Source of the DNA: Escherichia coli
GTDB taxonomy: Bacteria; Pseudomonadota; Gammaproteobacteria; Enterobacterales; Enterobacteriaceae
DNA length: 64,000 nucleotides
Assembly: GCF_046105845.1 (NCBI RefSeq)
Contig: NZ_CP151004.1
Reading direction: 5' to 3' (one strand)
Shown here: positions 1-64,000 of the stretch, piece after piece
How positions within the stretch are numbered: the first letter of the stretch is position 1
Layout: each line of letters starts with the position of its first letter
Notes under the pieces: generated by a model
Databases searched by the model: none
The model's input: only the letters and a program-made list of their open reading frames with translations
Told to the model about the DNA's origin: nothing
Translations under genes and position numbers: made by a program

Positions 1-1
1 T

Positions 2-217
2 ATGGCCCCGAAAGAGGGTCGTCCAGGGATTATTCAGAAGACAGGTGGTGGTGGCGGTTTCATTACCTATATGGCGATGATCCCGCAGAAGAACATTGGC
101 GCATTTGTGGTGGTCACTCGTTCGCCATTGACGCGCTTTAAAAATATGAGCGATGGCATCAATGACCTGGTGACCGAACTGAGCGGGAATAAACCGTTGG
201 TCATCCCCGCGTCCTGA
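2..217 (+). CDS. ampH: Penicillin-binding protein AmpH, 3' end only (partial at window edge)
   Basis: ORF runs off the 5' window edge and ends TGA at 215-217; position next to yaiV/yaiT/hemB matches the K-12 neighbourhood. Confidence 0.55.
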   Translation: MAPKEGRPGIIQKTGGGGGFITYMAMIPQKNIGAFVVVTRSPLTRFKNMSDGINDLVTELSGNKPLVIPAS

Positions 218-3892
<3,675 letters not shown>

Positions 3893-4414
3893 TTGTCATC
3901 CCTCCTCAGGGACGTAATAAGTTGATCCATCAATTATCAATGCATAGAAAACATATTATGTTTCGCGCTAACGATTATGCTGCGTTACAGACGAATGGTT
4001 CAATTATTCTTTCCCCTAAGTCCGAATGTGGACATATATAATTTATGGAGAAAAATACACACCGAATTGATAAAAACACCATATTTCAATATGTTGCAGA
4101 TAATGTTATTTTTGAAACATACGCATCATAAATATCACAAACACAAACCAGACAAACATCCTATCAATATGCAACAAAGTTTTAATTATTCAATTTATAG
4201 CAGCAAAACCAAACCCCAAAAATAATAACCAAGAACTATAAATAAAAATTAAAAATATTTTCAGTGAATATGAAATTATTGCTGTTTCTATTACAAAGAT
4301 GTCCTGGCCTCTCTTCCATTCTCTTCTTGTCAACATCGCGACAACTTTCGTAAAACATCCCCACCCTGCTTCAGGTATACTATGCCCCTCGATTCCACAA
4401 ACATCAGGCAGACC

Positions 4415-5389
4415 ATGACAGACTTAATCCAACGCCCTCGTCGCCTGCGCAAATCTCCTGCGCTGCGCGCTATGTTTGAAGAGACAACACTTAGCCTTAA
4501 CGACCTGGTGTTGCCGATCTTTGTTGAAGAAGAAATTGACGACTACAAAGCCGTTGAAGCCATGCCAGGCGTGATGCGCATTCCAGAGAAACATCTGGCA
4601 CGCGAAATTGAACGCATCGCCAACGCCGGTATTCGTTCCGTGATGACTTTCGGCATCTCTCACCATACCGATGAAACCGGCAGCGACGCCTGGCGGGAAG
4701 ATGGACTGGTGGCGCGTATGTCGCGCATATGCAAGCAGACTGTGCCAGAAATGATCGTCATGTCAGACACTTGTTTCTGTGAATACACTTCTCACGGTCA
4801 CTGCGGTGTGCTGTGCGAGCATGGCGTCGACAACGACGCGACTCTGGAAAATTTAGGCAAGCAAGCCGTGGTTGCAGCTGCTGCAGGTGCAGACTTCATC
4901 GCCCCTTCCGCCGCGATGGACGGCCAGGTACAGGCGATTCGTCAGGCGCTGGACGCTGCGGGCTTTAAAGATACGGCGATTATGTCGTATTCGACCAAGT
5001 TCGCCTCTTCCTTTTATGGTCCGTTCCGTGAAGCTGCCGGAAGCGCATTAAAAGGCGACCGCAAAAGCTATCAGATGAACCCGATGAACCGCCGCGAAGC
5101 GATTCGTGAATCACTGCTGGATGAAGCCCAGGGCGCAGACTGCCTGATGGTTAAACCAGCTGGAGCGTACCTCGACATCGTGCGTGAGCTGCGTGAACGT
5201 ACTGAATTGCCGATTGGTGCGTATCAGGTGAGCGGTGAGTACGCGATGATTAAGTTCGCCGCGCTGGCGGGTGCTATAGATGAAGAGAAAGTCGTGCTCG
5301 AAAGCTTAGGTTCGATTAAGCGTGCGGGTGCGGATCTGATTTTCAGCTACTTTGCGCTGGATCTGGCTGAGAAGAAGATTCTGCGTTAA
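4415..5389 (+). CDS. hemB: Porphobilinogen synthase (delta-aminolevulinate dehydratase)
   Basis: Protein begins [28 protein letters not shown]; start trimmed from track ORF (4382) to the ATG at 4415 giving 324 aa. Confidence 0.93.
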
Positions 5390-5399
5390 TGATCATTAT

Positions 5400-5431
5400 G
5401 CCGGGTTATCCCAACCCGGCATTTCCTCTTC
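5400..5431. terminator. Bidirectional rho-independent terminator between convergent hemB and tauD
   Basis: GCCGGGTT-ATCCC-AACCCGGC followed by ATTTCCTCTTC on the + strand. Confidence 0.55.
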
Positions 5432-6281
5432 ACCCCGCCCGATAAAACGGTTTATCCCCAAGGATCGTCGCCCGATGCATAATCCGCCGCTGTGGCAGGT
5501 AATCCGCATTGGCATAGTGCTGAGTCACGCGATTATCCCAAATCGCAATATCATTCGGTTGCCAGCGCCAGCGCACCTGAAACTCCGGTTTGGTGATATG
5601 GGCAAACAAAAAACTTAACAAGGCTTCGCTCTCTTTCTCGCTCACATCAACAATTCGCGTAGTAAAGCCTTCATTCACAAACAGCGCCTGTTTACCGCTC
5701 ACCGGATGCGTTCGCACCACCGGATGTAGCAACGGCGGGTTTTTCGCGACCGCCTCGCGCCAGCGTTGATGTTCCTCCTCGGTTTTGCGGTATTTGTATT
5801 CCGGGAACGATTTACGGAAATCATGCTCCGCACGCAGCCCGCTCAGCAGCTGGCGGAAGGGAACAGAGAGCGCCTCATAGGCCGCAATACCGCTGGTCCA
5901 GAGCGTATCACCGCCGGTCGAAGGTAACTCTTTAGCTGCCAGAATCGCCCCTGCGGGTGGCGTTTCAATAAATGTCACATCGGTATGCCAGTTGTCGTTA
6001 TCTGGCGGATTATCGTTATGGGTATCCAGCACGATGATCTCGTCAACCCCTTCGGCATGAGGGTAAACAGGGTGAATATGCAGTTCGCCAAAACGCTGGG
6101 CCAGCGCGCGTTGCTGCAGCGGCGTAATGGCCTGTTCACGCAGAAACACCACCTGATGGCGCAGTACCGCATGGTAAAGCTGTTCAAACTGGTTATCACT
6201 TAACGGGCGCGTCAGGTCGGCACCCGTAATTTGTGCGCCAATATACGGCCCCAGCGGGGTAATGCTCAGACGTTCACTCAT
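5430..6281 (-). CDS. tauD: Taurine dioxygenase (alpha-ketoglutarate dependent)
   Basis: 283 aa, begins [23 protein letters not shown]; last gene of tauABCD. Confidence 0.95.
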
Positions 6282-7105
6282 TGTACTTCTCCATGCCAGG
6301 GCGTCAGGCGGCGCTGTAACGCGCGCAGACCCAGTTCTAAAAGAAAGGCGATAATCGCAATCACCGCGATCCCCGCCAGCACCACGTCAGTCGCGAGAAA
6401 TTCACCCGCTGACTGAACCATAAATCCTAAACCGCGCGTCGCGGCAATCAGCTCCGCCGCCACCAGCGTAGACCAGCCCACACCCAGACCAATACGTAAT
6501 CCGGTGAGGATTTCCGGCAGCGCGCCGGGCAAAATGACAAACCACAGCACCTGCGCACGGCTGGCACCCAGAGACTGGGCGGCACGAATGCGAACCTGCT
6601 GCGCGCTTTTCACCCCCGCCAGCGCCGACATCGCCACCGGTGCAAAAATCGCTAAATAGATCAGTAAGATCTTCGAGGTTTCACCAATACCAAACCAGAT
6701 CACCATCAGCGGCAAATACGCCAGCGGCGGCACCGGGCGATACAATTCAATTACCGGATCCAGAATGCCGCGCACCGTCGGGCTTAGTCCCATGGCGATC
6801 CCGACCGGAATGCCGATCAACACCGCCGCAAGTAGCGCCAGCATAATGCGCGTCAGGCTGGCTGCCAGATGCTGCCACAGGGTGGCGTCCATAAATCCCT
6901 GCGGCCCGGCAATGGTGAGCAGTTTTGCCAGTACCTGTTGCGGTGGCGGCAAAAACAGCGGGCTAATCAGGTGCAGCGCCGCGACTGCCCACCATACAGT
7001 GAGCAAAATCGCTAACGTGCCAATGCTTAAGGTCACCTGACGCGAGAGCGGCCAGCGCCATTTCAGCCGACGCGAATGCAGTTTTTCATTAATGAGCACA
7101 CTCAT
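6278..7105 (-). CDS. tauC: Taurine ABC transporter permease
   Basis: 275-aa polytopic membrane protein; start/stop overlaps with tauB and tauD. Confidence 0.93.
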
Positions 7106-7869
7106 GAGAATGCCTCCCGTTGCTCAAATACGCGGCTTAAAACATATTCGCGCATGGCGATGAATTGTGGATCGGACTTGATGCTGCGGCTCGGTTCCCC
7201 GGCAACAAAGCGGCGGGCGAAGTTGAGCGGCAGCCGCTCCAGCACGCGGCCTGGGCCGGGTGAAAGCAGAACCAGTTCAGTCGCCATAAACACCGCTTCT
7301 TCTATATCGTGGGTAATCAACAGCACCTGCTTGCCCGTCTCCTGCCAGAGTTTCAGCAGCAGGGTTTGCATCTGGTCGCGGGTGAAGGCGTCCAGCGCAC
7401 CAAACGGTTCATCGAGTAATAACAGCTGGGGATTTGCCGCCAGCGCGCGGGCAATCCCCACCCGCTGACGTTGACCGCCGGAAAGCTGCCAGATGTAGCG
7501 TTTTTCTGCCCCTTCCAGCCCCACTTTTTTCAGCATCTGGTGCGCGATTTCCAGTCGCTGCATTTTCTCAACACCTGCCAGTTGCAGGCCGAACGCCACG
7601 TTGTCCCGTACATTGCGCCACGGTAGCAGCCCTTCATTCTGAAAAACTACGCCACGCTCTGCTCCCGGCCCCTCAATGCGTTTGCCCGCCAGTTGAATAC
7701 TGCCGTGCTGATAAGGCACAAAACCGGCAATCAGATTCAGCAGGGTGGTTTTACCGCAGCCGGACGGCCCCAGCACCACCAGTAGCTCACCGCTTTCCAG
7801 CGTCAGGTTGATATCTTCCAGTGCCGGTTTGCCGCCATAATCGGCGTAAAGATGAGAGATTTGCAGCAT
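7102..7869 (-). CDS. tauB: Taurine ABC transporter ATP-binding protein
   Basis: 255 aa; Walker [10 protein letters not shown], signature LSGGQRQR. Confidence 0.94.
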
Positions 7870-7881
7870 CTGCGCCTCCTT

Positions 7882-8844
7882 TTATTGCACGAAGCGCGAG
7901 GTCACGTACTGGCTGTAATCATTCGCTACAGCCGGGACTTTGCCCTGCTCTTTCAAAAACTGCGCGGTGTCGATGATCGCTTTGTTCACCGGTCCGGTCA
8001 GTTCTGCCGTTTGCTGCTGCGGCGTCAGATAGGTATTCCCCTTCACCAGCCCCGGAACGTCACCTTCAGGTACGCCGCTTAAACGCGCCAGCTTGCTGAT
8101 GTTTTCCGGCTGTTTCAGCCACGCGTCTGGGTTAGCAATGTACGGTTGCTGAGCATCGATGGCGCTTTTAGCGAACGCTTTCACGACCTCTGGATGTTTC
8201 TCGGCAAAATCTTTGCGCACCACCCAGACGTCCAGCGTCGGCGCACCCCACTGCCCGACCTGTTCAGAATCGGTCAGCACCTTGCCGTCTTTTTCCAGGG
8301 CGTTAACCGCCGGTGCCCAGACATAAGCACCATCAATGTCTCCCCGTTGCCATGCGGCGATAATCGCGGGTGGCTGCAGGTTCACTATCTCCACTTGTCC
8401 GGGTTTTATACCCCAGTGTTTCAGCGCCGCCAGCAGGCTGTAGTGGGTGGTGGAGATAAACGGTACGGCGATGCGTTTGCCAATGAGATCTTCCGGTTTG
8501 CTGATAGTTTTCTTTACCACCAGCGCTTCGGAGTTACCCAGTTTTGACGCCAGTAAGAAGACTTCAATCGGCACCTGTTGGCTGGCTGCCACCGCTAATG
8601 GGCTGGAACCGAGGTTACCGATTTGGACATCGCCTGAAGCCAGCGCCCGCACGATGCTGGCTCCGCTGTCAAACTTACGCCAGTCCACCGTCGCCCCGCT
8701 CTCTTTAGCAAAGGTGTTATCAGCCTGAGCCACTTTCGCCGGTTCAGCGGAGGTTTGATAGGCCACGGTGACGTTCACCGCCTGTGCCTGAAAAGCGATG
8801 AATGCCAGTGCGGCAAGAAGTGTGTTACGCGATGAAATTGCCAT
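7882..8844 (-). CDS. tauA: Taurine ABC transporter periplasmic binding protein
   Basis: 320 aa with signal peptide; first gene of tauABCD. Confidence 0.93.
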   Translation of the reverse strand: MAISSRNTLLAALAFIAFQAQAVNVTVAYQTSAEPAKVAQADNTFAKESGATVDWRKFDSGASIVRALASGDVQIGNLGSSPLAVAASQQVPIEVFLLASKLGNSEALVVKKTISKPEDLIGKRIAVPFISTTHYSLLAALKHWGIKPGQVEIVNLQPPAIIAAWQRGDIDGAYVWAPAVNALEKDGKVLTDSEQVGQWGAPTLDVWVVRKDFAEKHPEVVKAFAKSAIDAQQPYIANPDAWLKQPENISKLARLSGVPEGDVPGLVKGNTYLTPQQQTAELTGPVNKAIIDTAQFLKEQGKVPAVANDYSQYVTSRFVQ

Positions 8845-9450
8845 GATTGTCTGCTCCCCTGTCTTGTTATGGGAGCAGTATTCGCGGACAAAAGAATTTG
8901 ATAAAAGAATTAATCATTATGGGCAATACGTTTTTATTCTTAGCAAAAAAATGGCAAACGATAGATTAGTTATGCATGTATCTACCATGTTAAGACTTAG
9001 TAAGCTGTGATTCAGCATGGATGTGAATAAATAATCAAATAGTTCGTTTTCTTATTTACCATTGACCACATGAATGAATAGATGAGCCATCAAGAAACCA
9101 TTCAGATTTTATATAAAACAGCCCTCATACAATGTCAGTATTTTATATATCATTCACTTAATGAATAAATATAAAATAGTTCACAAAGATATTTTTTAAA
9201 TGCAATTAATTGACAAACTAAATCACATCTAAATACAATATATAAAACAAAATTACCATGTATGCTAAGCAAACAAACATTTAACATATGATATACATAA
9301 ATAAAATCTGTCTCCCTAAAGCCCCGTAGGTTATTAAATAACCATTATTTTTAAGGGTTATTTTTTTTAACAGTATGCTTTTTTAGCATCTGAGGATGTT
9401 GCAGTTGGCTACTGTTCTGCGTTCGCCAGGTTTTCTGCATAATAATTAAA
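8845..9450. promoter_or_regulatory. Long AT-rich divergent intergenic region upstream of tauA and yaiS (tauABCD promoter; sulfate-starvation CysB/Cbl control expected)
   Basis: About 600 bp non-coding, very AT-rich from ~9050-9420; the CysB/Cbl role is established knowledge, individual sites not mapped here. Confidence 0.4.
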
Positions 9451-10137
9451 ATGGAGTGTCATGAATTGGATAAGGTTTTAACTTCTGCGTTGCATTCTTC
9501 CGAGAAAAAGAGGAAAGGTATCCTTGCGATTGGCGCACATCCTGACGATATAGAATTAGGTTGTGGCGCATCGCTTGCTCGACTTGCGAAAAAGGGAATT
9601 TATATCGCAGCCGTTGTCATGACTTCCGGTGATTCTGGTGTAAATGATATTATTGACCGCCATGAAGAATCACGCGAAGCATTAATGATGTTGGGTTGCG
9701 CGCAAACAATACATCTTAATTTTGCCGACACTCGTACCCATTTGCAGCTCAATGATATGATTTCCGCCCTGGAAGACATCATTAAAAATCAAATTCCTTC
9801 TGATGTTGAAATCATGCGGGTATATACCATGCATGATGCCGACCGCCATCAGGATCATCTTGCTGTTTATCAAGCTTCAATGGTTGCCTGCCGAACTATT
9901 CCACAAATTCTCGGCTACGAAACCCCAAGCACCTGGCTTTCATTTATGCCTCAGGTTTTTGAATCCGTTAAAGAAGAATATTTCACAGTCAAACTTGCTG
10001 CATTAAAAAAACATAAAAGCCAGGAACGACGCGATTATATGCGTCATGATCGCCTGCGTGCAGTTGCACAATTTCGCGGGCAACAGGTCAATAGCGATCT
10101 GGGTGAAGGCTTTGTAATTCATAAAATGATTCTTTGA
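9451..10137 (+). CDS. yaiS: PIG-L/LmbE-family N-acetylglucosaminyl deacetylase-like protein
   Basis: 228-aa ORF with the N-terminal LmbE-type motif AIGAHPDDIELGCG; exact start uncertain (no clear SD). Confidence 0.8.
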   Translation: MECHELDKVLTSALHSSEKKRKGILAIGAHPDDIELGCGASLARLAKKGIYIAAVVMTSGDSGVNDIIDRHEESREALMMLGCAQTIHLNFADTRTHLQLNDMISALEDIIKNQIPSDVEIMRVYTMHDADRHQDHLAVYQASMVACRTIPQILGYETPSTWLSFMPQVFESVKEEYFTVKLAALKKHKSQERRDYMRHDRLRAVAQFRGQQVNSDLGEGFVIHKMIL

Positions 10138-10146
10138 GCAAATTGC

Positions 10147-11343
10147 ATGAAAACCTGGATATTTATCTGTATGTCCATAGCAATGTTGCTATGGTTTTTA
10201 AGTACGCTAAAACGTAAACCCAGTCAAAAGAAAGGCTGTATTGACGCAATTATACCTGCTTATAACGAAGGCCCGTGTCTGGCACAGTCACTGGATAATC
10301 TGCTGCGTAACCCTTATTTTTGCCGGGTAATTTGCGTAAACGACGGCTCCACGGACAATACCGAAGCGGTCATGGAGGAAGTCAAACGCAAATGGGGCGA
10401 CCGCTTTGTTGCCGTCACGCAAAAAAATACCGGTAAAGGTGGTGCGCTGATGAATGGCCTCAATTACGCCACCTGCGACCAGGTTTTTTTAAGTGATGCC
10501 GACACCTATGTTCCGCCCGATCAAGACGGAATGGGCTATATGCTGGCAGAAATTGAGCGCGGTGCCGATGCCGTAGGCGGCATTCCCTCTACTGCGTTGA
10601 AAGGCGCGGGTCTGTTACCACACATCCGCGCGACCGTAAAGTTGCCGATGATTGTTATGAAGCGCACGCTACAGCAGCTCGTGGGCGGCGCACCGTTTAT
10701 TATCAGCGGTGCCTGCGGGATGTTCCGTACTGATGTATTGCGTAAGTTCGGTTTCTCAGATCGTACTAAAGTCGAAGACCTTGATCTCACCTGGACATTG
10801 GTGGCAAACGGCTACCGTATTCGGCAGGCGAATCGCTGCATCGTATACCCACAGGAATGCAACAGCCCGCGTGAGGAGTGGCGTCGCTGGCGGCGTTGGA
10901 TTGTGGGCTACGCGGTCTGTATGCGCCTGCATAAAAGACTTTTATTTAGCCGCTTCGGTATCTTCAGTATATTTCCTATGCTGTTGGTTGTGCTTTATGG
11001 CGTTGGGATTTATCTCACTACCTGGTTTAATGAATTCATCACCACCGGGCCGCATGGTGTGGTGTTGGCAATGTTTCCGCTTATCTGGGTCGGCGTAGTT
11101 TGTGTTATTGGTGCTTTTAGCGCCTGGTTTCATCGTTGCTGGTTGTTGGTGCCTTTAGCGCCGCTTTCCGTTGTGTATGTATTATTAGCTTATGCCATCT
11201 GGATTATTTATGGACTTATTGCCTTTTTTACTGGACGCGAACCTCAGCGCGACAAACCCACCCGCTATTCCGCACTGGTGGAAGCGTCAACCGCTTATTC
11301 CCAACCTTCTGCTACAGGAACTGAAAAACTATCTGAAGCTTAA
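10147..11343 (+). CDS. yaiP: Family 2 glycosyltransferase with C-terminal multi-TM domain (processive-synthase-like)
   Basis: 398 aa; N-terminal TM helix, GT-A motifs (NDGSTDNT, SDADTY), WRRWRRW (QxxRW-like) followed by four predicted TM helices. Confidence 0.88.
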   Translation: MKTWIFICMSIAMLLWFLSTLKRKPSQKKGCIDAIIPAYNEGPCLAQSLDNLLRNPYFCRVICVNDGSTDNTEAVMEEVKRKWGDRFVAVTQKNTGKGGALMNGLNYATCDQVFLSDADTYVPPDQDGMGYMLAEIERGADAVGGIPSTALKGAGLLPHIRATVKLPMIVMKRTLQQLVGGAPFIISGACGMFRTDVLRKFGFSDRTKVEDLDLTWTLVANGYRIRQANRCIVYPQECNSPREEWRRWRRWIVGYAVCMRLHKRLLFSRFGIFSIFPMLLVVLYGVGIYLTTWFNEFITTGPHGVVLAMFPLIWVGVVCVIGAFSAWFHRCWLLVPLAPLSVVYVLLAYAIWIIYGLIAFFTGREPQRDKPTRYSALVEASTAYSQPSATGTEKLSEA

Positions 11344-11902
11344 TGTTAAAGAGAAAAACATTCAGATTGCAGACCAGGTAATTATTGATGAAACTGCAGG
11401 TGAAGTTGTTATCGGCGCGAATACCCGTATTTGTCATGGTGCCGTTATTCAGGGTCCGGTAGTGATTGGCGCAAACTGCCTGATAGGTAATTATGCGTTT
11501 ATTCGTCCTGGCACAATAATCAGCAATGGCGTAAAAATTGGTTTTGCCACCGAAATTAAAAATGCGGTTATTGAAGCGGAAGCAACGATTGGTCCGCAAT
11601 GCTTTATCGCCGACTCGGTAGTTGCAAACCAGGCATATTTGGGCGCACAAGTACGTACCAGTAATCATCGTCTGGATGAACAGCCCGTGTCTGTTAGAAC
11701 TCCAGAGGGAATTATCGCTACCGGATGCGATAAATTAGGTTGTTATATCGGGCAGCGTTCACGCCTTGGCGTACAAGTTATTATTTTGCCTGGGCGAATT
11801 ATTTCCCCGAACACGCAACTTGGCCCGCGCGTGATTGTAGAACGTAATTTACCTCCCGGAACTTATTCACTCCGACAAGAACTTATCCGTACAGGAGATT
11901 AA
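11192..11902 (+). CDS. yaiX: Hexapeptide-repeat (left-handed beta-helix) acyl/acetyltransferase, intact YaiX; start uncertain
   Basis: Repeating [LIV]-G-x-x-x-x hexapeptide pattern; no in-frame ATG/GTG/TTG downstream of the yaiP stop (11343), so the ORF must start at ATG 11192 or 11210, overlapping the yaiP 3' end out of frame. Confidence 0.6.
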   Translation: MPSGLFMDLLPFLLDANLSATNPPAIPHWWKRQPLIPNLLLQELKNYLKLNVKEKNIQIADQVIIDETAGEVVIGANTRICHGAVIQGPVVIGANCLIGNYAFIRPGTIISNGVKIGFATEIKNAVIEAEATIGPQCFIADSVVANQAYLGAQVRTSNHRLDEQPVSVRTPEGIIATGCDKLGCYIGQRSRLGVQVIILPGRIISPNTQLGPRVIVERNLPPGTYSLRQELIRTGD

Positions 11903-11903
11903 A

Positions 11904-12677
11904 ATGATAAAACGGACGTTATTAGCGGCGGTCATTTTTAGCGCATTGCCCGCTTATGCCGGGTTAACTTCCATTACCGCGGGCTACGATTTTACCGATT
12001 ATTCTGGCGATCATGGCAACCGTAATTTAGCGTATGCTGAACTGGTGGCGAAAGTTGAAAACGCAACGCTGCTTTTTAATCTTTCCCAGGGGCGTCGTGA
12101 TTATGAAACTGAACATTTCAATGCCACTCGCGGTCAGGGTGCGGTCTGGTATAAATGGAATAACTGGCTGACAACCCGAACGGGTATTGCCTTTGCGGAT
12201 AATACGCCGGTCTTTGCCCGCCAGGATTTTCGTCAGGATATTAACCTGGCACTGTTGCCAAAAACGCTTTTCACGACCGGTTATCGCTACACGAAATATT
12301 ACGATGATGTCGAAGTCGATGCCTGGCAAGGCGGCGTATCACTCTATACTGGCCCGGTGATCACCAGCTATCGCTATACCCATTATGACTCCAGCGATGC
12401 AGGTGGTAGTTACAGCAATATGATTTCCGTGCGTCTGAATGACCCGCGCGGCACTGGTTATACGCAACTATGGCTAAGCCGCGGAACAGGTGCTTACACC
12501 TATGACTGGACGCCAGAAACACGCTACGGCAGCATGAAGAGCGTCAGTTTGCAACGTATTCAACCGCTGACTGAGCAACTTAATCTCGGGCTGACGGCAG
12601 GTAAAGTGTGGTACGACACCCCAACCGATGATTATAACGGTCTGCAACTTGCAGCCCATCTGACCTGGAAATTCTGA
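11904..12677 (+). CDS. yaiO: Outer-membrane beta-barrel protein YaiO
   Basis: 257 aa; signal peptide MIKRTLLAAVIFSALPAYA; C-terminal ...LTWKF; GGAG RBS; starts 2 nt after the yaiX stop. Confidence 0.88.
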   Translation: MIKRTLLAAVIFSALPAYAGLTSITAGYDFTDYSGDHGNRNLAYAELVAKVENATLLFNLSQGRRDYETEHFNATRGQGAVWYKWNNWLTTRTGIAFADNTPVFARQDFRQDINLALLPKTLFTTGYRYTKYYDDVEVDAWQGGVSLYTGPVITSYRYTHYDSSDAGGSYSNMISVRLNDPRGTGYTQLWLSRGTGAYTYDWTPETRYGSMKSVSLQRIQPLTEQLNLGLTAGKVWYDTPTDDYNGLQLAAHLTWKF

Positions 12678-12685
12678 TTCCTTCT

Positions 12686-12707
12686 GCCGCCCGCTATCCG
12701 GGGCGGC
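12686..12707 (+). terminator. GC-rich hairpin downstream of yaiO (candidate terminator, no U-tract)
   Basis: GCCGCCC-loop-GGGCGGC immediately after the yaiO stop. Confidence 0.3.
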
Positions 12708-12787
12708 CTTCCCTGCCGATTAGCCCCACCCCCTTTCCTCTTTGTTTTCCGACCACATTCACCGGATAAATTTTATTCTCCAGTGTT

Positions 12788-12840
12788 ATATACTATAGGG
12801 GGGTATGTATTGACATATAGAATACCCCCCTATAGTATAT
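12788..12840 (+). promoter_or_regulatory. frmRAB promoter-operator: two 19-bp inverted arms with G6/C6 tracts (CsoR/RcnR-family FrmR site type) flanking a TTGACA -35
   Basis: ATATACTATAGGGGGGTAT (12788-12806) and ATACCCCCCTATAGTATAT (12822-12840) are exact reverse complements; TTGACA at 12810-12815; frmR ATG at 12865. Confidence 0.7.
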
Positions 12841-12864
12841 TGCATGCAGATGATGAGGTGCGAA

Positions 12865-13140
12865 ATGCCCAGTACTCCGGAAGAGAAGAAAAAGGTCCTT
12901 ACTCGAGTTCGTCGTATTCGGGGGCAAATTGATGCTCTGGAACGGTCGCTGGAGGGTGATGCCGAATGCCGTGCCATACTCCAACAGATCGCTGCCGTTC
13001 GGGGCGCGGCTAACGGGCTGATGGCAGAAGTGCTTGAAAGCCATATCCGGGAAACGTTTGACCGAAATGACTGCTACAGCCGCGAAGTCAGCCAATCCGT
13101 TGACGACACTATTGAACTGGTTCGTGCCTATCTTAAATAG
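12865..13140 (+). CDS. frmR: Formaldehyde-responsive repressor FrmR (CsoR/RcnR family)
   Basis: 91 aa from ATG at 12865 ([31 protein letters not shown]...) preceded by GAGG; track ORF starts 21 nt earlier. Confidence 0.93.
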
Positions 13141-13144
13141 CTGA

Positions 13145-14284
<1,140 letters not shown>

Positions 14285-14299
14285 TTTCCCGCAGGTTTA

Positions 14300-14352
14300 C
14301 CCGTCCAGTTCAGACGGGGTTCTTAATACTCTCCCCGGGCAGCCGTCCGGGG
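14300..14352 (+). other. Two tandem GC-rich stem-loops in the frmA-frmB intergenic spacer
   Basis: CCCGTC-N7-GACGGG (14300-14318) and CCCCGG-N8-CCGGGG (14333-14352). Confidence 0.3.
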
Positions 14353-14375
14353 GATTAACCGTGAGATAATGACTG

Positions 14376-15209
14376 ATGGAACTCATTGAAAAACATGCCA
14401 GCTTTGGCGGCTGGCAAAATGTGTATCGGCATTATTCCCCATCACTGAAATGTGAAATGAATGTCGGCGTCTATCTCCCACCAAAAGCCGCAAGTGAAAA
14501 ATTGCCGGTGTTGTACTGGCTTTCAGGGCTGACTTGCAACGAGCAGAATTTCATTACTAAATCGGGGATGCAACGTTACGCGGCTGAGCACAACATTATT
14601 GTTGTTGCGCCGGACACCAGTCCGCGAGGCAGTCATGTCGCAGATGCTGACCGTTACGATCTCGGGCAAGGTGCCGGGTTTTACCTGAACGCAACGCAAG
14701 CGCCGTGGAATGAACATTACAAAATGTATGACTATATCCGCAACGAGCTGCCGGATTTAGTGATGCAACATTTTCCGGCAACGGCCAGAAAGTCTATCTC
14801 AGGTCATTCTATGGGCGGGCTGGGCGCACTGGTGCTGGCGTTACGTAACCCAGATGAATATGTCAGCGTCTCGGCGTTTTCGCCCATTGTCTCCCCATCG
14901 CAAGTACCGTGGGGACAGCAAGCCTTTGCCGCATATCTTGGTGAAAAAAAAGATGCCTGGTTGGATTACGACCCGGTGAGTCTTATTTCACAAGGTCAAC
15001 GCGTTGCGGAAATCATGGTTGATCAGGGATTGAGTGATGATTTTTACGCAGAACAGCTGCGGACTCCAAATCTTGAAAAGATCTGCCAGGAGATGAATAT
15101 CAAGACGTTAATCCGTTATCACGAGGGTTATGATCACAGCTATTATTTTGTCTCCAGTTTTATTGGCGAGCATATTGCCTACCACGCCAATAAACTGAAT
15201 ATGCGTTAA
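14376..15209 (+). CDS. frmB: S-formylglutathione hydrolase
   Basis: 277-aa esterase with GHSMGG serine motif. Confidence 0.94.
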   Translation: MELIEKHASFGGWQNVYRHYSPSLKCEMNVGVYLPPKAASEKLPVLYWLSGLTCNEQNFITKSGMQRYAAEHNIIVVAPDTSPRGSHVADADRYDLGQGAGFYLNATQAPWNEHYKMYDYIRNELPDLVMQHFPATARKSISGHSMGGLGALVLALRNPDEYVSVSAFSPIVSPSQVPWGQQAFAAYLGEKKDAWLDYDPVSLISQGQRVAEIMVDQGLSDDFYAEQLRTPNLEKICQEMNIKTLIRYHEGYDHSYYFVSSFIGEHIAYHANKLNMR

Positions 15210-15224
15210 TAATAGTGCACGACT

Positions 15225-15311
15225 GCCGGATGCGGCGTAAACGCCTTATCCGGTCTACGGGTGGCGCGGGAATTTGTAGGCCTGATAAGACGCGTCAGCG
15301 TCGCATCAGGC
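15225..15311. repeat. REP/BIME element (two inverted REP palindromes)
   Basis: GCCGGATGCGGCGTAAACGCCTTATCCGGTCTAC followed by GTAGGCCTGATAAGACGCGTCAGCGTCGCATCAGGC, between convergent frmB and yaiL. Confidence 0.65.
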
Positions 15312-15334
15312 ATCTGCGCACGACTTATCTATGT

Positions 15335-15874
15335 TTACCACATCAAATCATCAGGCACTTTGAAGTCGGCATACGGGTCGTCTTCATCCTGCTCTTCGGC
15401 ACTGAGCGCGCTGTGCAACACAATACTGCTGGCATCACGCTGAGCAATTTTATCGGCAACGCTGGCGGGAATAATGGCGTATTCACCTTCGCTATTGTTA
15501 TCGACCAACAAGCGGGCAATCGCCAGACGACCATTAATCAACTGCGCTTGTGTGAGCTTATCGACAAAAATCTTCTTAATCAGATTACCGTCAGTGAAGT
15601 TAAAACCAATATCGCCATTGGCAATGGTGATTCGGTTCATTTCAATGAGCTGCTTCACCTGGGCTTTATATTCTTTCGCCAACGCCGCTTGTTTTTGCTG
15701 TTCGCTAAGCTGTTTATCACGCTCAAGCTGTGCCTTTTTATTTTCTTCTACCGCCGCCCGAGCTTCACGCGCCTGAACGCGCGATTTTTTCGCCGTTCTC
15801 TCGACCTTCGCCGCTTTTTTGCTGGTGACTAATCCTGCTTTGAGCAACTGCTCTTGTAAGGTAAGTTTTGCCAT
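15335..15874 (-). CDS. yaiL: Uncharacterised DUF2058-type protein YaiL
   Basis: 179 aa from ATG 15874 (MAKLTLQEQLLKAGLV...); lysine/glutamate-rich coiled-coil-like centre. Confidence 0.8.
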   Translation of the reverse strand: MAKLTLQEQLLKAGLVTSKKAAKVERTAKKSRVQAREARAAVEENKKAQLERDKQLSEQQKQAALAKEYKAQVKQLIEMNRITIANGDIGFNFTDGNLIKKIFVDKLTQAQLINGRLAIARLLVDNNSEGEYAIIPASVADKIAQRDASSIVLHSALSAEEQDEDDPYADFKVPDDLMW

Positions 15875-15975
15875 CTTTGTTTCCAAACCCGCTGAATAAT
15901 TTTTAGCGAGTATACCTGTAAACGCCGTAGGTGTATTGGGGGCAAGTCCCTTTCGCCCCTACTTAATAAGGCGCG

Positions 15976-17187
15976 TCAGGCATCGGCGCACGGCTGCATT
16001 CGTGATCTCCGGCTCATCAAAATAAACACTGCCAGGCCGGCAACAAGAATACCCGGCGCAGAAGCGGCCATTACGCCAACCGTGCCAGTGCCTAATGCCA
16101 GCATTTTCCCGGCCAGTAACGGACCGCTCATAGCCCCCAGACGCCCTACCGCCACGGCTGTTCCCACACCTGTTGCGCGGATCTGCGAACTGTAAAACAA
16201 CGGTGCCAGGGCATACAAAACGCTTTGCCCACCTGTCGCAAACAACCCCGCGACGAATCCCGCCAGCAACATACCGTTAAATGACGACACCGTTCCCAGC
16301 GCCAGCAGCGAAGCTAACATGCCGCTATAAATCAGTAGCGACATGGTTACTGGACGCAGCTTATCCATCAATGCGCCCAACATTAACGTCCCGCTTGCCG
16401 CCCCCATTTGCAGGGCAAACATCACCCCTGCCGCCTGCGATGGCTGGAATCCTTGCTCCACCAAAAGCAGCGGTAGCCAGTTGATCAACATGTAGACCAC
16501 CAGCAGAGTGAAGAAATAACACAACCACAGCAGCAGCGTCGCGGTGGCCGTTTCTGGCGCAAATAAGGCACGCAGTGGTGGCGCGGCCTGTTTTTCGCCA
16601 GCGAAAACCACCGACTCTGGCAGCCAGCGCATTAATAGCGGCACCAGAATCAACGGCACCACACCACCTACCCAAAACACCGTTTGCCATGCTAAGTTTG
16701 CCCCCGCGAAACCCAGTGTCGCCGCCAGCGCCGCGCCAATGGGGACACCGCAATACATCAGGCTCACTGCCGTCCCACGAAAACGTGGCCCCGCGGCTTC
16801 AGACGTCAGGGCGATCAGATTCGGCAACGCCGCCCCCAGCCCGACACCGGTCATCAGTCGCGCAAAGACCAGTGAGGGGAAATCCCAGGCAATCGCCGTT
16901 GCCAGTGAGAACAAACCAAACAGCGCAACTGAGCCAATCAAAATGCGCTTGCGACCATAACGGTCCGCCAGCATTCCGCCAACCAACGCGCCGGGTAGCA
17001 AACCGAGTATTCCGGCGCTGAATATCCAGCCCATTTGCATTTTATCGAGTGCGAAAGCCTGGGCGATGCCACCCGCCGCAATGCCAGCCGCCTGAAGATC
17101 CAGCCCTTCCATCAGAGCGACCAAAAAACAAAGCCCGATAGTCAGCATCAGGCGGGATGAAGATGATGAAGGGGTACGAGTCGACAT
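15976..17187 (-). CDS. mhpT: 3-(3-hydroxyphenyl)propionate MFS transporter
   Basis: 403 aa from ATG 17187 (MSTRTPSSSSSRLMLTIGLCFLVALMEG...); 12-TM MFS. Confidence 0.9.
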   Translation of the reverse strand: MSTRTPSSSSSRLMLTIGLCFLVALMEGLDLQAAGIAAGGIAQAFALDKMQMGWIFSAGILGLLPGALVGGMLADRYGRKRILIGSVALFGLFSLATAIAWDFPSLVFARLMTGVGLGAALPNLIALTSEAAGPRFRGTAVSLMYCGVPIGAALAATLGFAGANLAWQTVFWVGGVVPLILVPLLMRWLPESVVFAGEKQAAPPLRALFAPETATATLLLWLCYFFTLLVVYMLINWLPLLLVEQGFQPSQAAGVMFALQMGAASGTLMLGALMDKLRPVTMSLLIYSGMLASLLALGTVSSFNGMLLAGFVAGLFATGGQSVLYALAPLFYSSQIRATGVGTAVAVGRLGAMSGPLLAGKMLALGTGTVGVMAASAPGILVAGLAVFILMSRRSRMQPCADA

Positions 17188-17280
17188 AAGATGAACCTCG
17201 TTGCGAGTGCAGGTGAATCGCGACTGATACATTGCCAGCCGCGTAATCAGAACCATTTAATGACTGCCTACGGGCGAAAT

Positions 17281-17314
17281 GTAGGCCGGACAAGACGTTT
17301 ACGCCGCATCCGGC
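17281..17314. repeat. REP element
   Basis: GTAGGCCGGACAAGACGTTTACGCCGCATCCGGC between mhpE and mhpT. Confidence 0.65.
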
Positions 17315-17362
17315 AGTCGTGCTGGGATGGGCATACAAAATGCACGTTCTCGGCAGTCATCA

Positions 17363-18372
17363 TTATTTGTTGTTGCGCAGATCCAGCGCCACGTCGACGA
17401 TCATATCCTCCTGGCCGCCAACCATCCGGCGTTTGCCCAGCTCAACGAGAATATCCACCGCGCTTAAGCCATAACGCGCCGCCGCCGTTTCACAGTGACG
17501 CAGGAAGCTGGAGTAAACACCGGCGTATCCCAGCGCCAGCGTTTCGCGATCGACTCGTACCGGACGATCCTGCAACGGACGCACCAGGTCGTCAGCGGCA
17601 TCCATTAACGCATAGAGATCGGTCCCATGCTGCCAACCCAGTTTATCCGCGGCGGCAATAAACACTTCCAGCGGCGCGTTACCTGCGCCCGCGCCCATTC
17701 CCGCGAGGCTGGCGTCGATTCGGTCGCAGCCCTCTTCCACCGCCGCGATAGAGTTCGCCACGCCAAGACTCAGGTTATGGTGAGCGTGCATGCCGGTTTG
17801 CGTTTCTGGTTTCAGCACTGCTTTCAGGGCGCGGAAACGGTCACGGATATCGCTCATGTTCATCGCACCGCCAGAATCCACCACATAAATACAGGTCGCA
17901 CCGTAGCCTTCCATCAGCTTTGCCTGCTTTGCGAGATTCTCCGGCGTGGTCATATGGCTCATCATCAGAAAACCAACGGTGTCCATTCCGAGCTCGCGGG
18001 CATACTGAATATGCTGGGCGGAAACATCAGCTTCGGTACAGTGCGTAGCCACACGAACCACCCGCGCGCCAGCCTGCCAGGCATTTTTCAGATCGTGAAT
18101 AGTGCCGATTCCAGGCAGCAACAACGTCGCGATTTTGGCGTGCTTCACCACATCCGCCGCCGCTTCAATCCATTCAAGGTCGCTATGTGCGCCGAAACCA
18201 TAGTTAAAGCTGGAACCTTGCAAACCGTCGCCGTGGGCCACTTCAATCGAATCCACGCGGGCATCGTCCAGTGCTTTGGCAACCTGGCGAACGTTTTCCA
18301 ATGAATACTGATGACGAATGGCGTGCATACCATCACGCAACGTGACGTCCGAGATATAAAGTTTTTTATCGT

Positions 18373-18376
<4 letters not shown>
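17363..18376 (-). CDS. mhpE: 4-hydroxy-2-oxovalerate aldolase
   Basis: 337 aa; HMG/aldolase TIM-barrel; 4-nt overlap with mhpF. Confidence 0.94.
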
Positions 18377-20138
<1,762 letters not shown>

Positions 20139-21005
20139 TTAAGGGCGTGCGAGGAAATTCAGCACCAGTTGATTGAAAGCGTCGGCATGTTCCCACTGCG
20201 CCCAGTGACCACAGTCGCGGAAGATATGCAGTTCAGAACCGGCAATGCCGGACAGCAGACGCAGACCCGCATCCATCGGCACAAAGCGGTCGTTGCGCCC
20301 CCAGACAATCAGGGTTTGCGCTTTGATTTCCGCCAGACGTGGGCCAAAATCCGGGAACTGTTTCGGATTGGCTTCCAGGCTCTTAACGAAGTTTTCCAGG
20401 TGATCGCGGCGCGACAGCATATTATTCAGGCGCGCTTCAAACAGGGCGTCGGTCAAATCGCTGGTATCAAAAACGAAGATATCCATCATCAGCTTCAGGT
20501 TTTCGATAGTCGGCTGACGATAAAGCTGATTCAGTCGCTTAATACCTTCGGTTGGCATCGGCGTAAACAAACTCATGCCGCCCGTACCGCCGCCCATCAG
20601 CACCAGTTTGCCGACGCGCTCCGGCCAGTTAAGAGTGAACGCCACAGAACTGTGGCCGCCCATCGAGTTGCCCAGCAGGTGGATTTTGGCGATATCCAGT
20701 TGATCCACCACGCTTTTCAGGATTCGCGCATTAAGATCCGATCGCGAATCACTATTAACGATCGAATCGCTCTTACCCCAACCCGGACAATCCAGCAGGA
20801 TCACCCGATAGCCCGCCTCTACCAGCGGATCGATATTGCGGCTGAAGTTCGCCCAGCCAGTAGCACCCGGGCCGGAACCGTGCAGCAGGACAACGGTTTC
20901 GTCGCCTTGTCCGCAGTCATTAAAATGGATGCGCAGCGTTTTACCCGCTTCTTCTACATTCAGAAAACGGCTGGTGGCGGCTTCGGTTTGTGGCTGATAA
21001 CTCAT
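20139..21005 (-). CDS. mhpC: 2-hydroxy-6-ketonona-2,4-dienedioate hydrolase (alpha/beta hydrolase)
   Basis: 288 aa from ATG 21005 ([17 protein letters not shown]...); GNSMGG nucleophile elbow; the track ORF extends upstream into mhpB. Confidence 0.9.
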
Positions 21006-21022
21006 CATCTTCTCCTGCATAT

Positions 21023-21967
21023 TCAGTTCTCTGTTCTGGCGCTTAACGAGCCAAATCCGGCAATCCACTCCGGGATTGGGCGGTAATAACGCCCTTCGCT
21101 ACGCCAGTTGCCAAACGCAGAAATAGCGGCAAAAGCGGCGACCCAGGTTTTGATTTCATGTGTCGACTTTCCGGCAATGGCGGAAAGCTCTTCGTTACTG
21201 ACGGCATCCAGTTCCTGTATGCGTCCCTGCTCCAGCAAAGTCATGAACTGGTTATCCCAAATCGGGTTGAGCGGATGCAGCGTTCTCTGATCCTCAACAA
21301 ACTTCTCAGCGGCGCTAATCACCCGTTGCTGACGCAATTCGCGCTCACTGGCGGGTAAATCTTTCCCGCTCCCCAATAGACGGTCGCGCATATGGGCATC
21401 GGCTTTCGCCAGTTCTGGCACCGGCGGCTGATGGGAAAGCCCACCGGACCCAAGGAACAGCACGCGTTTATTGAGAGTGCTGGTGAAACGTCCAATGGCT
21501 TCCCCCAACATGCGGGTACGCTGGAAACCGGGCAGCGGCGTGGCGACACCGTTGATGAACACCGGCAGTACTGGCACCTTATCCAGCCCGCCGAGCAGGA
21601 ACTCCAGCGGCTGGGCGAACCCGTGGTCCACCTGCATACAGTAAGAAACGGCAAGATCGATCCCGCTCTTCATGACGGCATGCGCACAGGCCTCCGCCAG
21701 CTCCACAGGCACGGGCAGCTCACCTGCCGCACTGCCGAAATCACCAATTGCCGTCGCTCCAACGCCTAAACAGAACGGTGGCATCACGTCATAGAAAAAG
21801 CCGTTGTAGTGATCTGGCGCAAACAGCACCACTAGTTCAGGGGAGAAAGCCGCAATACGCTCGCGGGCGCTGGCAATCACGCCATTGACCTCATCGAGTA
21901 CCTCTTGCGCCGGGTCGACATATCCCACCAGCGGCGAGTGGGAAAGACAGTGAAGATAAGCGTGCAT
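21023..21967 (-). CDS. mhpB: 3-(2,3-dihydroxyphenyl)propionate 1,2-dioxygenase (extradiol)
   Basis: 314 aa, begins [19 protein letters not shown]. Confidence 0.94.
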
Positions 21968-21968
21968 A

Positions 21969-23633
21969 TCAGGCTACCTTTTCGACAGAAACGTCGGCAT
22001 CAGGGCGGGTCAGCGTCATTACCGACGCCAGTTTATTCAGCGTATTACCCAGAGTTTGCGGAATGGCGGTGGCGGCAACAAAGCGATCCGGGCGCATCAC
22101 CACCAGCGAAGCATTGTGTTGCGCGAACCAGCTACGCAGGCGACCTTGCGTATCGCCCACGCGTAGTACGCCGTCGTGGTTATCCTGTGCGGTATGAATT
22201 TGCACTTCCGGCACCACCTGAATGAAGCGTGTGCCCAACGCGCGCCACTGCTGGATTTGCTCGTCGCTCATCCCCCACAGTGGATTGCATCCCCAGCCAA
22301 TTACCGCGAAGTTCGCGCCGATCGCGTTATCGAGTAGCGTCACGTCGCCGTTTTCCAGCGTGACTTTCGGCTGAATAAGCATCTTGCCGACCGGAGAGTG
22401 CTTCGCTTCGCCCTCACGCACCAGCGCACCGCCGTAATATTGCGGCATCGGCTTGAAGCGCATTTCGAGGAAGTAGCGTTTTACTGGCGGCAGATAATTC
22501 AGCAGCCAGGAAACGCCGTCACGTAACGTACCCTGCCAGCGTTTCGGCGGAGCCAGCACGTTGCCCGCCGTCACAGACAGGTCAATCATCGCTTTGGCGT
22601 GATCGCGACGTTCTTGTTGATAGGTATCGAGTAGCGCATCACGGGCTTTCCCCTGGATAACCAACGCCAGTTTCCATGCGAGGTTAAAGGCGTCGCGCAT
22701 ACCACTGTTATAGCCCTGCCCCTGCCACACCGGCATGATGTGCGCGGCATCGCCCGCCAGCAGTACGCGATCAATACGAAAACGTTGCGCCAGTCGCGCG
22801 TTGTGGGTGTAGACACGCTGGCGAATCAATTCAACATTGTCCGGATTAGGCAGCACTTTGCTTAACAGCTTGCGCATATTTTGCGGCTCACGCAGCTGTT
22901 CTTCGGTTTCTCCCGGCATCACCATAAATTCAAAGCGACGTACCGCATGAGGCAGCGCGGCAGAAACATACGGGCGCACCGGATCACAACACAAATAGAT
23001 ATGCGGCGTACTTAACGGATCGTTGGCGATATCTACCACAATCCACTGATTTGGCGCAGTTTTACCTTCAAACGGCACATTCAGAGTGCGACGGACAAAA
23101 CTTGCCCCACCATCACAGGCCACCAGCCACTGGGCTTTGACCGTTTCCCGCTGCCCTTCTTCCGTTTTCAGGTGCAAGGTCACTTCGTCATCTTGCTGGC
23201 TGAAGGCCTCCAGCTCGCGGGAAAACAGGCAGCGCACATTCGGAAAACGCGACAATCCTTCCAGCATCACCGCATCGACCTGAGGCTGAATAAAGGCGTT
23301 ACGGCGCGGCCAGCCAAATTCATCGGTCATTGGCTGAATATCAGCAAAACAGCGACCTTTTGGGGTGAGAAAACGCATCGCGTGCCACGGCGTAGTGTGC
23401 GGCAGAACATTATCGACCAGGCCAACCGACTGCATGGTGCGCAGCGCCTCGTCATCAATACCAATCGCACGCGGGTAGTCGATCAACTTATCGAGTTTCT
23501 CCACCACCAGCACGTCAATGCCCATCTGGCCGAGATAGTTCGCCATCATCAGCCCGACCGGACCGGCACCAGCGATCGCCACCTGAACGCTATGGTTAAC
23601 AGCAGGCTGGATGTCAGGGTGTTGTATTGCCAT
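21969..23633 (-). CDS. mhpA: 3-(3-hydroxyphenyl)propionate hydroxylase (FAD monooxygenase)
   Basis: 554 aa; FAD motif [21 protein letters not shown]. Confidence 0.94.
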
Positions 23634-23774
23634 TTCAGTACCTCACGACTCGGACAAAATGCCGTTGCGCGCACAGTACAGCGCAACTTATTTTGTTAAA
23701 AACATGTAAATGATTTTTTATTGTGCGCTCAGTATAGGAAGGGTGTTTTCGGCTACAATCAAAACATGCCCGAA

Positions 23775-23791
23775 TGTGCACCAGGTGCACC
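23775..23791. promoter_or_regulatory. MhpR operator palindrome in the mhpR-mhpA divergent region
   Basis: TGTGCACCAGGTGCACC (GGTGCAC inverted repeat) matches the MhpR site as I recall it from the literature. Confidence 0.6.
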
Positions 23792-23823
23792 ACGTTGTTT
23801 TAACTATATAAATGTCAATTAAT

Positions 23824-24657
23824 ATGCAGAACAATGAGCAGACGGAATACAAAACCGTGCGCGGCTTAACCCGCGGTCTAATGTTATTAAATATGTTAAA
23901 TAAACTTGATGGCGGTGCCAGCGTCGGGCTGCTGGCGGAACTCAGCGGCCTGCATCGCACCACTGTGCGGCGACTGCTGGAGACGCTGCAGGAAGAGGGA
24001 TATGTCCGGCGTAGTCCCTCCGATGATAGTTTCCGTTTGACCATCAAAGTGCGGCAATTAAGCGAAGGATTTCGTGACGAACAGTGGATTTCTGCACTGG
24101 CGGCCCCACTGCTGGGCGATCTGTTGCGCGAAGTGGTATGGCCGACAGATGTGTCCACGCTGGATGTTGATGCAATGGTGGTACGCGAAACCACCCATCG
24201 TTTCAGCCGATTATCTTTTCACCGGGCAATGGTCGGGCGACGGTTACCGCTTCTGAAAACCGCCTCGGGCCTGACCTGGCTGGCCTTTTGCCCGGAACAA
24301 GAACGCAAGGAATTAATCGAGATGTTAGCCTCCCGCCCCGGTGATGACTATCAACTGGCACGGGAACCGTTAAAGCTGGAAGCCATTCTGGCGCGCGCGC
24401 GCAAAGAGGGGTACGGACAGAACTACCGCGGCTGGGATCAAGAAGAAAAGATCGCCTCTATTGCCGTACCGCTGCGCAGTGAACAACGGGTGATTGGCTG
24501 TCTGAATCTGGTGTATATGGCGAGCGCAATGACCATTGAACAGGCAGCGGAAAAGCATCTTCCGGCGCTACAACGGGTGGCAAAACAGATCGAAGAAGGG
24601 GTTGAATCGCAGGCTATTCTGGTGGCCGGACGGCGAAGCGGCATGCATTTACGTTGA
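23824..24657 (+). CDS. mhpR: IclR-family transcriptional activator of the mhp operon
   Basis: 277 aa from ATG 23824; divergent from mhpA. Confidence 0.9.
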   Translation: MQNNEQTEYKTVRGLTRGLMLLNMLNKLDGGASVGLLAELSGLHRTTVRRLLETLQEEGYVRRSPSDDSFRLTIKVRQLSEGFRDEQWISALAAPLLGDLLREVVWPTDVSTLDVDAMVVRETTHRFSRLSFHRAMVGRRLPLLKTASGLTWLAFCPEQERKELIEMLASRPGDDYQLAREPLKLEAILARARKEGYGQNYRGWDQEEKIASIAVPLRSEQRVIGCLNLVYMASAMTIEQAAEKHLPALQRVAKQIEEGVESQAILVAGRRSGMHLR

Positions 24658-24733
24658 CACCATCGAATGGCGCAAAACCTTTCGCGGTATGGCATGATAG
24701 CGCCCGGAAGAGAGTCAATTCAGGGTGGTGAAT
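24654..24733 (+). promoter_or_regulatory. lacI promoter region
   Basis: Classic sequence GACACCATCGAATGGCGCAAAACCTTTCGCGGTATGGCATGATAGCGCCCGGAAGAGAGTCAATTCAGGGTGGTGAAT; -35 GCGCAA 24670-24675, -10 CATGAT 24693-24698. Confidence 0.7.
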
Positions 24734-25816
24734 GTGAAACCAGTAACGCTATACGATGTCGCAGAGTATGCCGGTGTCTCTTATCAGACCGTTTCCCGCG
24801 TGGTGAACCAGGCCAGCCACGTTTCTGCGAAAACGCGGGAAAAAGTGGAAGCGGCGATGGCGGAGCTGAATTACATTCCCAACCGCGTGGCACAACAACT
24901 GGCGGGCAAACAGTCGTTGCTGATTGGCGTTGCCACCTCCAGTCTGGCCCTGCACGCGCCGTCGCAAATTGTCGCGGCGATTAAATCTCGCGCCGATCAA
25001 CTGGGTGCCAGCGTGGTGGTGTCGATGGTAGAACGAAGCGGCGTCGAAGCCTGTAAAGCGGCGGTGCACAATCTTCTCGCGCAACGCGTCAGTGGGCTGA
25101 TCATTAACTATCCGCTGGATGACCAGGATGCCATTGCTGTGGAAGCTGCCTGCACTAATGTTCCGGCTTTATTTCTTGATGTCTCTGACCAGACACCCAT
25201 CAACAGTATTATTTTCTCCCATGAAGACGGTACGCGACTGGGCGTGGAGCATCTGGTCGCATTGGGTCACCAGCAAATCGCGCTGTTAGCAGGTCCATTA
25301 AGTTCTGTCTCGGCGCGTCTGCGTCTGGCGGGCTGGCATAAATATCTCACACGCAATCAAATTCAGCCGATAGCGGAACGGGAAGGCGACTGGAGTGCCA
25401 TGTCCGGTTTTCAACAAACCATGCAAATGCTGAATGAGGGCATCGTTCCCACTGCGATGCTGGTTGCCAACGATCAGATGGCGCTGGGCGCAATGCGCGC
25501 CATTACCGAGTCCGGGCTGCGCGTTGGTGCGGATATCTCGGTAGTGGGATACGACGATACCGAAGACAGCTCGTGTTATATCCCGCCGTTAACCACCATC
25601 AAACAGGATTTTCGCCTGCTGGGGCAAACCAGCGTGGACCGCTTGCTGCAACTCTCTCAGGGCCAGGCGGTGAAGGGCAATCAGCTGTTGCCCGTCTCAC
25701 TGGTGAAAAGAAAAACCACCCTTCCGCCCAATACGCAAACCGCTTCTCCCCAGGCGTTGGCAGATTCTTTAATGCAGCTGGCGCGACAAATTTCCCGACT
25801 CGAAAGCGGGCAGTGA
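24734..25816 (+). CDS. lacI: Lactose operon repressor LacI
   Basis: GTG start at 24734 (MKPVTLYDVAEYAGVSYQTVSRVVNQ...), 360 aa; a few substitutions relative to the K-12 protein as I recall it. Confidence 0.97.
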   Translation: MKPVTLYDVAEYAGVSYQTVSRVVNQASHVSAKTREKVEAAMAELNYIPNRVAQQLAGKQSLLIGVATSSLALHAPSQIVAAIKSRADQLGASVVVSMVERSGVEACKAAVHNLLAQRVSGLIINYPLDDQDAIAVEAACTNVPALFLDVSDQTPINSIIFSHEDGTRLGVEHLVALGHQQIALLAGPLSSVSARLRLAGWHKYLTRNQIQPIAEREGDWSAMSGFQQTMQMLNEGIVPTAMLVANDQMALGAMRAITESGLRVGADISVVGYDDTEDSSCYIPPLTTIKQDFRLLGQTSVDRLLQLSQGQAVKGNQLLPVSLVKRKTTLPPNTQTASPQALADSLMQLARQISRLESGQ

Positions 25817-25829
25817 GCGCAACGCAATT
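25809..25829 (+). promoter_or_regulatory. lac operator O3
   Basis: GGCAGTGAGCGCAACGCAATT overlapping the lacI stop. Confidence 0.85.
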
Positions 25830-25850
25830 AATGTGAGTCAGCTCACTCAT
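25829..25850 (+). promoter_or_regulatory. CRP (CAP) binding site of the lac promoter
   Basis: TGTGA-N6-TCACT centred 61.5 bp upstream of the inferred transcription start at 25901; reads GTCAGC where K-12 has GTTAGC. Confidence 0.85.
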
Positions 25851-25864
25851 TAGGCACCCCAGGC

Positions 25865-25894
25865 TTTACACTTTATGCGTCCGGCTCGTATGTT
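25865..25894 (+). promoter_or_regulatory. lac promoter -35/-10
   Basis: TTTACA (25865-25870), 18-bp spacer, TATGTT (25889-25894). Confidence 0.9.
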
Positions 25895-25900
25895 GTGTGG

Positions 25901-29013
<3,113 letters not shown>

Positions 29014-29019
29014 TAATAA

Positions 29020-30318
<1,299 letters not shown>

Positions 30319-30325
30319 GCAATTA

Positions 30326-30357
30326 ATGTCGGATGCGGCGCGAGCGCCTTATCCGAC
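30326..30357. repeat. REP-like palindrome between lacY and lacA
   Basis: ATGTCGGATGCGGCGCGAGCGCCTTATCCGAC. Confidence 0.45.
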
Positions 30358-30383
30358 CAACATATCAGGACGGAATGATCGCA

Positions 30384-30995
30384 ATGAACATGCCAATGAC
30401 CGAAAGAATAAAAGCAGGCAAGCTATTTACCGATATGTGCGAAGGCTTACCGGAAAAAAGACTTCGTGGGAAAACGTTAATGTATGAGTTTAATCACTCG
30501 CATCCATCAGAAGTTGAAAAAAGAGAAAGCCTGATTAAAGAAATGTTTGCCACGGTAGGGGAAAACGCCTGGGTAGAACCACCCGTCTATTTCTCTTACG
30601 GTTCCAACATCCATATAGGCCGCAATTTTTATGCAAATTTCAATTTAACCATTGTCGATGACTACACGGTAACGATCGGTGATAACGTATTGATTGCACC
30701 CAATGTTACTCTTTCCGTTACGGGACACCCTGTACACCATGAATTGAGAAAAAACGGTGAGATGTACTCTTTTCCGATAACGATTGGCAATAACGTCTGG
30801 ATCGGAAGTCATGTGGTCATTAATCCAGGCGTCACCATCGGGGATAATTCTGTTATTGGCGCGGGTAGTGTCGTCACAAAAGACATTCCACCAAACGTCG
30901 TGGCTGCTGGCGTTCCTTGCCGGGTTATTCGCGTAATAAACGACCGGGATAAGCACTATTATTACAAAGATTATAAAGTTGAACCTTCAGTTTAA
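30384..30995 (+). CDS. lacA: Galactoside O-acetyltransferase (hexapeptide family)
   Basis: 203 aa from ATG 30384 (MNMPMTERIKAGKLFTDMCEGLPEKRLRGKTLMYEFNHSHPSEVEKR...). Confidence 0.96.
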   Translation: MNMPMTERIKAGKLFTDMCEGLPEKRLRGKTLMYEFNHSHPSEVEKRESLIKEMFATVGENAWVEPPVYFSYGSNIHIGRNFYANFNLTIVDDYTVTIGDNVLIAPNVTLSVTGHPVHHELRKNGEMYSFPITIGNNVWIGSHVVINPGVTIGDNSVIGAGSVVTKDIPPNVVAAGVPCRVIRVINDRDKHYYYKDYKVEPSV

Positions 30996-31012
30996 ATAAG
31001 CACTGAAATAAA

Positions 31013-31042
31013 TGTCGGATGCGCCATTGGGCACATCCGACA
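31013..31042. terminator. Convergent hairpin terminator between lacA and cynX
   Basis: TGTCGGATGCGCC-ATT-GGCACATCCGACA; on the minus strand it is followed by TTTATTT. Confidence 0.5.
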
Positions 31043-31082
31043 ATAATTCACTCTTCCATTATATGGCGAAACAAGCGTCGCA

Positions 31083-32237
31083 TCATGCCTCTTTGACCCA
31101 CAGCTGCGGAAAACGTGCTGGTGCAAAACGCAGGGTTATGATCATCAGCCCAACGACGCACAGCGCATGAAACGCCCAGTCCATCAAGTAATTGCCACTG
31201 ATACTACGCAGCACGCCAGAAAACCACGGGGCAAGCCCGGCGATGATAAAACCGATCCCCTGCATAAACGCCACCAGTTTGCCAGCAATAGCGGGTTGCG
31301 CAGAGTGATCGAGCGCCAGCAGCAAACAGAGCGGAAATGCGCCGCCCAGACCTAACCCACACACCATTGCCCACAATACCGGCAATTGCAGCGGCAGCCA
31401 GATAAAGCCGCAGAAACCCACCAGTTGTAACGCCAGCGCCAGCATCAAAAGTTTGCGCCGATCCTGATGGCGAGCCATAGCAGGCATCAGCATAGCTCCT
31501 GCGGCTTGCCCAAGCGTCATCAATGCCAGCAAGGAACCGCTGTACTGCGCGCTGGCACCAATCTCAATATAGAAAGCGGGTAACCAGGCAATCAGGCTGG
31601 CGTAGCCGCCGTTAATCAGACCGAAGTAAACACCCAGCGTCCACGCGCGGGGAGTAAATACCACGCGAACCGGAGTGGTTGTTGTCTTGTGAGAAGAGGC
31701 GACCTCGCGGGCGCTTTGCCACCACCAGGCAAAGAGCGCAACAACGGCAGGCACCGCCCACCAGGCGAGAGTCTGGAACCAAATCTCGCTGTGTTGAACT
31801 AACCAGGGCGTCAGGGCGGCACCAAGTCCACCGCCGCCCATCAGAGCCGCGGACCACAGCCCCATCACCAGTGGCGTACGGTGCTTAAACCGCCGCTTAA
31901 TTACCGAAGGCATCACTGCCTGAATGATGCCGATCCCCACTCCACCAAGCAGTGCGCTGCTAAGCAGCAGCGCACTTTGGGGGTAAAGCTCACGCATCAA
32001 TGCACCGACGGCAATCAGTAACAAACTGATGGCGACGCTGCGACGTTCGCTGACATGCTGATGAAGCCAGCTTCCGGCCAGCGCCAGCCCGCCCATGGTG
32101 ACCACCGGCAGAGCGGTCAACAGGGCTGCCACGCTAAAGCTCATTCCACTCGCCTGACGCAATTGCGGTAGCAGTGGTCCGACGGAGGTGAGCAGTGGTC
32201 GCATATTAAGACCAATCAGCACCAGAACCAGCAGCAT
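31083..32237 (-). CDS. cynX: Cyanate MFS transporter
   Basis: 384 aa from ATG 32237 (MLLVLVLIGLNMRPLLTSVGPLLPQLRQ...); an alternative ATG at 32264 gives 393 aa. Confidence 0.9.
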   Translation of the reverse strand: MLLVLVLIGLNMRPLLTSVGPLLPQLRQASGMSFSVAALLTALPVVTMGGLALAGSWLHQHVSERRSVAISLLLIAVGALMRELYPQSALLLSSALLGGVGIGIIQAVMPSVIKRRFKHRTPLVMGLWSAALMGGGGLGAALTPWLVQHSEIWFQTLAWWAVPAVVALFAWWWQSAREVASSHKTTTTPVRVVFTPRAWTLGVYFGLINGGYASLIAWLPAFYIEIGASAQYSGSLLALMTLGQAAGAMLMPAMARHQDRRKLLMLALALQLVGFCGFIWLPLQLPVLWAMVCGLGLGGAFPLCLLLALDHSAQPAIAGKLVAFMQGIGFIIAGLAPWFSGVLRSISGNYLMDWAFHALCVVGLMIITLRFAPARFPQLWVKEA

Positions 32238-32269
32238 CGTGAACGTCTTTTGATGGTTACGCATGGCTG

Positions 32270-32758
<489 letters not shown>

Positions 32759-32770
32759 TTAAAAATAAGG

Positions 32771-33430
32771 TTACGCTGCGGCCGATTGGCGTAGCGGTAT
32801 GGCACAAACGCGAGGATTAGCTGCCAGTGGTACGAACTGGCGGGTTGCGCCGTCAAAGGCTGCGATGCTGCCGCTTTCAATGTCGTAGACCCAGCCGTGC
32901 AGGGCGATCCGCCCCTCTTCGAGCGCCAGGCGCACCGATGGATGAGTTTGCAAATTAGCCAACTGAGCAATGACGTTTTCACGTACCATCGCCGCAGCTT
33001 TTGACGGTAAATCGGGATGCGGGCGCGCCTCATTAACGACGCGGGCTGAATCGGCATAACGCAGCCAGTGGGAGACGGCAGGCATATGGTCCATGCACTG
33101 ACAGCTGGCAATGGCGGTCATTGCGCCACAGTTGGAATGACCGCAAATCACAATGTCAGATACCCGAAGCGCAGCGACGGCATACTCCACCGAAGCAGAA
33201 ACGCCACCGGGTTCCGGCCCGTAGGAAGGGACAATATTGCCCGCGTTGCGAATAACGAACAGATCGCCAGGCTCACGTTGCGTCACCAGCTCAGGGACCA
33301 GACGGCTGTCGGAGCAGGAGATAAAAAGTGTGCGCGGGCTTTGCTGTGTCGCCAGCTGTTTAAACAAGGCTTCCCGCTTCGGAAATGCCTCGCGCTGGAA
33401 TTTAAGGAATCCATCAATAATCTCTTTCAC
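32771..33430 (-). CDS. cynT: Carbonic anhydrase (beta class)
   Basis: 219 aa; GTG start; begins [43 protein letters not shown]. Confidence 0.95.
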
Positions 33431-33539
33431 CGTTAACCTCTGTCTGTCTCTGGAATGAGAGGCAGACTACTCGCCGATTGTCATAAGGTAAAAGTCTCAT
33501 TTATGATGAGTTCTATTGGATTTACTTATAGGTTGGCGA

Positions 33540-34439
33540 ATGCTCTCTCGACATATCAATTATTTTCTTGCCGTGGCTGAACATGGCAGCTTTACCCGTG
33601 CCGCCAGTGCGTTGCACGTCTCCCAGCCTGCGCTTTCCCAGCAGATTCGCCAGTTAGAGGAGAGTTTAGGCGTGCCGCTGTTTGACCGTAGCGGGCGAAC
33701 TATTCGTCTCACTGATGCAGGAGAAGTCTGGCGACAGTACGCCAGCCGGGCGTTACAGGAACTGGGGGCGGGTAAACGGGCGATTCATGATGTTGCCGAT
33801 CTGACGCGAGGATCGCTGCGTATCGCCGTCACTCCCACCTTTACAAGCTACTTTATCGGCCCTTTAATGGCAGATTTCTATGCGCGCTACCCCGGCATCA
33901 CGCTCCAGCTACAGGAAATGTCGCAGGAGAAAATCGAAGATCTGCTTTGCCGCGACGAGCTGGACGTTGGGATTGCCTTCGCGCCTGTGCATTCGCCGGA
34001 GCTGGAGGCAATTCCTTTACTGACAGAAAGTTTAGCGTTAGTCGTGGCGCAACATCATCCGCTGGCTGACCATGAACAGGTGGCGTTAAGTCGCTTGCAT
34101 GATGAAAAACTGGTCCTGCTCAGCGCGGAATTTGCCACCAGAGAGCAAATTGACCACTACTGCGAGAAAGCGGGGCTACATCCACAGGTGGTCATTGAGG
34201 CGAACTCAATTAGCGCGGTTCTGGAGCTGATTCGCCGCACTTCCCTTTCCACATTGTTACCAGCAGCGATTGTCACACAACATGACGGGCTTAAAGCTAT
34301 TTCTCTTGCCCCGCCACTACTGGAGAGAACGGCGGTTTTGTTGCGGCGGAAAAATAGCTGGCAGACAGCCGCCGCGAAGGCATTTTTGCACATGGCGTTG
34401 GAGGAATGTGCGGATGTTGGCGGGCATGAATCACGGTAG
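33540..34439 (+). CDS. cynR: LysR-family activator of the cyn operon
   Basis: 299 aa from ATG 33540 ([41 protein letters not shown]...); divergent from cynT. Confidence 0.93.
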
Positions 34440-34478
34440 CCACTGACACAGGTCAGTGGCTCTTCAACGCAGAGGAAA

Positions 34479-35762
34479 TTACCGTTTGTAATCGATGGCT
34501 TCTGGCTGCTCCAGATATACGGTGGTTTGTGCTGGTTGGGTGCTGGCAATCACCTTACCGCCACGTACCGAATAGCGCACCGGAACCTGACGGCGCAGCG
34601 CGTCAAACCCATTTTCAGCCGGCAGGATAATCAGGTTGGCGCTGTTTCCGGCGGCAATGCCGTAATCCTGCAAATTCAACGTCCTGGCACTGTGGTGGGT
34701 GATTAAATTCAGGCCATCGTTAATCTGCCCGTAGCCCATCAGCTGGCAAACATGCAGCCCCATATGCAGCACTTGCAGCATATTCGCCGTTCCCAGCGGA
34801 TACCACGGATCGAAGACATCATCGTGACCAAAGCAGACGTTAATGCCGGACTCCAGCATCTCTTTAACGCGCGTGATGCCGCGACGTTTTGGATAGGTAT
34901 CGAAACGTCCTTGTAGATGAATATTGACCAACGGGTTGGCGACAAAGTTAATACCGGACATTTTCAGCAAGCGGAACAGGCGTGAGGTATACGCCCCGTT
35001 ATAGGAGTGCATTGCCGTGGTGTGGCTGGCGGTGACTCGCGCGCCCATGCCTTCACGGTGCGCCAGGGCTGCAACGGTTTCGACAAAGCGCGACTGTTCG
35101 TCATCGATCTCATCACAGTGAACGTCGATGAGACGGTCGTATTTTTGCGCCAGGGCGAAGGTTTTATGCAGCGACTCCACGCCGTATTCACGGGTAAATT
35201 CAAAATGCGGAATCGCCCCCACTACATCTGCCCCTAAGCGTAACGCCTCTTCCAGCAACGCTTCACCGTTGGGATACGACAAAATCCCTTCCTGCGGGAA
35301 GGCGACGATTTGCAGATCAATCCACGGCGCGACTTCCTGCTTCACTTCCAGCATTGCTTTCAGCGCAGTCAGCGTTGCGTCCGAAACATCGACATGGGTA
35401 CGCACATGCTGAATGCCGTTGGCAATCTGCCATTTCAGCGTTTGCCAGGCGCGTTGTTTCACATCGTCATGGGTTAATAACGCTTTGCGCTCGGCCCAGC
35501 GTTCAATGCCTTCAAACAGCGTGCCGGACTGATTCCAGTTCGGTTGTCCGGCGGTTTGCGTGGTGTCCAGGTGAATATGCGGCTCCACAAACGGCGGTAT
35601 AACTAAACCTTGTTCGGCATCCAGGCTGTTTTCAGTTATGGGCATCACCCCGGATTGCGCATCAATGGCGCTGATTTTTCCGTCCAGCAGATGAATCTGC
35701 CACAGCCCCTCTTTGCCGGGTAACCGGGCGTTAATAATTGTCTGTAAAGCGTTATTCGACAC
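34479..35762 (-). CDS. codA: Cytosine deaminase
   Basis: 427 aa from GTG 35762 preceded by GGAGG ([16 protein letters not shown]...); amidohydrolase HxH motif (FVEPHIHLD). Confidence 0.95.
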
Positions 35763-37011
35763 TGTTAGCCTCCACATGCGTCATTGCTGCTGTCGTTTTG
35801 CGATTCAAAATCGGGTTAAGGATCAGATAGCTCAGCGCGCCACCTAATACCGCGTTGACCGGAACAATACCCGGTAACCAGTGGCCTGCGGCAATCCCCA
35901 GCGCGACCGCCAGAATCGCCACCCAATTGACACTCATCATACGCGTGGTCGCAAAGTGCTCATAGCGGCGACGGTTCATCAGATAGTCAGCGATGATCAC
36001 GCCCCCTACCGGAGGAATAGCTGCCGAAAGGAAGGTCAGCCAGCCGACAAAATTGTTATACAGCCATAATGCGCAGACCGTACCGATAATACCGTTGATT
36101 ACCGAAAGGGTTTTGCTCGACATACCAGTAATGTTGGCGAAACCTAAGCCCGACGCATAGAGCGCGTTATCGTTGGTGGTCCAGATATTCAGCCCCAGCA
36201 CCACAATCGCAGGCAGCAGCAGACCCTGAGCAATCATCACATCAGAGATATCCGCCATCCCCAGTGCCGCCGCGCCCGCTGCACCGAAAATAAACATCAA
36301 CGAGTTGCCGAGGAAAAAGGCCACCATCGCCACCAGCACCGCCAGTTTGGCATTACGACCAAACCGGACAAAGTCAGCGGTGAGCGTGCCCGCACTGATA
36401 AATGACCCCACAACCAGCGCCAGCGCGACATTGAAATCTAACGGTTGTGCGGGAACGACCGCTTTTAATGCGTCCAGGCCGCCCATGCCGTTAACGGCCA
36501 ACCACACGGAATAACCGCCAAGACAGGCGATAGCCGGAACTGCAATCACCGAAAGAACCATCAGCGCCGAAATGCCAAAGAAGACGGTGACGGTCATCAG
36601 TAAACCGGAGACGGCAATCAGCAAATTAATATCCAGCCCGGTTGCCTTGCCCACCGGAATGGCAAACATCGCCACGCCAACGCCAAACCAGCCAACCTGG
36701 GTGCCGCCCAGCAGCAGTGAAGGCAGCCATGAGCCTTTAACACCAAAAGAGAAGCGAGCAAGAAGATGAGTGGTCAGGCCGGTTTTTGCGCCAATGTAAC
36801 CAAGAAATGAAGTGTAAATACCGAGGAGAAGATTACCGATGAGGACTGCGAGGAAGAAATCATGATAGCTAAGACCGGTTCCGAGAGTGCCGCCGGTCCA
36901 CATACTGGCGGAAAAGAAGGTTAATCCCAGCATGACGAACGTCAATGCCAATACCCCTTTCCGCGCCGACTGCGGGACTGGCCCTTGGCTAAAGTTGTTA
37001 TCTTGCGACAC
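35752..37011 (-). CDS. codB: Cytosine permease (NCS1 family)
   Basis: 419 aa; GTG start with G-rich SD; 11-nt overlap with codA. Confidence 0.94.
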
Positions 37012-37079
37012 GAAATTCCCCCTTTTTGCTGTCTGAAACCCAAAAAATCCGCCGCATTCTATTCATCTGAAGATAAAAA

Positions 37080-37093
37080 GCAATCGTTTTCGT
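37080..37093 (-). promoter_or_regulatory. Candidate PurR box upstream of codBA
   Basis: Minus strand reads ACGAAAACGATTGC, close to the PurR consensus ACGCAAACGTTTGC-type palindrome, about 70 bp upstream of the codB start. Confidence 0.4.
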
Positions 37094-37171
37094 AGGGAAA
37101 TATATTTTTTATATGAATGAGTGCAAAAAGGTGGGGGAAAAATTATCGGTGTAAAAACAGTGGGTAGCCAT

Positions 37172-37242
37172 AATAAGACGCGGTAAGCGTCGCATCAGGC
37201 ATCGGCGCATGGTGTCGGATGCGCCAGGCGACGCATCCGACA
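37172..37242. repeat. REP-like element plus 11-bp-stem palindrome downstream of prpE
   Basis: ATAAGACGCGGTAAGCGTCGCATCAGGCATCGGCGCATGG, then TGTCGGATGCG-N8-CGCATCCGACA (37213-37242); the hairpin is a near-copy of the one at 31013-31042. Confidence 0.5.
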
Positions 37243-37247
37243 ATAAC

Positions 37248-39134
37248 CTACTCTTCCATCGCCTGGCGGATCTGATCCAACGACGCAGGATCATCAATGG
37301 TCGTCAGATCCCCAGGATCGCGTCCTTCACAAATCGCCTGGATCGTGCGGCGCAGCATTTTTCCGGATCGCGTTTTCGGCAATTGCGAGACAAACCAGAC
37401 GTGCGCCGGGCGACCAAAGTTGCCAATCTGGCTGTCCACCAGCGCCATAATCGCCTTCTCTTGCGAATGCGCCACCTCGCGGTCTTCCAGACTGTCGCTC
37501 TCTTTCGGAATGACAAACGCCACCGCCACCTGCCCTTTCAGCGCATCTTTCACCCCAACCACCGCCACTTCGGCAACGCCCGGATGACTGGAGATACTCT
37601 CTTCAATCTCGCGCGTCCCCAGCCGATGCCCGGCAACGTTAATCACATCGTCAGTGCGCCCGAGAATAAAGTGATAACCGTCAGCATCGCGGATACCCCA
37701 GTCAAAAGTGGCGTACACCGGACGGGAAAACAGCGACCAGTACGTCTTCACAAAGCGGTCGTCGTCGCCCCAGATGGTCTGAATACAGCCCGGCGGCAGC
37801 GGCCCTTCTACCACCAGCATCCCTTTCTCGTTGACGCCACACGGTTCGCCGGTGACTTCATTAAGCAACTGCACGTTATAGCCATACATCGGCACGCCGG
37901 GGCTTCCCAGACGCGTCGGCCTGTCGTCCAGACCGCGAGCAATCGCCATAATCGGCCAGCCGGATTCGGTCTGCCAGTAGTTGTCGATGACCGGCACATC
38001 CAGCGTATTGCTCACCCAACTGGCGGTCGGCTCGTCCAGCGGTTCTCCAGCCAGATAGAGCACTTCCAGCGACGAGAGATCGTGTTTGCGAATTTCAGCG
38101 GTAGGGAATTTTTTCAGCACGCGTATGGCGGTCGGCGCTGAGAACATGCGGCTAACCTGATATTTCTCGACGATTTTCCACCACACGCCGCAGTCCGGCC
38201 AGGTCGGTAATCCTTCGTAAACGATAGTCGCCATCCCCGCCAGCAGCGGCGCGTAGACGATATACGAATGCCCCACCACCCAGCCGATATCCGAAGCACA
38301 AAAGAACACACCGCCCGCTTTGCCGCCAAAAATGGTGTCCATCGAGGTCGCCAGCGCCACCGCATATCCGCCGACGTCACGCTGCACGCCTTTAGGTTTG
38401 CCGGTCGTGCCGGAAGTGTAGAGAATGCAGGAGGTTTCGTTGGATTCCAGCCACGCCACTGGCACCCGCGCGCCGATGTGTTGATGGCGCAACGACGCGA
38501 AATCGACATCCCGCCCGCTGACGCGCGCCATTTTCGCCAGCCCGCGATCCACCAGTAAAACGTGGCGCGGCTGATGCTGCGCCTGACTTATCGCATCGTC
38601 GAGTAATTTTTTATAGGGAATGATTTTGCCACCGCGCGCTCCGGCATCAGCCGAGACAATCAGCACCGGTTTAGCGTCATCAATTCGCGCCGCCACGCTG
38701 TGCGAGGCAAATCCCCCAAACACCACCGAATGAATAGCGCCAATGCGCGCGCAGGCCAGCAGGGTAATATGCGCTTCGGCAATCATCGGCATATACACCA
38801 GCACCCGATCGCCACGCTGCACGCCCAATGAACGCAACATTGAGGCCACCGCGTTCACTTCGTCATGCAGCTGACGAAAGGTAAAGGTGCGCTCTTCTTC
38901 TGTTTCCGAAGAGACGGCAATCAGCGCCAGCGCCTCTGGCTGTTTCTCCAGCCAGCGGTCGATAGCGTTGTGGCACAAGTTGGTTCGGCCTTCACAAAAC
39001 CAACGGGCAAACGGCGGATTGCTGTGATCAAGCGTTTGCGTAAAGGGCGTCTGCCAGTCAATACGCCGGGCCTGCTCGGCCCAGAACTTCTCCGGTTCGT
39101 TAATCGAACGCTGATAAAATTCGCTAAAAGACAT
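37248..39134 (-). CDS. prpE: Propionate-CoA ligase (propionyl-CoA synthetase)
   Basis: 628-aa acyl-CoA synthetase, begins MSFSEFYQRSINEPEKFWAEQARRIDW. Confidence 0.95.
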   Translation of the reverse strand: MSFSEFYQRSINEPEKFWAEQARRIDWQTPFTQTLDHSNPPFARWFCEGRTNLCHNAIDRWLEKQPEALALIAVSSETEEERTFTFRQLHDEVNAVASMLRSLGVQRGDRVLVYMPMIAEAHITLLACARIGAIHSVVFGGFASHSVAARIDDAKPVLIVSADAGARGGKIIPYKKLLDDAISQAQHQPRHVLLVDRGLAKMARVSGRDVDFASLRHQHIGARVPVAWLESNETSCILYTSGTTGKPKGVQRDVGGYAVALATSMDTIFGGKAGGVFFCASDIGWVVGHSYIVYAPLLAGMATIVYEGLPTWPDCGVWWKIVEKYQVSRMFSAPTAIRVLKKFPTAEIRKHDLSSLEVLYLAGEPLDEPTASWVSNTLDVPVIDNYWQTESGWPIMAIARGLDDRPTRLGSPGVPMYGYNVQLLNEVTGEPCGVNEKGMLVVEGPLPPGCIQTIWGDDDRFVKTYWSLFSRPVYATFDWGIRDADGYHFILGRTDDVINVAGHRLGTREIEESISSHPGVAEVAVVGVKDALKGQVAVAFVIPKESDSLEDREVAHSQEKAIMALVDSQIGNFGRPAHVWFVSQLPKTRSGKMLRRTIQAICEGRDPGDLTTIDDPASLDQIRQAMEE

Positions 39135-39173
39135 AATGCTCTCCTGTTGAACTTACGCCTTACCGCTGTTTGC

Positions 39174-40625
39174 TTAAATGACGTACAGGTCGAGATACTC
39201 ATTGACCGGCATCTGTTCCAGGCGAGTTCTGTCGAGAGAAACCTCCAGAATGCGCTGCTGTTGGCGAGTCGGGAACTGGCGCGCGAGATTGATTTTGAAT
39301 TTATCGACCAGTTTCGGAATACCATCCTGACGGCGGCGAGCATGACCAATGGGGTACTCCACCACCACTTCTTCAAATCGTGTGCCGTCGGTGAACTCAA
39401 GGGTAATGGCATTGGCGATGGCACGTTTTTCCGGGTCGTGGTAGTCAGCGGTAAATGCCGGATCTTCAAAGCAATTGATCTTCTCGCGCAGGGCGTCGAT
39501 GCGTTTATCTTGCGCAACGTTGTCCTCGTAATCTGCCGCCGTTAAGCGTCCGAACAGCAGCGGGATCGCCACCATGTACTGAATGCAGTGATCGCGGTCT
39601 GCCGGGTTATTGAGCGGTCCTTTTTTGTCGATGATGCGAATACAGGCTTCGTGGGTGCGAATGGTCACTTTTTCGATATCTGCCGCCGTTTTGCCTGCTG
39701 CCTGCATCTGTTCATAGAGCGTCATCGCTGCTTCAACTGCCGTCTGGGAGTGGAACTCCGCCGGGAAGGAGATTTTGAACAGCACATTTTCCATCACGTA
39801 AGAACCGTACGGGCGCTGGAAGCGGAACGATTCACCTTTGAAGGAGACGTCGTAGAAGCCCCACACAGGCGCAGTCAGGGCTGACGGGTAACCCATTTCG
39901 CCCGTTTTCGCCATCAGTGCCAGACGTACCGCGCGGGAAGTGGCATCGCCCGCCGCCCAGGATTTACGCGTGCCGGTGTTCGGCGCATGGCGATAGGTGC
40001 GCAACGACTGACCGTCCACCCACGCCAGCGAAACGGCGTTGAGGATTTCCTCGCGGGTCAGGCCGAGCATTTCTGCAACCACGGCGGTGGAAGCCACTTT
40101 CACTAACAGAACGTGGTCGAGGCCGACGCGGTTAAAGGAGTTTTCCAGCGCGATGCAGCCCTGTATTTCATGGGCTTTGATCATTCCGGTCAGCACCTGT
40201 TTCATGGTCAACGGCGCTTTGCCGCTGGCGACCGCGTTGCGCGAAAGCCAGTCCGCCGTTGCCAGAATGCCACCGAGGTTGTCGGAAGGATGGCCCCACT
40301 CCGCCGCCAGCCAGGTATCGTTGAAATCGAGCCAGCGGATCATCGCGCCGATGTTAAATGCCGCCTGGACGGGGTCGAGCTGGAACTGAGTTCCGGGGAC
40401 GCGCACGCCGTTAGGTACGACGGTGCCAGGAACAATTGGCCCCAGCAGTTTTTTACAGGCCGGGTATTCGAGAGCTTCCAGACCGCAGCCGAGCGTGTCG
40501 AGCAGGCAGTAATGTGCGGTCTCGTAGGCCACTCTGGAGCTGATTTCGTAGTTCATCACGTAATCGACGATATCAACGATTTCACGATCAAATTCCGGGC
40601 GGATGTTATTGATTTGAGCTGACAT
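39174..40625 (-). CDS. prpD: 2-methylcitrate dehydratase
   Basis: 483 aa, begins [30 protein letters not shown]. Confidence 0.95.
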
Positions 40626-40658
40626 TGGGTACGTTTCCTTATTGTTATTCGTAGAGGT

Positions 40659-41828
40659 TTACTGGCGCTTATCCAGCGCGACAAACTGGCGGTCTTCCGG
40701 TCCAACATAATTGGCGGAAGGACGGATAATTTTGTTGTCCTGACGTTGTTCGATAATGTGCGCCGCCCAGCCGGTGACGCGGGCGATAACAAACAGTGGT
40801 GTGAACATCTCGGTGGGAACGCCCATCATGTTGTAGGAAACAGCGGAGAACCAGTCGAGATTGGGGAACATCTTTTTGCTCTCCCACATCACCGTTTCCA
40901 GGCGATCGGCGATGTTGTACATCTTCAGCGAGCCGCCTTCCTGCGAGAGCTGCTTCGCCACACGTTTGATCACCTGATGACGCGGGTCGGCGATGGTATA
41001 AACCGGATGACCAAAACCAATGACCACTTCTTTGTTTTCCACCCGCTTGCGGATATCGGCTTCGGCTTCGTCCGGCGTTTCGTAGCGTTGCTGGATCTCC
41101 AGCGACACTTCATTCGCCCCGCCGTGCTTCGGCCCGCGCAGTGCACCAATCGCGCCAATAATCGCGGAATACATATCAGAGCCGGTGCCCGCAATCACCC
41201 GGCTGGTAAAGGTGGAGGCGTTAAACTCGTGTTCGGCGTACAGCACCAGCGAAATATGCATCGCCTTTTCCCAGCTTTGCGACGGCTTTTCGCCATGCAG
41301 CAGATGCAGGAAGTGACCGCCGATGGAGTCGTCATCGGTTTCCGGCTGAATGCGTTCGCCGTTGTGGCTGTAGTGATACCAGTAGAGAAGAATCGAGCTA
41401 AGTGACGCCAGCAGTTTGTCGGCAATATCCCGCGCGCCAGAGACGGTATGCCCCTCTTTTTCTGGCAGCGTGCAGCCGAGCGCGGAAACGCCGGTGCGCA
41501 TAACATCCATCGGGTGCGACGCCGCCGGTAAGGCTTCCAGCACGGTACGCACGTTAGCCGGTAAACCGCGCAGGGCTTTCAGTTTCGTTTTGTAGGCGGC
41601 GAGTTCGTCACGGGTCGGCAGTTTGCCGTGGATCAGCAGGTGCGCCACTTCTTCAAATTCGCAATGTTCCGCCAGATCAAGAATATCGTAGCCGCGGTAA
41701 TGCAGGTCGTTGCCGCTTTTACCCACGGTGCAGAGCGCCGTATTGCCCGCCGGAACGCCGGATAGTGCCACAGATTTTTTCGGTTTAATGACATGGGTAC
41801 TGTTTTGCAGGATCGTTGTGTCGCTCAT
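40659..41828 (-). CDS. prpC: 2-methylcitrate synthase
   Basis: 389-aa citrate-synthase family protein. Confidence 0.95.
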
Positions 41829-41872
41829 GTTGTCCTCGTCATTTGTAGGGTCGAGATATTTTTCGTTGTGTT

Positions 41873-42763
41873 TTATTTCGCCTGGCTACGGGCAAACAGG
41901 TCGTCGAGCTTCTCTTCGTACTGGTAGTAGTTGATGCTTTCGTACAGCTCGTTGCGGGTTTGCATGGTGTCGATGACGCTTTTCTGCGTGCCTTCCTGGC
42001 GCAGGACGTTGTAGACATGTTCGGCGGCGCGGTTCATGGCGCGAAACGCTGAAAGCGGGTACAGCGCCATTGCAACATGGGCACTGCGTAATTCATCGGT
42101 AGTAAACAGCGGTGTTGCGCCAAATTCGGTAATGTTGGCGAGGATCGGCACCTGCACCGCATCGGCAAACTGGCGGTACATGGCGAGTTCGGTAATCGCC
42201 TCCGGGAACAACATCTCGGCACCCGCTTCAACATAGGCCTGCGCACGCTCAATCGCCGCATCCAGCCCCTCTACCGCCAGCGCATCGGTGCGCGCCATGA
42301 TCACAAAATCAGGATCGGTTTTCGCATCCACCGCCGCGCGGATCCGATCCACCATCTCCTCTTTCGAGACGATCGCTTTGTTCGGACGATGACCGCAGCG
42401 TTTCGCACCAACCTGATCTTCAACATGCAATCCTGCCGCACCGGCTTTAATCATCGATTTCACGGTGCGCGCCACGTTAAAGGCCGAAGAACCAAAACCG
42501 ATATCCGCATCCACCAGCAGCGGCAGCGAACAAACGTCGGTGATACGGCGAATATCTGTCAGCACGTCATCAAGAGTAGAAATACCGAGATCCGGCAGCC
42601 CCAGCGAACCTGCTGCCACGCCACCGCCGGAAAGATAAATCGCCTGATATCCGGCACGCTGCGCCAGAAGCGCATGGTTAGCGTTGATGGTGCCGACAAT
42701 CTGCAATGGATTTTCTTTAGTCAGTGCAGCGCGAAACGCTTTACCTGGAGAGTGTAGAGACAT
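41873..42763 (-). CDS. prpB: 2-methylisocitrate lyase
   Basis: 296-aa PEP-mutase/isocitrate-lyase family protein. Confidence 0.95.
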
Positions 42764-42810
42764 AGCCCATCCTTTGTTATCAACTTGTTATTTGCGTTGA
42801 TAAAGACAAA

Positions 42811-42825
42811 GCAAGGGGTGTGCCA
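42811..42825 (-). promoter_or_regulatory. Sigma-54 (-24/-12) promoter of prpBCDE
   Basis: Minus strand reads TGGCAC-ACCCC-TTGC (GG-N10-GC spacing), about 36 nt upstream of the prpB ATG; prpR next door encodes a sigma-54 activator. Confidence 0.7.
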
Positions 42826-43001
42826 CAATTGCCTTAATAAAATTAAATGTTTAATTTCAATTTGTTAGCAATATAGTCATGAAGTAATCCGCAAATATGC
42901 GTTTCAGTTAACGTTTCAGGCAATGTTTCACCGCGTTTCATTGCAACAATTATGAAACAAGACTAAACCCAATATTCGGTTTCTTAACTTTGCGGTGCGC
43001 T

Positions 43002-44588
43002 ATGGCACATCCACCACGGCTGAATGACGACAAACCGGTTATCTGGACGGTATCTGTAACGCGCCTGTTCGAGCTGTTTCGCGATATCAGCCTCGAGTTT
43101 GATCACCTGGCGAATATCACCCCTATTCAGCTTGGCTTTGAAAAAGCGGTGACCTACATCCGCAAAAAACTGGCAAACGAACGGTGCGACGCCATCATCG
43201 CTGCTGGCTCTAACGGCGCATATCTTAAAAGTCGCCTGTCAGTGCCGGTTATTTTGATTAAACCGAGCGGCTACGATGTGTTACAGGCACTGGCAAAAGC
43301 CGGAAAGCTCACCTCTTCTATCGGCGTTGTCACTTATCAGGAAACTATTCCGGCGCTGGTGGCGTTTCAAAAAACCTTTAATTTGCGCCTCGACCAACGT
43401 AGCTACATTACCGAAGAAGACGCGCGCGGGCAGATTAACGAGCTGAAAGCTAACGGCACCGAAGCGGTGGTCGGCGCGGGGCTGATTACCGATTTGGCAG
43501 AAGAAGCCGGAATGACCGGAATTTTTATCTATTCCGCCGCCACCGTGCGCCAGGCATTCAGCGATGCGCTGGATATGACGCGCATGTCGTTACGCCATAA
43601 CACTCACGATGCCACCCGTAACGCCCTGCGTACTCGTTACGTGCTGGGCGATATGCTCGGTCAATCACCACAGATGGAACAGGTGCGGCAGACTATTTTG
43701 CTGTATGCCCGCTCCAGTGCGGCGGTGTTGATTGAGGGGGAAACGGGGACGGGCAAAGAGCTGGCGGCCCAGGCGATTCATCGGGAATATTTTGCCCGCC
43801 ACGATGCGCGACAGGGCAAAAAGTCGCATCCGTTTGTTGCCGTCAACTGCGGGGCGATTGCCGAATCGCTGCTGGAAGCAGAGCTGTTTGGCTATGAGGA
43901 AGGGGCGTTTACCGGCTCGCGACGCGGAGGACGCGCCGGACTGTTCGAAATTGCCCACGGCGGCACGCTGTTTCTTGACGAGATAGGCGAAATGCCTCTG
44001 CCATTGCAGACTCGGCTGTTACGAGTGCTGGAAGAAAAAGAGGTCACTCGCGTCGGCGGGCATCAGCCTGTTCCGGTGGATGTGCGGGTCATTAGCGCCA
44101 CTCACTGCAATCTGGAAGAAGATATGCGGCAAGGGCAGTTTCGCCGTGACCTGTTTTATCGGCTGAGTATTTTGCGTCTGCAATTACCGCCACTGCGTGA
44201 GCGAGTGGCGGATATTCTGCCACTGGCGGAAAGCTTTTTGAAAGTGTCTCTGGCTGCGCTCTCCGCCCCGTTTTCTGCCGCCTTACGCCAGGGGTTACAG
44301 GCAAGCGAAACCGTGCTGGTGCACTACGACTGGCCGGGCAATATTCGAGAACTGCGCAATATGATGGAGCGACTGGCGCTGTTTTTAAGTGTGGAACCGA
44401 CGCCGGATTTAACGCCGCAATTTTTGCAGCTGCTACTGCCGGAGCTGGCGCGCGAGTCGGCGAAAATTCCCGCTCCACGCTTACTGACACCACAACAGGC
44501 ACTGGAGAAATTTAAAGGCGATAAAACAGCAGCGGCGAATTATTTAGGCATAAGCCGGACGACGTTCTGGCGGCGGCTGAAAAACTGA
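43002..44588 (+). CDS. prpR: Sigma-54-dependent transcriptional activator of prpBCDE
   Basis: 528 aa from ATG 43002 ([15 protein letters not shown]...); AAA+ domain with GETGTGKE Walker A and GAFTGS; C-terminal HTH. Confidence 0.94.
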
Positions 44589-44688
44589 ACTGCCGAATGC
44601 AGCGCGAACGCTTTATCCGGCATAAATTTCAATAGATGATGATCACCGATAAACTTACGCATCGGGGATGTTTACATAGGTTTCAGAA

Positions 44689-44964
44689 TTACTTCTTCTT
44701 ATAAATATTTGCCGTGCCGTGGATCTTATTGTCAGTTTGACCAGAGGTCAGCACCAACACATCAGCCCCTTTTTCATCGGCTTTTTTGATCAAATCTTCT
44801 TTCGCATCTGCGGTCGACATTTCATTACTGGTTGAAATATCACCTATTTTTTCATATTGCGATTCAACCTTTTCAAATTCCGCTTTGGTCATTAATTCTG
44901 CGGCATAGACATTGGTAACGGCAAACGCTAACGCACCGACTAACATTTTAGAGATTATTTTCAT
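44689..44964 (-). CDS. yahO: Small periplasmic DUF1471-family protein YahO
   Basis: 91 aa with signal peptide ([21 protein letters not shown]). Confidence 0.85.
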
Positions 44965-45110
44965 ATTACGGCTCCAGAGTTGTTATCACACTATCACCCA
45001 CCGACATTATTGGGTTGATTAATAATTAGTTCAGTCAGGGCATAAACGCCAGTAACCGGAAATAAGACACTTTGTGATCTCTCTCGCACCCGATTATTTT
45101 TGGTAGAAAT

Positions 45111-45782
45111 ATGATGCAGTTAGTTCACTTATTTATGGATGAAATCACTATGGATCCTTTGCATGCCGTTTACCTGACCGTAGGACTGTTCGTGATTACT
45201 TTTTTTAATCCGGGAGCCAATCTCTTTGTGGTAGTACAAACCAGCCTGGCTTCCGGTCGACGCGCAGGGGTGCTGACCGGGCTGGGCGTGGCGCTGGGCG
45301 ATGCATTTTATTCCGGGTTGGGTTTGTTTGGTCTTGCAACGCTAATTACGCAGTGTGAGGAGATTTTTTCGCTTATCAGAATCGTCGGCGGCGCTTATCT
45401 CTTATGGTTTGCGTGGTGCAGCATGCGCCGCCAGTCAACACCGCAAATGAGCACACTACAACAACCGATTAACGCCCCCTGGTATGTCTTTTTTCGCCGC
45501 GGATTAATTACCGATCTCTCTAACCCGCAAACCGTTTTATTTTTTATCAGTATTTTCTCAGTAACATTAAATGCCGAAACACCAACATGGGCACGTTTAA
45601 TGGCCTGGGCGGGGATTGTGCTCGCATCAATTATCTGGCGAGTCTTTCTTAGTCAGGCGTTTTCTTTGCCCGCAGTGCGTCGTGCTTATGGGCGTATGCA
45701 ACGCGTTGCCAGTCGGGTTATTGGTGCAATTATTGGTGTATTCGCGCTACGCCTGATTTACGAAGGGGTGACGCAGCGGTGA
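45111..45782 (+). CDS. yahN: LysE/RhtB-family amino-acid exporter-like membrane protein
   Basis: 223-aa polytopic membrane protein. Confidence 0.85.
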   Translation: MMQLVHLFMDEITMDPLHAVYLTVGLFVITFFNPGANLFVVVQTSLASGRRAGVLTGLGVALGDAFYSGLGLFGLATLITQCEEIFSLIRIVGGAYLLWFAWCSMRRQSTPQMSTLQQPINAPWYVFFRRGLITDLSNPQTVLFFISIFSVTLNAETPTWARLMAWAGIVLASIIWRVFLSQAFSLPAVRRAYGRMQRVASRVIGAIIGVFALRLIYEGVTQR

Positions 45783-45798
45783 GCAGATAATTTACTCT

Positions 45799-46044
45799 CT
45801 ACGTAATCAACCTGATTTGCCGAATCCCGACCATCGGCGATGATAGCCCCCGTAATGCGTGGTCCTTATTTCCGATAAGTTTACTTGAGTCTTTAGCTTC
45901 CCATTTCAGCCCACTCTCCCCTGTGTGGGCTTTTTTCATTGCTCTGACCCGTCCTGAATAGCCAAACAATGGCAATGTTCCACTTTGCAGGGATGATAAT
46001 AAGGGGATCTGATTCAGAAGAGTTTTGAAAAGTTGGACCGCCAT
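45799..46044 (-). CDS. yahM: Small uncharacterised protein YahM
   Basis: 81 aa from ATG 46044 (MAVQLFKTLLNQ...); length and position match K-12 yahM as I recall; no recognisable domain. Confidence 0.5.
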   Translation of the reverse strand: MAVQLFKTLLNQIPLLSSLQSGTLPLFGYSGRVRAMKKAHTGESGLKWEAKDSSKLIGNKDHALRGLSSPMVGIRQIRLIT

Positions 46045-46456
46045 CGAGGCCTCGAACCCCGTACCATACAACAATCCTGGTTGTCGTCTGCTCTTCCTGA
46101 TGAGCTAATGGCGGTTTTTGATATGAGCCTTACAGCATATTTTCTGTCAGGCTTGAGTGCGATGCGTAAGATACAGAAAAGACCCCACACAAACATGATG
46201 GAATTATGATTTTTTTCATATGAATGTCAACCCACACATTCACAAAACATCTGCATGAGATCATTTTTTATACACCGTATAGCTGCGAAACCACTGCTGA
46301 TGCTTTTTTAAGCGAAGTGTCGCCGATCACAACAAAATATCGGCGAAAAAGGCGGTGGAATGCCATTTGGCATACGGATATACAGATGAAATGATCACCT
46401 GCTTTGCGATTCACTCTCTGGTGGAATAACAACTCGCAGGTGGACCCCTTTCTGAA

Positions 46457-47272
46457 CTAAAGAGTGTAGCGGATTTTAACGTGCTTATTTACAGGATAAT
46501 ATCTGTCACCTAATTCCTGCACTCTATTAGATATCCATTGATTTAATCGCGCATCATCTCTGTATGTTTTTACGTCCAGAACAGAGAGCAATAACATCAC
46601 CAGTGATTCAGGAAAAACAGGGTAGATATTTTTTAAGTGTAATAATAATCCATGCGCAAGCGCCTGCTTAATGGGTGCGTCGGTCTCCGGAATAGACGAC
46701 ATTTCGCGAAGCCATTTTTCCACATGCATACACTCTTTCCCTTTAGGGAAAAGTCTCAGCAAAGGCATATGGTGTTCAAGAAGAATACATTTGCAATCTG
46801 TTCGCACTGAATCGATAAACTGCACTAATTTCTTAAGCCCGGTAAAGCGTCCAGCCTGCACGTTTGCTTTAATATCAAGAAACGCATCATCCTGGTCATA
46901 TACCCAAACTGTCCCTTTTTGATTTTCAAGTATGCGAAAAACAAACTTAACCGGGTGATCAGGGTAATCCATCCAGTCATAAAACCCAGGGAAATCACTA
47001 AACTGCACATTTATGGTGAGTGCGTTATCGTCTGACCACTCACAGTCTCGTACGGCAGCCATGAGATGAATGAGTTTGTCATCATCGACTAAATCATCAC
47101 GACAATCATAAGGATAATCATAATATTGTTTAATCAAAACCTTGAATATATCGACACAGGAAACCAGGGAGCTTTTGATATCCTCTGGTAACTGATTGTT
47201 TTTAACCGTATTAAGTATGCTTTGTTGCGTATATGGCATCAAATTATTGTGCGGAGCTTTTAATGATATCAT
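46457..47272 (-). CDS. yahL: Uncharacterised protein YahL
   Basis: 271 aa; AT-rich ORF; no recognisable motif. Confidence 0.8.
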   Translation of the reverse strand: MISLKAPHNNLMPYTQQSILNTVKNNQLPEDIKSSLVSCVDIFKVLIKQYYDYPYDCRDDLVDDDKLIHLMAAVRDCEWSDDNALTINVQFSDFPGFYDWMDYPDHPVKFVFRILENQKGTVWVYDQDDAFLDIKANVQAGRFTGLKKLVQFIDSVRTDCKCILLEHHMPLLRLFPKGKECMHVEKWLREMSSIPETDAPIKQALAHGLLLHLKNIYPVFPESLVMLLLSVLDVKTYRDDARLNQWISNRVQELGDRYYPVNKHVKIRYTL

Positions 47273-47437
47273 CGCGATCTCTCTTAAATAAAAATAAACG
47301 TCGCAGATAATAAAGCTCTGATTAAACCAGGCACTATCAGAAATCGCTCATAACTAACGTGTGAAGTATTGTGTCCTGGAGGGAGTTAATTTAACAATTT
47401 GAATTTACGTTATAGGTTTTACTGCTACTTTGATATT

Positions 47438-47479
47438 ATTTCGCTCTCCTTAACTAAAAAGTTAAGTGGAGAGCGAAAT
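47438..47479. other. Stem-loop downstream of yahK
   Basis: ATTTCGCTCTCCTTAAC-TAAAAA-GTTAAGTGGAGAGCGAAAT, 36 nt after the yahK stop. Confidence 0.35.
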
Positions 47480-47514
47480 TAATATGTTAAACCACAGGAT
47501 ATTTATTAATTTTT

Positions 47515-48564
47515 TCAGTCTGTTAGTGTGCGATTATCGATAACAAAACGATATTTCACATCACCACGCAGCATTCGCTCATAGGCTTCATTAATTTGAT
47601 CGGCCCGAATCATCTCTATATCAGCCACGATGCCATGTTCGGCGCAAAAATCGAGCATCTCCTGAGTTTCTGGAATGCCGCCAATCATAGAGCCGGCTAT
47701 CGCGCGGCGTTTCATGATCAGGTTGAAAACTTCCGGCGATTTATGCGGTGTCGCAGGCGCACCAACCAGCGTCATGGTGCCATCGCGCTTCAGCAAGGTG
47801 GTAAAATCGTCGAGATTATGTGGCGCAGCTACTGTATTCAAAATGAAATCGAAACTCTTCAGATGAGCCGCCATCTCATCGGCATTGCGTGAGTTAACAA
47901 CTTCATCGGCCCCCAGGGCTTTTGCCGCTTCGCGTTTTGACTCCGAAGTGGTAAATGCCACCACATGTGCCCCCATCGCGTGGGCCAGCTTAATCCCCAT
48001 ATGTCCCAGACCGCCGATGCCAACCACGCCCACTTTTTTACCCGGCCCGGCCTGCCAGTGACGTAGCGGCGAGTATGTGGTGATCCCTGCACACAATAAA
48101 GGAGCCACCGCCGCCAGCTGCTCTTGCGGGTGACGAATACGCAGAACATATCGCTCATGAACGACGATCTGTTGTGAGTAGCCGCCCAGCGTATGGCCCG
48201 GTTCGTCCGGCGTCGGCGAGTTATAGGTGCCGGTCATGTGATCACAGTAGTTTTCCAGCCCGTCTTCACACTCTTCGCAATGTTTACAACTGTCGACAAT
48301 GCAGCCGACACCGACCAGATCGCCCGTCGCATGTTTTTCTACCTGATCACCAACGGCTACCACACGCCCTACAATTTCATGGCCCGGCACGCAGGGATAA
48401 ACCGTCCCCGCCCACTCGGAACGGACCTGGTGGATATCGGAATGGCAGACGCCACAGTAAGCGATTTCAATTTTGACATCATGCGGTCCCGGTTCACGCC
48501 TGGTAATATCCATCGGTTCCAGCGGTTGTTTAGCGGAATATGCACCAACAGCTTTGATCTTCAT
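47515..48564 (-). CDS. yahK: NADPH-dependent aldehyde reductase (Zn-dependent MDR alcohol dehydrogenase)
   Basis: 349 aa; Zn ligand motif GHEIVGRV and Rossmann GVVGIGGLGHMG; AGGAG RBS. Confidence 0.93.
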   Translation of the reverse strand: MKIKAVGAYSAKQPLEPMDITRREPGPHDVKIEIAYCGVCHSDIHQVRSEWAGTVYPCVPGHEIVGRVVAVGDQVEKHATGDLVGVGCIVDSCKHCEECEDGLENYCDHMTGTYNSPTPDEPGHTLGGYSQQIVVHERYVLRIRHPQEQLAAVAPLLCAGITTYSPLRHWQAGPGKKVGVVGIGGLGHMGIKLAHAMGAHVVAFTTSESKREAAKALGADEVVNSRNADEMAAHLKSFDFILNTVAAPHNLDDFTTLLKRDGTMTLVGAPATPHKSPEVFNLIMKRRAIAGSMIGGIPETQEMLDFCAEHGIVADIEMIRADQINEAYERMLRGDVKYRFVIDNRTLTD

Positions 48565-48650
48565 TGTGTTTACTCCTGATTAGCTATGTGTATTTGGCGA
48601 TGCCTGATATGTCATCGCGGCAAAACGCGTCCATTGAATATAGCCAATAT

Positions 48651-49607
48651 TTAAACCACCCGATCCAGCCCCAACATGCCGCGAGCCTGAATGAAACAGA
48701 GCAGCAACGTTCCCCATAAGGCCATCGTCAGGTAGGGACTTATACCGAGAATATTGAAGCCGCTTTCAATAATTTGCAGAAGAAACAGCGCCAGCACCAT
48801 ACCAATTATCCGCCCGCTGCCGCCGTCCGGATTAACCCCGCCGAGTACTGCCGCGAGGATTGACACCAGCAAGTACGATTCGCCATAAGAGGCCTTAGCC
48901 GAGTTGAGTTTCGACATCATCAAAAATGCCGCTACCGCACAAAGCAAGGCGGAAATGACATACACCCATATCAGCACCCGACGAGTGTTAATACCGGAGT
49001 AAAGTGTTGCTCGTTCGTTAGAACCAATCAGATAAATGGATTTACCGAGCGGCGTTTTCTCCAGCAATATCCACAGCCCCAGCGCCACTGCGGCAAACAA
49101 CCACATCGGTAGCGGAATACCGAACCATTGCGCATGATTCAACCACAGCACCCATGAGGGATAATTGGCAATGGCGCTACCACCTGTCACCAGAATATTT
49201 ATCCCTTTGAGCAACGTCATCATCCCAAGCGTTGCAAGAATTGGCGACACTCGAATACCAGCAATCAATACGCCGTTACATAAACCGATTATCACCGCCG
49301 CGCCAGCGCCCGCCAGTAACGTAGCGACAACCGTAGCAATACCCGGTGGATACTGAGTCGCCACCCACGCCATCACCAGTGAACAGGCGTTAGCAGTGGC
49401 AATAATTGACAAGTTAATGCCACCGCAAAGCATGGTCACCGCCATAGCCAACGCCAGAATGCCCAGCACGGGCATTTGCGAAGCGACGGACTGGAAATTA
49501 CTTATCGACCAGAAAATCTCCGGCATAGTAATGCTGAACGCGGCAACCGTTAGCACCAGCAGGCCGATCAAGTAAAACTCAACGTTATTACGCCACGATT
49601 TTTTCAT
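48651..49607 (-). CDS. Sugar-type ABC transporter permease (second of two)
   Basis: Polytopic membrane protein; ATG 49607 overlaps the stop of the upstream permease (ATGA). Confidence 0.8.
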   Translation of the reverse strand: MKKSWRNNVEFYLIGLLVLTVAAFSITMPEIFWSISNFQSVASQMPVLGILALAMAVTMLCGGINLSIIATANACSLVMAWVATQYPPGIATVVATLLAGAGAAVIIGLCNGVLIAGIRVSPILATLGMMTLLKGINILVTGGSAIANYPSWVLWLNHAQWFGIPLPMWLFAAVALGLWILLEKTPLGKSIYLIGSNERATLYSGINTRRVLIWVYVISALLCAVAAFLMMSKLNSAKASYGESYLLVSILAAVLGGVNPDGGSGRIIGMVLALFLLQIIESGFNILGISPYLTMALWGTLLLCFIQARGMLGLDRVV

Positions 49608-50575
49608 AGCAGACTCCGGTTCTGATGCTGACTCCACGCCGTGGCGCTAATGCTGGCAACGATGATGATGCCTGTGATCAATGTTTGCCAGTAAGACGAG
49701 ACTCCCAATAAATTTAGCCCGTTTTGCATCACTGCCAACAACACCACGCCGAGCAAAGTACCGGTTAACGTGCCGCGCCCGCCGAGCAAACTAGTGCCGC
49801 CAAGCACCACCGCAGCCAGTACTGTCAGCTCATAACCCAGAAGAGAATCGGGGGCGACAGTCATCACCGTCCACGACTGCACTACACCCGCAGCGCCAGA
49901 CATCAATCCCATATAGCCATAGACGAAAAGTTGCAGTTTCAGCACGCTAAAGCCGATGCGACTGGCTGATTCACGATTCCCGCCAAGGGCATAAATTTTG
50001 CGCCCTACACTGGTGAAATTCATGATAAACGCTGTCAGCAGCACCACCGTAATCATGGCGATCAGCGGCAGACCAAGGCCATAGTCATAGCCGTCAGCAT
50101 CGGTGTACTTGAACAACATTATCCCCTGCTCAAACCACGGCGGAAAGTCGTACAGCCACACACCTTTACTCAACCATAACAGCAGGCCATAGAAAATATT
50201 CAGCGTCGAAATGGTGATGATGATAGACGGCACCCGTAGGCGATTAACCAGTAAGGCGTTTATTAAGCCAAGTAAAATGCCGATGCCGCCCGCCAGGGCA
50301 AACGCGACAGCAAAGTTGCCACCAATTTTTTGCAGCAACAGCACCATGCCGTATTGCGCAATGATGGTCATTGCCGGAAACGAAATATCAATCCCACCGG
50401 AAATTAACACCACAAACAAACCACAGGCGAGAATAGTCAACATGGCATAGTTATTGGCGAGATCGTACAAATTACCGAATGTCAGAAACTCGTCGCTGCG
50501 CCAGGCAAGGCCGACAAACAGCCCCACAATCAGTAATGCCAGCCAGAATTCATGGCGTTTTTTCAGTTCAGCCAT
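49604..50575 (-). CDS. Sugar-type ABC transporter permease (first of two)
   Basis: 323-aa polytopic membrane protein; start overlaps the ATPase stop. Confidence 0.8.
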   Translation of the reverse strand: MAELKKRHEFWLALLIVGLFVGLAWRSDEFLTFGNLYDLANNYAMLTILACGLFVVLISGGIDISFPAMTIIAQYGMVLLLQKIGGNFAVAFALAGGIGILLGLINALLVNRLRVPSIIITISTLNIFYGLLLWLSKGVWLYDFPPWFEQGIMLFKYTDADGYDYGLGLPLIAMITVVLLTAFIMNFTSVGRKIYALGGNRESASRIGFSVLKLQLFVYGYMGLMSGAAGVVQSWTVMTVAPDSLLGYELTVLAAVVLGGTSLLGGRGTLTGTLLGVVLLAVMQNGLNLLGVSSYWQTLITGIIIVASISATAWSQHQNRSLL

Positions 50576-52052
50576 TTACCACCTCCGCAATTCTGGCCTG
50601 AGAACTGCTGTCAGGCAGGAAGCTATGGGTGATCTGACCTTTTTGCATTACCAAAATCCGGTGGCTTTGATACCACGCTTCTTCAATTTCATCGCAGATC
50701 ATCAATACCGCAATGCCATGAGCCGCCAGATCGCTGATAATGCCGTATATTCCTGCTTTGTTGGCGATATCAACACCGACTGTCGGGCTATCGAGAATCA
50801 ACAGTCGTGGCCCAATCGCCAGCCATTTGGCGATCGATACTCGCTGCGCGTTACCCCCGGAAAGCGTATTCACCGGGAGATGTGGGTCAGAGACTTTGAT
50901 GGTCAATGCCTTGATTAGCCTGTCCACCAGGTCACGCACTTTAGCTTCACTCAGAAAGCCGAAGCGATCTTTTACCTTGTGAAAAACAGTGCTAATGATG
51001 TTGTCTTCAATAGATTGCGCCATCACCAAACCGCGCGACATGCGATCTTCCGAAACATAACCAATACCGTGGCGGATGGCGTCCTGGTTACTATGCAGTG
51101 TAACCGGCTGACCGTTGATGAGGATCTCACCAGCATCCGGTCGGGTCATACCAAACAGACTCAGACATAATTCCGTGCGCCCCGCACCAAGCAGGCCAAC
51201 AATCGACACCACTTCGCCCGCTTCCACCCGCAAGTTAATATTTTGATATTCCCCCTGACGACTTAAATTACGCACCTCCAGCACCCGGGTGCTGGATTTT
51301 CCCTGCCACAACTCTCGCACCTGATATTCAAACTCCTGGCCGGTCATCAGGAAACCGAGTTGTTTTGTGGTCATCTCTGCAGCCGGAAAGGTCCCGACCA
51401 GCTCACCATCTTTCAACACTGAAATACGGTCGGAAACTTCCATCACTTCTTCCAGACGATGACTGACGAAGACCACGCAGATCCCGCGTTCCCGCAATTG
51501 ATGCACCACCTGTAATAACCCTTGCACTTCCTGATGGGTCAGCGAAGCGGTGGGTTCATCCATCACGATCAACCGTGCGTCCTGCGCCAGTGCACGGCAA
51601 ATTGCCACCAGCTGACAGCGGGCAATTGAAAGCTCAGAAACGAGCGTATCCAGTGGCAATGTGACGTTAATACTGGTCATTGCCGCCTGCGCCACCTCAC
51701 GCAGACGACGGCGGTTAACAAACAGACCGTGGTGATAGTGATTCACGGCGATATTCTCCCAGACACTCAGGTTAGGAAATAAAGAGAGGTCCTGATAAAT
51801 CACCTGAATCCCCTGCGCCACCGAAGCGGCGGGTGTCAGCTTTGACCAGTTTTTCCCACCAAGCGTAATTTCCGCCCCCTCATCCGGGCGATAAACACCG
51901 GACATAATTTTAATCAACGTCGATTTACCACAGCCGTTTTGCCCGGCAAGGCAGTGCACCTCACCCGACATAAAGTCGAGAGAAACATCGCGCAGCGCTC
52001 GCGTGGCATGAAACGTTTTGTTGATATGACGAAGGGAAAGGAAGGTTTCCAT
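50568..52052 (-). CDS. Sugar-type ABC transporter ATP-binding protein with duplicated nucleotide-binding domains
   Basis: Walker A GQNGCGKST in the first half and LSGGNAQR signature in the second; two-NBD architecture typical of ribose/AI-2-type importers; ATG 52052 preferred over the TTG at 52067. Confidence 0.85.
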   Translation of the reverse strand: METFLSLRHINKTFHATRALRDVSLDFMSGEVHCLAGQNGCGKSTLIKIMSGVYRPDEGAEITLGGKNWSKLTPAASVAQGIQVIYQDLSLFPNLSVWENIAVNHYHHGLFVNRRRLREVAQAAMTSINVTLPLDTLVSELSIARCQLVAICRALAQDARLIVMDEPTASLTHQEVQGLLQVVHQLRERGICVVFVSHRLEEVMEVSDRISVLKDGELVGTFPAAEMTTKQLGFLMTGQEFEYQVRELWQGKSSTRVLEVRNLSRQGEYQNINLRVEAGEVVSIVGLLGAGRTELCLSLFGMTRPDAGEILINGQPVTLHSNQDAIRHGIGYVSEDRMSRGLVMAQSIEDNIISTVFHKVKDRFGFLSEAKVRDLVDRLIKALTIKVSDPHLPVNTLSGGNAQRVSIAKWLAIGPRLLILDSPTVGVDIANKAGIYGIISDLAAHGIAVLMICDEIEEAWYQSHRILVMQKGQITHSFLPDSSSQARIAEVVNG

Positions 52053-52074
52053 AGCATCCCCTGGCAATAAGAAT

Positions 52075-52090
52075 CGGGGCTTTCGCCCCG
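52075..52090 (-). other. Perfect hairpin between the binding-protein and ATPase genes
   Basis: CGGGGC-TTTC-GCCCCG. Confidence 0.4.
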
Positions 52091-52100
52091 AAGAAATGGA

Positions 52101-53087
52101 TTAATAAAGTGAGTCGATATTGTCTTTGTTGACCAGTAATACCTTATGGAAACGGATAATTCGCTTATCCATATCTACGTCGGCCTTACCGAGATTCTCC
52201 ATTTCTAATCCAGGTTTGATCTCTTCACCCTTCAGCAACGTGCTGGCGACGGCCGCGAGTGCGTAACCTGCAGAGGCCGGATCGTAAGTAATCCCTTCAG
52301 TGATATCACCACTTTTAATCAGTGATGCCGCCTGTGAAGGGATCATCATGCCATAGACTGCGACTTTATTTTTCGCCCGTTTCTCTTTCACTGCACGTCC
52401 CGCGCCAATCGGACCGTTTGAACCAAAGGAGACAACCGCTTTCAAGTCAGGATAGGTTTTCATCAGGTCCAGTGTGGTTCGACGTGAGTCATCCACACTC
52501 TCGGCAACCGGCATGCGGCGGGTAACTTCATGCATATCCGGGTAATGCTCTTTCTGGTATTTCACCAGCAAGTCAGCCCATAAGTTATGCTGCGGCACGG
52601 TCAAACTACCCACGTAAATCACATAGCCGCCCTTGCCACCCATGCGTTTCGCCATATGCTCAACATATTCAGCGGCAAATTTTTCGTTATCAATGATTTC
52701 GATATCCCAGTTAGCACTTGGCTGACCGGGGGATTCGTTGGTCAGAACCACAATTCCGGCATCTCGCGCTTTTTTGAATACCGGTTCCAGCACGTTGGCA
52801 TCGTTTGGCACAATTGTAATTGCATTAACCTTACGGGCGATTAAATCCTCAATGATTTTAACCTGTTGCGGAGCATCAGTACTTGAAGGCCCCACCTGTG
52901 ACGCATTAACACCAAAGGCTTTACCCGCCTCGACCACACCTTCGCCCATGCGATTAAACCAAGGCATACCATCGACTTTAGAGATATTCACCACGACTTT
53001 TTCCGCTGCCTGGAGCGGCGCAGAAATTAGCGCAGCGCCTAATAACAGCGAAGACACCATATTGATAACAAAACGTTTATTCATCAT
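52101..53087 (-). CDS. Periplasmic substrate-binding protein (type 1 sugar-binding fold, RbsB/LsrB-like)
   Basis: 328 aa; signal peptide ending LQAAEK; GAGG RBS; C-terminal ...KVLLVNKDNIDSLY resembles the LsrB C-terminus as I recall it. Confidence 0.8.
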   Translation of the reverse strand: MMNKRFVINMVSSLLLGAALISAPLQAAEKVVVNISKVDGMPWFNRMGEGVVEAGKAFGVNASQVGPSSTDAPQQVKIIEDLIARKVNAITIVPNDANVLEPVFKKARDAGIVVLTNESPGQPSANWDIEIIDNEKFAAEYVEHMAKRMGGKGGYVIYVGSLTVPQHNLWADLLVKYQKEHYPDMHEVTRRMPVAESVDDSRRTTLDLMKTYPDLKAVVSFGSNGPIGAGRAVKEKRAKNKVAVYGMMIPSQAASLIKSGDITEGITYDPASAGYALAAVASTLLKGEEIKPGLEMENLGKADVDMDKRIIRFHKVLLVNKDNIDSLY

Positions 53088-53244
53088 TTCAGCCTCATTG
53101 CAGGGTAGTCAGGAAGTGTTCGCCCAAATTAGCGCGCTGGAGAGAATAAGAATTTTCGAATATTTTTATGCAGAATAAACAGCCCTATTTCAGGCAGCTA
53201 TTAAAAATTTGGTTATAAATATGGACAAAACGGGCAGAAACAAT

Positions 53245-53266
53245 AAGTGTGACAATCATCACGTAA
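53245..53266 (-). promoter_or_regulatory. Candidate CRP site upstream of the ABC transporter operon
   Basis: AAGTGTGACAATCATCACGTAA (TGTGA-N6-TCACG), about 170 bp upstream of the binding-protein ATG. Confidence 0.5.
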
Positions 53267-53337
53267 AAAATAGCAAAATAAACAAAATTAGCGATACTTT
53301 ATGTTTGTGAGCTTATTTCGCGTAGAAAAATAGTTAT

Positions 53338-53748
53338 CTACACAACGTCAATAAGGGCATATTCTTCAAAGATAACGTCCATTTCGGGTGAATAGTATCC
53401 TTCTGCCTGGAAAAAACGACGGTGTTCATTACGCCAATATTCAAGACTGAGGTCACCTTCACCTTCCTTACGGGCAAGCTCCGCGGTGACATCAGAAAAG
53501 CGCAGTAAATGCAGGCCAATCACTCTGATAACACAGACAGGCTCACCACGGCTATTTTCTACAATCTTATACTCACCAATCATCGGAAATGCGTTGTCTT
53601 CAATACATCCCGCCAGCGAACCACAGGAAGCTGTTTTAACACCAGTCGCAATCAACGTTGCGAGGTGATCGGCCAACGCTGCTGAATCGCCAAAAGTACA
53701 AAAGGAAGCATGGGGATATTTTTGTGAGATTTTTTCTTTTATGGTCAT
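53338..53748 (-). CDS. Small ASCH-like domain protein (putative)
   Basis: 136 aa from ATG 53748 (MTIKEKISQKYP...); a G-x-K-T motif (GVKTASCG) and overall size resemble ASCH/YqfB-type proteins; weak RBS. Confidence 0.4.
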   Translation of the reverse strand: MTIKEKISQKYPHASFCTFGDSAALADHLATLIATGVKTASCGSLAGCIEDNAFPMIGEYKIVENSRGEPVCVIRVIGLHLLRFSDVTAELARKEGEGDLSLEYWRNEHRRFFQAEGYYSPEMDVIFEEYALIDVV

Positions 53749-54047
53749 GAGAATATTTTCGCGATTACGGAAAAACAAATCACATCTTAATTACTGTTGA
53801 TAACCATCAGCAAGAGTATCATTGGTTTTTCGATACTGAATCTTTTTTATCCGAAGCAGGTCACATTTATGGCCTGATAAATACCTTTGTTAAAACTCAC
53901 TTTTGTGTATTTCTCTCAAATAATCCCCTGGAAATTATGCCGGGAGATTATAAAGTTCAGGATCATTCATTAGCAAACCATTGCTGCCCCACTCCCTGGG
54001 GCTTTAAATCTCTTACGATTCACCATTGCAGGCGTTTCAAATGCGTA

Positions 54048-55430
54048 TCAACCTGCCACACTCCCCCACACCAGTTGTCCTTTATGGAACGTTGCCGTTC
54101 TCGGCGAGATACGCGCCACCGCCTCGGCGGAACAGGAGGCGTCCACCAGCACAAAACTGGCGTCATCCTGCGCTTTGGGCCACACGCGCTCGCCTTTTTC
54201 ATTCAGCGGCAATACATCGCCAGTGGCTAAAAACAGCGAACGGGACAAATTCTGTTCGTTAGGGCGAATATAGAGCTGCGCGTACAGATTGGCTTTTTCC
54301 AGCATGTCGCCCAGGCCGTAAGGTGACCAGTGGTCGATAACGCTGTCAGTTCCTGTCATGACTTTTACGCCTTTGTCGTGCAGTTGTTTGAGCGGCATAT
54401 GCAGCGTGCCAATCGGCACCGTCGAAGCGATAGAAATTTGCTGCGCCGCCATCCGGTGCGCCAGTTCATCTACCTGTTGTTCGTTGAGCGTTGCCAGCGC
54501 GAAGGCGTGGCTGATGGTCAGCTTGCCCTTCAGCTGTGGCGTTTTCTCTACCGTTTCAACCATATAGTTGATGGCTGCCACGCCTGCCGGAGTGGTTTCG
54601 TGCAGGTGAATATCGACGCCTTTGTCGTAGTCCAGCGCAATCTGGAACATGGTGTCGAGGGATTTTTCCATCGCGCCATCAACACTGGTTGGGTCCAGCC
54701 CGCCGACGTAATGCGCCCCCGCCTGCATCGCTTCGCGCATTAAGGGTTCTGATTTCGACAGCAGCAAACCGTGCTGCGGGAAGGCGACAATTTCACACTC
54801 GAAGCCCGCCTGACGTCGCGCCAGCACCGCCTGCAAATTTTGCAGATTTTTCAGGCCGGAAACCGGTTCGATATTGCAGTGGCTGCGGGCAATGGTAGTG
54901 CCTTTCGACTGCAATAAATCGATCAGTTTTTCCGCTCGTTCCTGAGTGTACGGTTGCAGCTCCGGCAGCATTTTCTGCTCGAGTTTGATCATGTCCTGGA
55001 TGGTGGTGCCTGCCGGGCGATTGAGCGAGCGCCACGGCCCGCCGTAAAAGGTTTTGTCGAGATGAATATGCATGTCACGGGTGGTGGGCAGCATCAGCTT
55101 ACCGCCAGCGTCATAGTGCGGCAGCGTGGCGTCCGGATGCTGCTTGTTCTCGCGCAGGGCAACAATTTTGCCGTTCTGAATCTCTACGGTCTGGTGCGCC
55201 GTGCGGGTCTGTACCGCCACGCCATTTTCGTAGTCAAAACCGGTTTCCAGCAGCACGTTGTCGAGATAGTAGTGCGGGTCAGTGATTTTCATGGTGTTAT
55301 TCGCGTCGCAGTGGGTTGTGCCAGAGACTGCCGCATGGGCGAGCGGCACAGAGGTACCAAACAGCGCGGCGGCGGTGACCATCTTACCGCTCTGGCTCAG
55401 AAACTCACGGCGGCTATTGTTTTTTTTCAT
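54048..55430 (-). CDS. yahJ: Tat-exported amidohydrolase-superfamily deaminase-like protein
   Basis: 460 aa; twin-arginine signal MKKNNSRREFLSQSGKMVTAAALFGTSVPLAHA; metal-dependent amidohydrolase HxH motif (MHIHLD). Confidence 0.9.
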   Translation of the reverse strand: MKKNNSRREFLSQSGKMVTAAALFGTSVPLAHAAVSGTTHCDANNTMKITDPHYYLDNVLLETGFDYENGVAVQTRTAHQTVEIQNGKIVALRENKQHPDATLPHYDAGGKLMLPTTRDMHIHLDKTFYGGPWRSLNRPAGTTIQDMIKLEQKMLPELQPYTQERAEKLIDLLQSKGTTIARSHCNIEPVSGLKNLQNLQAVLARRQAGFECEIVAFPQHGLLLSKSEPLMREAMQAGAHYVGGLDPTSVDGAMEKSLDTMFQIALDYDKGVDIHLHETTPAGVAAINYMVETVEKTPQLKGKLTISHAFALATLNEQQVDELAHRMAAQQISIASTVPIGTLHMPLKQLHDKGVKVMTGTDSVIDHWSPYGLGDMLEKANLYAQLYIRPNEQNLSRSLFLATGDVLPLNEKGERVWPKAQDDASFVLVDASCSAEAVARISPRTATFHKGQLVWGSVAG

Positions 55431-55439
55431 CTTACGTCC

Positions 55440-56390
55440 TTACGTTTTAATAATATGGGTGCCCGTTTCGCCACGCAGCGCCGCGGGCAGGCATTCCGGC
55501 GTGGTGATAATCACTTCTTTACCGCCCTGTTCCAGGAACGTCAGGCTGGCGATGATTTTTGGCAACATGCTGCCAGGCGGAAAATGCCCTTCCTGCATAT
55601 AGCGGGTCATGGTGGCAATATCCACCCGATCCAGCGCCTGCTGCTGCGGTTTGCCAAAGTGAATACACACTTTTTCGACGCCGGTGGTGATCACCAGAAT
55701 GTCGGCGTGAATTTCACGGGCCAATAGCGCGGTAGAGAGATCTTTGTCGATAACCGCGTCCACACTTTGGTAATCTCCCGCTTCGGTGCGCACCACAGGA
55801 ATTCCGCCGCCGCCCGCGCCAATCACCACAAAGCCTTGTTGGATCAGCGCCTTAATGGCCGGTGCTTCGACAATACGTTTCGGTTCCGGCGAGGCGACCA
55901 CGCGGCGATAGCCCCGTCCGGCATCTTCAACAAAACGCCAGTCAGGGTTTGCCTTTTGTAATTCGTCACGCTGGCTTTCACTAAAGAATGCGCCGATGGG
56001 CTTGGTGGGATGGGCAAACCCCGGATCGTTTTTATCCACTTCCACCTGAGTCACCACGGTGACGGCTTTTTTCTCGCCGTGACGCGCCAGTCGGTTATTC
56101 AGCGCCTGTTGGATCAGATAGCCAATGCCGCCTTGCGTATCCGCCACACAGTTCGCCAGCGGCGTTAAGGGCAGCCCTTCGCGCTCGTGGGCTATCTCCG
56201 CGCGGCGTAAATCCAGACCGACCTGCGGCCCGTTGCCGTGGGTCAGCACAATGTCGTAATCGGAAGCCAGCATTTCCAGCACCGTATCGGCCACGGCTTT
56301 CACCGCCTCCGCCTGATGCTCAATCGACTGGCTGGCGTTATCTTTGATAATGCTGTTGCCACCAATGGCAACGACCACAAGTTCTTTCAT
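55440..56390 (-). CDS. yahI: Carbamate kinase-like protein
   Basis: 316 aa from ATG 56390 (MKELVVVAIGGNSI...THGNGPQVG); amino-acid kinase fold. Confidence 0.9.
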   Translation of the reverse strand: MKELVVVAIGGNSIIKDNASQSIEHQAEAVKAVADTVLEMLASDYDIVLTHGNGPQVGLDLRRAEIAHEREGLPLTPLANCVADTQGGIGYLIQQALNNRLARHGEKKAVTVVTQVEVDKNDPGFAHPTKPIGAFFSESQRDELQKANPDWRFVEDAGRGYRRVVASPEPKRIVEAPAIKALIQQGFVVIGAGGGGIPVVRTEAGDYQSVDAVIDKDLSTALLAREIHADILVITTGVEKVCIHFGKPQQQALDRVDIATMTRYMQEGHFPPGSMLPKIIASLTFLEQGGKEVIITTPECLPAALRGETGTHIIKT

Positions 56391-56484
56391 GTTGTTATGT
56401 CCGCTACAGAGGGTGATGGGGTTATGAGAGTGAGGTTGCCCCTCTCCCCAGAAGGGAGAAGGGATCGTAAGGTGCGTTTGCAGG

Positions 56485-57903
56485 TCAGACGCCGTAACGT
56501 TCGCACCAGCCAAGAATGGCTTTTTCGAAGCAGGCGAATGGTGGATGCACAATGCCCGCGCCAATCATGCCGACGCCCGCATCTTTATGGGCGATGGCGG
56601 TGTTGATCACTGGCAGAATGCCGCTACTGCCCACGCGGGTGATGTCGATTGCCGACGGCACGCCCATAAAACCGAGCAGCGGAATGGTGACGTTGGGGTT
56701 TTCACCGAGAGTGATTTCACGCATCTGGCGGGAGAAATCGATAGCCTCTTCCACCGTGCCGCCCACCAGCGCAACGATTGCAGGCGCGGTCGCCATGGCA
56801 AATCCGCCAATGCCGTAGGTTTCAGTGATGGCGCTGTCGCCGATATCCAGCCCCGAATCTTCCGGCTTATAACCGGCAAACATCGGCCCGATCACCTGCT
56901 GCGCCGGACCGGTAAACCATTGCCCCGGTAATCCGCTGACCCGCAGGCCGAACTCGACGCCGTTACGCGCCATGGTGGTCACCACAGTGCTGTATTCGAT
57001 GCCGTGCGCCGCATCCATCGCCGCTTTACACATCGCCATCCACGTCGGGCCGGAGAAGTAGTCACTGCTGGCGACAAACTCAAACACTTCGCGCTGTTGC
57101 TCGACGGAGTAGCCCGCCTGAATAATCCCCGGCGTCAGCGCCTGAATCAGCAGCGTCGTCCCGGCGTTATTGCGGTTATGGCACTCATCGCCCATATGCA
57201 GCGCCTGCGCCAGCATTAAGCGCAGATCGATCTCGCCGATAATTTTCATCGCATCGCGCAGCATGGGCCCCTGCACATCGCGCATCCAGTTGAGGCGGTC
57301 GATCACGCTCTGGTCGTTAGCGCCCATACGCAAAATCTTCGCCATCTGCTCGCTCATATTGGTGTAAGCGATGTTGCCGTAGGTTTTGTTTTTCACGATG
57401 TGCATAAACATCGAGGCCGAGGTAACACCCGCCATCGATCCCACACAGTCGTGTTCATGGCACGGCGAGAAGGTGATCTCCCCGGAGGCCGCCAGGTCAG
57501 CCGCCTCGTCGAGATCTTTCGCCAGCCCTTCGAACACCAGCGCCCCGGTGACCGCGCCTTTCATTGCGCCGCACATTTTTTCCCAGGTCACTGGCGGCCC
57601 GGCGTGAAGAATGGTTTTCGGCGTCATTCCCGGCACCACGTTAATCGCCTGATCAAAACCAATCAGCACCGGATGCGACTGGATAATGCGCTCCAGCGCC
57701 TGCTGGTTAGCGGCGGCGATTTTGTCCGCCAGCGGGGAATCGGCAATGTTGTCCAGCGCCTGCACCACCTGCATATTGCCCTGCCCCGGCGGCGTCCAGT
57801 CGAGTTGAGTCACTTCTACATGCTGCTTTTTCAGGTCATCGCTAAACATGGCGATGCCGACGTTAATAACGTTCAATGGTTGGCTAAACAGTGACTGGCT
57901 CAT
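56485..57903 (-). CDS. yahG: DUF1116-family protein (YlbE paralog)
   Basis: 472 aa; start overlaps the yahF stop. Confidence 0.88.
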   Translation of the reverse strand: MSQSLFSQPLNVINVGIAMFSDDLKKQHVEVTQLDWTPPGQGNMQVVQALDNIADSPLADKIAAANQQALERIIQSHPVLIGFDQAINVVPGMTPKTILHAGPPVTWEKMCGAMKGAVTGALVFEGLAKDLDEAADLAASGEITFSPCHEHDCVGSMAGVTSASMFMHIVKNKTYGNIAYTNMSEQMAKILRMGANDQSVIDRLNWMRDVQGPMLRDAMKIIGEIDLRLMLAQALHMGDECHNRNNAGTTLLIQALTPGIIQAGYSVEQQREVFEFVASSDYFSGPTWMAMCKAAMDAAHGIEYSTVVTTMARNGVEFGLRVSGLPGQWFTGPAQQVIGPMFAGYKPEDSGLDIGDSAITETYGIGGFAMATAPAIVALVGGTVEEAIDFSRQMREITLGENPNVTIPLLGFMGVPSAIDITRVGSSGILPVINTAIAHKDAGVGMIGAGIVHPPFACFEKAILGWCERYGV

Positions 57904-59450
57904 CAGGCTTCCTCCCCTTTGCAGATAAATTCACGCGCCAGCAATCCGGTATTGGTGCTACTGCTGGCCAGAGTCACTCCGGCATCAAGCAGCATCTGGC
58001 TTTGTTGTTCTAATGATGGCGTATCAAGATCGGTACCCAGCACATAGGCGAGAATGATCAACTCACGTCCTTCGGCAGCGGCGATCGCTTTCGCCTCTTT
58101 GATCGCCTCGATGGTGGAACCGACCGGATCTTCATGCGATCCAAATCCGAGCACAAAATCCATCACGATCACCGCCACTTCTGGATCGCGCGCCTCTTCG
58201 ATCAAGCGGCTGATACGGTTGGTCGGGTCAATCATTGGATGCGGCTTGCCGTTGGTGAAGTCGTCATCGCCAAAGTCGAGGAAGGTGTGTTTGATGCTGC
58301 GGTTGATATCTTGCAGGCGGAATTCAGGATCGGGCTGAATATTGCTGTAGACATCGCCATGTTTTTCCATCACCGCGAACATGGTTTCGTCACACAGCGT
58401 ACCGCCGCAGAACAGGCCACGAATGTATTTCTGCTGCGGTTGCAGGCGAGCGCGCACGTCAGCAATCAACGACTGGTTCAGCGTATGCAGCTCGAGATGT
58501 TCCTGTTTCACGCCGGAGAGCATCACCGCTTTCAATGCCGCCTCTTTACTGCCGCGGGCAAACTGTAGCCCCTGCTCATCCACTGGCGTTTCGCCACGAC
58601 CGAGGAAGCAGACCACCACCGGCTTGCGGCAGGCACGTGCGCGTTCCAGCACTTTGCGGGCCACCGCAGGCGCAGGCGGTTTGGAGATAAGCACAATGAT
58701 TTCAGTTTGCGGATCGTTTTCCAGCATCCCGATGGCGTCGAGCATCATCAGGCCGCCGATTTTCTCGCTCAGGTCGCGCCCGCCGGTGCCAATCAGTTGC
58801 GAAACGCCGCCGCCAAATTCATGGATACGGACGCTCAGCTCCTGGCTGCCGGTGCCAGATGCGCCAACAATACCGATGTTGCCGCGACGCACGGCGTTAC
58901 CAAAGCAGAGCGCCGCGCCGTTGATAATCGCCGTGCCGCAGTCTGGCCCCATCATCAGCAGCCCTTTTTCGTGGGCCAGTTGTTTGAGCGCCAGTTCATC
59001 TTCAACTGAGACGTTATCGGAAAACAGCATCACGTTAAGATCGTTTTGCAGTGCCTGACGCGCTTCGCGAGCAGCAAACAGACCGTTGACCGAAATCACC
59101 GCCAGGTTACTTTCCGGGATATGCTTTTTGGCGCTGGCAATAGTGGCGTAACGCGCCTCGTGCGAGCCGCTTTGCGCTTTGGTGTTGAACAGTTCTTCAA
59201 TCTCCACCAGCAACTGCTCGTTGTCTGCGCCCGCTTTGCCGTTAATGACAATCATCAGGTCGCCGTTTTTCGCCTGCTCCAGCTCCGGCGTCAGCAGCCC
59301 TAAATTCTTCAGTACGCCTTTGTTCATTTCGGTCGCCATCGCCACAAATGCCTGCTCGACGCCGTCGAGTTTATTTGCACGCGTGGAGATAGACATCAGC
59401 GAGACAGAATCAAAATAGGTATTCGGTTTAATGACTATTTTAACTGACAT
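57903..59450 (-). CDS. yahF: FdrA-like protein (succinyl-CoA-synthetase-alpha-like CoA-binding fold)
   Basis: 515 aa; GGAGGG RBS. Confidence 0.88.
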   Translation of the reverse strand: MSVKIVIKPNTYFDSVSLMSISTRANKLDGVEQAFVAMATEMNKGVLKNLGLLTPELEQAKNGDLMIVINGKAGADNEQLLVEIEELFNTKAQSGSHEARYATIASAKKHIPESNLAVISVNGLFAAREARQALQNDLNVMLFSDNVSVEDELALKQLAHEKGLLMMGPDCGTAIINGAALCFGNAVRRGNIGIVGASGTGSQELSVRIHEFGGGVSQLIGTGGRDLSEKIGGLMMLDAIGMLENDPQTEIIVLISKPPAPAVARKVLERARACRKPVVVCFLGRGETPVDEQGLQFARGSKEAALKAVMLSGVKQEHLELHTLNQSLIADVRARLQPQQKYIRGLFCGGTLCDETMFAVMEKHGDVYSNIQPDPEFRLQDINRSIKHTFLDFGDDDFTNGKPHPMIDPTNRISRLIEEARDPEVAVIVMDFVLGFGSHEDPVGSTIEAIKEAKAIAAAEGRELIILAYVLGTDLDTPSLEQQSQMLLDAGVTLASSSTNTGLLAREFICKGEEA

Positions 59451-60303
59451 AATTCCCTCCGTAGGTTTGGCTCAGCGCACAACCATCGGCCATGCCATAC
59501 AGCATGTCGCAGCCGGAACTGGAGCCAATATGTTTAATTTTTTCTATTGCCTGAGTTGCGTTCCCAGGGATGTCATAAATAATGTTATGAATAAAACGAT
59601 GAATATTTTCCCGGCAGCGTTGTTGTAATGCGGCTTCCAGCGTTATGGCACTTAATAACGTGGTATTATTTCTGCCGCGTTGCAGACCGAGATAAAATTC
59701 CTCTTTGTATTTTTCCGCCGGATGTCCGGAAATAAATAAAATAAGCGCCAGACCTGTTAAATAATCGTCGGCTGATGGCGTAAGGCCAATCCCTAAGCCC
59801 ATCATACTGGCGACTGCTGAGGCGATATTTTGTTTATCGTTTACGGCCTGAATAACTGCCCGTCGTTTAATATGTAATTCTTTATTTAACGCCTGATAAA
59901 ACGGATTATCGCCGCAATAATTAAACAGGGTTTCATTTTCCCCCAGGTGCTGATGAATAATGTCATGCCACTGTTGCCAGGCGATAAGGTGAAAATTCAC
60001 AGCGGTCATTTGCAAGGTTGGGGACAGCCAACGCCGACAACGACTCATCTCTATATGAAGATGTTGACCAACCGTAATGCCTTGATCGTCAAACTGAACC
60101 TTATCACCATGCCGGAACAGACCATCAAAGTGAGTGAGTGCCAACCGACAACTGTTTGGCGCATTGTCATACTCTTCACAAAGCAGCGTCAGCAACTGCT
60201 GGCGGGCCGGAAGTGCGATATTTACCGCTCTGGCAAAGACCTGTTCAACCTGTCCTTGCCCCCGCTGTGCCAGAAAATCCGCATCCGCAGTTAGCGCCCA
60301 CAC
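59440..60303 (-). CDS. yahE: Uncharacterised protein YahE (YlbF-like)
   Basis: 287 aa; GTG start; 11-nt overlap with yahF. Confidence 0.8.
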   Translation of the reverse strand: MWALTADADFLAQRGQGQVEQVFARAVNIALPARQQLLTLLCEEYDNAPNSCRLALTHFDGLFRHGDKVQFDDQGITVGQHLHIEMSRCRRWLSPTLQMTAVNFHLIAWQQWHDIIHQHLGENETLFNYCGDNPFYQALNKELHIKRRAVIQAVNDKQNIASAVASMMGLGIGLTPSADDYLTGLALILFISGHPAEKYKEEFYLGLQRGRNNTTLLSAITLEAALQQRCRENIHRFIHNIIYDIPGNATQAIEKIKHIGSSSGCDMLYGMADGCALSQTYGGNYVS

Positions 60304-60342
60304 ACACCGTCTTTCTGGTGTGTTGATAGCAAGCCTCCCGGT

Positions 60343-60948
60343 TTATGCACCTGCGGCAATCAGTAACTGTGCAATCTCTTCAAAGCCTCGTTCCCGCGCC
60401 AGTTCCAGCGGCGTTTTGCCATATTTATCCGTCATGTGCGGGCTGGCACCGTGTTCCAGCAATAACTGGACAATCGCCTGCTGTTTAATCCCGCCATCAT
60501 TAAGCACAATTGCTTCCAGTAGCGGCGTCCAGCCAACATGGTTGGTCTGGTTAACGTTAATCTCCGTATGCGCCAAAAGCTCTTTTACAATACTTAAATG
60601 GCCTTTTTCACAGGCAGGCGTCAGGCCGACACCGCCAAAACGGGTGACGCAATTAAGATCAGGTTTAGCCGGTAAAATAATCCGTAACAGGGTTAAATCG
60701 CCGGTCAGGCAGCTAATTAAAAAAGGATTTGAACATATTTGATCTTGCTTATTAATATCCGCTCCGGCATCAATTAATGCCTGAACGCAAGCATATTGCT
60801 GATATAAACTTGCCAGCGTAATTGCCGTTTTCCCCTGACGATCGCAGGTATTAATATCGACACCCAGCGCAAGGCATGTTTTTACTTTATCGATATCACC
60901 CTGTTGCGCAGCCAATAAATAGTCGGCAGGTAGATTTTTTATAGTCAT
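60343..60948 (-). CDS. yahD: Ankyrin-repeat protein
   Basis: 201 aa with repeated ankyrin-like units (e.g. GKTAITLASLYQQYACVQALIDAGADIN, GWTPLLEAIVLNDGGIKQQAIVQLLLEHGASPH). Confidence 0.88.
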   Translation of the reverse strand: MTIKNLPADYLLAAQQGDIDKVKTCLALGVDINTCDRQGKTAITLASLYQQYACVQALIDAGADINKQDQICSNPFLISCLTGDLTLLRIILPAKPDLNCVTRFGGVGLTPACEKGHLSIVKELLAHTEINVNQTNHVGWTPLLEAIVLNDGGIKQQAIVQLLLEHGASPHMTDKYGKTPLELARERGFEEIAQLLIAAGA

Positions 60949-61053
60949 TCACATTCCCCTGGTTTTTGTGGCTGTTTTCGATGAATTGAGAATAGCAACG
61001 ATAATCTGATAAAAGAACCCGCTTAAATTTAATTCGCCGTATTTCGCCTTTTT

Positions 61054-61070
61054 GTTGAATGATGTTCAAC
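61054..61070. promoter_or_regulatory. Perfect palindrome GTTGAA-N5-TTCAAC in the yahD-yahC divergent region
   Basis: Seen directly; candidate regulator site. Confidence 0.3.
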
Positions 61071-61205
61071 AATCTTTTCGCAGTGTGCGGTAGTGCAATA
61101 TTTGTTTCTTTGACCCGATACCCTTTCACTCAATCAGGTTTTATTTCTCTATAGTCTGCACATGTAAGAGTAGCTTTCGTCCATGTCTAACCAGAGGGGA
61201 ACAAG

Positions 61206-61703
61206 ATGAACGGACTCACGGCAACGGGTGTCACCGTCGGTATTTGTGCAGGGCTTTGGCAGTTAGTGTCTTCACATGTCGGGCTCTCTCAGGGATGGGA
61301 ATTATTAGGAACTATTGGCTTCGTCGCCTTTTGCAGTTTTTATGCCGTAGGCGGCGGTAAATCGGGGTTTATCAGAAGCCTGGCGGTTAATTATTCTGGG
61401 ATGGTGTGGGCGTTTTTCGCCGCGCTGGCTGCCGGTTGGCTGGCCTCGGTGAGTGGATTGTCCACGTTCTGGGCGAGCGTGATTATGACTGTACCCTTCT
61501 CGGCGGTGGTGGTCTGGCAAGGACGTTTCGGTTTATTGTCTTTTATTCCCGGAGGCTTTCTCGGCATGACGCTATTTTTTGCCAGCGGGATGAACTGGAC
61601 GGTGACATTACTGGGTTTTCTGGCGGGTAACTGCGTGGGGATAATTTCAGAATATGGCGGACAAAAATTAAGCGAAGCGACGACTAAACGCGACGGGTAT
61701 TAA
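61206..61703 (+). CDS. yahC: Inner-membrane protein YahC
   Basis: 165 aa with four predicted TM helices. Confidence 0.85.
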   Translation: MNGLTATGVTVGICAGLWQLVSSHVGLSQGWELLGTIGFVAFCSFYAVGGGKSGFIRSLAVNYSGMVWAFFAALAAGWLASVSGLSTFWASVIMTVPFSAVVVWQGRFGLLSFIPGGFLGMTLFFASGMNWTVTLLGFLAGNCVGIISEYGGQKLSEATTKRDGY

Positions 61704-61794
61704 AAGTTATTCAAAAATGATTATCTATCTTTAACCGATACCTCTACAGTCATGGCTGGAGAAATTCATATTCGATAATGGCGGGAATGGTTTA

Positions 61795-62727
61795 ATGAAC
61801 TCAATTTTTACCGAAGAGAATCTGTTGGCATTTACTACCGCTGCGCGTTTTGGCAGCTTCAGTAAAGCCGCAGAAGAGTTGGGTTTAACCACTTCCGCCA
61901 TTAGCTACACCATCAAGCGAATGGAAACAGGGCTGGATGTGGTGCTGTTCACTCGCAGTACCCGAAGCATTGAGTTAACGGAGTCCGGGCGTTATTTTTT
62001 CCGCAAAGCTACCGACCTGCTGAATGATTTTCACGCCATCAAACGCAGCATCGATACTATTTCGCAGGGTATAGAAGCACGGGTGCGCATTTGTATTAAC
62101 CAACTGCTTTATACGCCCAAACACACCGCACGCTTATTACAGGTACTGAAAAAGCAGTTTCCAACCTGCCAGATTACCGTGACGACCGAAGTGTATAACG
62201 GCGTCTGGGATGCGATTATTAATAATCAGGCGAATATTGCTATCGGCGCGCCCGACACACTGCTGGACGGCGGCGGCATTGATTACACGGAGATTGGCGC
62301 AATTCGCTGGGCTTTTGCTATCGCCCCGGATCACCCATTAGCCTTTGTGCCGGAGCCGATCGCCGAAAGCCAACTGCGTCTCTATCCTAATATCATGGTG
62401 GAGGACACCGCGCATACGATTAATAAAAAAGTGGGCTGGTTGCTGCATGGGCAGGAGTCGATTCTGGTGCCAGATTTCAACACCAAATGTCAGTGCCAGA
62501 TTTTAGGTGAAGGAATTGGTTTTTTGCCGGATTACATGGTCCGTGAGGCGATGGCGCAATCCCTGCTGGTTACCCGACAAATCCATAATCCGCGCCAGGA
62601 TTCACGCATGTTACTCGCAACTCAGCATTCTGCTACGGGTCAGGTGACGCAGTGGATTAAAAAACAATTTTCGCCAAATGGCATATTAACGGGGATCTAT
62701 CAGGATTTACTGCATCGGGAGAATTAA
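61795..62727 (+). CDS. yahB: LysR-family transcriptional regulator
   Basis: 310 aa; N-terminal HTH (FSKAAEELGLTTSAISYTIKRME). Confidence 0.9.
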   Translation: MNSIFTEENLLAFTTAARFGSFSKAAEELGLTTSAISYTIKRMETGLDVVLFTRSTRSIELTESGRYFFRKATDLLNDFHAIKRSIDTISQGIEARVRICINQLLYTPKHTARLLQVLKKQFPTCQITVTTEVYNGVWDAIINNQANIAIGAPDTLLDGGGIDYTEIGAIRWAFAIAPDHPLAFVPEPIAESQLRLYPNIMVEDTAHTINKKVGWLLHGQESILVPDFNTKCQCQILGEGIGFLPDYMVREAMAQSLLVTRQIHNPRQDSRMLLATQHSATGQVTQWIKKQFSPNGILTGIYQDLLHREN

Positions 62728-62768
62728 TCGCTGCCAACCTCCCGATGCGCTGTGAATAGCGGTTTACA

Positions 62769-63857
62769 TCAACCACCTGCTTTCATTACCCATTCAGAGA
62801 TAAATTTATTACCCGGTACTGGCGGAGAGTACAAATAGCCCTGCAAAAAGTGAACGCCTTTGCCGATCATTAAATCCGCCTGCTCCTGGGTTTCTACCCC
62901 TTCCGCCACGATACTCAGACCAGGCTTACGCGCCAGTTCGACAATATTGTCCACAATATGACCGGATATTTCGTCCACGCTCGCCATTTGCACAAATGAC
63001 TTATCGATCTTAATAAAATCGACCGGAAACGCCTGCAGATAACGATAGGTCGCATAACCCGTACCAAAGTCATCCAGCGCAAAGGTAATGTTGTGCTGAT
63101 GAAGGCTGTCAAATATCGCTCTGGCTTCTGGCGTTACCGGAATAGGGTTACGTTCCGTTAGCTCGAGAACCAGTTTGATTTTATCGTTACCTAATTTCTT
63201 AACCAGGTTCAGACACTCTTTTTCAAATCCCGCAGCCAAAAAACAACCCGCCGAGACGTTGATGCCAATATGGAAATTATCCGGCAGCAAATGTTTTACC
63301 GGCATCAGAATATCCGCAGTCTGTTTCATCAACTGGCGAGTCATTATGACGATAAGACCAGATGACTCCGCCAGAGGAATAAACTGATCCGGTGGGATAA
63401 TTCCCGTTTGTGGATGTTCCCAGCGGACAAGCACCTCACAGCCCGTCAGTACCCCAGTCTGCGCGCAGAAAACCGGTTGGATCCACGGTTTAAACTCATG
63501 GTTTTCCAACGCCAGACTGATGGCTTCAGGCGTGACGATATGGTGATAGTGATTATCATTAATATATTTGTGACTATTATTACCCGTGGCGGATATGATC
63601 TCCGGATTGTACTGAAAGAAAATATCCCGCCAGAAAGTAATATCACTCTGAATCCCCAGTTTCTCAAAGAGCTGTTTCTTTTGATGTGAAATGGTCTTTG
63701 CACTGCGATTTCTGTACTGTGATATTTCTGTTACAGACATTCCCTGCATCAGCAGCTTGAGTAGCAGTCGTTCTTTCTCGGATACGCTACCAGGCAATGA
63801 CAAATGAACCGTTGTACCGAACTCTTGCAGAAAAACACGAAAATCACATGAATTCAT
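62769..63857 (-). CDS. pdeL: c-di-GMP phosphodiesterase PdeL (LuxR-type HTH plus EAL domain)
   Basis: 362 aa from ATG 63857 (MNSCDFRVFLQEFGTT...); EAL motif (VLELTERNP). Confidence 0.9.
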   Translation of the reverse strand: MNSCDFRVFLQEFGTTVHLSLPGSVSEKERLLLKLLMQGMSVTEISQYRNRSAKTISHQKKQLFEKLGIQSDITFWRDIFFQYNPEIISATGNNSHKYINDNHYHHIVTPEAISLALENHEFKPWIQPVFCAQTGVLTGCEVLVRWEHPQTGIIPPDQFIPLAESSGLIVIMTRQLMKQTADILMPVKHLLPDNFHIGINVSAGCFLAAGFEKECLNLVKKLGNDKIKLVLELTERNPIPVTPEARAIFDSLHQHNITFALDDFGTGYATYRYLQAFPVDFIKIDKSFVQMASVDEISGHIVDNIVELARKPGLSIVAEGVETQEQADLMIGKGVHFLQGYLYSPPVPGNKFISEWVMKAGG

Positions 63858-64000
63858 GAACACACCTTTTATCTTTTATCGCTGTTCAGTATGAGTGATT
63901 ACCTGTGGATTCCTGAGCACACATAAGGGGTAACCATAAACATCAGCGATGCCATACGCATAACATCCCACATCACTATCAAAAAGATTATCTTTACCTC

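Follow-up and report, generated by a model that had tools for sequence, protein, structure and literature searches.

Analysis of the yaiP-yaiX junction of Escherichia coli PCN033 indicated that the two genes probably form a genuine co-directional overlapping pair, in which yaiX would be initiated de novo at ATG 11210, encode a protein of 230 aa and overlap yaiP by 134 nt. All coordinates refer to the window, the 64,000-nt stretch of PCN033 DNA that was analysed. The two same-strand open reading frames share nucleotides in different frames and both have conserved homologues (PF00535 and PF00132, respectively). Conserved yaiX coding sequence lies 5' of the yaiP stop and is followed by no credible later start, the arrangement is conserved at the orthologous loci of other species, and synonymous change is suppressed in the host gene yaiP. 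The original prediction of a long out-of-frame overlap was sustained for its 134-nt form, by the conserved ATG 11210, the trough in synonymous variation and the curated model of strain MG1655, and was not sustained for its 152-nt form, which begins at ATG 11192.

The genes of the window are arranged as the operon yaiS-yaiP-yaiX-yaiO, with the following features.

9210-9239, plus strand: candidate operon promoter 5' of yaiS, sigma-70-like TTGACA-18-TACAAT, proposed from its match to the consensus (11/12)
9451-10137, plus strand: yaiS, PIG-L family deacetylase of 228 aa, intact here (PF02585, 84.6 bits)
10147-11343, plus strand: yaiP, PgaC-like membrane GT2 glycosyltransferase of 398 aa (PF00535, 99.2 bits)
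11341-11343, plus strand: yaiP stop codon TAA, from ORF analysis
11210-11902, plus strand: best model of yaiX, predicted left-handed beta-helix (hexapeptide) acetyltransferase of 230 aa, from ATG 11210 to stop TAA 11900-11902 (PF00132, homologue starts, curated MG1655 start)
11210-11343, plus strand: doubly read region of 134 nt, yaiX being +1 relative to yaiP (ORF analysis, curated MG1655 record)
11904-12677, plus strand: yaiO, outer-membrane beta-barrel protein, last gene of the cluster (TIGR04390, 184 bits)

The yaiX frame is open from 11189, just after TAG 11186, to its stop at 11900-11902. The yaiP boundaries, the +1 phase of yaiX and the two in-frame ATGs of yaiX, 11192 and 11210, at 152 and 134 nt before the end of yaiP, were all as originally predicted. 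The K-12 copy of yaiS carries a nonsense change at the position equivalent to 10021. YaiP scored 102 bits against TIGR03937, under the cut-off of that model; its conserved protein sequence extends to ...TGREPQRDKPTRY, the last base of which is 11268, and the residues coded past about 11284 form a tail of poor conservation. yaiO starts 1 nt past the yaiX stop and has a strong Shine-Dalgarno (SD) sequence, AGGAG, within the 3' end of yaiX (duplex of -7.4 kcal/mol). A consensus scan found no promoter-like site between 11100 and 11350.

Inspection of the 236-aa yaiX translation confirmed that Met occurs only at residues 1 and 7. It had been claimed that the yaiX frame has no start codon past the yaiP stop, which is correct for ATG and incorrect for the other initiators: GTG 11462, TTG 11639, GTG 11687, TTG 11786 and GTG 11831 are present. 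All of these are at least 119 nt past the yaiP stop and in the conserved beta-helix domain, so that they are not credible starts; the first of them, GTG 11462, lies inside the catalytic domain. ATG 11192 and ATG 11210, put forward as the only plausible starts, are both in frame, and TTG 11219, a further canonical in-frame start inside yaiP, had been missed. Between 11219 and 11462 the yaiX frame contains no ATG, GTG or TTG. The elements that bear on the choice of start, apart from ATG 11210 itself, are as follows.

11192-11194, plus strand: alternative upstream ATG of the 236-aa model (152-nt overlap), found only in Escherichia
11200-11203, plus strand: UGGA, weak SD-like element 6 nt 5' of ATG 11210, made by an invariant YaiP Trp codon (duplex of -3.1 kcal/mol in E. 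coli)
11267-11269, plus strand: codon ATT of 'site B', three codons before Trp-Trp, minor non-canonical start candidate in E. coli, from locus comparison
11321-11323, plus strand: CTG, the RefSeq PGAP start of yaiX in this genome (193 aa, 23-nt overlap), 13 codons past Trp-Trp and inside a confidently predicted helix

ATG 11210 is placed within the Tyr-Gly codons of YaiP (TAT GGA), in an AU-rich unstructured stretch, and has the least structured context among the candidate starts (-3.9 kcal/mol over 60 nt). Over 14 enteric loci the SD-like duplex before the ATG at this position ranged from -3.1 to -6.0 kcal/mol.

YaiX is, by its sequence and its structural model, a member of the hexapeptide-repeat (left-handed beta-helix) acyltransferase family and a predicted enzyme. 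It matched PF00132 with 64.3 bits (cut-off 27), and a homologue search returned 526 proteins. The 230-aa protein consists of a conserved 9-residue head, MDLLPFLLD, a drifting spacer of 12 residues, the Trp-Trp region and the beta-helix domain. In the AlphaFold2 model the core shows short regular strands with pLDDT above 90, and the first 25 residues are predicted to be disordered (pLDDT below 50). Codons 10-21 are not conserved as protein, and the N-terminal extension may be without a separate function. The best match among solved structures is the acetyltransferase domain of ST0452, an archaeal bifunctional sugar-1-phosphate nucleotidylyltransferase/acetyltransferase (PDB 2ggo, 5z09), which spans YaiX residues 62-218 with E = 1e-22; TIGR03992 and NF041173 match the same part of YaiX with scores far under their family cut-offs. 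Unlike ST0452, YaiX has no nucleotidyltransferase domain and has its own N-terminal Trp-Trp segment, and it stands alone within a PgaC-like polysaccharide gene cluster.

Twenty-two loci were examined in detail, of which a contig scan gave 15, further enteric loci being added one by one. The yaiP-yaiX pair was adjacent in 21 of the 22, the exception being the Kaiserbacteria locus L017. The same four-gene cluster was found in non-enteric bacteria, and there the overlap was always 14 nt (7 clusters); carriers of this junction were Pseudomonas, Acinetobacter, Sphingomonas and several metagenomic genomes. The glycosyltransferase of these loci ends in ...RDKPTRYxxVVx* and the acetyltransferase starts with ATG/GTG-TGG-TGG 14 nt before the stop. 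In most of them a GAGG-type SD precedes this start; 6 of 8 non-enteric loci had duplexes of -5.4 to -7.2 kcal/mol, and the same place in enteric loci gave values of 0 to -4 kcal/mol. Such a junction would suit termination-reinitiation coupling. The corresponding positions in the window are given below.

11263-11265, plus strand: CGC, Arg of the YaiP motif 'TRY'; AGG/AGA in non-enterics, where it mostly forms the GAGG/AAGG SD of the ancestral yaiX start
11273-11275, plus strand: CAC, His28 of the 236-aa ORF, at the position of the ancestral ATG/GTG start according to homologue alignment
11276-11281, plus strand: TGG TGG, the family-wide conserved N-terminal Trp-Trp of YaiX; Val-Val in the yaiP frame (Leu-Val in E. 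coli), near the ancestral YaiP C-terminus
11284-11286, plus strand: GCG, now a sense codon, at the position of the ancestral yaiP stop (...VVx*) according to locus comparison

Distant homologues of 206 aa, than which the 230-aa YaiX model is 24 aa longer, begin with MWW, aligned on H28-W29-W30 of E. coli, which makes the Trp-Trp region at 11276-11281 a part of YaiX. Trp-Trp occupies residues 2-3 in 48 of the 120 homologues listed, and the Kaiserbacteria homologue, which has no GT2 gene upstream, also begins with MWW. The neighbour-joining tree of the LbH proteins placed the enteric-type sequences in one clade nested among the MWW-starting lineages.

Alignment of the junctions across enterics, the first check proposed with the original prediction, upheld a start inside yaiP: all 14 enteric-type loci have an ATG at the 11210 position and a frame that stays open on to Trp-Trp. 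The ancestral start codon, its SD and the yaiP stop are gone from every one of them. Counted from this ATG, the overlap varies from about 83 to 149 nt, and the homologues would begin with MDLLPFLLD, MDYQASLPD or MELHHSLPD. Five enteric loci have a stop one or two codons ahead of the ATG, between the 11192 and 11210 positions, and 4 of 7 non-enteric loci have stops between the 11210 position and Trp-Trp. Past the ancestral stop, enteric yaiP continues for another 7-24 poorly conserved codons and ends in TAA, TGA or TAG depending on the species. When the YaiP protein and local codon usage were held fixed, an ATG here with an open +1 frame up to Trp-Trp arose in only 9% of synonymous recodings, so that its retention in 14 of 14 enteric-type loci exceeds chance.

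These junctions can be arranged in a stepwise scheme. The ancestor had the 14-nt overlap, with an ATG/GTG-TGG-TGG start and an SD built mostly from the Arg AGG of 'TRY'. The enteric-type clade then lost the yaiX start codon (CAC in E. coli), the ancestral SD (AGG to CGC) and the yaiP stop (now GCG). We infer that yaiP thereafter read on, as far as 11343 in E. coli, its poorly conserved C-terminal tail after about 11284 being the presumed product of the stop loss. Initiation of yaiX would have moved to the nearest conserved upstream in-frame ATG, 11210, both the use and the efficiency of which are deduced from the comparison.

Analyses of nucleotide diversity along yaiP revealed two segments of different character upstream of Trp-Trp.

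11209-11235, plus strand: nine yaiP codons, YGLIAFFTG, over yaiX codons 1-9, MDLLPFLLD, with synonymous yaiP variation nearly abolished
11237-11272, plus strand: spacer part of the YaiX N-terminal extension, conserved in the YaiP frame (REPxRDKPTRY) and merely kept open in the YaiX frame

At 11209-11235 synonymous diversity was 0.137, against 0.57 on average for yaiP; no other of the 352 nine-codon windows was as low, and none of 100,000 random draws reached this value. The 14 sequences of this test are related and lack phylogenetic independence. Variation in this segment is low at all three codon positions, the onset of the trough falls at 11203-11209, and the next independent trough lies over Trp-Trp. 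In the spacer, variation sits at yaiP third positions (0.50 versus 0.12 and 0.20), and the YaiP frame retains an amino-acid identity of 0.81, the YaiX frame one of 0.43. The codon-phase pattern along the overlap thus passes from double constraint through yaiP-only constraint to a weakly yaiX-biased part in which both frames are relaxed, and clear yaiX periodicity follows past 11343. The yaiX-only part, with codon-position diversities of 0.31/0.20/0.62, is clearly under purifying selection. Within E. coli, the 90-mer 11197-11286 was identical in 4814 of 4861 records (99%), and control 90-mers were identical in 791/4847, 99/4841 and 3078/4858 records, counts that depend on the alleles PCN033 happens to carry. 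As a tentative extension, the full 134-nt overlap might be truly translated and have been maintained throughout the enteric radiation, with the nine codons YGLIAFFTG/MDLLPFLLD functional in both proteins and the ribosomes translating yaiP setting a low, fixed YaiX:YaiP ratio; we regard this as possible rather than likely.

A start inside yaiP at ATG 11192 (236 aa, 152 nt) or at TTG 11219 (227 aa, 125 nt) instead of 11210 is rather unlikely. Both codons are in frame and 5' of Trp-Trp, and sequence alone cannot separate TTG 11219, or in Escherichia ATG 11192, from ATG 11210. ATG 11192 was present in 7/7 Escherichia sequences inspected; however, no other enteric locus has it, Citrobacter included, five loci have the stops between the 11192 and 11210 positions, and it has no SD-like sequence (anti-SD duplex of +0.9 kcal/mol). 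The Tyr codon that carries it (alignment column 348) varies freely between TAT and TAC across enterics, with a synonymous diversity of 0.53, and the synonymous trough begins at 11203-11209 and not at 11192. TTG 11219 is kept in 11 E. coli-type loci with GGA 4 nt upstream, but is absent from Salmonella-type loci, and as an initiator TTG is in general weaker than ATG. The 236-aa version is the model of KEGG and older GenBank records and was used in PMC13058169.

Initiation of yaiX at a non-canonical codon, ATT 11267 (77-nt overlap), CTG 11309 (35 nt) or CTG 11321 (23 nt), is improbable. The 11267 position does hold ATG, ATT, ATA or TTG in every enteric locus (ATG in Salmonella, Enterobacter bugandensis, Enterobacter sp. 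PGRG2 and Superficieibacter), and the codon of Tyr 373 that provides it is always TAT. However, ATT 11267 has no SD and lies in GC-rich surroundings with a fold of -16.8 kcal/mol over 60 nt; no usable SD was found at the other non-canonical candidates either, and in E. coli initiation at CTG or ATT is very weak. Four enteric species have an ATG one to three codons ahead of Trp-Trp at which their yaiX could in fact begin. Reinitiation by ribosomes ending yaiP might help CTG 11309 or 11321, several Citrobacter loci have GTG at the 11321 position, and PGAP selects these two codons. A start there would nevertheless fall inside the confidently predicted helix and drop both Trp-Trp and the conserved segment W-W-x-R-x-x-L-I-P-x-x-L common to distant homologues, and a non-canonical start leaves the trough at 11209-11235 unexplained.

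E. coli yaiX has at least three inconsistent shorter models in RefSeq, from CTG 11321 (WP_072272147.1 in this genome), CTG 11309 and GTG 11378; the choice shifts by strain and jumps to GTG 11378 where a GTA-to-GTG polymorphism occurs, which looks like a rule-based fallback rather than evidence. All three models are probably truncated. The alternative that the true boundaries differ from current models was thus partly correct, in view of these RefSeq models, although it had been missed that the current model of this genome escapes the long overlap through its CTG 11321 start. The curated K-12 MG1655 record (b4579; EcoGene/EcoCyc, NC_000913.3) has the same ATG and the same 134-nt overlap. The MG1655 yaiX is split by IS2A and termed a pseudogene, and that of the window is intact. 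The 134-nt overlap is thus already known from curated MG1655 annotation, and the automatic RefSeq annotation of other strains lacks it. The searchable literature held no published justification of the b4579 start and no account of the origin of the overlap, and a literature search found no ribosome-profiling or N-terminal proteomic evidence for the yaiX start at an intact locus.

It is more doubtful still that E. coli yaiX is effectively untranslated and decaying, the overlap being an open frame of no biological use. In favour of this, yaiX no longer has its ancestral start and SD, only a weak SD precedes 11210, K-12 tolerates the IS2 insertion in yaiX and the nonsense codon in yaiS, and the region is absent from about 10% of complete E. 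coli genomes. The authors of PMC13058169 saw no SD before yaiX and doubted that it is much expressed. Against this, the purifying selection on the yaiX-only part extends across enterics that are 63-95% identical in yaiP DNA, with invariant catalytic-domain residues, about 4,450 E. coli genomes have an unbroken yaiX frame, and ATG and open frame are retained throughout the enteric-type loci. Repair of the K-12 pseudogene has also been reported to give a yaiP-dependent clumping phenotype, according to a meeting abstract cited in PMC3531124.

A YaiP-YaiX fusion made by +1 ribosomal frameshifting or transcriptional slippage within 11189-11343, for instance at the T6 run 11224-11229, where the +1 frame is open, the segment is doubly constrained and a +1 slip would join the frames, is very improbable. 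The only database protein with the sequence of such a fusion, P0032, is a sequencing-error artefact: it is encoded on a Logan contig of 911 nt that differs from the window by three separate 1-nt indels. None of the 120 YaiX homologues listed has a GT2 domain, and the T run is broken in E. whittamii (TTTGTT), Enterobacter sp. PGRG2 and Salmonella-type loci, all of which keep the ATG. Frameshifting, which the original prediction had allowed, was likewise not supported by its own suggested check of 11330-11345, which revealed neither an X XXY YYZ heptamer nor a prfB-like CUU UGA context, and the type of stop varies between species. Coupled translation, the other mechanism it had allowed, does not suit a start 134 nt 5' of the stop and fits the 14-nt non-enteric overlap instead.

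Several further readings of the junction were considered and set aside. Coupling of the short-overlap kind (ATGA/TAATG) does not agree with the same 134-nt distance, the TAATG at 11341-11345 being in the third frame and not conserved. Its ATG 11343 would join yaiX if one A were added to the A5 run 11354-11358; E. whittamii and Citrobacter lack this ATG, however, and it is located 3' of the conserved Trp-Trp N-terminus. Conservation of the 27 nt through an internal promoter or an RNA element was rejected because the promoter scan was negative, an Rfam search gave no match, frameshift elements included, and the region was less structured than shuffled sequence (z = +1.3). A 5'-extension annotation artefact (Palleja et al. 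2008, categories i and v) was rejected as well, the orthologous start being CAC in E. coli with no ATG, GTG or TTG from 11219 to 11462.

The yaiP-yaiX pair can be compared with overlaps and internal starts described earlier. The survey of 338 genomes by Palleja, Harrington and Bork in 2008 (PMC2478687) found no real co-directional overlap above 60 nt, the longest accepted as real being holD-rimI with 32 nt in E. coli and up to 56 nt in Salmonella/Yersinia. Both pairs are same-strand, out-of-frame overlaps of two conserved genes of one operon, conserved in Enterobacteria and genus-dependent in length; that of yaiP-yaiX, however, reaches 134 nt in E. coli and would measure about 70 nt or more in any model that keeps Trp-Trp, and the length-versus-orthologue rule of PMC2478687 would flag it as a '5-prime and 3-prime extension' error. 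The proposed origin resembles the model of Fonseca, Harris and Posada 2013 (PMC3887535), in which overlaps arise through upstream stop loss and/or downstream start replacement: a sense codon now stands in place of the yaiP stop, and an upstream ATG would have replaced that of yaiX. It departs from that model in that both events affected one junction already overlapping by 14 nt and that the new start would fall in conserved YaiP sequence and not only in the tail. Retapamulin profiling has revealed out-of-frame internal starts in E. coli genes, such as gndA in gnd, with peptides of 2-84 aa mostly lacking evolutionary conservation (Meydan et al., bioRxiv 10.1101/520783); yaiP and yaiX are not in the main text of that study. 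ATG 11210 is likewise an AUG inside another gene in another frame, for which we propose independent ribosome recognition, but its product would be a conserved enzyme of full size, and its own conservation spans a family-level clade.

The finding is of modest general significance, because curated K-12 annotation already includes the overlap, and overlaps of this kind and origin are well known. If truly translated, the overlap would be more than twice the longest accepted in the 2008 survey, and yaiP-yaiX would offer a counter-example or test case for the argument that co-directional overlaps above 60 nt are essentially always annotation errors. For E. coli, the comparative evidence favours one correct yaiX model over the shorter RefSeq models present in thousands of genomes, all of which cut the conserved N-terminus. 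Constructs for expressing or repairing yaiX, as in work on the clumping phenotype and the 2026 overexpression phenotype, must accordingly include sequence within yaiP, and T11211C alone would knock out yaiX with YaiP unaltered. The junction also appears to preserve a stepwise record of how a coupling-type overlap of 14 nt became one of 134 nt through loss of a start, an SD and a stop.

Analysis of the locus revealed four genes in the same direction, with frmR and frmA downstream of them, and the 1.1 kb between 10900 and 12000 was 100% identical to E. coli PCN033 (NZ_CP006632.1).

Genes of the cluster, all in the same direction
9451-10137, yaiS, PIG-L deacetylase
10147-11343, yaiP, membrane GT2 glycosyltransferase, PgaC-like
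stop at 11900-11902, yaiX, left-handed beta-helix acetyltransferase
11904-12677, yaiO, outer-membrane barrel protein

Relative to yaiP, yaiX is read in the +1 frame, which is open from 11189. Its in-frame starts are ATG 11192, ATG 11210 and TTG 11219, beyond which the next ATG, GTG or TTG is GTG 11462, deep in the catalytic domain. The original prediction, which placed the yaiX start inside yaiP, had missed TTG 11219 and held wrongly that neither GTG nor TTG occurs after the stop of yaiP, while its overlap lengths of 134 and 152 nt and the lack of a methionine after residue 7 were correct. In a TAATG at 11341-11345 the stop of yaiP overlaps a third-frame ATG, from which an ORF of 12 codons runs (MLKRKTFRLQTR); one additional A in the A5 run at 11354-11358 would fuse this ORF to yaiX. 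Since the ATG is not conserved in E. whittamii or Citrobacter, it looks like chance. Inside yaiP, a terminator-like hairpin with a T-rich tail (11147-11163) is probably also due to chance, since such sites were fewer than the shuffle expectation in the scanned region.

Alignment of YaiX homologues of about 206 aa and 46-54% identity, derived from soil and water metagenomes, Pseudomonas, Acinetobacter and Sphingomonas, indicated that they start with M-W-W aligned to H28-W29-W30 of the 236-aa E. coli ORF, and the Trp-Trp pair occupies residues 2-3 in 48 of 120 homologues (among the 120 matches listed). Because such starts are found in homologues, including one from Kaiserbacteria that lacks an upstream glycosyltransferase and also begins MWW, the conservation indicates that Trp-Trp (11276-11281) is kept for the acetyltransferase itself and is no by-product of the other frame; yaiX coding therefore extends at least to 11276, so that 68 nt or more of it lie within yaiP. 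Very probably, then, yaiX coding begins upstream of the yaiP stop.

RefSeq PGAP starts yaiX at the non-canonical CTG 11321 (193 aa) in this genome, at CTG 11309 (197 aa) in IHE3034 and at GTG 11378 (174 aa) in strains with GTA changed to GTG; these starts cut off a conserved segment. The AlphaFold2 model is confident over residues 31-50 (pLDDT ~85) and has a helix at residues 36-41, and CTG 11321 corresponds to residue 38, within this helix. A cluster of 1737 sequences in the protein database includes a 230-aa model that begins MDLL, while a 236-aa variant from KEGG was used in PMC13058169 (2026), whose authors note no visible Shine-Dalgarno sequence. In curated MG1655 the pseudogene b4579 (yaiX split by IS2) starts at 382872 and yaiP ends at 382739; this start corresponds to ATG 11210 of the window, and the overlap is 134 nt. 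The automatic annotations thus conflict with the curated model and among themselves.

The same four-gene cluster was found in non-enteric bacteria. In all seven non-enteric loci having an upstream glycosyltransferase, its C-terminus reads TG(R)EPxRDKPTRYxxVVx and stop, and the acetyltransferase starts with ATG- or GTG-TGG-TGG 14 nt before that stop. Most non-enteric loci encode the Arg of 'TRY' by AGG, which yields a GAGG or AAGG Shine-Dalgarno about 7 nt upstream of the start (duplex energy -5.4 to -7.2 kcal/mol in 6/8 loci). Start codon, Shine-Dalgarno and stop were all lost in 14 enteric-type loci, namely E. coli, a second E. coli copy, E. whittamii, Citrobacter (four loci, three species), one metagenome contig, Superficieibacter, Enterobacter (two), Salmonella (two) and an Ignatzschineria MAG: the start codon is now CAC, TAC, CCT, CGG or others, the Arg codon is CGN, and because the stop is gone YaiP is longer by 7-24 poorly conserved residues. 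The tree showed that the enteric-type proteins form a single clade nested among MWW-starting lineages; the long overlap is thus a derived state, probably with a single origin. These comparisons establish the anatomy of the yaiP-yaiX junction and the path by which it evolved.

An in-frame ATG at the 11210 position was found in all 14 enteric-type loci, with the frame open from there to Trp-Trp; it arises from the YaiP codons TAT/CAT-GGA (Tyr/His-Gly), and in five of these loci a stop lies 1-2 codons upstream of it. The equivalent stretch contains stops in 4/7 non-enteric loci. When the 14 yaiP genes, 63-95% identical to the window at the DNA level, were aligned by codon, synonymous diversity was lower in the nine codons from 11209 than in any other of the 352 nine-codon windows (0.137, gene mean 0.57; 0/100,000 random draws as low), and the next independent trough lay over the Trp-Trp codons. 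A promoter-like site, an Rfam family and excess RNA structure were sought in the conserved 27 nt, and none explains the conservation. The 90-mer 11197-11286 was identical in 4814/4861 E. coli records, compared with 16%, 2% and 63% of records for three control 90-mers.

Variation along the yaiP-yaiX junction
11210-11236, low at all three codon positions, double constraint
11237-11272, mostly at yaiP third positions; amino acid identity 0.81 in YaiP (conserved) against 0.43 in YaiX (free)
11273-11343, constraint relaxed in both frames; conservation higher in YaiX (0.41) than in YaiP (0.24)
after 11343, usual yaiX codon-position periodicity, 0.31/0.20/0.62

On this codon-level evidence the first 27 nt of the overlap (11210-11236) are doubly constrained. 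ATG 11210 also lies in AU-rich sequence with the least predicted structure among the candidate starts (-3.9 kcal/mol over 60 nt), and a weak Shine-Dalgarno, UGGA, is present 6 nt upstream. We infer that yaiX probably initiates specifically at ATG 11210; how efficiently it does so is likewise inferred. The core of the original prediction, a long out-of-frame overlap, was borne out, most likely at 134 nt, but its speculative additions of frameshifting and coupling were not.

A start at ATG 11192 or TTG 11219 would involve the same overlap principle, and Escherichia sequences do not set these codons apart from 11210; both are less conserved than ATG 11210, ATG 11192 being confined to Escherichia with its Tyr codon varying freely elsewhere, and together they are unlikely. 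Initiation at a non-canonical codon, ATT 11267 or CTG 11309/11321, is slightly less likely still. The 11267 position is ATG, ATT, ATA or TTG in every enteric locus and, being ATG in four species, may be a real start there; no usable Shine-Dalgarno was found at ATT 11267 or the CTG codons, and the surroundings of ATT 11267 fold at -16.8 kcal/mol. That yaiX is a decaying, effectively untranslated gene is very unlikely, as its domain is under purifying selection and a clumping phenotype is reported for the repaired K-12 gene (PMC3531124). A +1 frameshift to a YaiP-YaiX fusion, also raised originally, is extremely unlikely, as no conserved slippery site was found, the GT2 domain occurs in 0/120 homologues (among the 120 matches listed), and the only apparent fusion, database protein P0032, is spurious because its Logan contig (SRR28345966_26687) differs from the window by three single-base indels, located at 11123, 11224 and 11632.

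With ATG 11210 as the start, ribosomes would initiate independently within the yaiP message, at a site that is AU-rich, lacks structure and has a minimal Shine-Dalgarno. The nine-residue head of YaiX, MDLLPFLLD, would share its nucleotides with YGLIAFFTG of YaiP and be followed by a 12-residue spacer merely tracking synonymous drift of yaiP, the conserved Trp-Trp segment and the beta-helix, while yaiP ribosomes would run on to 11343 and add the non-conserved tail. Termination-reinitiation coupling, the other mechanism suggested originally, suits the ancestral junction with its 14-nt overlap; it does not suit a start that precedes the stop by 134 nt.

Same-strand overlaps formed by stop-codon loss and start-codon replacement are well known (PMC3887535), but this one has an unusual size: among 338 genomes surveyed, no co-directional overlap above 60 nt was judged real, and holD-rimI with 32-56 nt was named as the longest real case (PMC2478687), whereas any yaiX model retaining Trp-Trp overlaps yaiP by about 70 nt or more. 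Retapamulin profiling has revealed out-of-frame internal starts that yield short, mostly unconserved peptides (bioRxiv 10.1101/520783), whereas the yaiX start would serve a full-length conserved enzyme. In Enterobacter sp. PGRG2 (locus L024) a yaiX homologue (2501-3226) with a C-terminal extension of about 30 aa overlaps yaiO (3141-3917) by 86 nt as annotated, which would give the operon another long co-directional overlap, apparently through stop-codon loss.

The yaiS gene here is a complete 228-aa PIG-L ORF, while in K-12 CAG is TAG at the position of 10021 and the protein is cut to 185 aa; with IS2 in yaiX, the K-12 operon thus has two defects. RefSeq calls PCN033 yaiS an incomplete pseudogene (9466-9876) despite its intact ORF. 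A small RefSeq gene antisense to the 3' part of yaiS (10003-10122) is a hypothetical protein here, and its counterpart is named ykiC in CH10268, a K-12-type strain and MG1655. About 24% of positions in 9401-9744 differ from a K-12-type strain, with only 4 differences in the next 400 nt, and the pattern looks like a recombination breakpoint within the 5' half of yaiS. In K-12-type strains IS2 (IS2A) lies immediately past the position of 11492 (~11492-11493; 3595-4896 in locus L003 and 3761-5091 in L032). The 71-aa 'YaiX' of PMC13058169 has the length expected if the C-terminal part is read from GTG 11687 through to the stop (236 - 165 = 71).

The set of PIG-L deacetylase, PgaC-like GT2 synthase, beta-helix acetyltransferase and YaiO barrel is conserved in bacteria ranging from Alphaproteobacteria and Pseudomonas to enterics (window 9451-12677; loci L004, L013-L016, L019 and L020) and resembles a synthase-dependent system for exopolysaccharide that includes deacetylation and re-acylation; clumping dependent on yaiX and yaiP is mentioned in EcoGene 3.0 (PMC3531124). 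Since C. braakii ATCC 51113 carries two diverged cluster copies (L008, L011) and the second E. coli copy (L027; the P0051 protein entry also lists it as plasmid-borne) is closest to that of the Ignatzschineria MAG (L012), sequence relationships suggest that the cluster moved by horizontal transfer. Because the MG1655 start matches window 11210, the conclusion originally reached agrees with an existing curated model, the K-12 annotation already carrying exactly the 134-nt overlap. The value of the analysis lies in the comparative evidence, in the reconstruction of how the overlap originated and in exposing inconsistent RefSeq start calls.

Follow-up and report, generated by a model that had tools for sequence, protein, structure and literature searches.

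A palindrome at the Escherichia coli frmRAB promoter, read as a two-site FrmR operator

The large inverted repeat at the Escherichia coli frmRAB promoter (Pfrm) has been described as tandem type I sites for the repressor FrmR, centred at -29 of a predicted transcription start (Denby et al. 2016, Sci Rep 6:38879, PMC5146963). FrmR binds Pfrm DNA with a Kd of ~220 nM, against ~3600 nM for control DNA, and formaldehyde treatment abolishes its binding to an E. coli Pfrm PCR fragment in BLItz assays (Denby et al. 2016, PMC5146963). In the same study, in-vitro transcription of frmRAB was inhibited in an FrmR-dependent manner, formaldehyde relieved the inhibition, and the solved FrmR structure contained Pro2-Cys35 methylene bridges (Denby et al. 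2016, PMC5146963). In Salmonella, two FrmR tetramers bind each 33-bp probe, which carries a C6 tract with T/A-rich flanks, and mutation of one flank abolishes binding (Osman et al. 2015/2016). Synthetic promoters given ATAC-N9-GTAT at the same positions became FrmR-repressible (2024 biosensor paper, PMC11127321). Repression was reported lost from a truncated PfrmR with both sites but without upstream DNA (PMC11127321), so the two sites alone may not suffice, and flanking DNA or wrapping may contribute; DNA wrapping has been proposed for RcnR (Denby et al. 2016, PMC5146963).

The frm operator is already a part in formaldehyde and methylglyoxal biosensors. The literature searched contained no FrmR footprint or EMSA paper and, for the E. 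coli operator, neither base-resolution footprinting nor mutagenesis of individual sites; a word search of both key FrmR papers found neither "footprint" nor "EMSA". Rohlhill et al. 2017 reportedly performed sort-seq mutagenesis of Pfrm, and per-base functional data are probably to be had there; reviews citing that work gave no base-level detail on Pfrm. The palindrome analysed here lies in a 64,000-nt stretch of E. coli DNA (the window). It is real, was correctly located and interpreted in an earlier note on this DNA, and has been known since 2016.

Anatomy of the operator and promoter

The earlier note described two exact 19-bp arms with G6/C6 tracts and ATAC/GTAT flanks bracketing a TTGACA hexamer, and an inverted-repeat search and direct reading confirmed this arrangement (Table 1). 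The arms, ATATACTATAGGGGGGTAT and ATACCCCCCTATAGTATAT, are 19 nt each and 100% complementary, with a 15-nt spacer, gtaTTGACAtataga, that contains TTGACA. Each arm holds one ATAC-N9-GTAT unit, in which the final base of the tract doubles as the G of GTAT or the C of ATAC. The two units are inverted relative to each other, with 32 bp between centres. They are the only two matches to ATAC-N9-GTAT in the 64-kb window, where 0.45 would be expected. A scan of the window for other inverted repeats of at least 14 nt within 80 nt returned one, a 15-nt overlapping palindrome at 26037-26054 (TTTCGCCAGCTGGCGTAA), and no second repeat of comparable quality.

Table 1. Features of the frmRAB control region and operon, in window coordinates.
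Feature	Coordinates	Strand	Details
Left arm of 53-bp palindrome	12788-12806		Putative FrmR site 1, ATAC-TATAGGGGG-GTAT, 12790-12806; G6 at 12798-12803; about -54 to -38 relative to the predicted start
Predicted -35, TTGACA	12810-12815	+	Promoter scan, 6/6; in the spacer between the FrmR sites
Right arm of palindrome	12822-12840		Putative FrmR site 2, ATAC-CCCCCTATA-GTAT, 12822-12838; C6 at 12825-12830; about -22 to -6
Predicted -10, TAGTAT	12833-12838	+	Promoter scan; 17 nt after the -35; within FrmR site 2
Predicted transcription start zone	12843-12846	+	From the -10 position and the published repeat centre at -29
Shine-Dalgarno, GAGG	12855-12858	+	Read from the sequence; 6 nt ahead of the frmR ATG; conserved in homologous loci
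frmR, CsoR/RcnR-family repressor	12865-13140	+	91 aa; PF02583, E = 3e-23; Pro2, Cys35, His60
frmA, S-(hydroxymethyl)glutathione dehydrogenase	13175-14284	+	ADH_N and ADH_zinc_N domains
frmB, S-formylglutathione hydrolase	14376-15209	+	Esterase PF00756

The two promoter hexamers are separated by 17 nt, within the 16-18 nt of sigma-70 promoters. Together they give 10/12 sigma-70 matches and form the sole promoter-like match in 12600-13200. The palindrome is centred at 12814, and the predicted start agrees with the -29 centring of Denby et al. The overlap of operator and predicted promoter, like the anatomy of the operator, is seen in the sequence: site 1 stops 3 nt short of the -35, and site 2 overlaps the promoter spacer and the entire -10. 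The description of the palindromes as lying around the -35 was thus true as far as it went but incomplete, as the right arm also holds the predicted -10. The main clash with RNA polymerase is probably at the -10, inside site 2.

The title "frmRAB control region" was correct because frmR, frmA and frmB lie downstream and Pro2, Cys35 and His60 are present; domain matches (PF02583, zinc alcohol dehydrogenase and esterase) and RefSeq annotation bear it out. RefSeq annotates frmR directly downstream of the homologous position in >5000 complete E. coli genomes. The frmR start was taken as the ATG at 12865; the ORF finder had placed it at 12844. The three residues that mark the FrmR subgroup are found in the translation (AEC35R and H60) and are invariant among FrmR homologues in the protein alignment. 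Type I CsoR/RcnR operators have a central G/C tract of 3-8 bp (Denby et al. 2016) within an AT-rich inverted repeat, in the promoter of an operon encoding, or controlled by, a PF02583 repressor. Here the tracts are G6 and C6, ATAC...GTAT surrounds the tract at both sites, and frmR begins 25 nt past the right arm.

The gene yaiO adjoins on the upstream side. Just past its stop, at 12688-12710, lies a GC-rich hairpin (gccgccc-gctatcc-ggggcggc), possibly a weak terminator or REP-like element, that lacks a T-run and gave no call in the terminator scan. Elsewhere in the window, two open reading frames at 11192-11902 (236 aa) and 10147-11343 (398 aa) overlap by ~150 nt in different frames. The former is presumably yaiX, which is split by an IS element in K-12; if so, the window carries the uninterrupted form.

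Conservation and variation of the operator

Diverse FrmR proteins were aligned, and the best 80 homologous loci from reference genomes were compared. Of these 80 frmR loci, from many proteobacterial genera, 64 have ATAC-N9-GTAT in the 150 nt that precede the start codon; the rest of the 80 loci (231,187 nt) contains 0 matches. Conservation of the motif across this phylogenetic range is a direct observation, and by sequence comparison its distribution is a clean phylogenetic footprint. The 16 loci that lack an exact match have near-variants, such as ACTAT replacing AGTAT. One locus, L046 (JAHREJ010000012.1), is titled Bacillus subtilis and has a Stenotrophomonas-type frmR promoter, TATACTATCCCCCAGTATAG, closely like S. 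maltophilia loci; it is probably a contaminated or mislabelled assembly.

A single upstream site is found in 53 of the 80 loci; its median distance to the start codon is 37 nt, and its commonest form is ATACTATCCCCCAGTAT. Two sites are found in 11 of the 80, and nine of these fall in a clade, with FrmR at least 76% identical to the E. coli protein, that includes Escherichia, Edwardsiella and Enterobacter (which match the plasmid-type copy described below), Erwinia, Serratia and Deefgea. All nine keep a spacing of 32-34 bp across genera and have a TTGAC-like hexamer (TTGAC/TTGA/TTGC) between the sites; their site 2 invariably terminates in TATAGTAT, and site 1 varies more. The mirror symmetry of the pair is broken in Erwinia, Serratia and Deefgea (4-7 mismatches per 17), and ATAC...GTAT persists. 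The long perfect palindrome is thus lineage-specific, mainly in the E. coli-like clade, with the single site as the common state.

Recognition in the G-tract style of the CsoR/RcnR family had also been proposed. The type I definition applies here, but the hexa-G tract itself is unconserved, and homologues carry variants such as GTGGAG, GTGGTG, GAGGGA and GGGATA. With the frame kept while the tract varies, the determinant conserved across homologues is the frame ATAC(T)...(A)GTAT with a G/C-rich core inside it, rather than hexa-G.

The majority form in E. coli has arms that are perfect over 21 nt (...GGGGGGTATGC / GCATACCCCCC...) with TATGC/GCATA at the inner edges. Of 5426 complete E. coli genomes, 5365 contain the region, and 3409 match the majority-form 63-mer at every base. 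K-12-type strains (~1219 genomes) have A for the majority C at 12821. The window shares this A and additionally has T for C at 12808, and its exact 63-mer is found in 4 of 5426 genomes, such as strain ST2747 (NZ_CP007394.1). The arms are 19 nt here and 21 nt in most E. coli because of these two substitutions, which fall at the inner arm edges, outside the ATAC-N9-GTAT units. The arms in the window are a rare and slightly degraded form of the 21-nt arms typical of the species. A megablast search with the window's own 63-mer returned only 1224 genomes, against 5365 of 5426 with the majority sequence as query; the lower count is an artefact of the 28-nt word requirement and the window's two rare substitutions. 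In the sampled E. coli sequences, site 1 does not vary and copies site 2 perfectly.

The upstream neighbour of frmR varies by E. coli strain and may be yaiO, tauA (divergent) or fbpC (loci L003 and L004). Homology between strains resumes just 15-25 nt before the palindrome, at about 12765-12789 of the window. With homology resuming there despite the change of neighbour, the frm operon, together with its promoter, behaves like a module that is sharply bounded on its left side. Related frmR-frmA-VOC-fghA modules, at ~81% DNA identity, are found in 527 plasmid records, mostly conjugative Klebsiella or Enterobacter plasmids. Their homology to the window begins at the left edge of the palindrome (12789 onward). 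In K. pneumoniae plasmid pC588_2 (L085, CP067633.1), the module at 3500-6340 lies between Tn3-family transposase genes. A further PLSDB record, NZ_CP141089.1, is a 4.94-Mb E. coli entry with a chromosomal-type frm promoter at 98.9% identity and is presumably a chromosome filed as a plasmid.

Escherichia carries G6/C6 in its two arms and the Tn3-associated plasmid module carries GTGGAG/CTCCAC, and within each the arms are perfect copies. As the tracts differ between the lineages, each lineage changed both arms alike. From the few lineages compared, it is conceivable, though doubtful, that the two operator arms evolve in concert instead of independently. If they did, this would point to hairpin- or cruciform-templated homogenisation, or to selection that keeps a higher-order FrmR-operator complex strictly two-fold symmetric. 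We know of no description of either for CsoR/RcnR operators.

Proposed repression and its alternatives

The 53-bp palindrome is most probably (about 90%) the operator of an autoregulated frmRAB promoter, composed of two inverted type I sites that are occupied by FrmR and released by formaldehyde. When formaldehyde is absent, FrmR tetramers would sit on both sites, most likely one per site. With site 2 over the spacer and -10, and site 1 against the -35, RNA polymerase would be unable to form an open complex. Formaldehyde would cross-link Pro2 to Cys35 between subunits and remodel the DNA-binding face, and FrmR would then dissociate and allow transcription of frmR, frmA and frmB. Which bases FrmR contacts, its stoichiometry on the E. 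coli operator, where transcription starts and how the two sites share the work are inferred.

This account agrees with what the earlier note had proposed. Its assignment of the element to FrmR, as a CsoR/RcnR-type operator, is borne out by the tandem type I sites that Denby et al. published there. The polymerase occlusion that it expected to last until formaldehyde releases the repressor matches the FrmR-dependent, formaldehyde-relieved inhibition seen in vitro. The binding comparison with and without formaldehyde that it called for has been published at fragment level, with binding lost in formaldehyde (Denby et al. 2016, PMC5146963). Its reading is the published one, since that study shows FrmR binding, release by formaldehyde and repression in vitro.

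The two sites may contribute unequally. Site 2, with its C6 tract over the -10, may be the essential operator, and site 1 a dispensable accessory of E. coli-like lineages that tightens repression through cooperativity or wrapping; this would refine the main model, and we regard it as possible but on balance unlikely. Most homologues (53 of the best 80) manage with one site, so site 1 may not be needed. In Salmonella the operator has been described with one C6 site, which shares 16 identical nt with site 2, and across two-site loci the constant end belongs to site 2, which also overlaps the -10. The invariance of site 1 in sampled E. coli, its perfect match to site 2 and the 32-34 bp spacing kept across genera weigh against dispensability. 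A single 33-bp Salmonella site takes two tetramers, so the occupancy logic is not simple. The same observation bears on an arrangement raised by Denby et al., in which a single FrmR tetramer, through its two faces, holds both sites simultaneously and loops out the -35. They noted that a spacing larger than the 19 bp of RcnR "raises the possibility" (Denby et al. 2016, PMC5146963), and the arms are perfectly symmetric. With sites 32 bp apart, the duplex would have to make a U-turn in ~15 free bp, which should be energetically very unfavourable; Salmonella FrmR binds short DNA as two tetramers, and the authors' own figure models two. A bridging tetramer is therefore very unlikely, and separate occupancy of the two inverted sites is the preferred reading.

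Explanations without FrmR fare worse. The palindrome could act as a nucleic-acid structure, as a transcript hairpin by which the yaiO message would be terminated or stabilised, or as a cruciform in the DNA, and a single-strand fold of -18 kcal/mol (z = -6 against shuffles) would favour this. The strength of that fold comes from the palindrome itself. A scan of 12600-13200 gave no terminator-like call; the arm is followed by TGCATGCAG, not by a T-run, and the GC-rich stem-loop with T-run of an intrinsic terminator was not found there. No Rfam family matched at gathering score: the best match, to a eukaryotic miRNA hairpin family, reached 26 bits against a threshold of 84 bits, and all matches were sub-threshold chance ones to eukaryotic hairpin families. 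Terminator, RNA-structure and Rfam readings were rejected on these grounds. Comparative data largely refute the structural role as well: the palindrome travels with frmR when tauA or fbpC replaces yaiO and in plasmid copies, and Erwinia, Serratia and Deefgea retain ATAC...GTAT while their arms no longer pair at 4-7 of 17 positions. The predicted start at ~12844 also places the palindrome outside the Pfrm transcript. A structural role is accordingly highly improbable. A chance palindrome in AT-rich promoter DNA is already refuted and has a negligible probability. Arithmetic gives an expectation of ~5e-6 per 64 kb for perfect 19-nt inverted repeats whose spacer is at most 20 nt, which excludes chance; this repeat is the sole one of its kind in the window and is conserved in the great majority of E. 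coli genomes and across genera.

The discovery value of the element is small, as work published in 2016 already set out both its bipartite ATAC-N9-GTAT structure and the part it plays in formaldehyde-responsive repression. New here are the homologue footprint, the mostly single-site state, the unconserved G6 and the rare variant in the window. The unconserved hexa-G, the -10 inside the proximal site and the single-site norm can guide minimal-operator design and mutation priorities, which is of modest practical value.

Comparison with known systems

The E. coli K-12 Pfrm (Denby et al. 2016, Fig. 6a) is the same element, with both sites and their G6 and C6 tracts, TTGACA in between and frmR downstream. 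Both arms are identical to the window in the K-12 derivative C600. K-12 and the window share the A at 12821 and differ at 12808, where the window has T for C just inside the inner edge of the left arm. Denby et al. give a centre-to-centre spacing of 31 bp, and 32 bp were counted here.

The Salmonella Typhimurium frmRA operator (Osman 2015, 2016) likewise has a C6 tract in a T/A-rich inverted repeat and is bound by FrmR and released by formaldehyde. The Salmonella locus fell outside the best 80, and its published probe sequence was compared instead; the frmRAPro probe shares 16 nt, CCCCCCTATAGTATAT, with site 2. The operator differs in being described as a single C6 site, on whose 33-bp probe two tetramers assemble, with no upstream G6 partner or large palindrome described. 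Unlike the operon in the window, Salmonella frmRA is without frmB.

The RcnR operator at rcnR-rcnA (TACT-G6/7-N-AGTA; Iwig and Chivers, cited in Denby et al. 2016) is also a type I operator with two sites for a PF02583 tetramer, and the commonest FrmR site, ATACTATCCCCCAGTAT, also reads as TACT-N7-AGTA, as in the RcnR architecture. RcnR sites are direct repeats 19 bp apart, whereas the FrmR sites here are inverted and 32 bp apart, and the effector is Ni/Co for RcnR and formaldehyde for FrmR. The half-site spacing differs (TACT-ATA-G6 against TACT-G6), and cross-binding of RcnR was considered and found no support.

The plasmid module (pC588_2, CP067633.1) has a two-site palindrome around TTGAC, and its FrmR is ~90% identical in protein and ~81% in DNA. 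It differs in having GTGGAG/CTCCAC for G6/C6, with both arms changed identically and 18-nt perfect arms, in its 34-bp spacing and in its additional VOC-family gene.

What the first reader, a model, noticed from the sequence alone, without database searches (positions are those of the whole stretch)
14300..14352. Two tandem GC-rich hairpins between frmA and frmB
Two stable stem-loops fill the 91-nt spacer inside the frm operon. They may set differential frmA/frmB expression or mark an mRNA processing site.
Basis: seen in the sequence. Interest (0 to 1): 0.2.

Follow-up and report, generated by a model that had tools for sequence, protein, structure and literature searches.

The report
Two RNA hairpins between frmA and frmB
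Two GC-rich stem-loops really do sit between frmA and frmB in the E. coli formaldehyde-detoxification operon, and the second is conserved as a structure even in plasmid-borne copies of the operon, but they look like ordinary RNA stability or processing hairpins and nothing yet shows what they do.

Summary
The window holds the E. coli frmRAB operon, with a 91-nt frmA-frmB spacer. Hairpin 1 lies at 14300-14318 (6 bp, -10.2 kcal/mol). Hairpin 2 lies at 14333-14352 (8 bp, extendable to 14330-14354, -17.7 kcal/mol). Together they fold better than all 200 shuffles (z -3.26) and rank in the top 0.5% of 63-nt windows here. The element is single-copy, present in 5416 of 5426 complete E. coli genomes, is not a REP, and matches no Rfam family.

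New finding: hairpin 2 plus the 22 nt down to the frmB start codon is homologous to the element upstream of fghA in plasmid-borne frmR-frmA-VOC-fghA operons. Its stem keeps pairing through changes on both sides (G-C to U-A), while its loop varies freely. Hairpin 1 is confined to Escherichia, and its variants all preserve pairing. Unrelated hairpins recur in frmA-fghA spacers of Proteus, Photorhabdus and Stenotrophomonas.

Most likely they are intercistronic RNA stability or processing structures, with hairpin 1 possibly a weak, leaky terminator, that uncouple FrmA and FrmB levels. Neither can be a strong terminator. Published Term-seq, from uninduced cells, lists no 3' end in the spacer, and frmB is co-induced with frmA. 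This is a new member of a known kind and of low interest.

The parts
14282..14284 (+). frmA stop codon (TGA); hairpin 1 begins 16 nt downstream
   Evidence: ORF list and E. coli annotation
14300..14318 (+). Hairpin 1: CCCGTC / 7-nt loop CAGTTCA / GACGGG. Most other E. coli strains have a 7-bp version, CCCCGTC...GACGGGG. Found only in Escherichia.
   Evidence: Fold energy -10.2 kcal/mol. Flagged as terminator-like. All variation across 15 Escherichia sequences keeps pairing: U-A/U.G, C-G/U.G, G-C/G.U, and matched single-base indels in K-12. No detectable homology to the plasmid clusters.
14319..14332 (+). AU-rich single-stranded linker GTTCTTAATACTCT. It is a weak U-rich tail for hairpin 1 and a candidate RNase E entry site (GG|UU fits the start of the RN|WUU motif).
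   Evidence: Read directly from the sequence. 5 T in the 8-nt window scored by the terminator scan. The first T is G in 2 of the 15 Escherichia sequences. RNase E motif as described in PMC5927463. The cleavage itself is inferred, not shown.
14330..14354 (+). Hairpin 2: core stem CCCCGGGC (14333-14340) / loop AGCC / GTCCGGGG (14345-14352), plus one or two outer pairs. Conserved structure shared with plasmid-borne frmR-frmA-VOC-fghA operons.
   Evidence: Fold energy -17.7 kcal/mol. 16 distinct versions; 142 of 144 core cells are paired; pair 4 is G-C, U-A or U.G; pair 2 is G.U, A-U or G-C; loops vary in sequence and length. On the model-based alignment 98.8% of cells pair against 93.1 +/- 1.4 in shuffles, and 67% or less with slid partners.
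14355..14378 (+). frmB translation initiation region: ATTAACCGTGAGATAATGACTG followed by ATG. The likely Shine-Dalgarno is GAGA at 14363-14366 and the start codon is at 14376. It is conserved together with hairpin 2.
   Evidence: 19 of 22 nt are identical to plasmid-type locus L010. The covariance model of hairpin 2 plus this region hits only the Escherichia and plasmid-type loci.
15225..15312 (+). Two inverted REP elements (a BIME) downstream of frmB, where the operon transcript actually ends.
   Evidence: Sub-threshold matches to Rfam naRNA4, a REP-derived family, and the sequence itself. The K-12 Term-seq 3' end at 377325(-) lies just past the homologous REP.

Best explanation
The two stem-loops form in the frmRAB polycistronic mRNA and act as intercistronic determinants of RNA stability or processing.

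Hairpin 1 lies 16 nt after the frmA stop codon. Hairpin 2 lies 22 nt before the frmB start codon. Both are GC-rich barriers to 3'-to-5' exonucleases. The 14-nt AU-rich linker between them is the obvious entry point for an endonuclease such as RNase E.

A cut there, or a low level of termination at hairpin 1, would leave a frmR-frmA RNA capped by hairpin 1. It would also leave a frmB segment that begins close to hairpin 2. The two halves of the operon would then decay independently, so FrmA and FrmB levels need not be equal. E. coli has a second S-formylglutathione hydrolase, YeiG.

What is shown: the hairpins exist, they are single-copy, they are nearly universal in E. coli, and pairing is conserved (strongly for hairpin 2). 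What is inferred: that RNA ends form here and that they change the frmA:frmB ratio.
For: The hairpins are more stable than chance.

Hairpin 2 is conserved as a structure. Escherichia chromosomes and plasmid-type frmR-frmA-VOC-fghA clusters share it although FrmB is only about 80% identical. It shows changes on both sides of a pair and freely varying loops.

All nine substitution types seen in the stems across E. coli and its close relatives keep a standard pair. Transversions appear only in unpaired positions. The only three broken cells are in E. albertii. In E. albertii's upstream copy of hairpin 1, the U-A pair (U.G in K-12) has become C-G.

Unrelated hairpins occupy the same operon position in Proteus (4 pairs with compensatory changes), Photorhabdus and Stenotrophomonas. 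33 of 43 spacers of 30-130 nt fold with z below -2.

The layout of hairpin, AU-rich linker, hairpin matches the papBA-type and protective-structure models documented for E. coli operons (PMC5927463). YeiG provides a back-up hydrolase (PMC5146963).
Against: No RNA 3' end is listed in the K-12 spacer (378369-378461, minus strand) in the Term-seq tables of PMC7815308. Those tables do list the operon's end at 377325(-). Nothing for frm appears in the supplements of PMC12207403 or PMC6131387.

frmRAB is in table S2 (operons used) of PMC5927463 but not in S3, S6 or S7. All of these data sets come from uninduced cells.

16 of the 79 frmA-fghA loci manage with spacers under 30 nt and no hairpin, so a hairpin is not required for the pathway.

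A cut at GG|UU would leave about 14 unpaired nt in front of hairpin 2, which is a poor 5' protective arrangement.

Hairpin 1's conservation is shallow. It is Escherichia-only, and only one paralogous copy shows a change on both sides of a pair.
Confidence: 0.45

Rival explanations
1. Hairpin 1 is a leaky intrinsic terminator (attenuator). A fraction of RNA polymerases stop after GACGGGG-UUCUUAAU, so less frmB than frmA mRNA is made. Hairpin 2 is incidental or merely protects that 3' end.
For: The terminator scan flags 14300-14318 with the tail GTTCTTAATA. It sits 16 nt after a stop codon, a typical place for a terminator. The Proteus and Photorhabdus spacers carry clearly terminator-like hairpins with long U runs at the same operon position.
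Against: The tail is poor: G precedes the first U, and there are only 4-5 U in 8 nt, interrupted by C and A. The first U is G in 2 of the 15 Escherichia sequences. Terminator-like sites in this 3-kb region are not more frequent than in shuffles (5 found against 2.9 +/- 1.9). No Term-seq 3' end is listed there. frmB is co-derepressed with frmA in frmR mutants (PMC13029678).
Confidence: 0.2
2. Hairpin 2 belongs to the frmB (fghA) translation initiation region. It would be a structural module that fixes the 5' edge of the ribosome-binding region, acting as an insulator or standby platform. It would also hide the SD-like GGGGG and the two-codon GUG-AGA-UAA mini-ORF, so setting the frmB translation rate.
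For: Hairpin 2 and the 22 nt down to the ATG are conserved as one block and keep the same spacing in Escherichia and in plasmid operons, whereas the sequence 5' of the hairpin is not conserved.
Against: Common descent alone explains the constant spacing. Complementing either arm in silico hardly changes the predicted accessibility of the SD/AUG region in E. coli (0.55 against 0.51-0.56) and changes it only modestly in L010 (0.49 against 0.37-0.43). The mini-ORF start codon is not conserved (AUG, GUG, CUG or ACG).
Confidence: 0.2
3. The hairpins, or at least hairpin 1, have no function. They would be GC-rich palindromes left by rearrangements in the spacer, for example at the junction where the plasmid-type clusters carry a VOC gene, and tolerated because they do no harm.
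For: Hairpin 1 occurs only in Escherichia and has no homologue in the plasmid clusters. The spacer is a hot spot for rearrangement: a REP-containing insertion with a duplicated hairpin in E. albertii, and an IS421 insertion just after hairpin 1 in one E. coli strain. Many lineages have no spacer hairpin. The whole-spacer fold is only marginally better than shuffles.
Against: This cannot explain hairpin 2's compensatory changes and its loop-versus-stem contrast. Nor does it explain why every stem substitution sampled within E. coli and its close relatives preserves pairing, or why the hairpins persist in 5416 of 5426 genomes.
Confidence: 0.12
4. A DNA-level element: either a second FrmR (CsoR/RcnR-type) operator or a REP-like dispersed repeat.
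For: Hairpin 2 has C4 and G4 tracts and an upstream ATAC, faintly like the ATAC-GC tract-GTAT FrmR sites (PMC5146963).
Against: The C and G tracts are 12 nt apart, and the flanks are not inverted repeats. The real operator is the large palindrome at 12791-12842. The inner-stem changes keep pairing rather than sequence. The element is single-copy in the window and in each genome. The REP-like Rfam matches lie only at 15215-15312.
Confidence: 0.03

Closest known systems
papBA-type intercistronic processing site and the protective RNA structures of differentially decaying E. coli operons (Dar and Sorek 2018, PMC5927463)
   Same: Stable stem-loops lie inside a polycistronic mRNA next to an unstructured AU-rich stretch with a partial RN|WUU motif. 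Pairing is evolutionarily conserved. The expected effect is unequal stability of neighbouring cistrons.
   Different: No RNA 5' or 3' ends, and no half-life difference, have been shown for frmRAB. The operon is not in that study's list of regulated operons. Most structures in that study lie inside coding regions, whereas these are intergenic.
Intrinsic (Rho-independent) terminators or attenuators inside operons
   Same: Hairpin 1 is a GC-rich 6-7 bp stem with a 7-nt loop, 16 nt after a stop codon, followed by a partly U-rich tail.
   Different: The U tract is weak and not fully conserved. Hairpin 2 has no U tract at all. No 3' end is mapped there. Read-through to frmB is evidently the rule.
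REP/BIME elements used as intercistronic mRNA stabilisers (the malE-malF case, from established knowledge)
   Same: GC-rich extragenic hairpins between genes of one operon that can block 3' exonucleases.
   Different: These hairpins are not REPs. They are single-copy, lack the REP consensus and give no naRNA4/REP match. True REPs lie downstream of frmB at 15225-15312.
Spacer hairpins of frmA-fghA (adhC-fghA) operons in Proteus, Photorhabdus, Stenotrophomonas and Mangrovibacter
   Same: Same operon position and same general form. Pairing is kept through compensatory changes within each genus.
   Different: There is no sequence relationship to the Escherichia hairpins: covariance model R1 finds none of them. 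The Proteus and Photorhabdus versions have proper U runs and look like real terminators.

Membership tests
Intrinsic terminator | GC-rich stem-loop | tested here: met
   Hairpin 1 has 6-7 bp with 5 G-C pairs. Hairpin 2 has 8-10 bp.
Intrinsic terminator | Run of U immediately 3' of the stem | tested here: inconclusive
   Hairpin 1 has the tail GUUCUUAAU, which passes the lenient scan with 5 T in 8 but is interrupted, and begins GUC in 2 of the 15 Escherichia sequences. Hairpin 2 has the tail GAUUAACC, so the feature is not met there.
Intrinsic terminator | RNA 3' end mapped at the tail | tested here: not met
   No 3' end is listed in K-12 378369-378461(-) in the Term-seq tables of PMC7815308. 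Caveat: the operon was not induced in those experiments.
REP/BIME dispersed repeats | Many copies per genome sharing the REP consensus | tested here: not met
   One place per genome. One match each in the window with up to 3 mismatches. The CCCCG...CGGGG pattern is no more frequent than chance. naRNA4-like matches occur only at 15215-15312.
Intercistronic protective or processing RNA structure | Stable stem-loop within a co-transcribed intergenic spacer | tested here: met
   frmA and frmB are co-induced as one operon (PMC13029678; PMC5146963).
Intercistronic protective or processing RNA structure | Pairing conserved in evolution | tested here: met
   Hairpin 2. 98.8% of cells are paired, 2 pairs show changes on both sides, and 0 of 500 shuffles reach the observed percentage paired or covariation score. 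Hairpin 1: only one-sided, pair-preserving changes, plus a C-G pair in the E. albertii copy.
Intercistronic protective or processing RNA structure | RNA ends at the structure and unequal decay or abundance of the flanking cistrons | not testable with these tools
   This needs end mapping and rifampicin chase in induced cells. The available published tables are negative or silent.
Any Rfam family | Match to a curated covariance model | tested here: not met
   No match in the spacer even at E up to 10. No match at gathering score anywhere in the window.
FrmR (CsoR/RcnR-type) operator | [quoted passage not shown] | tested here: not met
   In hairpin 2 the C4 and G4 tracts are 12 nt apart and the flanks are not inverted repeats. 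The genuine tandem sites are at 12791-12842.

The most novel reading that the evidence does not exclude
Hairpin 2 together with the frmB leader is a dedicated cis-regulatory RNA module. It would travel with fghA, both on the Escherichia chromosome and on hundreds of conjugative plasmids that carry formaldehyde-resistance operons. It would control FrmB synthesis through a specific partner (an sRNA, an RNA-binding protein or an RNase), rather than acting as a generic barrier.
Probability: 0.1. Interest if true: 0.45.

Novelty: new member of a known kind. Interest (0 to 1): 0.22.

Why it matters
If functional, the hairpins would explain how one promoter can give different amounts of the dehydrogenase (FrmA) and the hydrolase (FrmB) in a stress operon. 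That operon is now clinically relevant, because formaldehyde resistance arises under methenamine prophylaxis (PMC13029678).

The same hairpin 2 rides on plasmid-borne formaldehyde-resistance operons, found in 510 PLSDB plasmids. It is also a handy natural part for people who engineer frmRAB in synthetic methylotrophy.

Conceptually it adds nothing new. Intercistronic hairpins that tune operon stoichiometry are well known.

Tried and rejected
- **Rfam.** Scans of the region at E up to 10 and of the whole window at gathering score found nothing in the spacer.
- **Dispersed repeat (REP or MITE).** Rejected. The element is single-copy in each of 5416 genomes and in the window.
- **Outer helix enclosing both hairpins, which would partly hide the Shine-Dalgarno (MFE).** Rejected. 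K-12, the E1V33 strain and others break it, and their best folds differ.
- **Promoter for frmB in the spacer.** None was found by the scan.
- **Antisense-strand terminator role for the two hairpins.** The reverse-complement hairpins have no U tails.
- **Homology of hairpin 1 to the plasmid clusters.** BLAST finds only the hairpin 2 and ribosome-binding part.
- **MAFFT/RNAalifold on Escherichia plus plasmid sequences.** The 5' arm was mis-registered by one column because loop lengths differ. This was replaced by my own registration and a covariance-model alignment.
- **Published 3'-end data.** PMC7815308 is negative for the spacer. PMC12207403 and PMC6131387 have no frm entries. PMC6061677, PMC9023263, PMC12259150 and PMC9122600 have no supplements held as text.
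- **Expression papers.** They give no usable frmA versus frmB absolute levels.
- **RBS-insulator model.** The in-silico test was inconclusive to negative.

Full report
**Context.** The window carries the E. coli frmRAB formaldehyde-detoxification operon on the + strand. frmR is at 12844-13140, frmA at 13175-14284 and frmB (annotated fghA in RefSeq) at 14376-15209. The frmA-frmB spacer, 14285-14375, is 91 nt here and 93 nt in K-12 MG1655 (NC_000913.3 378369-378461, minus strand).

**Checking the observation.**
- Hairpin 1 pairs 14300-14305 with 14313-14318 around a 7-nt loop. Its energy is -10.2 kcal/mol (z -2.70).
- Hairpin 2 pairs 14333-14340 with 14345-14352 around the loop AGCC, and can be extended to 14330-14354. 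Its energy is -17.7 kcal/mol (z -2.35).
- The 63 nt holding both fold at -27.9 kcal/mol, better than all 200 dinucleotide shuffles (z -3.26).
- That energy lies in the top 0.5% of all 63-nt windows on both strands of the 64 kb.
- The whole spacer is less striking (z -1.69).
- The outer helix that the minimum-free-energy fold draws around both hairpins is not kept in other strains.

The hairpins are real and better than chance. They are not extreme: a few dozen places in the window fold as well.

**What it is not.** No Rfam family matches the spacer, even at E up to 10, and none reaches gathering score anywhere in the window. It is not a REP or any other dispersed repeat. The 65-nt region occurs once per genome in 5416 of 5426 complete E. 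coli genomes. Each hairpin occurs once in the window with up to 3 mismatches allowed. The CCCCG...CGGGG pattern is at chance frequency. True REPs (sub-threshold naRNA4 matches) lie downstream of frmB at 15225-15312. No promoter-like site lies in the spacer.

**Variation within Escherichia.** I aligned fifteen spacers: this window, K-12, eleven further E. coli-labelled sequences (ten sampled complete genomes and the draft locus L004), Escherichia sp. E1V33 and the downstream part of the E. albertii spacer.
- Of the 16 stem pairs, 8 vary on one side only, and always to another standard pair: C-G to U.G, G-C to G.U, U-A to U.G, and G.U to G-C or A-U.
- No pair shows a change on both sides.
- The only three broken cells are in E. 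albertii.
- K-12 adds one C to the 5' arm of hairpin 1 and one G to the 3' arm, which lengthens the stem by a pair.
- Transversions occur only in unpaired columns.
- In E. albertii the spacer is 194 nt. It holds an upstream copy of hairpin 1 in which the U-A pair (U.G in K-12) has become C-G. A REP-like insertion follows, then a second copy of hairpin 1, then hairpin 2.

This points to selection on pairing. The divergence is small, and the shuffle control cannot separate selection from relatedness.

**The main new result: hairpin 2 is older than Escherichia.** A scan of one genome per species with FrmB returned 80 loci. In 78 of them frmA lies upstream of the FrmB match.
- The ten closest loci fall into two sets. 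Three are Escherichia. Seven (L005-L011) come from Aeromonas, Enterobacter, Morganella, Edwardsiella, Serratia and Providencia, one of them on a plasmid. In these seven FrmB is about 80% identical and FrmA about 94% identical to the query.
- In those seven loci a roughly 132-aa VOC (glyoxalase-family) gene sits between frmA and fghA.
- The same cluster, frmR-frmA-VOC-fghA, is present in 510 PLSDB plasmids, mostly conjugative. In the one locus examined (L093) it lies next to Tn3-family transposase and recombinase genes.
- The last roughly 45 nt before fghA in these clusters are homologous to hairpin 2 plus the frmB ribosome-binding region. The plasmid type reads TTCCCCTGAC-loop-GTCAGGGGAATTAACCATGAGATAA. 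E. coli reads TCCCCGGGC-AGCC-GTCCGGGGGATTAACCGTGAGATAA.
- With the stems put in register, there are 16 distinct versions. 142 of the 144 core cells are paired, and the two exceptions are both in E. albertii.
- Pair 4 is G-C in Escherichia, U-A in the plasmid type and U.G in Yersinia ruckeri. Pair 2 is G.U, A-U or G-C. One further outer pair switches between U-A and C-G.
- The loop changes freely in sequence and length: AGCC, AACC, TCCCT, TCACT, TTCCG, TTTCG and others.
- A covariance model built from Escherichia sequences alone recovers all the plasmid-type loci (E from 1e-4 to 1e-10). It finds no match with E below 0.1 in the other roughly 70 frmA-fghA loci.
- On its alignment, 98.8% of cells pair, against 93.1 +/- 1.4 in shuffles (0 of 500 reach it). 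Two pairs carry changes on both sides. Sliding the partners gives at most 67% paired.
- Caveats: that alignment is fitted to the structure, and the G-C to U-A switch is probably a single event on the branch between the two clades.

Hairpin 1 has no counterpart in the plasmid clusters. It lies between frmA and hairpin 2, the interval that holds the VOC gene in those clusters.

**Recurrence elsewhere.** Other lineages carry unrelated hairpins at the same operon position.
- Proteus has a stem with 4 pairs showing compensatory changes, followed by UCUUUGCUUUU.
- Photorhabdus has AAAAACCG...CGGUUUUU plus a second hairpin.
- Stenotrophomonas has a GC-rich stem. Mangrovibacter, Providencia and Vitreoscilla also have hairpins.
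- Of 43 spacers of 30-130 nt, 33 fold with z below -2 against mononucleotide shuffles.
- Sixteen loci have spacers under 30 nt with only a Shine-Dalgarno sequence. A hairpin is therefore common but not required.

**Mechanism.** Strong termination can be excluded.
- frmB is derepressed together with frmA in frmR mutants (PMC13029678).
- Term-seq in K-12 places a strong 3' end at 377325(-), just past the REPs downstream of frmB. It lists none in the spacer (PMC7815308).
- Hairpin 2 has no U tail (GAUUAACC).
- Hairpin 1 has a weak one (GUUCUUAAU). The scan accepts it, but it is interrupted, and its first U is G in 2 of 15 sequences.
- Terminator-like sites are not enriched in the region (5 found against 2.9 +/- 1.9).

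The layout is a stable hairpin, 14 nt of AU-rich single strand that begins GG|UU, and then a second stable hairpin 22 nt before the start codon. This is the layout of intercistronic processing and protection sites such as papBA and the structures catalogued by Dar and Sorek (PMC5927463).

I therefore favour segmental mRNA stability or processing, possibly with slight termination at hairpin 1. The result would be to uncouple FrmA from FrmB, which is sensible given the second hydrolase YeiG (PMC5146963). My confidence is 0.45.

That RNA ends form here is inferred, not shown. The published negatives come from uninduced cells. frmRAB was among the operons analysed by Dar and Sorek but is not in their tables of regulated operons.

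**Rival explanations.**
- A leaky attenuator at hairpin 1 (confidence 0.2).
- A translation-initiation module for frmB (0.2). The conserved hairpin-to-AUG block fits this. However, disrupting the hairpin in silico barely changes ribosome-binding-site accessibility, and the GUG-AGA-UAA mini-ORF start is not conserved.
- Neutral palindromes (0.12). This is plausible only for hairpin 1.
- A DNA-level FrmR site or REP (0.03). The genuine FrmR operator is the large palindrome at 12791-12842.

**Verdict.** The element is an unannotated, ordinary kind of intercistronic hairpin pair. The one modestly interesting point is that hairpin 2 is a conserved structure that travels with fghA on plasmid-borne formaldehyde-resistance operons. 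None of the frm papers I searched mentions it. I rate it a new member of a known kind, with interest 0.22.

Noticed in passing
window 12784-12846 (core 12791-12842): A large AT-rich inverted repeat with G6 and C6 tracts (ATACTATAGGGGGGTAT ... ATACCCCCCTATAGTAT) surrounds a TTGACA -35 box just upstream of frmR. It is the second most stable 63-nt fold in the window (-34.1 kcal/mol with only 22 G+C). It matches the published tandem type I FrmR operator of Pfrm.
   Followed up: partly
window 15225-15312 (and about 15331): Two inverted REP elements (a BIME) lie between the convergent genes frmB and yaiL, with sub-threshold naRNA4 matches. The strong K-12 Term-seq 3' end at 377325(-) maps just past the homologous REP, so this is where the frmRAB transcript ends. 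K-12 has a longer frmB-yaiL spacer (223 nt against 125 nt here).
   Followed up: partly
window 14396-14416, minus strand: A terminator-like hairpin (TGCCAGC/GCTGGCA, 7 bp) followed by TGTTTTTC lies on the strand antisense to the first codons of frmB. It could stop antisense transcripts coming from yaiL. Published Term-seq lists antisense 3' ends inside frmB (K-12 377694/377696 and 378012, + strand). The T run is absent from plasmid-type fghA.
   Followed up: no
L092 (E. coli Br_167_kylling, NZ_CP182378.1), equivalent to window ~14326: An IS421 (IS4-like) element is inserted directly after hairpin 1, with GGTTCTTAAT duplicated on both sides. It separates frmA from hairpin 2 and frmB by about 1.3 kb.
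   Followed up: partly
L003 (E. albertii NBRC 107761) 2807-3000: The frmA-frmB spacer is 194 nt. It holds an upstream hairpin-1-like stem (CCCCGCCC...GGGCGGGG), a roughly 100-nt insertion containing a REP-like sequence (GCCTGATGTGCTACACCTGTCAGGCCTAC), a second copy of hairpin 1, and then a weakened hairpin 2 with a 2x2 internal loop.
   Followed up: partly
L005-L011 and L093-L098; 510 PLSDB plasmids: A mobile frmR-frmA-VOC-fghA operon, with a roughly 132-aa glyoxalase/VOC gene inserted between frmA and fghA. It is widespread on conjugative plasmids of Klebsiella, Enterobacter, Escherichia, Citrobacter, Salmonella and others. In L093 it lies next to Tn3-family transposase and recombinase genes. 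The role of the VOC protein in formaldehyde resistance is not addressed here.
   Followed up: partly
window 14361-14369: A two-codon mini-ORF, GTG-AGA-TAA, overlaps the frmB Shine-Dalgarno. Its start is ATG in the plasmid type, E. albertii and Escherichia sp. E1V33, CTG in K-12, and ACG in L004 and L008. In the L006 group the ATG is in frame with fghA and has no stop, which would give a possible 5-codon N-terminal extension.
   Followed up: partly
window 26110-26172 (+), 7418-7480 (-), 31931-31993 (-), 37202-37264 (-): These are the most stable 63-nt folds in the window (-39.5 to -33.6 kcal/mol), all stronger than the frm spacer. No Rfam family matches them at gathering score. I did not examine them.
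   Followed up: no

Follow-up and report, generated by a model that had tools for sequence, protein, structure and literature searches.

The palindromic elements in the lacY-lacA spacer, in the lacA-cynX spacer (copy 1) and downstream of prpE (copy 2) are, in our judgement quite probably, all E. coli REP elements, of which copy 1 would be a copy of about 60 nt comprising the REP at prpE together with the 3' end of this gene, and their hairpins would act in RNA. The elements are known REPs; what is new about them is only that one is a local duplicate and carries a fragment of prpE.

The 64,000-nucleotide stretch that was analysed, hereafter the window, is E. coli DNA in reversed orientation relative to the K-12 map. 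Its gene order lacZYA, cynXST, cynR, codAB and prpE is the same as in K-12, and the genes of the lac/cyn/cod region are 96-98.5% identical to those of K-12. According to the ORF list, lacZ (25939-29013), lacY (29065-30318) and lacA (about 30385-30995) are encoded on the plus strand and are followed by cynX on the minus strand (31083-32264, stop codon at 31083-85), by cynS, cynT and then cynR (plus strand) and codA, and finally by codB (35752-37011) and prpE (37248-39134), both of which are encoded on the minus strand. Consequently, lacA and cynX are convergent, while prpE and codB are co-directional, i.e. arranged in tandem, as are lacY and lacA. A terminator/promoter scan placed a codBA promoter-like site at 37127..37099, just past a Z2-like hairpin that neighbours copy 2. 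The complete genomes closest to the window are those of strains such as E. coli 7/2; in strain 7/2 itself (L089), IS200C is located between lacZ and lacY and codA is a pseudogene. In strain CH4796 (L091), another close relative of the window, IS26 adjoins cynR and the mhp genes are rearranged.

The first-pass annotation had described copy 1 (31013-31060) and copy 2 (37213-37260) as near-identical, and indeed both are present at these positions. The term is too strong, with 39 of 48 identical nucleotides (81%) over this span, though the similarity is far above chance. A repeat finder delimited the pair as a 56-nt direct repeat (31013-31068 and 37213-37268) with 79% identity and a spacing of exactly 6200 bp. 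The pattern CATCCGACAATAANNNACTCTTCCAT has exactly two sites in the window, located at 31034-31059 and 37234-37259, and did not occur in any of 100 shuffles. The palindromes of the two copies are identical at 25 of 30 positions and their right flanks (the 37243-37268 side) at 19 of 26 (binomial P about 4e-7, p = 0.25), and the identity of the outer 30 nt is at random level on either side (left 4/30, right 6/30). Most mismatches between the copies are found in the hairpin loop and at three bases of the stop codon. The related form that had been noted upstream exists as well (30327-30357, TGTCGGATGCGGCGCGAGCGCCTTATCCGAC), and the repeat finder revealed a 17-nt stretch, AAT(T/A)AATGTCGGATGCG, that this element has in common with copy 1. 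Altogether, the core motif has 12 matches in the window when up to two mismatches are allowed, compared to 2.5 expected. In addition, 17 nt comprising the left arm and the loop of copy 2 (37215-37231) show 88% complementarity to prpE at 37259-37275 (CGCCAGGCGA / TCGCCTGGCG), which corresponds to the prpE codons just upstream of the shared tail, and the end of this complementary stretch coincides with the end of the homology between the copies.

The sequence that both copies have in common next to the palindrome is prpE sequence rather than REP sequence. As previously noted, ACTCTTCCAT at 37250-37259 encodes the end of PrpE, with ATG GAA GAG on the minus strand (37259-37251) followed by TAG (37250-37248). 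The source of the tail is the prpE stop codon with the last seven codons (I R Q A M E E *; 37248..37271, minus strand), and the stop codon and the preceding G form a REP-type GTAG (37251-37248). The counterpart in copy 1 is a non-coding relic of the prpE 3' end (31043..31071, minus strand, untranslated), whose 19/26 identity to 37243-37268 was given above and which consists of an AATAA linker, a TCA corresponding to a TGA stop codon (31048-50), GAG-GAA-ATG codons (31051-59) and diverged codons up to about 31068-71. The tail of copy 1 (31050-31059) is non-coding, because cynX ends at 31083-85, and we rejected the notion of a tail that is coding in both copies, since cynX stops 23 nt past it. 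In the lacA-cynX spacer of allele L004, the relic is better preserved (TTTCGCCAGATGATGGAAGAGTAA vs ATCCGCCAGGCGATGGAAGAGTAG in prpE) and contains seven recognisable prpE codons; when this strain, CH4796, was checked for its own prpE REP, the respective region turned out to have been moved or removed by an IS26 rearrangement.

The last seven residues of PrpE are IRQAMEE in E. coli; E. albertii has IRQAMGE and two Citrobacter species have IRQAIEE, these being the relatives included in this comparison (without E. fergusonii, E. marmotae and E. ruysiae). In Citrobacter, an unrelated hairpin and no REP is found 3' of prpE, and from the retention of the PrpE ending without a REP we conclude that the tail is native prpE sequence. 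Given that the tail is native to prpE and untranslated in copy 1, copy 1 is, as judged from the alignments, a duplicate of the REP and the last 21-27 nt of prpE (about seven codons, with the stop codon included), and the apparent direction of copying is from prpE to the lacA-cynX spacer. Such a duplication of the REP with the prpE end would also be the reason why the similarity extends past the palindrome on one side only. The most common E. coli alleles (L092-L096) terminate prpE with TAA (GAGTAAGGTATTGTCGG) rather than TAG and thus have no GTAG like that of the window, K-12 and E. albertii, which accordingly is not a conserved feature. In B2-type strains (L005), a canonical Y REP lies flush with the prpE stop codon.

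REPs are described as GTAG-preceded imperfect palindromes of 20-50 nt, of which a K-12 genome contains about 600, and which comprise the types y, z1 and z2, have a conserved AA/GC bulge and often form inverted pairs referred to as BIMEs (PMC8266576). The proposed membership in this family is supported by the alignment to naRNA4 and by the K-12 REPs catalogued in the orthologous spacers. The Rfam model naRNA4 (RF02564; one Z2+Y unit of REP325) can be aligned over its full length, with all 77 model positions covered, to the minus strand of 37166-37242 at 35.2 bits, which is below the gathering threshold of 59.5; copy 2 corresponds to the Y hairpin and its neighbour to the Z2 hairpin. The alignment of naRNA4 with 30319-30358 was likewise sub-threshold (31.8 bits, gathering 59.5). 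Copy 1 alone had no match in Rfam, and its relationship to REPs is based on its 25/30 identity to copy 2. For K-12, REP26 in the prpE/codB spacer (354600-354770), REP29 in the lacA/cynX spacer (361209-361237) and REP30 in the lacY/lacA spacer (361884-361917) are listed in the supplement of a 2026 preprint, from which we took these names; the K-12 RefSeq record, in the version used here, shows no REP features.

Copy 2 (37213..37242, minus strand) is an atypical Y-like REP palindrome that matches the prpE-proximal unit of REP26, including the same ACAATAACCTACTCTTCCAT, and forms one BIME unit with a degenerate Z2-type REP (GTAG plus CCATAATAAGACGCGGTAAGCGTCGCATCAGGCA; 37164..37201, plus strand). 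The element in the lacY-lacA spacer (30327..30361, minus strand) is a canonical Y-type REP and the orthologue of REP30, the sequence of which matches 30327-30357. The REP-derived palindrome of copy 1 (31013..31042, minus strand) occupies the position of REP29 and is unrelated to it in sequence despite the same spacer. A degenerate Z2-like REP arm, AAGCGTCGCATCATGCC, which holds the cynX stop codon (31073..31091, minus strand), is common to the K-12 allele, whose lacA-cynX spacer is identical to that of the window from aacaagcgtcgcatcatgcc onward, and this arm apparently marks the right edge of an allelic replacement. It resembles the Z2-like REP next to copy 2 (75% identity between 31056-31091 and 37168-37203). 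As references within the window we used a canonical Y+Z2 BIME at 15224-15313 and a single Y REP with an intact GTAG at 17281-17315.

The elements form stable stem-loops (-18 to -23 kcal/mol; z-scores of -2.4 to -5.3 compared to shuffles) and are extragenic, since they are located in the lacY/lacA, lacA/cynX and prpE/codB spacers and overlap with coding sequence only at the GTAG/stop. A GTAG directly 5' of the palindrome, however, is lacking in copy 1, copy 2 and the lacY-lacA REP. In copy 2 the GTAG is located 5 nt from the stem, and most E. coli prpE alleles have GTAA instead; the corresponding tetranucleotide is GTGA in copy 1 (GTAA in allele L004) and GTTG in the lacY-lacA REP. An adjacent GTAG is present only in the Z2-like unit (37164-67) and in the canonical REPs at 15258, 15277 and 17281. 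The AA/GC bulge is found in 30327-30357 (GGATAAGGCG / CGCCGCATCC) and is absent from copies 1 and 2, both arms of which are GATGCG-type, hence the missing bulge. By these features, copies 1 and 2 are to be classified as derived, non-canonical REPs, which are probably no longer recognised by the REP transposase.

With regard to the origin of copy 1, copy 2 would be an old Y-like REP of atypical form that directly adjoins the prpE stop codon and belongs to a BIME unit with the neighbouring Z2-like REP. Rather than an independent insertion of a mobile unit, copy 1 would represent a paralogous patch in the lacA-cynX spacer of one group of E. coli lineages, which may have been acquired as a templated patch, by gene conversion or by illegitimate recombination primed by REP-REP homology. 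We favour the templated patch over the alternative that the direct repeats are the scar of a gain or loss of the 6.2-kb cynXST-cynR-codAB block, or the substrate for its deletion, so that the prpE end and the REP repeats would govern gain and loss of codBA-cynR-cynTSX, a reading that we regard as possible, albeit doubtful. In the version assuming a gain, the block would have entered next to prpE by homologous recombination on one side combined with illegitimate recombination, and a truncated prpE 3' end with a REP would have been left behind at the far junction. The direct repeats, 6200 bp apart, bracket exactly cynX through codB, K-12 carries the same BIME on either side of the cyn block, and the interval is fluid, as is apparent from the prpE-REP-lacZ arrangement of E. 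albertii, from the cyn-less L006 and some E. coli strains, and from the losses of lacA. In addition, the REP of E. albertii and copy 1 have the 5-nt outer flank ATAAA in common; this match is weak, however, and the flank of the lacY-lacA REP is similarly AT-rich. The predicted lacA-REP-prpE recombinant was found in 0 of 5,426 E. coli genomes, none of which covered at least 80% of a chimeric lacA-REP-prpE query, and a short templated patch needs fewer steps. The divergence of the cyn/cod genes from K-12 (96-98.5% identity) is ordinary and nothing in it points to a foreign block, which is why we also rejected a foreign origin of the block. If the repeats were nevertheless such a scar or substrate, REP-primed illegitimate or short-homology recombination would have repeatedly rebuilt the classic lac region, which would account for the layout in E. 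albertii, for the cyn-less lineages and for the fact that about 10% of the E. coli genomes have lost lacA.

The region between prpE and lacZ is variable in its gene content. The gene lacA is missing in about 534 of the 5,426 complete E. coli genomes (~10%), for example in the strains H19, 2013C-4187 and APEC20/16 (loci L002, L087 and L088), and cynX follows 78 bp after the lacY stop codon in lacA-deleted genomes. The deletion junction is located inside the 17-nt stretch AAT(T/A)AATGTCGGATGCG (30321-30337 / 31007-31023 in the window) that copy 1 shares with the lacY-lacA REP, pointing to recombination between these two REPs as the event that removed lacA. In some E. coli strains (GN05056, L086 240-420) and in a divergent Escherichia (L006, 12660-12880), cynR-cynTSX is missing and the order is lacA-BIME-codA; K-12 has this lacA/codA BIME flanking the cyn block on both sides (L001 6420-6820 and 10130-10270). 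Within the cynR-codA spacer of K-12, a segment of about 170 bp that includes the cynR 3' end is moreover duplicated in tandem, while the same spacer of the window (34440-34480) harbors only a simple hairpin (GCCACTGACACAGGTCAGTGGC) and the BIME units of K-12 are absent there. In E. albertii NBRC 107761 (L007 8880-9060), prpE and lacZ are convergent and a single REP touches both stop codons. This strain lacks lacY, lacA, cyn and cod, and its last LacZ residues are unlike those of E. coli; a literature search on the lac genes of E. albertii yielded nothing useful. In Citrobacter werkmanii (L008 9600-14500), a small reverse-strand ORF comes after prpE, and next to it lie lacZ-lacI with about 76% identity to the window, and the adjacency of prp and lac therefore reaches beyond Escherichia.

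The lacA-cynX spacer itself differs between strains. In K-12 and O157 it is occupied by an unrelated REP29/BIME sequence, and the K-12 type is present in 3,068 genomes; the spacer type of the window was found in about 994 genomes at an identity of at least 95%, in addition to the 534 lacA-deleted derivatives, so that copy 1 occurs in roughly 1,000-1,500 of the 5,426 complete E. coli genomes. On the grounds of this spacer polymorphism, the loss of lacA and the absence of cyn, we call the prpE-lacZ interval a putative hotspot of REP-bounded rearrangement.

Copies 1 and 2 also have a strand asymmetry. On the minus strand, i.e. in cynX sense, copy 1 folds into a stem of 13 bp that is capped by a 4-nt loop and precedes UUUAUUUC (-23.3 kcal/mol vs -20.4 kcal/mol on the plus strand; z-scores -5.3 and -4.9), and copy 2 into a 13-bp stem with a tetraloop (-23.2 kcal/mol vs -18.9 kcal/mol). 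The plus-strand stems of both copies are shorter or mismatched, and the minus-strand stems are 3-4 kcal/mol stronger, with a difference of up to 8 kcal/mol in other alleles. The lacY-lacA REP has about -19 kcal/mol on either strand, and the Z2-like hairpin next to copy 2 has -15.7 kcal/mol and is followed on the minus strand by UUAUUAUGG. In the terminator scan, the minus strand of copy 1 represented the strongest terminator-like site in 30000-38000 (13 pairs followed by TTTATTTC), and the Z2-like hairpin (37196..37177, minus strand) was flagged as terminator-like as well; both combine a stem-loop with a U-tract. The scan detected nothing on the plus strand of copy 1, and copy 2 itself was not terminator-like.

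We then compared nine alleles of the two loci, derived from the window, K-12, E. albertii and six other E. coli strains. On the minus strand, all of the 117 stem cells pair; the share for the plus strand is 87%. The five stem pairs that vary all form G·U on the minus strand and are mismatched when read on the plus strand, and other variation is confined to the tetraloop. The asymmetry is based on about five substitution events, some of which may share ancestry, and corresponds to roughly P = 0.03. Since G·U pairing on one strand only is meaningful for RNA and not for duplex DNA, this pattern points to a constraint on the hairpins as RNA in the sense of the prpE and cynX mRNAs. An alternative is that the hairpins mainly act at the DNA level, as sites for gyrase, IHF or HU or in nucleoid organisation, and such roles were historically proposed for REP/BIME elements (bioRxiv 10.64898/2026.03.23.713779; PMC8266576). 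We consider this unlikely, because variable stem pairs that stay paired as G·U on one strand only would be meaningless for duplex DNA, and because the model element REP325 had no role in chromosome compaction in recent work (bioRxiv 10.64898/2026.03.23.713779).

The first-pass annotation had further regarded the elements as 3'-end hairpins co-opted for convergent operons. A role at 3' ends agrees with the folds, with the terminator scan and with published work; the convergent setting applies to lacA/cynX but not to prpE/codB, which are in tandem according to the ORF map, and a co-option is unsupported by anything in our analysis. The assumption that the hairpin serves lacA also needs revision, since it appears to be oriented for cynX, with the stronger stem, the G·U pairs and the U-tract found only on the minus strand. 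From the anatomy of the elements and from published work on REPs, we propose that the hairpins would act in RNA transcribed from the minus strand, and that a function of copies 1 and 2 as terminator and stabiliser hairpins at 3' ends is likely. Copy 1 would be an intrinsic-type terminator and a barrier against 3'-exonucleases for the cynTSX mRNA, and a weaker protective hairpin for the lacZYA mRNA. Copy 2 and its Z2 partner would end and stabilise the prpBCDE mRNA ahead of the codBA promoter, where the Z2-like hairpin looks like the terminator of the prp transcript. The distances from stop codon to stem are 5 nt for prpE, 9 nt for lacY, 17 nt for lacA and 40 nt for cynX. Liang, Rudd and Deutscher (2015) reported an effect of REPs on translation termination, which reportedly concerns stems no farther than about 15 nt from the stop codon, a distance that the prpE and lacY stems keep. 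This effect could apply at both stop codons, and copy 2, with its stem 5 nt past the prpE stop, may additionally slow terminating ribosomes.

A recent genome-wide study described REPs as partly Rho-dependent terminators and stabilisers of upstream mRNA, and located about 60% of them between convergent and about 40% between tandem genes, with 78 REPs placed inside bidirectional terminators (bioRxiv 10.64898/2026.03.23.713779). The same study reported a higher expression of convergent gene pairs with a REP and no uniform effect of REPs on mRNA half-life genome-wide (bioRxiv 10.64898/2026.03.23.713779). A literature search for a lacA/cynX terminator yielded nothing useful.

How often the REP occurs together with the tail was determined by a BLAST search of 5,426 complete E. 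coli genomes with the 55-nt prpE copy as query. The combination was present in 5,221 of them, at 1-3 places per genome (median 1) and at exactly two places in strain 7/2, which is near-identical to the window; the palindrome of copy 2 was found in 5,221 of the 5,426 genomes and in E. albertii. A query containing REP29 of K-12, by comparison, had hits with E <= 1e-5 at 5 places per genome in the median and at 13 at most. The idea of a dispersed family that includes the tail does not hold, given a recurrence at just 1-3 places, and the tail was rejected as part of a dispersed element for the same reason. The other REPs of the window (15224-15313 and 17281-17315) are devoid of such a tail.

These observations also bear on the explanation that the whole motif of 48-56 nt including the tail is a mobile REP/REPIN-type unit, which was inserted twice independently and provided prpE with its last codons and stop. 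The GTAG of the REP overlaps the prpE stop codon in some alleles, as in L005, where GAG-TAG-GTCGGATAAGG places a canonical Y REP flush with the CDS, and REPs are regarded as being mobilised by a REP-associated transposase (PMC8266576). Nevertheless, we consider this explanation very improbable. Citrobacter has kept the C-terminal end of PrpE and the codons for it (CGCCAGGCGAT.GAGGAGTA.) without a downstream REP, which contradicts a donation to prpE, the REP with the tail occurs at just 1-3 places per E. coli genome, the remaining REPs of the window are without any such tail, and copy 1 has no GTAG, a motif in which the E. coli enzyme reportedly tolerates no change (PMC8266576). That the similarity outside the palindrome merely reflects chance or a common insertion-target preference, as might be suspected from the 4-5-nt target or guide sequences used by IS200/IS605-type transposases (PMC8266576) and from the recurrence of short AT-rich flanks beside REPs, is effectively refuted by the statistics of the flank (19/26, P about 4e-7), by the absence of the CATCCGACAATAANNNACTCTTCCAT pattern from all 100 shuffles and by allele L004, in which more positions of the flank match and the similarity extends over seven codons, far exceeding the length of a target site.

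Knowledge of REP elements dates back to the 1980s, and the discovery value of our findings is small, as the REPs of all three spacers were already catalogued in K-12. The pair is rather a worked example in which similarity past a REP palindrome signals a local duplication of host sequence and not a larger mobile element, and the G·U pairs on one strand provide a small comparative hint at a constraint at the RNA level in the prpE/cynX sense. Furthermore, REPs emerge as breakpoints of natural variation in the lac region, which comprises lineage-specific spacer alleles, hundreds of genomes that have lost lacA, and the presence or absence of cyn.

Compared with known systems, copy 1 resembles intrinsic and bidirectional terminators in its location between the convergent genes lacA and cynX and in its GC-rich stem with a U-rich tract on the minus strand. 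Unlike in bidirectional terminators, its plus strand (lacA sense) has a C·A mismatch and no U-tract, and in the lacA direction it would be a weak terminator at best. Both hairpins at prpE are similar to those of naRNA4, but the score is sub-threshold and the prpE/codB locus is not REP325; the nucleoid role proposed for naRNA4 was not reproduced in recent work (bioRxiv 10.64898/2026.03.23.713779). An inverted REP pair such as the Z2+Y unit is the proposed mobile form in REPIN/RAYT systems, whereas the duplicated unit consists of a single REP with host coding sequence, its copy has no intact GTAG, and it does not look like a product of transposase-mediated mobilisation. In contrast to typical E. 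coli REP/BIME elements, copies 1 and 2 lack the AA/GC bulge, their GTAG is displaced (copy 2) or mutated (copy 1), and copy 1 carries a prpE coding fragment and replaces the REP29 sequence of K-12. In line with these elements, they are GC-rich imperfect palindromes of 30-38 nt with the core ..CGGATGCG.. / ..CGCATCCG.., the Y-like and Z2-like units adjoining prpE are in inverted orientation, and the elements are located after stop codons.

Follow-up and report, generated by a model that had tools for sequence, protein, structure and literature searches.

A -24/-12 element upstream of prpB is very probably the PrpR-controlled sigma-54 promoter of the propionate-breakdown operon prpBCDE in Escherichia coli

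The spacer between the divergent genes prpR and prpB was analyzed in a 64,000-nucleotide stretch of E. coli DNA (the window, which denotes this whole stretch). It contains a -24/-12 element on the minus strand that is, with very little doubt, the sigma-54 promoter of the propionate-breakdown operon prpBCDE, controlled by the neighboring activator PrpR. K-12 prpBp is the same promoter, and the Salmonella prpBCDE promoter is its orthologue. The recognition of PprpB as a sigma-54 promoter dates from the late 1990s, and it serves in biosensors and as the propionate-inducible expression system pPro. The promoter was thus already known and its detection is a correct rediscovery, which carries little weight as a discovery and has its value as a positive control: a reading of the bare sequence placed the element to the base and arrived at the same start site as the literature prediction. 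The inference is carried by context and conservation, not by the motif alone. The element and the features derived from it are as follows.

42810..42826, minus strand: sigma-54 -24/-12 promoter element GTGGCACACCCCTTGCT, with the core TGGCAC-N5-TTGC at 42825-42811
42824-42823 and 42812-42811, minus strand: the GG and the GC dinucleotide, respectively, within GTGGCACACCCCTTGCT
42799, minus strand: predicted transcription start (+1), 12 nt downstream of the C (42811) in the -12 GC
42764..42798, with +1 at 42799, minus strand: predicted prpB 5' leader of 36 nt including +1, as deduced from the predicted start

The minus strand reads aattgTGGCACaccccTTGCtttgtc, with TGGCAC (42825-42820), ACCCC (42819-42815) and TTGC (42814-42811); AATTG flanks these on the upstream and TTTGTC on the downstream side. 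These are precisely the coordinates, 42811-42825, at which a preliminary description of this DNA had placed the motif. Extended by one base, the sequence TGGCACACCCCTTGCT (42825-42810, minus strand) shows no mismatch to the consensus TGGCAC-N5-TTGCW, and its GG and GC dinucleotides are 10 bp apart. The element lies on the same strand as prpB and points toward it, 48 nt upstream of the prpB ATG (42763). The preliminary description had called this the correct distance, which stands only in part: no fixed correct distance exists, but the resulting 36-nt leader is typical when compared with published intergenic sigma-54 sites (median 45, interquartile range 31-84).

The surrounding genes were assigned as listed below.

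43002..44588, plus strand: prpR, sigma-54 enhancer-binding activator of 528 amino acids (NF011953, 1010 bits, cut-off 703)
41873..42763, minus strand: prpB, 2-methylisocitrate lyase, first gene of the operon (NF008455, 559.8 bits, cut-off 353)
40659-41828, minus strand: prpC, above the equivalog cut-off
39174-40625, minus strand: prpD, above the equivalog cut-off
37248-39134, minus strand: prpE, above the equivalog cut-off

All five proteins (PrpR, PrpB, PrpC, PrpD and PrpE) exceed their NCBIfam equivalog cut-offs, and the layout, with prpR divergent from prpB-prpC-prpD-prpE, is the same as in K-12. PrpR consists of a PrpR_N ligand domain, a Sigma54_activat AAA+ domain (E = 1.5e-65), an AAA_lid_14 domain and a Fis-type HTH_8 domain, and carries the Walker A motif GETGTGKE, the sigma-54 contact loop GAFTGS and the Walker B motif FLDEIGEM. 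Its earlier designation as an AAA+ enhancer-binding protein is borne out by this architecture together with the equivalog score. In a different strain, E. coli 131 (NZ_CP093011.1), prpR is annotated as frameshifted (pseudogene) while the sigma-54 core and prpB are intact, which is an example of a regulator decaying ahead of its promoter.

Published data on binding and expression come from K-12 and Salmonella and concern identical or orthologous sequences. The 17-mer at 42826-42810 is identical to site OS01 of the K-12 sigma-54 ChIP-seq dataset, whose motif GTGGCACACCCCTTGCT was recovered with a fold-above-threshold value of 17, with prpB as the downstream gene and a predicted start 36 bp before it (Bonocora 2015, PMC4591121, Table 1); at that time, the prpB promoter had the status 'predicted' in EcoCyc (PMC4591121). 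The binding of the element by sigma-54 holoenzyme is therefore taken from the literature on the identical K-12 sequence, and this match supports the proposed sigma-54 promoter in the prpB-prpR divergent region. An RpoN-holoenzyme genomic SELEX peak was also obtained in vitro in the prpR/prpB spacer (Shimada et al. 2021, PMC8743547). ChIP-chip yielded a signal ratio of 11 at the homologous Salmonella site, TGGCATAGCCTTTGCTTT, and wild-type Salmonella expressed prpBCDE at a level 45-fold above that of the delta-rpoN strain (Samuels et al. 2013, PMC3844500). Reviews describe prpBCDE expression as requiring PrpR, sigma-54, IHF and the co-activator 2-methylcitrate and as being CRP-dependent in addition; the sources named there are Horswill & Escalante-Semerena 1997, Palacios & Escalante-Semerena 2000/2004 and Lee et al. 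2005. For E. coli, growth on propionate counts as a phenotype that depends on RpoN.

The spacer measures 238 bp from start codon to start codon (prpB ATG at 42763, minus strand; prpR ATG at 43002, plus strand), a length shared with E. coli K-12. Of 5426 complete E. coli genomes, 5218 contain this spacer, and at least one of these carries it with 100% identity. The RefSeq annotation holds no feature within it. Upstream of the promoter, the following candidate elements were identified.

42901..42958, minus strand: candidate PrpR enhancer (UAS), GTTTCA/TGAAAC half-sites matching the published PrpR consensus CGTTTCATGAAACG
42958-42953, minus strand: GTTTCA half-site, starting at -159 from the predicted +1
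42940-42935, 42930-42925, 42918-42913 and 42906-42901, minus strand: four TGAAAC half-sites, starting at -141, -131, -119 and -107
42841..42867, no strand assigned: AT-rich stretch, candidate IHF bending site at a presumed position between enhancer and promoter

The half-sites at -159 to -107 are inside the range of approximately 80-200 bp for sigma-54 upstream activator sequences. In Escherichia, the PrpR enhancer forms an array in which four TGAAAC, spaced by 10, 12 and 12 bp, come after a single GTTTCA, and the enhancer in the window consists of half-sites only, with no contiguous palindrome. In the AT-rich stretch at 42841-42867, the IHF core WATCAANNNNTTR is matched three times, at overlapping positions and with one mismatch each. 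The pattern is degenerate, with 72 matches in the window versus 53 expected, and the stretch is not conserved in Citrobacter. A scan with the CRP consensus TGTGA-N6-TCACA (up to 3 mismatches) returned fewer matches than were found in shuffled sequences, and its sole spacer match overlaps the start codon of prpR. This simple consensus scan did not locate the CRP site that the literature describes. Between enhancer and AT-rich region, four differences from K-12 fall into a 20-bp stretch within 42868-42893 (minus strand), which reads TACTTCATGACTATATTGC in the window versus TAGTTCATGACTTTATCTC in K-12. E. coli strains vary in this stretch as well, and so does E. albertii, which suggests a linker without sequence constraint.

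At sigma-54 promoters, the -12 GC sets the point where transcription starts within narrow limits. The preliminary description had predicted a start at about 42799. [quoted passage not shown] A Shine-Dalgarno sequence, AAGGA (42774-42770), precedes the prpB ATG by six nt. A reading in which the sigma-54 site is genuine but transcription starts several nucleotides away from 42799, or in which a second, weak sigma-70 promoter adds basal transcription of prpB, is unlikely. In its favor are the purely predicted status of the start, the slight leakiness reported for the prpR-PprpB expression system without inducer, and the limited power of the sigma-70 consensus scan, which cannot be sensitive because it missed the promoter of prpR, for which the 238-bp spacer is the necessary location. 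Against it stand the fixed distance from the -12 GC, the 45-fold drop of Salmonella expression without rpoN (PMC3844500) and the scan itself, as no sigma-70-like -35/-10 pair was found by consensus in either orientation in 42700-43060. No terminator was found by a scan of the same region.

According to Bonocora et al. (PMC4591121), sigma-54 occupies many of its sites without transcription taking place and perhaps without ever being productive there. This raises the question of whether the bound holoenzyme could act mainly as a closed-complex roadblock or architectural regulator of the divergent prpR promoter instead of serving as the promoter of prpB. Such a role is highly improbable because the element faces prpB with a typical 36-nt leader, because it lies approximately 175 bp from the prpR ATG and beyond the enhancer cluster, and because prpBCDE expression is strongly rpoN-dependent in Salmonella (PMC3844500).

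The assignment as the prpBCDE promoter gains little from the motif itself. Exact TGGCAC-N5-TTGC occurs once in the 64-kb window when both strands are scanned, where 0.32 matches are expected by chance and at least one match was present in 28 of 100 shuffles. A weight matrix of 17 columns was trained on the 41 remaining intergenic sigma-54 sites published for E. coli (Bonocora et al.). With this matrix the prpB element reached 15.06 bits (training median 15.8) and ranked second in the window; windows simulated with a first-order Markov model contained on average 1.26 sites that scored at least as high. The sequence match by itself is within chance expectation and, as the motif alone does not exceed chance, significance has to be drawn from position, neighbors and conservation. 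The best weight-matrix match in the window, TTGGCATGTTCATTGCG (30380-30396, minus strand, 15.2 bits), lies antisense inside lacA and is absent from the published high-stringency sigma-54 ChIP-seq sites. Two further sigma-54-like matches are TTGGCGCGATTGGTGCA (41142-41158, minus strand, 14.7 bits), in sense orientation inside prpC, and TGGGCATACAAAATGCA (17328-17344, plus strand), which is identical to the published site OA01 with mhpR as its listed downstream gene.

Related loci were collected by a scan with PrpR against one genome per species, which also returned many matches to generic bEBP peptide patterns. Loci were obtained from E. albertii, two Citrobacter, two Photorhabdus, several Burkholderiales and Xanthomonas massiliensis; the Salmonella locus was not among the results and Citrobacter served as the nearest proxy. 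In 10 related loci prpB is divergent from prpR, and together with the window and K-12 this allowed the comparison of 12 spacers. On the strand of prpB, all 12 contain TGG(C/T)A-N6-NTGC, and the distance from the C of its GC to the ATG is 41-60 nt. TGGCA(C/T) and TTGC do not vary across the 12 spacers. The N5 spacers within the element differ between clades (ACCCC, ATATA, ATACA, GCGCC, GCTGC, GCCCC, GCGCA and ACACG) and, likewise, divergent E. coli strains carry substitutions in N5 (ACTCA, ACCCA) and none in TGGCAC or TTGC. As a control for specificity, the loose motif was counted on both strands of the ten related loci, and 10 of its 13 occurrences in 113.5 kb are the prpB site. Alignments of Escherichia and Citrobacter show conserved islands at the -24/-12 element, at a GTTTCAT-N10-ATGAAAC block and in part of the leader, while the stretch from enhancer to promoter is not conserved. 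Clusters of GTTTCA/TGAAAC are also found upstream of the promoter in Photorhabdus and Burkholderiales, and the Burkholderiales arrays are similar to those of Escherichia.

That the motif is a chance match without promoter function and that prpBCDE is driven from another promoter would fit the approximately 0.3 exact and 1.3 equal weight-matrix matches expected per 64 kb and the equally good lacA site missing from the published list, but is essentially excluded by the binding data and the conservation: sigma-54 binding to the identical sequence has been recorded in vivo (PMC4591121) and in vitro (PMC8743547), the element is kept in place in at least four independent clades while spacer and surroundings diverge, and the cognate bEBP gene and its putative binding sites adjoin.

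For the sigma-54 promoter of prpBCDE, general knowledge of enhancer-dependent transcription suggests the following course of events. The sigma-54 holoenzyme would wait at the -24/-12 element as an inactive closed complex. PrpR would be activated by 2-methylcitrate, which is made from propionate by PrpE and PrpC, and would then bind to or assemble on the upstream half-sites. Bending of the AT-rich spacer by IHF, at its presumed position, may bring PrpR into contact with sigma-54, and ATP hydrolysis would lead to the open complex and to a transcript that probably starts near 42799 with a 36-nt leader before the prpB ATG. Catabolite control might be added by cAMP-CRP.

K-12 prpBp shares the identical 17-mer GTGGCACACCCCTTGCT, the 238-bp spacer, the 36-nt predicted leader and the UAS half-sites with the window, and differs by the four substitutions between UAS and AT-rich stretch and by approximately 423 additional bp between prpB and prpC. 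The prpBCDE operon of Salmonella enterica LT2 has in common with the window the divergent prpR and the sigma-54 site upstream of prpB; the literature reports its dependence on rpoN, prpR and ihf, 2-methylcitrate as co-activator and the enhancer consensus CGTTTCATGAAACG. The Salmonella site TGGCAT-AGCCT-TTGC differs from TGGCAC-ACCCC-TTGC of the window in the -24 element and in N5. The enhancers differ as well, as judged from the published consensus and from Citrobacter as proxy: the Salmonella consensus is a palindrome, whereas the window contains one GTTTCA and then four TGAAAC. The second enhancer site of Citrobacter is a contiguous palindrome, GGTTTCATGAAACG, like the published Salmonella consensus. 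The Salmonella system is reported to be approximately 3-fold stronger, and the difference between the Escherichia array and the Citrobacter palindrome might be related to the weaker E. coli PprpB.

Two other sigma-54 systems can be compared. The E. coli atoDAEB operon (site OS21) is also a short-chain fatty-acid catabolic operon with a sigma-54 promoter; its site CTGGCACTCCCCTTGCT agrees with the prpB element in 15 of 17 positions and is followed by a 35-nt leader, but its activator is the response regulator AtoC, the enhancer sequence is another one and the context is not homologous. The archetypal enhancer-dependent sigma-54 promoter, glnAp2 with its activator NtrC, shares GG-N10-GC, a remote activator site and an ATP-dependent AAA+ activator, and differs in that NtrC is under the control of phosphorylation, in contrast to the small-molecule ligand binding of the PrpR_N domain in PrpR.

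The leader contains a block, TAACAAGTTGATAACAA (42790-42774, minus strand), that is invariant from Escherichia to Citrobacter and more conserved than most of the spacer. An exact match to the IHF core, TATCAACTTGTTA, lies on the plus strand at 42778-42790 and overlaps this block. The predicted +1 is straddled by an 8-bp inverted repeat formed by TTATCAAC (42803-42796) and GTTGATAA (42784-42777, both minus strand), and a tandem ATAACAA repeat is present in the leader region at 42774-42803. The leader RNA did not fold better than shuffled sequences (z = -1.39) and no Rfam family was matched in 41500-43300. It is conceivable, if rather doubtful, that the invariant block is a separate control element on top of PrpR and sigma-54; it might bind a protein downstream of the start, or act as an A-rich site for Hfq/sRNA or for translational enhancement.

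Over the 12 kb at 36000-48000, the window is 97-98.7% identical to sequenced E. coli (96.8-97.8% for K-12) and no complete RefSeq E. coli genome exceeds 98.7%, while for the 238-bp spacer taken by itself the identity to strain WP4-S18-ESBL-07 reaches 100%. This pattern suggests either a lineage with few complete genomes or a mosaic produced by recombination. The gap between prpB and prpC is approximately 44 bp in the window (41829-41872) versus 439 bp in K-12, for which pairwise alignment gave an insertion of approximately 423 bp, and this insertion is absent from seven of the eight best-matching E. coli genomes aligned to the 12-kb query.

Follow-up and report, generated by a model that had tools for sequence, protein, structure and literature searches.

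The yahM-yahL block of Escherichia coli: an old orphan protein gene beside a probable tRNA-like RNA gene under a doubtful reading frame

The block of Escherichia coli DNA occupied by yahM and yahL appears to hold two unrelated things, an old orphan protein gene, yahL, and, under the annotated frame yahM, a tRNA-like RNA gene that most likely yields no protein; we put the probability of this reading at about 60%. The block lies in a stretch of 64,000 nucleotides (contig NZ_CP151004.1), referred to here as the window, and our analysis covered its composition and distribution, the patterns of selection on it, the invariance of its sequence, its homologies and its predicted folds. An earlier note on the window had given the positions and lengths of the two frames correctly (yahL, 271 aa; yahM, 81 aa), in agreement with the ORF list and the names that RefSeq gives in near-identical genomes, the mechanical ORF list starting yahM earlier, at TTG 46074. 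Its interpretation of the block as foreign-looking, lineage-restricted and with a function invisible from sequence is upheld for yahL, but not for yahM and not with regard to recency. Both genes are among the wholly uncharacterised genes of E. coli K-12. The features are listed in Table 1.

Table 1. Features of the yahM-yahL block, with positions in the window
Feature	Position	Strand	Remarks
yahM, annotated ORF	45799..46044	-	81 aa from ATG; probably not a conserved protein-coding gene
Hairpin + U6, probable intrinsic terminator of yahN	45908..45937	+	Fold z = -2.7; weak Rfam terminator-type match
Putative tRNA-like gene, 81 nt	46034..46114	-	ARAGORN call, cloverleaf MFE; annotated nowhere
Leader hairpin, between promoter and tRNA-like gene	46126..46153	-	Within the MFE of leader + tRNA-like gene
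Predicted sigma-70 promoter, TTGACA-16 nt-CATAAT	46203..46230	-	Upstream of the tRNA-like gene; 11/12 matches, best site in region scan
Conserved hairpin downstream of yahL, TCGCCGAT...ATCGGCGA	46321..46346	-	Fold z = -2.7
835-bp segment (yahL + 13 bp + 6 bp)	46444..47278		Exactly missing in ~22% of complete E. coli genomes, e.g. SF-173
yahL CDS	46457..47272	-	271 aa; AT-rich Escherichia-restricted orphan protein gene
yahL-yahK spacer	47273..47514		31.8% GC, most AT-rich piece

The tRNA-like element at the 5' end of yahM is never called by PGAP/tRNAscan. Its predicted structure comprises a 7-bp acceptor stem, canonical D and T arms, a non-canonical anticodon arm and an encoded UCCA 3' end, and U8, A14, G18G19, the T-loop UUCGA and CCA are retained. 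It shares with a canonical bacterial tRNA (RF00005) the cloverleaf, the 7-bp acceptor, a 4-bp D stem, a 5-bp T stem and the encoded CCA; unlike such a tRNA, it is 81 nt long, has 5 nt (or 2 nt) connecting the D and anticodon stems where a canonical tRNA has nucleotide 26 only, and lacks U33 and a purine at 37; the anticodon loop is CAGGAUU (A at 33, U at 37), or is drawn with 6 nt in the MFE. Because of the 5-nt connector and the absence of U33 and of a purine at 37, the anticodon arm is judged from its sequence to be incapable of decoding. A search against Rfam RF00005 returned no match to the element at E <= 1 (3.5 kb) or E <= 10 (171 nt), in a test that gives the phage tRNAs flanking its homologue 62-68 bits, and its fold z-score is only -1.9. 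Rfam matches in the region (naRNA4, a toxic-sRNA terminator and a snoRNA) were all sub-threshold and were set aside.

Upstream of the element lies a near-consensus promoter, the -35 hexamer of which is unchanged from E. coli to E. albertii, and the intervening leader hairpin shows one G-C to A-U double change in the alignment with E. albertii. A yahM promoter and TSS, together with repression by IHF, have been confirmed in K-12 with a reporter assay (bioRxiv 10.1101/2025.05.13.653802), and induction of the yahM locus on epithelial adhesion has been published. We infer that the promoter confirmed in K-12 is the site listed in Table 1 and that the element is transcribed from it, processed and functional.

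All 81 nt of the element are identical in E. coli, the cryptic Escherichia clade, Escherichia sp. E1V33 and E. albertii. The E. albertii copy differs at 0/81 positions in the element vs 22/127 in its own leader (Fisher p = 9e-6), variable columns number 1/81 and 35/127, respectively (p = 6e-8), and the conservation begins and ends at the tRNA termini. The element is present in 5,168 of 5,426 E. coli genomes, in 4,821 of which it is identical, and the only polymorphism common in E. coli is U68C (O157:H7), which converts a T-stem G.U pair into G-C and is probably carried by all 348 non-identical genomes.

The element is homologous over the whole gene to seven phage/plasmid copies (76-86% identity). 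It is 85.7% identical to a 'tRNA-OTHER' located between tRNA-Ile and tRNA-Arg in a prophage-like plasmid segment, and 76-85% identical to the argN-position slot in phiP27, mEp460, TL-2011c, PhiR49_2 and YeP1. Over seven family members, pairing in the acceptor and T stems reaches 98.8%, with one compensatory pair; this single pair is all the covariation in the phage family, a level reached by 61/500 shuffles, and the chromosomal copies, being invariant, contribute none. With the argN-position tRNA of the lambdoid ileZ-argN-argO cluster, the element has in common the acceptor stem CCGCCAU/AUGGCGG, the D arm, the T arm, U73 and CCA, and the 81-nt phage alleles also share its remodelled anticodon arm (AGACGACA...GUUGU). 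It differs in being chromosomal and solitary (no ileZ/argO), in having its own sigma-70 promoter and in occupying a fixed syntenic site beside yahN across Escherichia species; the window copy sits between yahL and yahN with no phage genes nearby. Copies in the argN slot of phages combine the same body with Arg-UCG, Pro-UGG or Gln-UUG anticodons, or with an 11-nt loop, and the sequence of the element's own anticodon arm was found in none of 2.9 million viral contigs. In lambdoid phages, the ileZ-argN-argO cluster lies between Q/DNA methylase and the stx or lysis genes. The pseudo-tRNAs at prophage ends of K-12 (ptwF and pawZ) are tRNA-derived, phage-associated, partial duplicates of host tRNA 3' ends that arose by integration. 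The element resembles them as a tRNA-derived sequence in the chromosome that is tied to phage DNA, but it is full length, has a promoter, copies no host tRNA and is under strong constraint.

The composition of the block divides it differently from the frames. With GC 39.3% and GC3 39.0%, compared with 52.3% and 56.8% for the ORFs of the window, yahL has the lowest GC of the 52 ORFs of >=150 aa in these 64 kb (mean 52.3%, z = -2.6), and it falls clearly below the host core in both GC and codon usage, which is not the case for yahM. Positions 46000-47514 have 39.4% GC, and only 1.8% of 1.5-kb windows are equally low. Because the GC of the yahM ORF is an unremarkable 46.7% (z = -1.1) and that of the 81-nt element with which it starts is 56.8%, the AT-rich unit is redrawn as about 46120-47514, not 45799-47272. 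Of the AT-richness that the earlier note had ascribed to the whole block, what stands is yahL and its flanking spacers (39% GC) and not yahM (47%); the contrast with the flanks likewise holds against yahK (53%) and prpR (56%) but not against nearby yahO, which is itself 38.8% GC. The yahL-yahK spacer presumably houses the yahL promoter; it is kept in the yahL-less strain SF-173, and a long inverted repeat at ~47437-47476, read by eye from the sequence, directly follows the yahK stop. On the other side of yahL, the conserved hairpin is kept in the cryptic clade (L007) despite the diverged spacer around it.

The yahL gene was found in E. coli/Shigella and in at least one cryptic Escherichia clade, and in neither E. 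albertii, Escherichia sp. E1V33 nor any non-Escherichia protein searched; its distribution is thus patchy and leaves out the sister taxa E. albertii and E1V33. It is present in ~4,009 genomes and absent from about 26% of complete E. coli genomes, with a clean deletion in about 22%, as in SF-173, in whose annotation yahM adjoins yahK with no yahL between them; in BLAST, query positions 1-645 alone were matched in 1,167 genomes. Neither the BLAST junctions nor the junction sequences revealed direct repeats at the deletion junction, and insertion versus deletion was therefore decided from phylogeny and dS. Against the cryptic-clade copy, yahL has a dS of 0.65 and yahK one of 0.68; by this measure yahL would have been inherited vertically since before the split between E. 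coli and the cryptic clade, and the idea of a recent acquisition gives way to an old arrival. No mobility signature flanks yahL (no donor, integrase or repeats were found). Composition and distribution together suggest a horizontal origin, and a de novo origin or fast divergence would look alike. The whole-block BLAST against phages matched 89 tRNA-like nt only and so gave no sign that yahL is phage cargo. We envisage that yahL entered the yahN-yahK/yahJ slot before E. coli parted from the cryptic Escherichia clade and that it was later cleanly deleted in one large set of E. coli genomes.

In several respects, yahL is similar to H-NS-silenced AT-rich acquired genes: its GC is 39% in a 52% background, its distribution is restricted, it is hardly expressed, and RNA polymerase binds within the gene in vitro. 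It differs from them in the lack of mobility genes and repeats, in its old residence and in its purifying selection, and no H-NS ChIP data were found in the literature mentioning yahL. YahL, YdjO and YjfZ have been described as 'conserved signature proteins' of E. coli/Shigella, and YahL serves as a qPCR marker (PMC11057252). Our searches likewise confine YahL homologues to Escherichia; unlike that signature, however, yahL is not universal, and it also occurs in cryptic-clade genomes labelled E. coli, with 80-88% protein identity. This 'E. coli-specific' qPCR marker thus fails to cover about one in four complete E. coli genomes, and cryptic clades carry it as well.

The absence of recognisable motifs, reported before, was borne out: nothing exceeded threshold for YahL, YahM or the YahL paralogue P0025 in Pfam, NCBIfam, PADLOC and PHROGs, and a PDB sequence profile search gave 0 matches at E <= 10. 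Sub-threshold matches to SDH_protease, WWE_5 and DUF2931 in the YahL/YahM/P0025 family searches were set aside. A first AlphaFold model of YahL (4 near-identical sequences, pLDDT 50.5) produced only noise in Foldseek against PDB, and the fold search with a model of pLDDT 67.8 was without informative match, so that neither a family nor a fold was recognised. Across 5.8 billion clusters and 1.8 billion representative proteins, homologues came only from Escherichia, and the sole relative among the 1.8 billion representatives is a rare E. coli paralogue, P0025 (24% identity, 248 aa), which returned itself alone when used to seed a search; two other candidates (P0009 and P0010) turned out to be one chimera and one frameshifted yahL. 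Between yahL and two diverged copies (L009 and L007), dN/dS is 0.17-0.18 at dS 0.32-0.65, with no internal stops. On account of this dN/dS of 0.17 and of an ORF that is intact across diverged lineages, we judge yahL to be a real protein gene under purifying selection. Taken with the model, YahL is most likely a real, soluble alpha/beta protein with very low expression and under moderate purifying selection; our best guess, a weak one, is that it derives from an island and acts at low copy number in regulation or in interaction with the host. In published data, yahL is expressed at <1 ppm, yet transposon insertion in it affects fitness (PMC5053530); SELEX with RNA polymerase in vitro gave peaks within yahL (PMC5493296).

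Most likely, to judge from its sequence changes, yahM is a mis-called reading frame and not a protein gene. Three comparisons gave 0 synonymous vs 5, 1 and 5 nonsynonymous changes (small numbers), O157:H7 has a TAG nonsense codon at codon 12, the frame is truncated by frameshift in ED1a- and 83972-type B2 strains, and the cryptic clade carries indels of +4, -1 and -1 (L007/L014). In E. albertii and E1V33 (L012/L015), the N-terminal half is without counterpart. Apparent 'distant' YahM homologues (53-65% identity) were rejected as frameshifted translations of error-rich assemblies or real frameshift alleles. Nucleotide conservation within yahM is accounted for by the half of the ORF that is antisense to the yahN 3' UTR (45783-45937; conserved also in E. 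albertii) and terminator, the hairpin of which is overlooked by a simple terminator scan on account of its loop of >8 nt; convergent transcript overlap of yahM and yahN has been reported from RNA-seq (PMC12288877). Both the ATG and the SD-like GAGG of yahM are located within the tRNA-like element. The frame may thus have been called since the T-loop GAGG and the acceptor-strand AUG mimic a ribosome-binding site, and the remainder of the ORF would be variable spacer plus the antisense of yahN.

It could be argued that E. coli proper has in yahM a true micro-protein gene of young age, with the tRNA-like structure as a 5' regulatory element that sequesters the SD and AUG or yields an RNase P-processed 5' end. 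Most E. coli genomes keep the ORF intact, NCBI names yahM as a protein, the placement of AUG and GAGG in the acceptor and T-loop has a geometry that could gate translation, and the locus is transcribed and regulated (IHF repression, induction on cell adhesion). This explanation is nevertheless unlikely in view of the nonsense and frameshift alleles, the finding that all 5 differences are nonsynonymous in each informative pairwise comparison, the overlap of half the ORF with the antisense of yahN, and the lack of the yahM ORF in E. albertii and E1V33, where the tRNA-like element is perfectly kept. We also consider improbable the view of the earlier note, that yahM and yahL form one horizontally acquired, H-NS-silenced AT-rich islet with two orphan proteins. 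The AT-richness and lineage restriction of yahL and its two spacers, the absence of motifs in both ORFs, the extremely low expression of yahL and the SELEX peaks within it, as expected of AT-rich spurious-promoter DNA, all agree with such an islet; the GC values of yahM and of the element at its start do not, nor do the ranges, the yahM/tRNA-like region reaching 5,168 genomes and E. albertii and yahL only ~4,009 genomes and not E. albertii. Since the composition of yahM is ordinary, its ORF is not conserved as a protein and it overlies the tRNA-like gene and the yahN antisense, it cannot be retained as half of an ORFan pair, and the divergence of yahL in step with yahK argues against a recent arrival of the islet.

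Rather unlikely, in our estimation, is the possibility that an ancient lambdoid prophage or integration event left behind an argN-type tRNA that has since decayed into an inert fossil of no present function, with its conservation due to chance or to a DNA-level role as part of the yahM promoter/5' UTR or as a protein-binding site. The non-canonical anticodon arm fits a relic, and the element could be degenerate given that Rfam at E = 10 and PGAP both fail to call it; the closest phage versions (81 nt) look degenerate too, ARAGORN calling none and one allele having a broken T-stem pair, and in one strain IS1 has inserted in the element with no obvious consequence. A neutral relic, however, should diverge like its flanks, which is not what the comparison with the E. 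albertii leader gives, and the constraint ends exactly at the tRNA termini. The tertiary-core nucleotides and CCA are all kept, the one polymorphism that is common leaves pairing intact, the near-consensus promoter has been conserved together with the element, and re-seeding by phages is countered by the absence of the chromosomal variant from all 2.9 million viral contigs. That YahL is a remnant of type III secretion, an effector or accessory protein associated with ETT2/eip, is very unlikely. Its only paralogue, P0025, sits in a 30% GC islet, with two IS fragments between it and an invasin/EaeX-like gene, a TPR_3 class II chaperone and an SseC/SipB-family translocator, a gene set that agrees with the published eip locus (PMC7058095), and both proteins have N-termini of ~25-30 residues that are S/T/N/Q/P-rich, free of acidic residues and modelled as disordered, a composition typical of secretion signals but non-specific. 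Nevertheless, all this comes from one rare locus, in which transposase fragments separate the genes, and the linkage may therefore be accidental; yahL itself is unlinked to ETT2, P0025 alone being near eip-like genes, and YahL matched no known effector family or fold and showed no chaperone-binding motif.

Returning to the tRNA-like RNA gene that we favour, we propose that the selected element is this 81-nt gene, which is served by a strong sigma-70 promoter of its own and preceded by a leader of 73 nt. The RNA would keep every feature for tRNA-like folding and processing, and it would be transcribed, trimmed by the tRNA-processing machinery and act as a non-decoding tRNA mimic that has a common ancestor with the variable tRNA in the middle of the lambdoid ileZ-argN-argO cluster. 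We tentatively speculate, as a possibility that is far from probable, that an unannotated, genus-wide, promoter-driven mimic under yahM serves as a decoy, sponge or substrate, of which the phage argN slot holds exchangeable versions; its partner might be an anticodon nuclease or toxin, a modification enzyme or an aminoacyl-transfer reaction. If so, host and phage would be engaged in a contest fought with tRNA look-alikes, in which argN bodies carry swapped anticodon arms. A non-decoding body shared between the chromosome and the cluster running from Q to stx or lysis genes would also offer a new handle on the odd middle tRNA of lambdoid and Stx phages. Should yahM indeed be a mis-called frame over a tRNA-like RNA, the annotation of the best-studied genome would need to be corrected, and 'y-ome' work on the IHF-repressed yahM promoter would be redirected to an RNA product. 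The published transposon fitness effect of yahL could likewise stem from polarity on, or silencing of, the RNA gene immediately downstream.

The yahM-yahL block falls into two parts: yahL with its spacers, and a yahM region holding a probable tRNA-like RNA gene. The coordinates in the earlier note, 45799-47272, are exactly bounded by the yahM stop codon and the yahL start codon, and the block, which carries yahL/yahM labels in RefSeq, was matched at 95-99.5% identity in 5,176 of 5,426 complete E. coli genomes. Gene order in the window is the reverse of that in K-12; an AI-2-type ABC transporter follows yahK, in the place taken by yahJ in K-12.

Features of the yahM-yahL neighbourhood (window coordinates)
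Feature	Position	Strand	Remarks
prpR	42990-44588	+	
REP-like element	44564-44622	-	between prpR and yahO; naRNA4 (Rfam) sub-threshold, 27 bits vs gathering score 59.5
yahO	44689-44964	-	DUF1471 periplasmic protein
yahN	45111-45782	+	
yahN 3' UTR	45783-45937	+	
yahN 3' UTR end	45908-45937	+	hairpin + U6; fold z = -2.7
yahM	45799-46044	-	
tRNA-like element	46114-46034	-	81 nt; ARAGORN 'tRNA-Ser(gga)'
leader hairpin	46153-46126	-	between promoter and element; E. albertii has one pair changed on both sides, G-C to A-U
promoter	46230-46203	-	predicted; TTGACA-16-CATAAT; best match of region; -35 hexamer invariant
hairpin, 8-10 bp	46321-46346	-	TCGCCGAT...ATCGGCGA; downstream of yahL
yahL	46457-47272	-	
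inverted repeat, long, near-perfect	about 47437-47476		TTTCGCTCTCC...GGAGAGCGAAA; directly after yahK stop; probably yahK terminator
yahK	47515-48564	-	

The whole block had been described as AT-rich, which holds for yahL with both spacers and fails for yahM. Among the 52 window ORFs of at least 150 aa (mean 52.3% GC, sd 5.0), yahL is the lowest (GC 39.3%, z = -2.6; GC3 39.0%); the segment 46000-47514 has 39.4% GC, with only 1.8% of 1.5-kb windows equally low, and the yahL-yahK spacer has 31.8%. In contrast, GC is 46.7% in the yahM ORF (z = -1.1) and 56.8% in the 81-nt element at the 5' end of that ORF. Since yahO, although conserved and of a known family, is as AT-rich as yahL (38.8%), low GC alone is non-diagnostic in this neighbourhood.

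yahL is a real but orphan protein gene. As first noted, it has no recognisable motif: profile searches of Pfam, NCBIfam, PADLOC, PHROGs and PDB gave no above-threshold match. A word-indexed search of 5.8 billion clusters returned YahL from Escherichia only (98, 88 and 80% identity), the other matches being fragments, one chimera and one frameshifted copy. One further full-length relative, P0025 (E = 4e-13; BLASTP, 24% identity across 248 residues), came from an exhaustive profile search with HMMER, covering 1.84 billion representatives; our search found no relatives of P0025 itself. Against the lineages with YahL at 88% (L009) and 80% identity (L007, cryptic Escherichia clade), dN/dS is 0.18 and 0.17, with zero stops. 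Because dS against L007 is equal for yahL (0.65) and its neighbour yahK (0.68), yahL would have been present in the common ancestor with L007 and vertically inherited thereafter. An AlphaFold model with P0025 in the alignment (pLDDT 67.8, pTM 0.65; moderate confidence) has residues 1-25 disordered, N-terminal helices, a five-stranded sheet and a C-terminal helical bundle. One study reports yahL expression of less than 1 ppm and a transposon fitness effect that it leaves unexplained (PMC5053530); another reports RNA polymerase SELEX peaks inside the gene (PMC5493296). yahL and its spacers fit an old, foreign-looking, poorly expressed orphan gene, for which H-NS silencing is plausible.

yahL is lineage-restricted: matches occur in Escherichia only, and the gene is absent from E. 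albertii, Escherichia sp. E1V33 and about 22% of E. coli (~1,167 genomes, with the match ending at window 46443). One such E. coli, SF-173, lacks exactly 46444-47278, the yahL ORF plus 13 and 6 bp, with no repeats at the junction and the AT-rich yahL-yahK spacer still present; in view of the phylogeny, this is a deletion. The slot upstream of the tRNA-like promoter differs by lineage (window 47515-52000 compared with loci L004, L012 and L015): yahJ abuts the promoter in E. albertii, which also lacks yahK, yahK does so in E1V33 and yahL-less E. coli, and the third arrangement is yahL-yahK.

yahM does not look like an ORFan protein gene. Against K-12-like, B2 (a phylogroup label that we assume for these strains) and L009 alleles, it has 0 synonymous changes each and 5, 1 and 5 nonsynonymous ones. 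Indels (+4, -1, -1) break the frame in the cryptic clade (L007/L014), where no gene is called at this position; codon 12 is TAG in O157:H7 (L035 1501-1640); ED1a-type and 83972-type strains carry truncated versions; and in E. albertii and E1V33 the DNA at the position of the N-terminal half is unrelated sequence. In strain H16, an IS1 sits between yahL and yahM. On the strand opposite the 3' half of the ORF runs the yahN 3' UTR, whose conservation against E. albertii (89.5%, vs 83% for the yahN coding sequence) accounts for the nucleotide-level conservation of the 'ORF'; an RNA-seq study reports convergent overlap of the yahM and yahN transcripts (PMC12288877). This 3' UTR may also yield a small RNA antisense to 'yahM'. 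The tRNA-like element supplies both the yahM ATG (its nucleotides 71-73) and, in its T-loop, the apparent Shine-Dalgarno GAGG, which probably leads gene finders to predict the ORF. That yahM encodes a young micro-protein and is structured at its 5' end seems improbable; the best account of yahM is a mis-annotation that covers a strongly constrained, promoter-driven tRNA-like RNA gene together with sequence antisense to the yahN 3' UTR.

The minimum free energy structure of the element is a cloverleaf with a 7-bp acceptor stem (CCGCCAU/AUGGCGG), U8, a D arm with A14 and G18G19, a T arm with UUCGA, a discriminator U and an encoded CCA. Its anticodon arm is aberrant, with additional connector nucleotides and neither U33 nor purine 37; the Rfam tRNA model gave no match even at E = 10, and PGAP annotates nothing here. 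That the element is an inert relic is unlikely, if somewhat less so than the micro-protein. In comparisons over four non-E. coli lineages, its 81 nt are identical among E. coli, the cryptic clade, E1V33 and E. albertii. The 127 nt directly upstream, by contrast, have 12, 19 and 22 differences in the latter three (Fisher p = 0.002, 5e-5 and 9e-6); 1 of 81 columns varies in the element against 35 of 127 upstream (p = 6e-8), and similarity breaks off no more than a few bases from the CCA. The element occurs in 5,168/5,426 E. coli genomes (4,821 identical, 348 non-identical); in O157:H7, one of the 348, the sole change, U68C, turns a T-stem G.U into G-C and keeps the pairing, and in DETEC-S792 an IS1 is inserted after nucleotide 62 (L036 2501-2620). 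The chromosomal copies, being invariant, cannot show covariation. A massively parallel reporter study demonstrated a yahM promoter/TSS and IHF repression (bioRxiv 10.1101/2025.05.13.653802), and we infer that its promoter is TTGACA-16-CATAAT. The tRNA-like RNA is probably processed in tRNA fashion and would act without decoding.

The element is the only portion of the block resembling phages or plasmids. It is 85.7% identical to a 'tRNA-OTHER' that a prophage-like plasmid segment carries between tRNA-Ile(CAU) and tRNA-Arg(UCU), and 76-85% identical to the genes of phiP27, mEp460, TL-2011c, PhiR49_2 and Yersinia phage YeP1 that occupy the same slot, with Q/DNA methylase on one side and stx or lysis genes on the other. 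The phiP27 annotation includes the names ileZ and argO; the slot is the argN position of the ileZ-argN-argO cluster, argN being the name used in phage 933W. The lambdoid middle tRNA shares the acceptor, D and T body with the element, but the anticodon arms differ: phage anticodons are Arg-UCG, Pro-UGG or Gln-UUG, or the arm is a remodelled 81-nt form not called by ARAGORN (14 viral contigs, two alleles). The pattern resembles an exchange of anticodon arms on one constant tRNA scaffold (L018 2501-2577, L019 2501-2577, L020 2502-2579). Acceptor and T stems are 98.8% paired over seven sequences, with one compensatory pair, a weak statistic equalled by 61/500 shuffles. The chromosomal anticodon-arm variant was found in none of 2.9 million viral contigs, and an exact 32-mer of the element was confined to Escherichia among 100,044 species representatives.

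For YahL, a link to type III secretion is a long shot. P0025 lies in a 30% GC islet of one rare E. coli strain (L005 10001-20828, downstream of yjiH), where two transposase (IS) fragments lie between it and a group made up of an invasin/EaeX-like gene, a TPR_3 chaperone gene and a gene for an SseC/SipB-family translocator; the type III translocator genes of the islet are eicA/eipB-like. In composition the islet matches eip, a locus linked to the type III system ETT2 (PMC7058095); its chromosomal site differs from that of the published selC eip locus. Both YahL and P0025 start with a disordered, S/T/N/Q/P-rich stretch free of acidic residues. We rate the link so low because it rests on a single locus scarred by mobile elements. 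The hairpin downstream of yahL is kept even in the cryptic clade, despite the diverged spacer around it.
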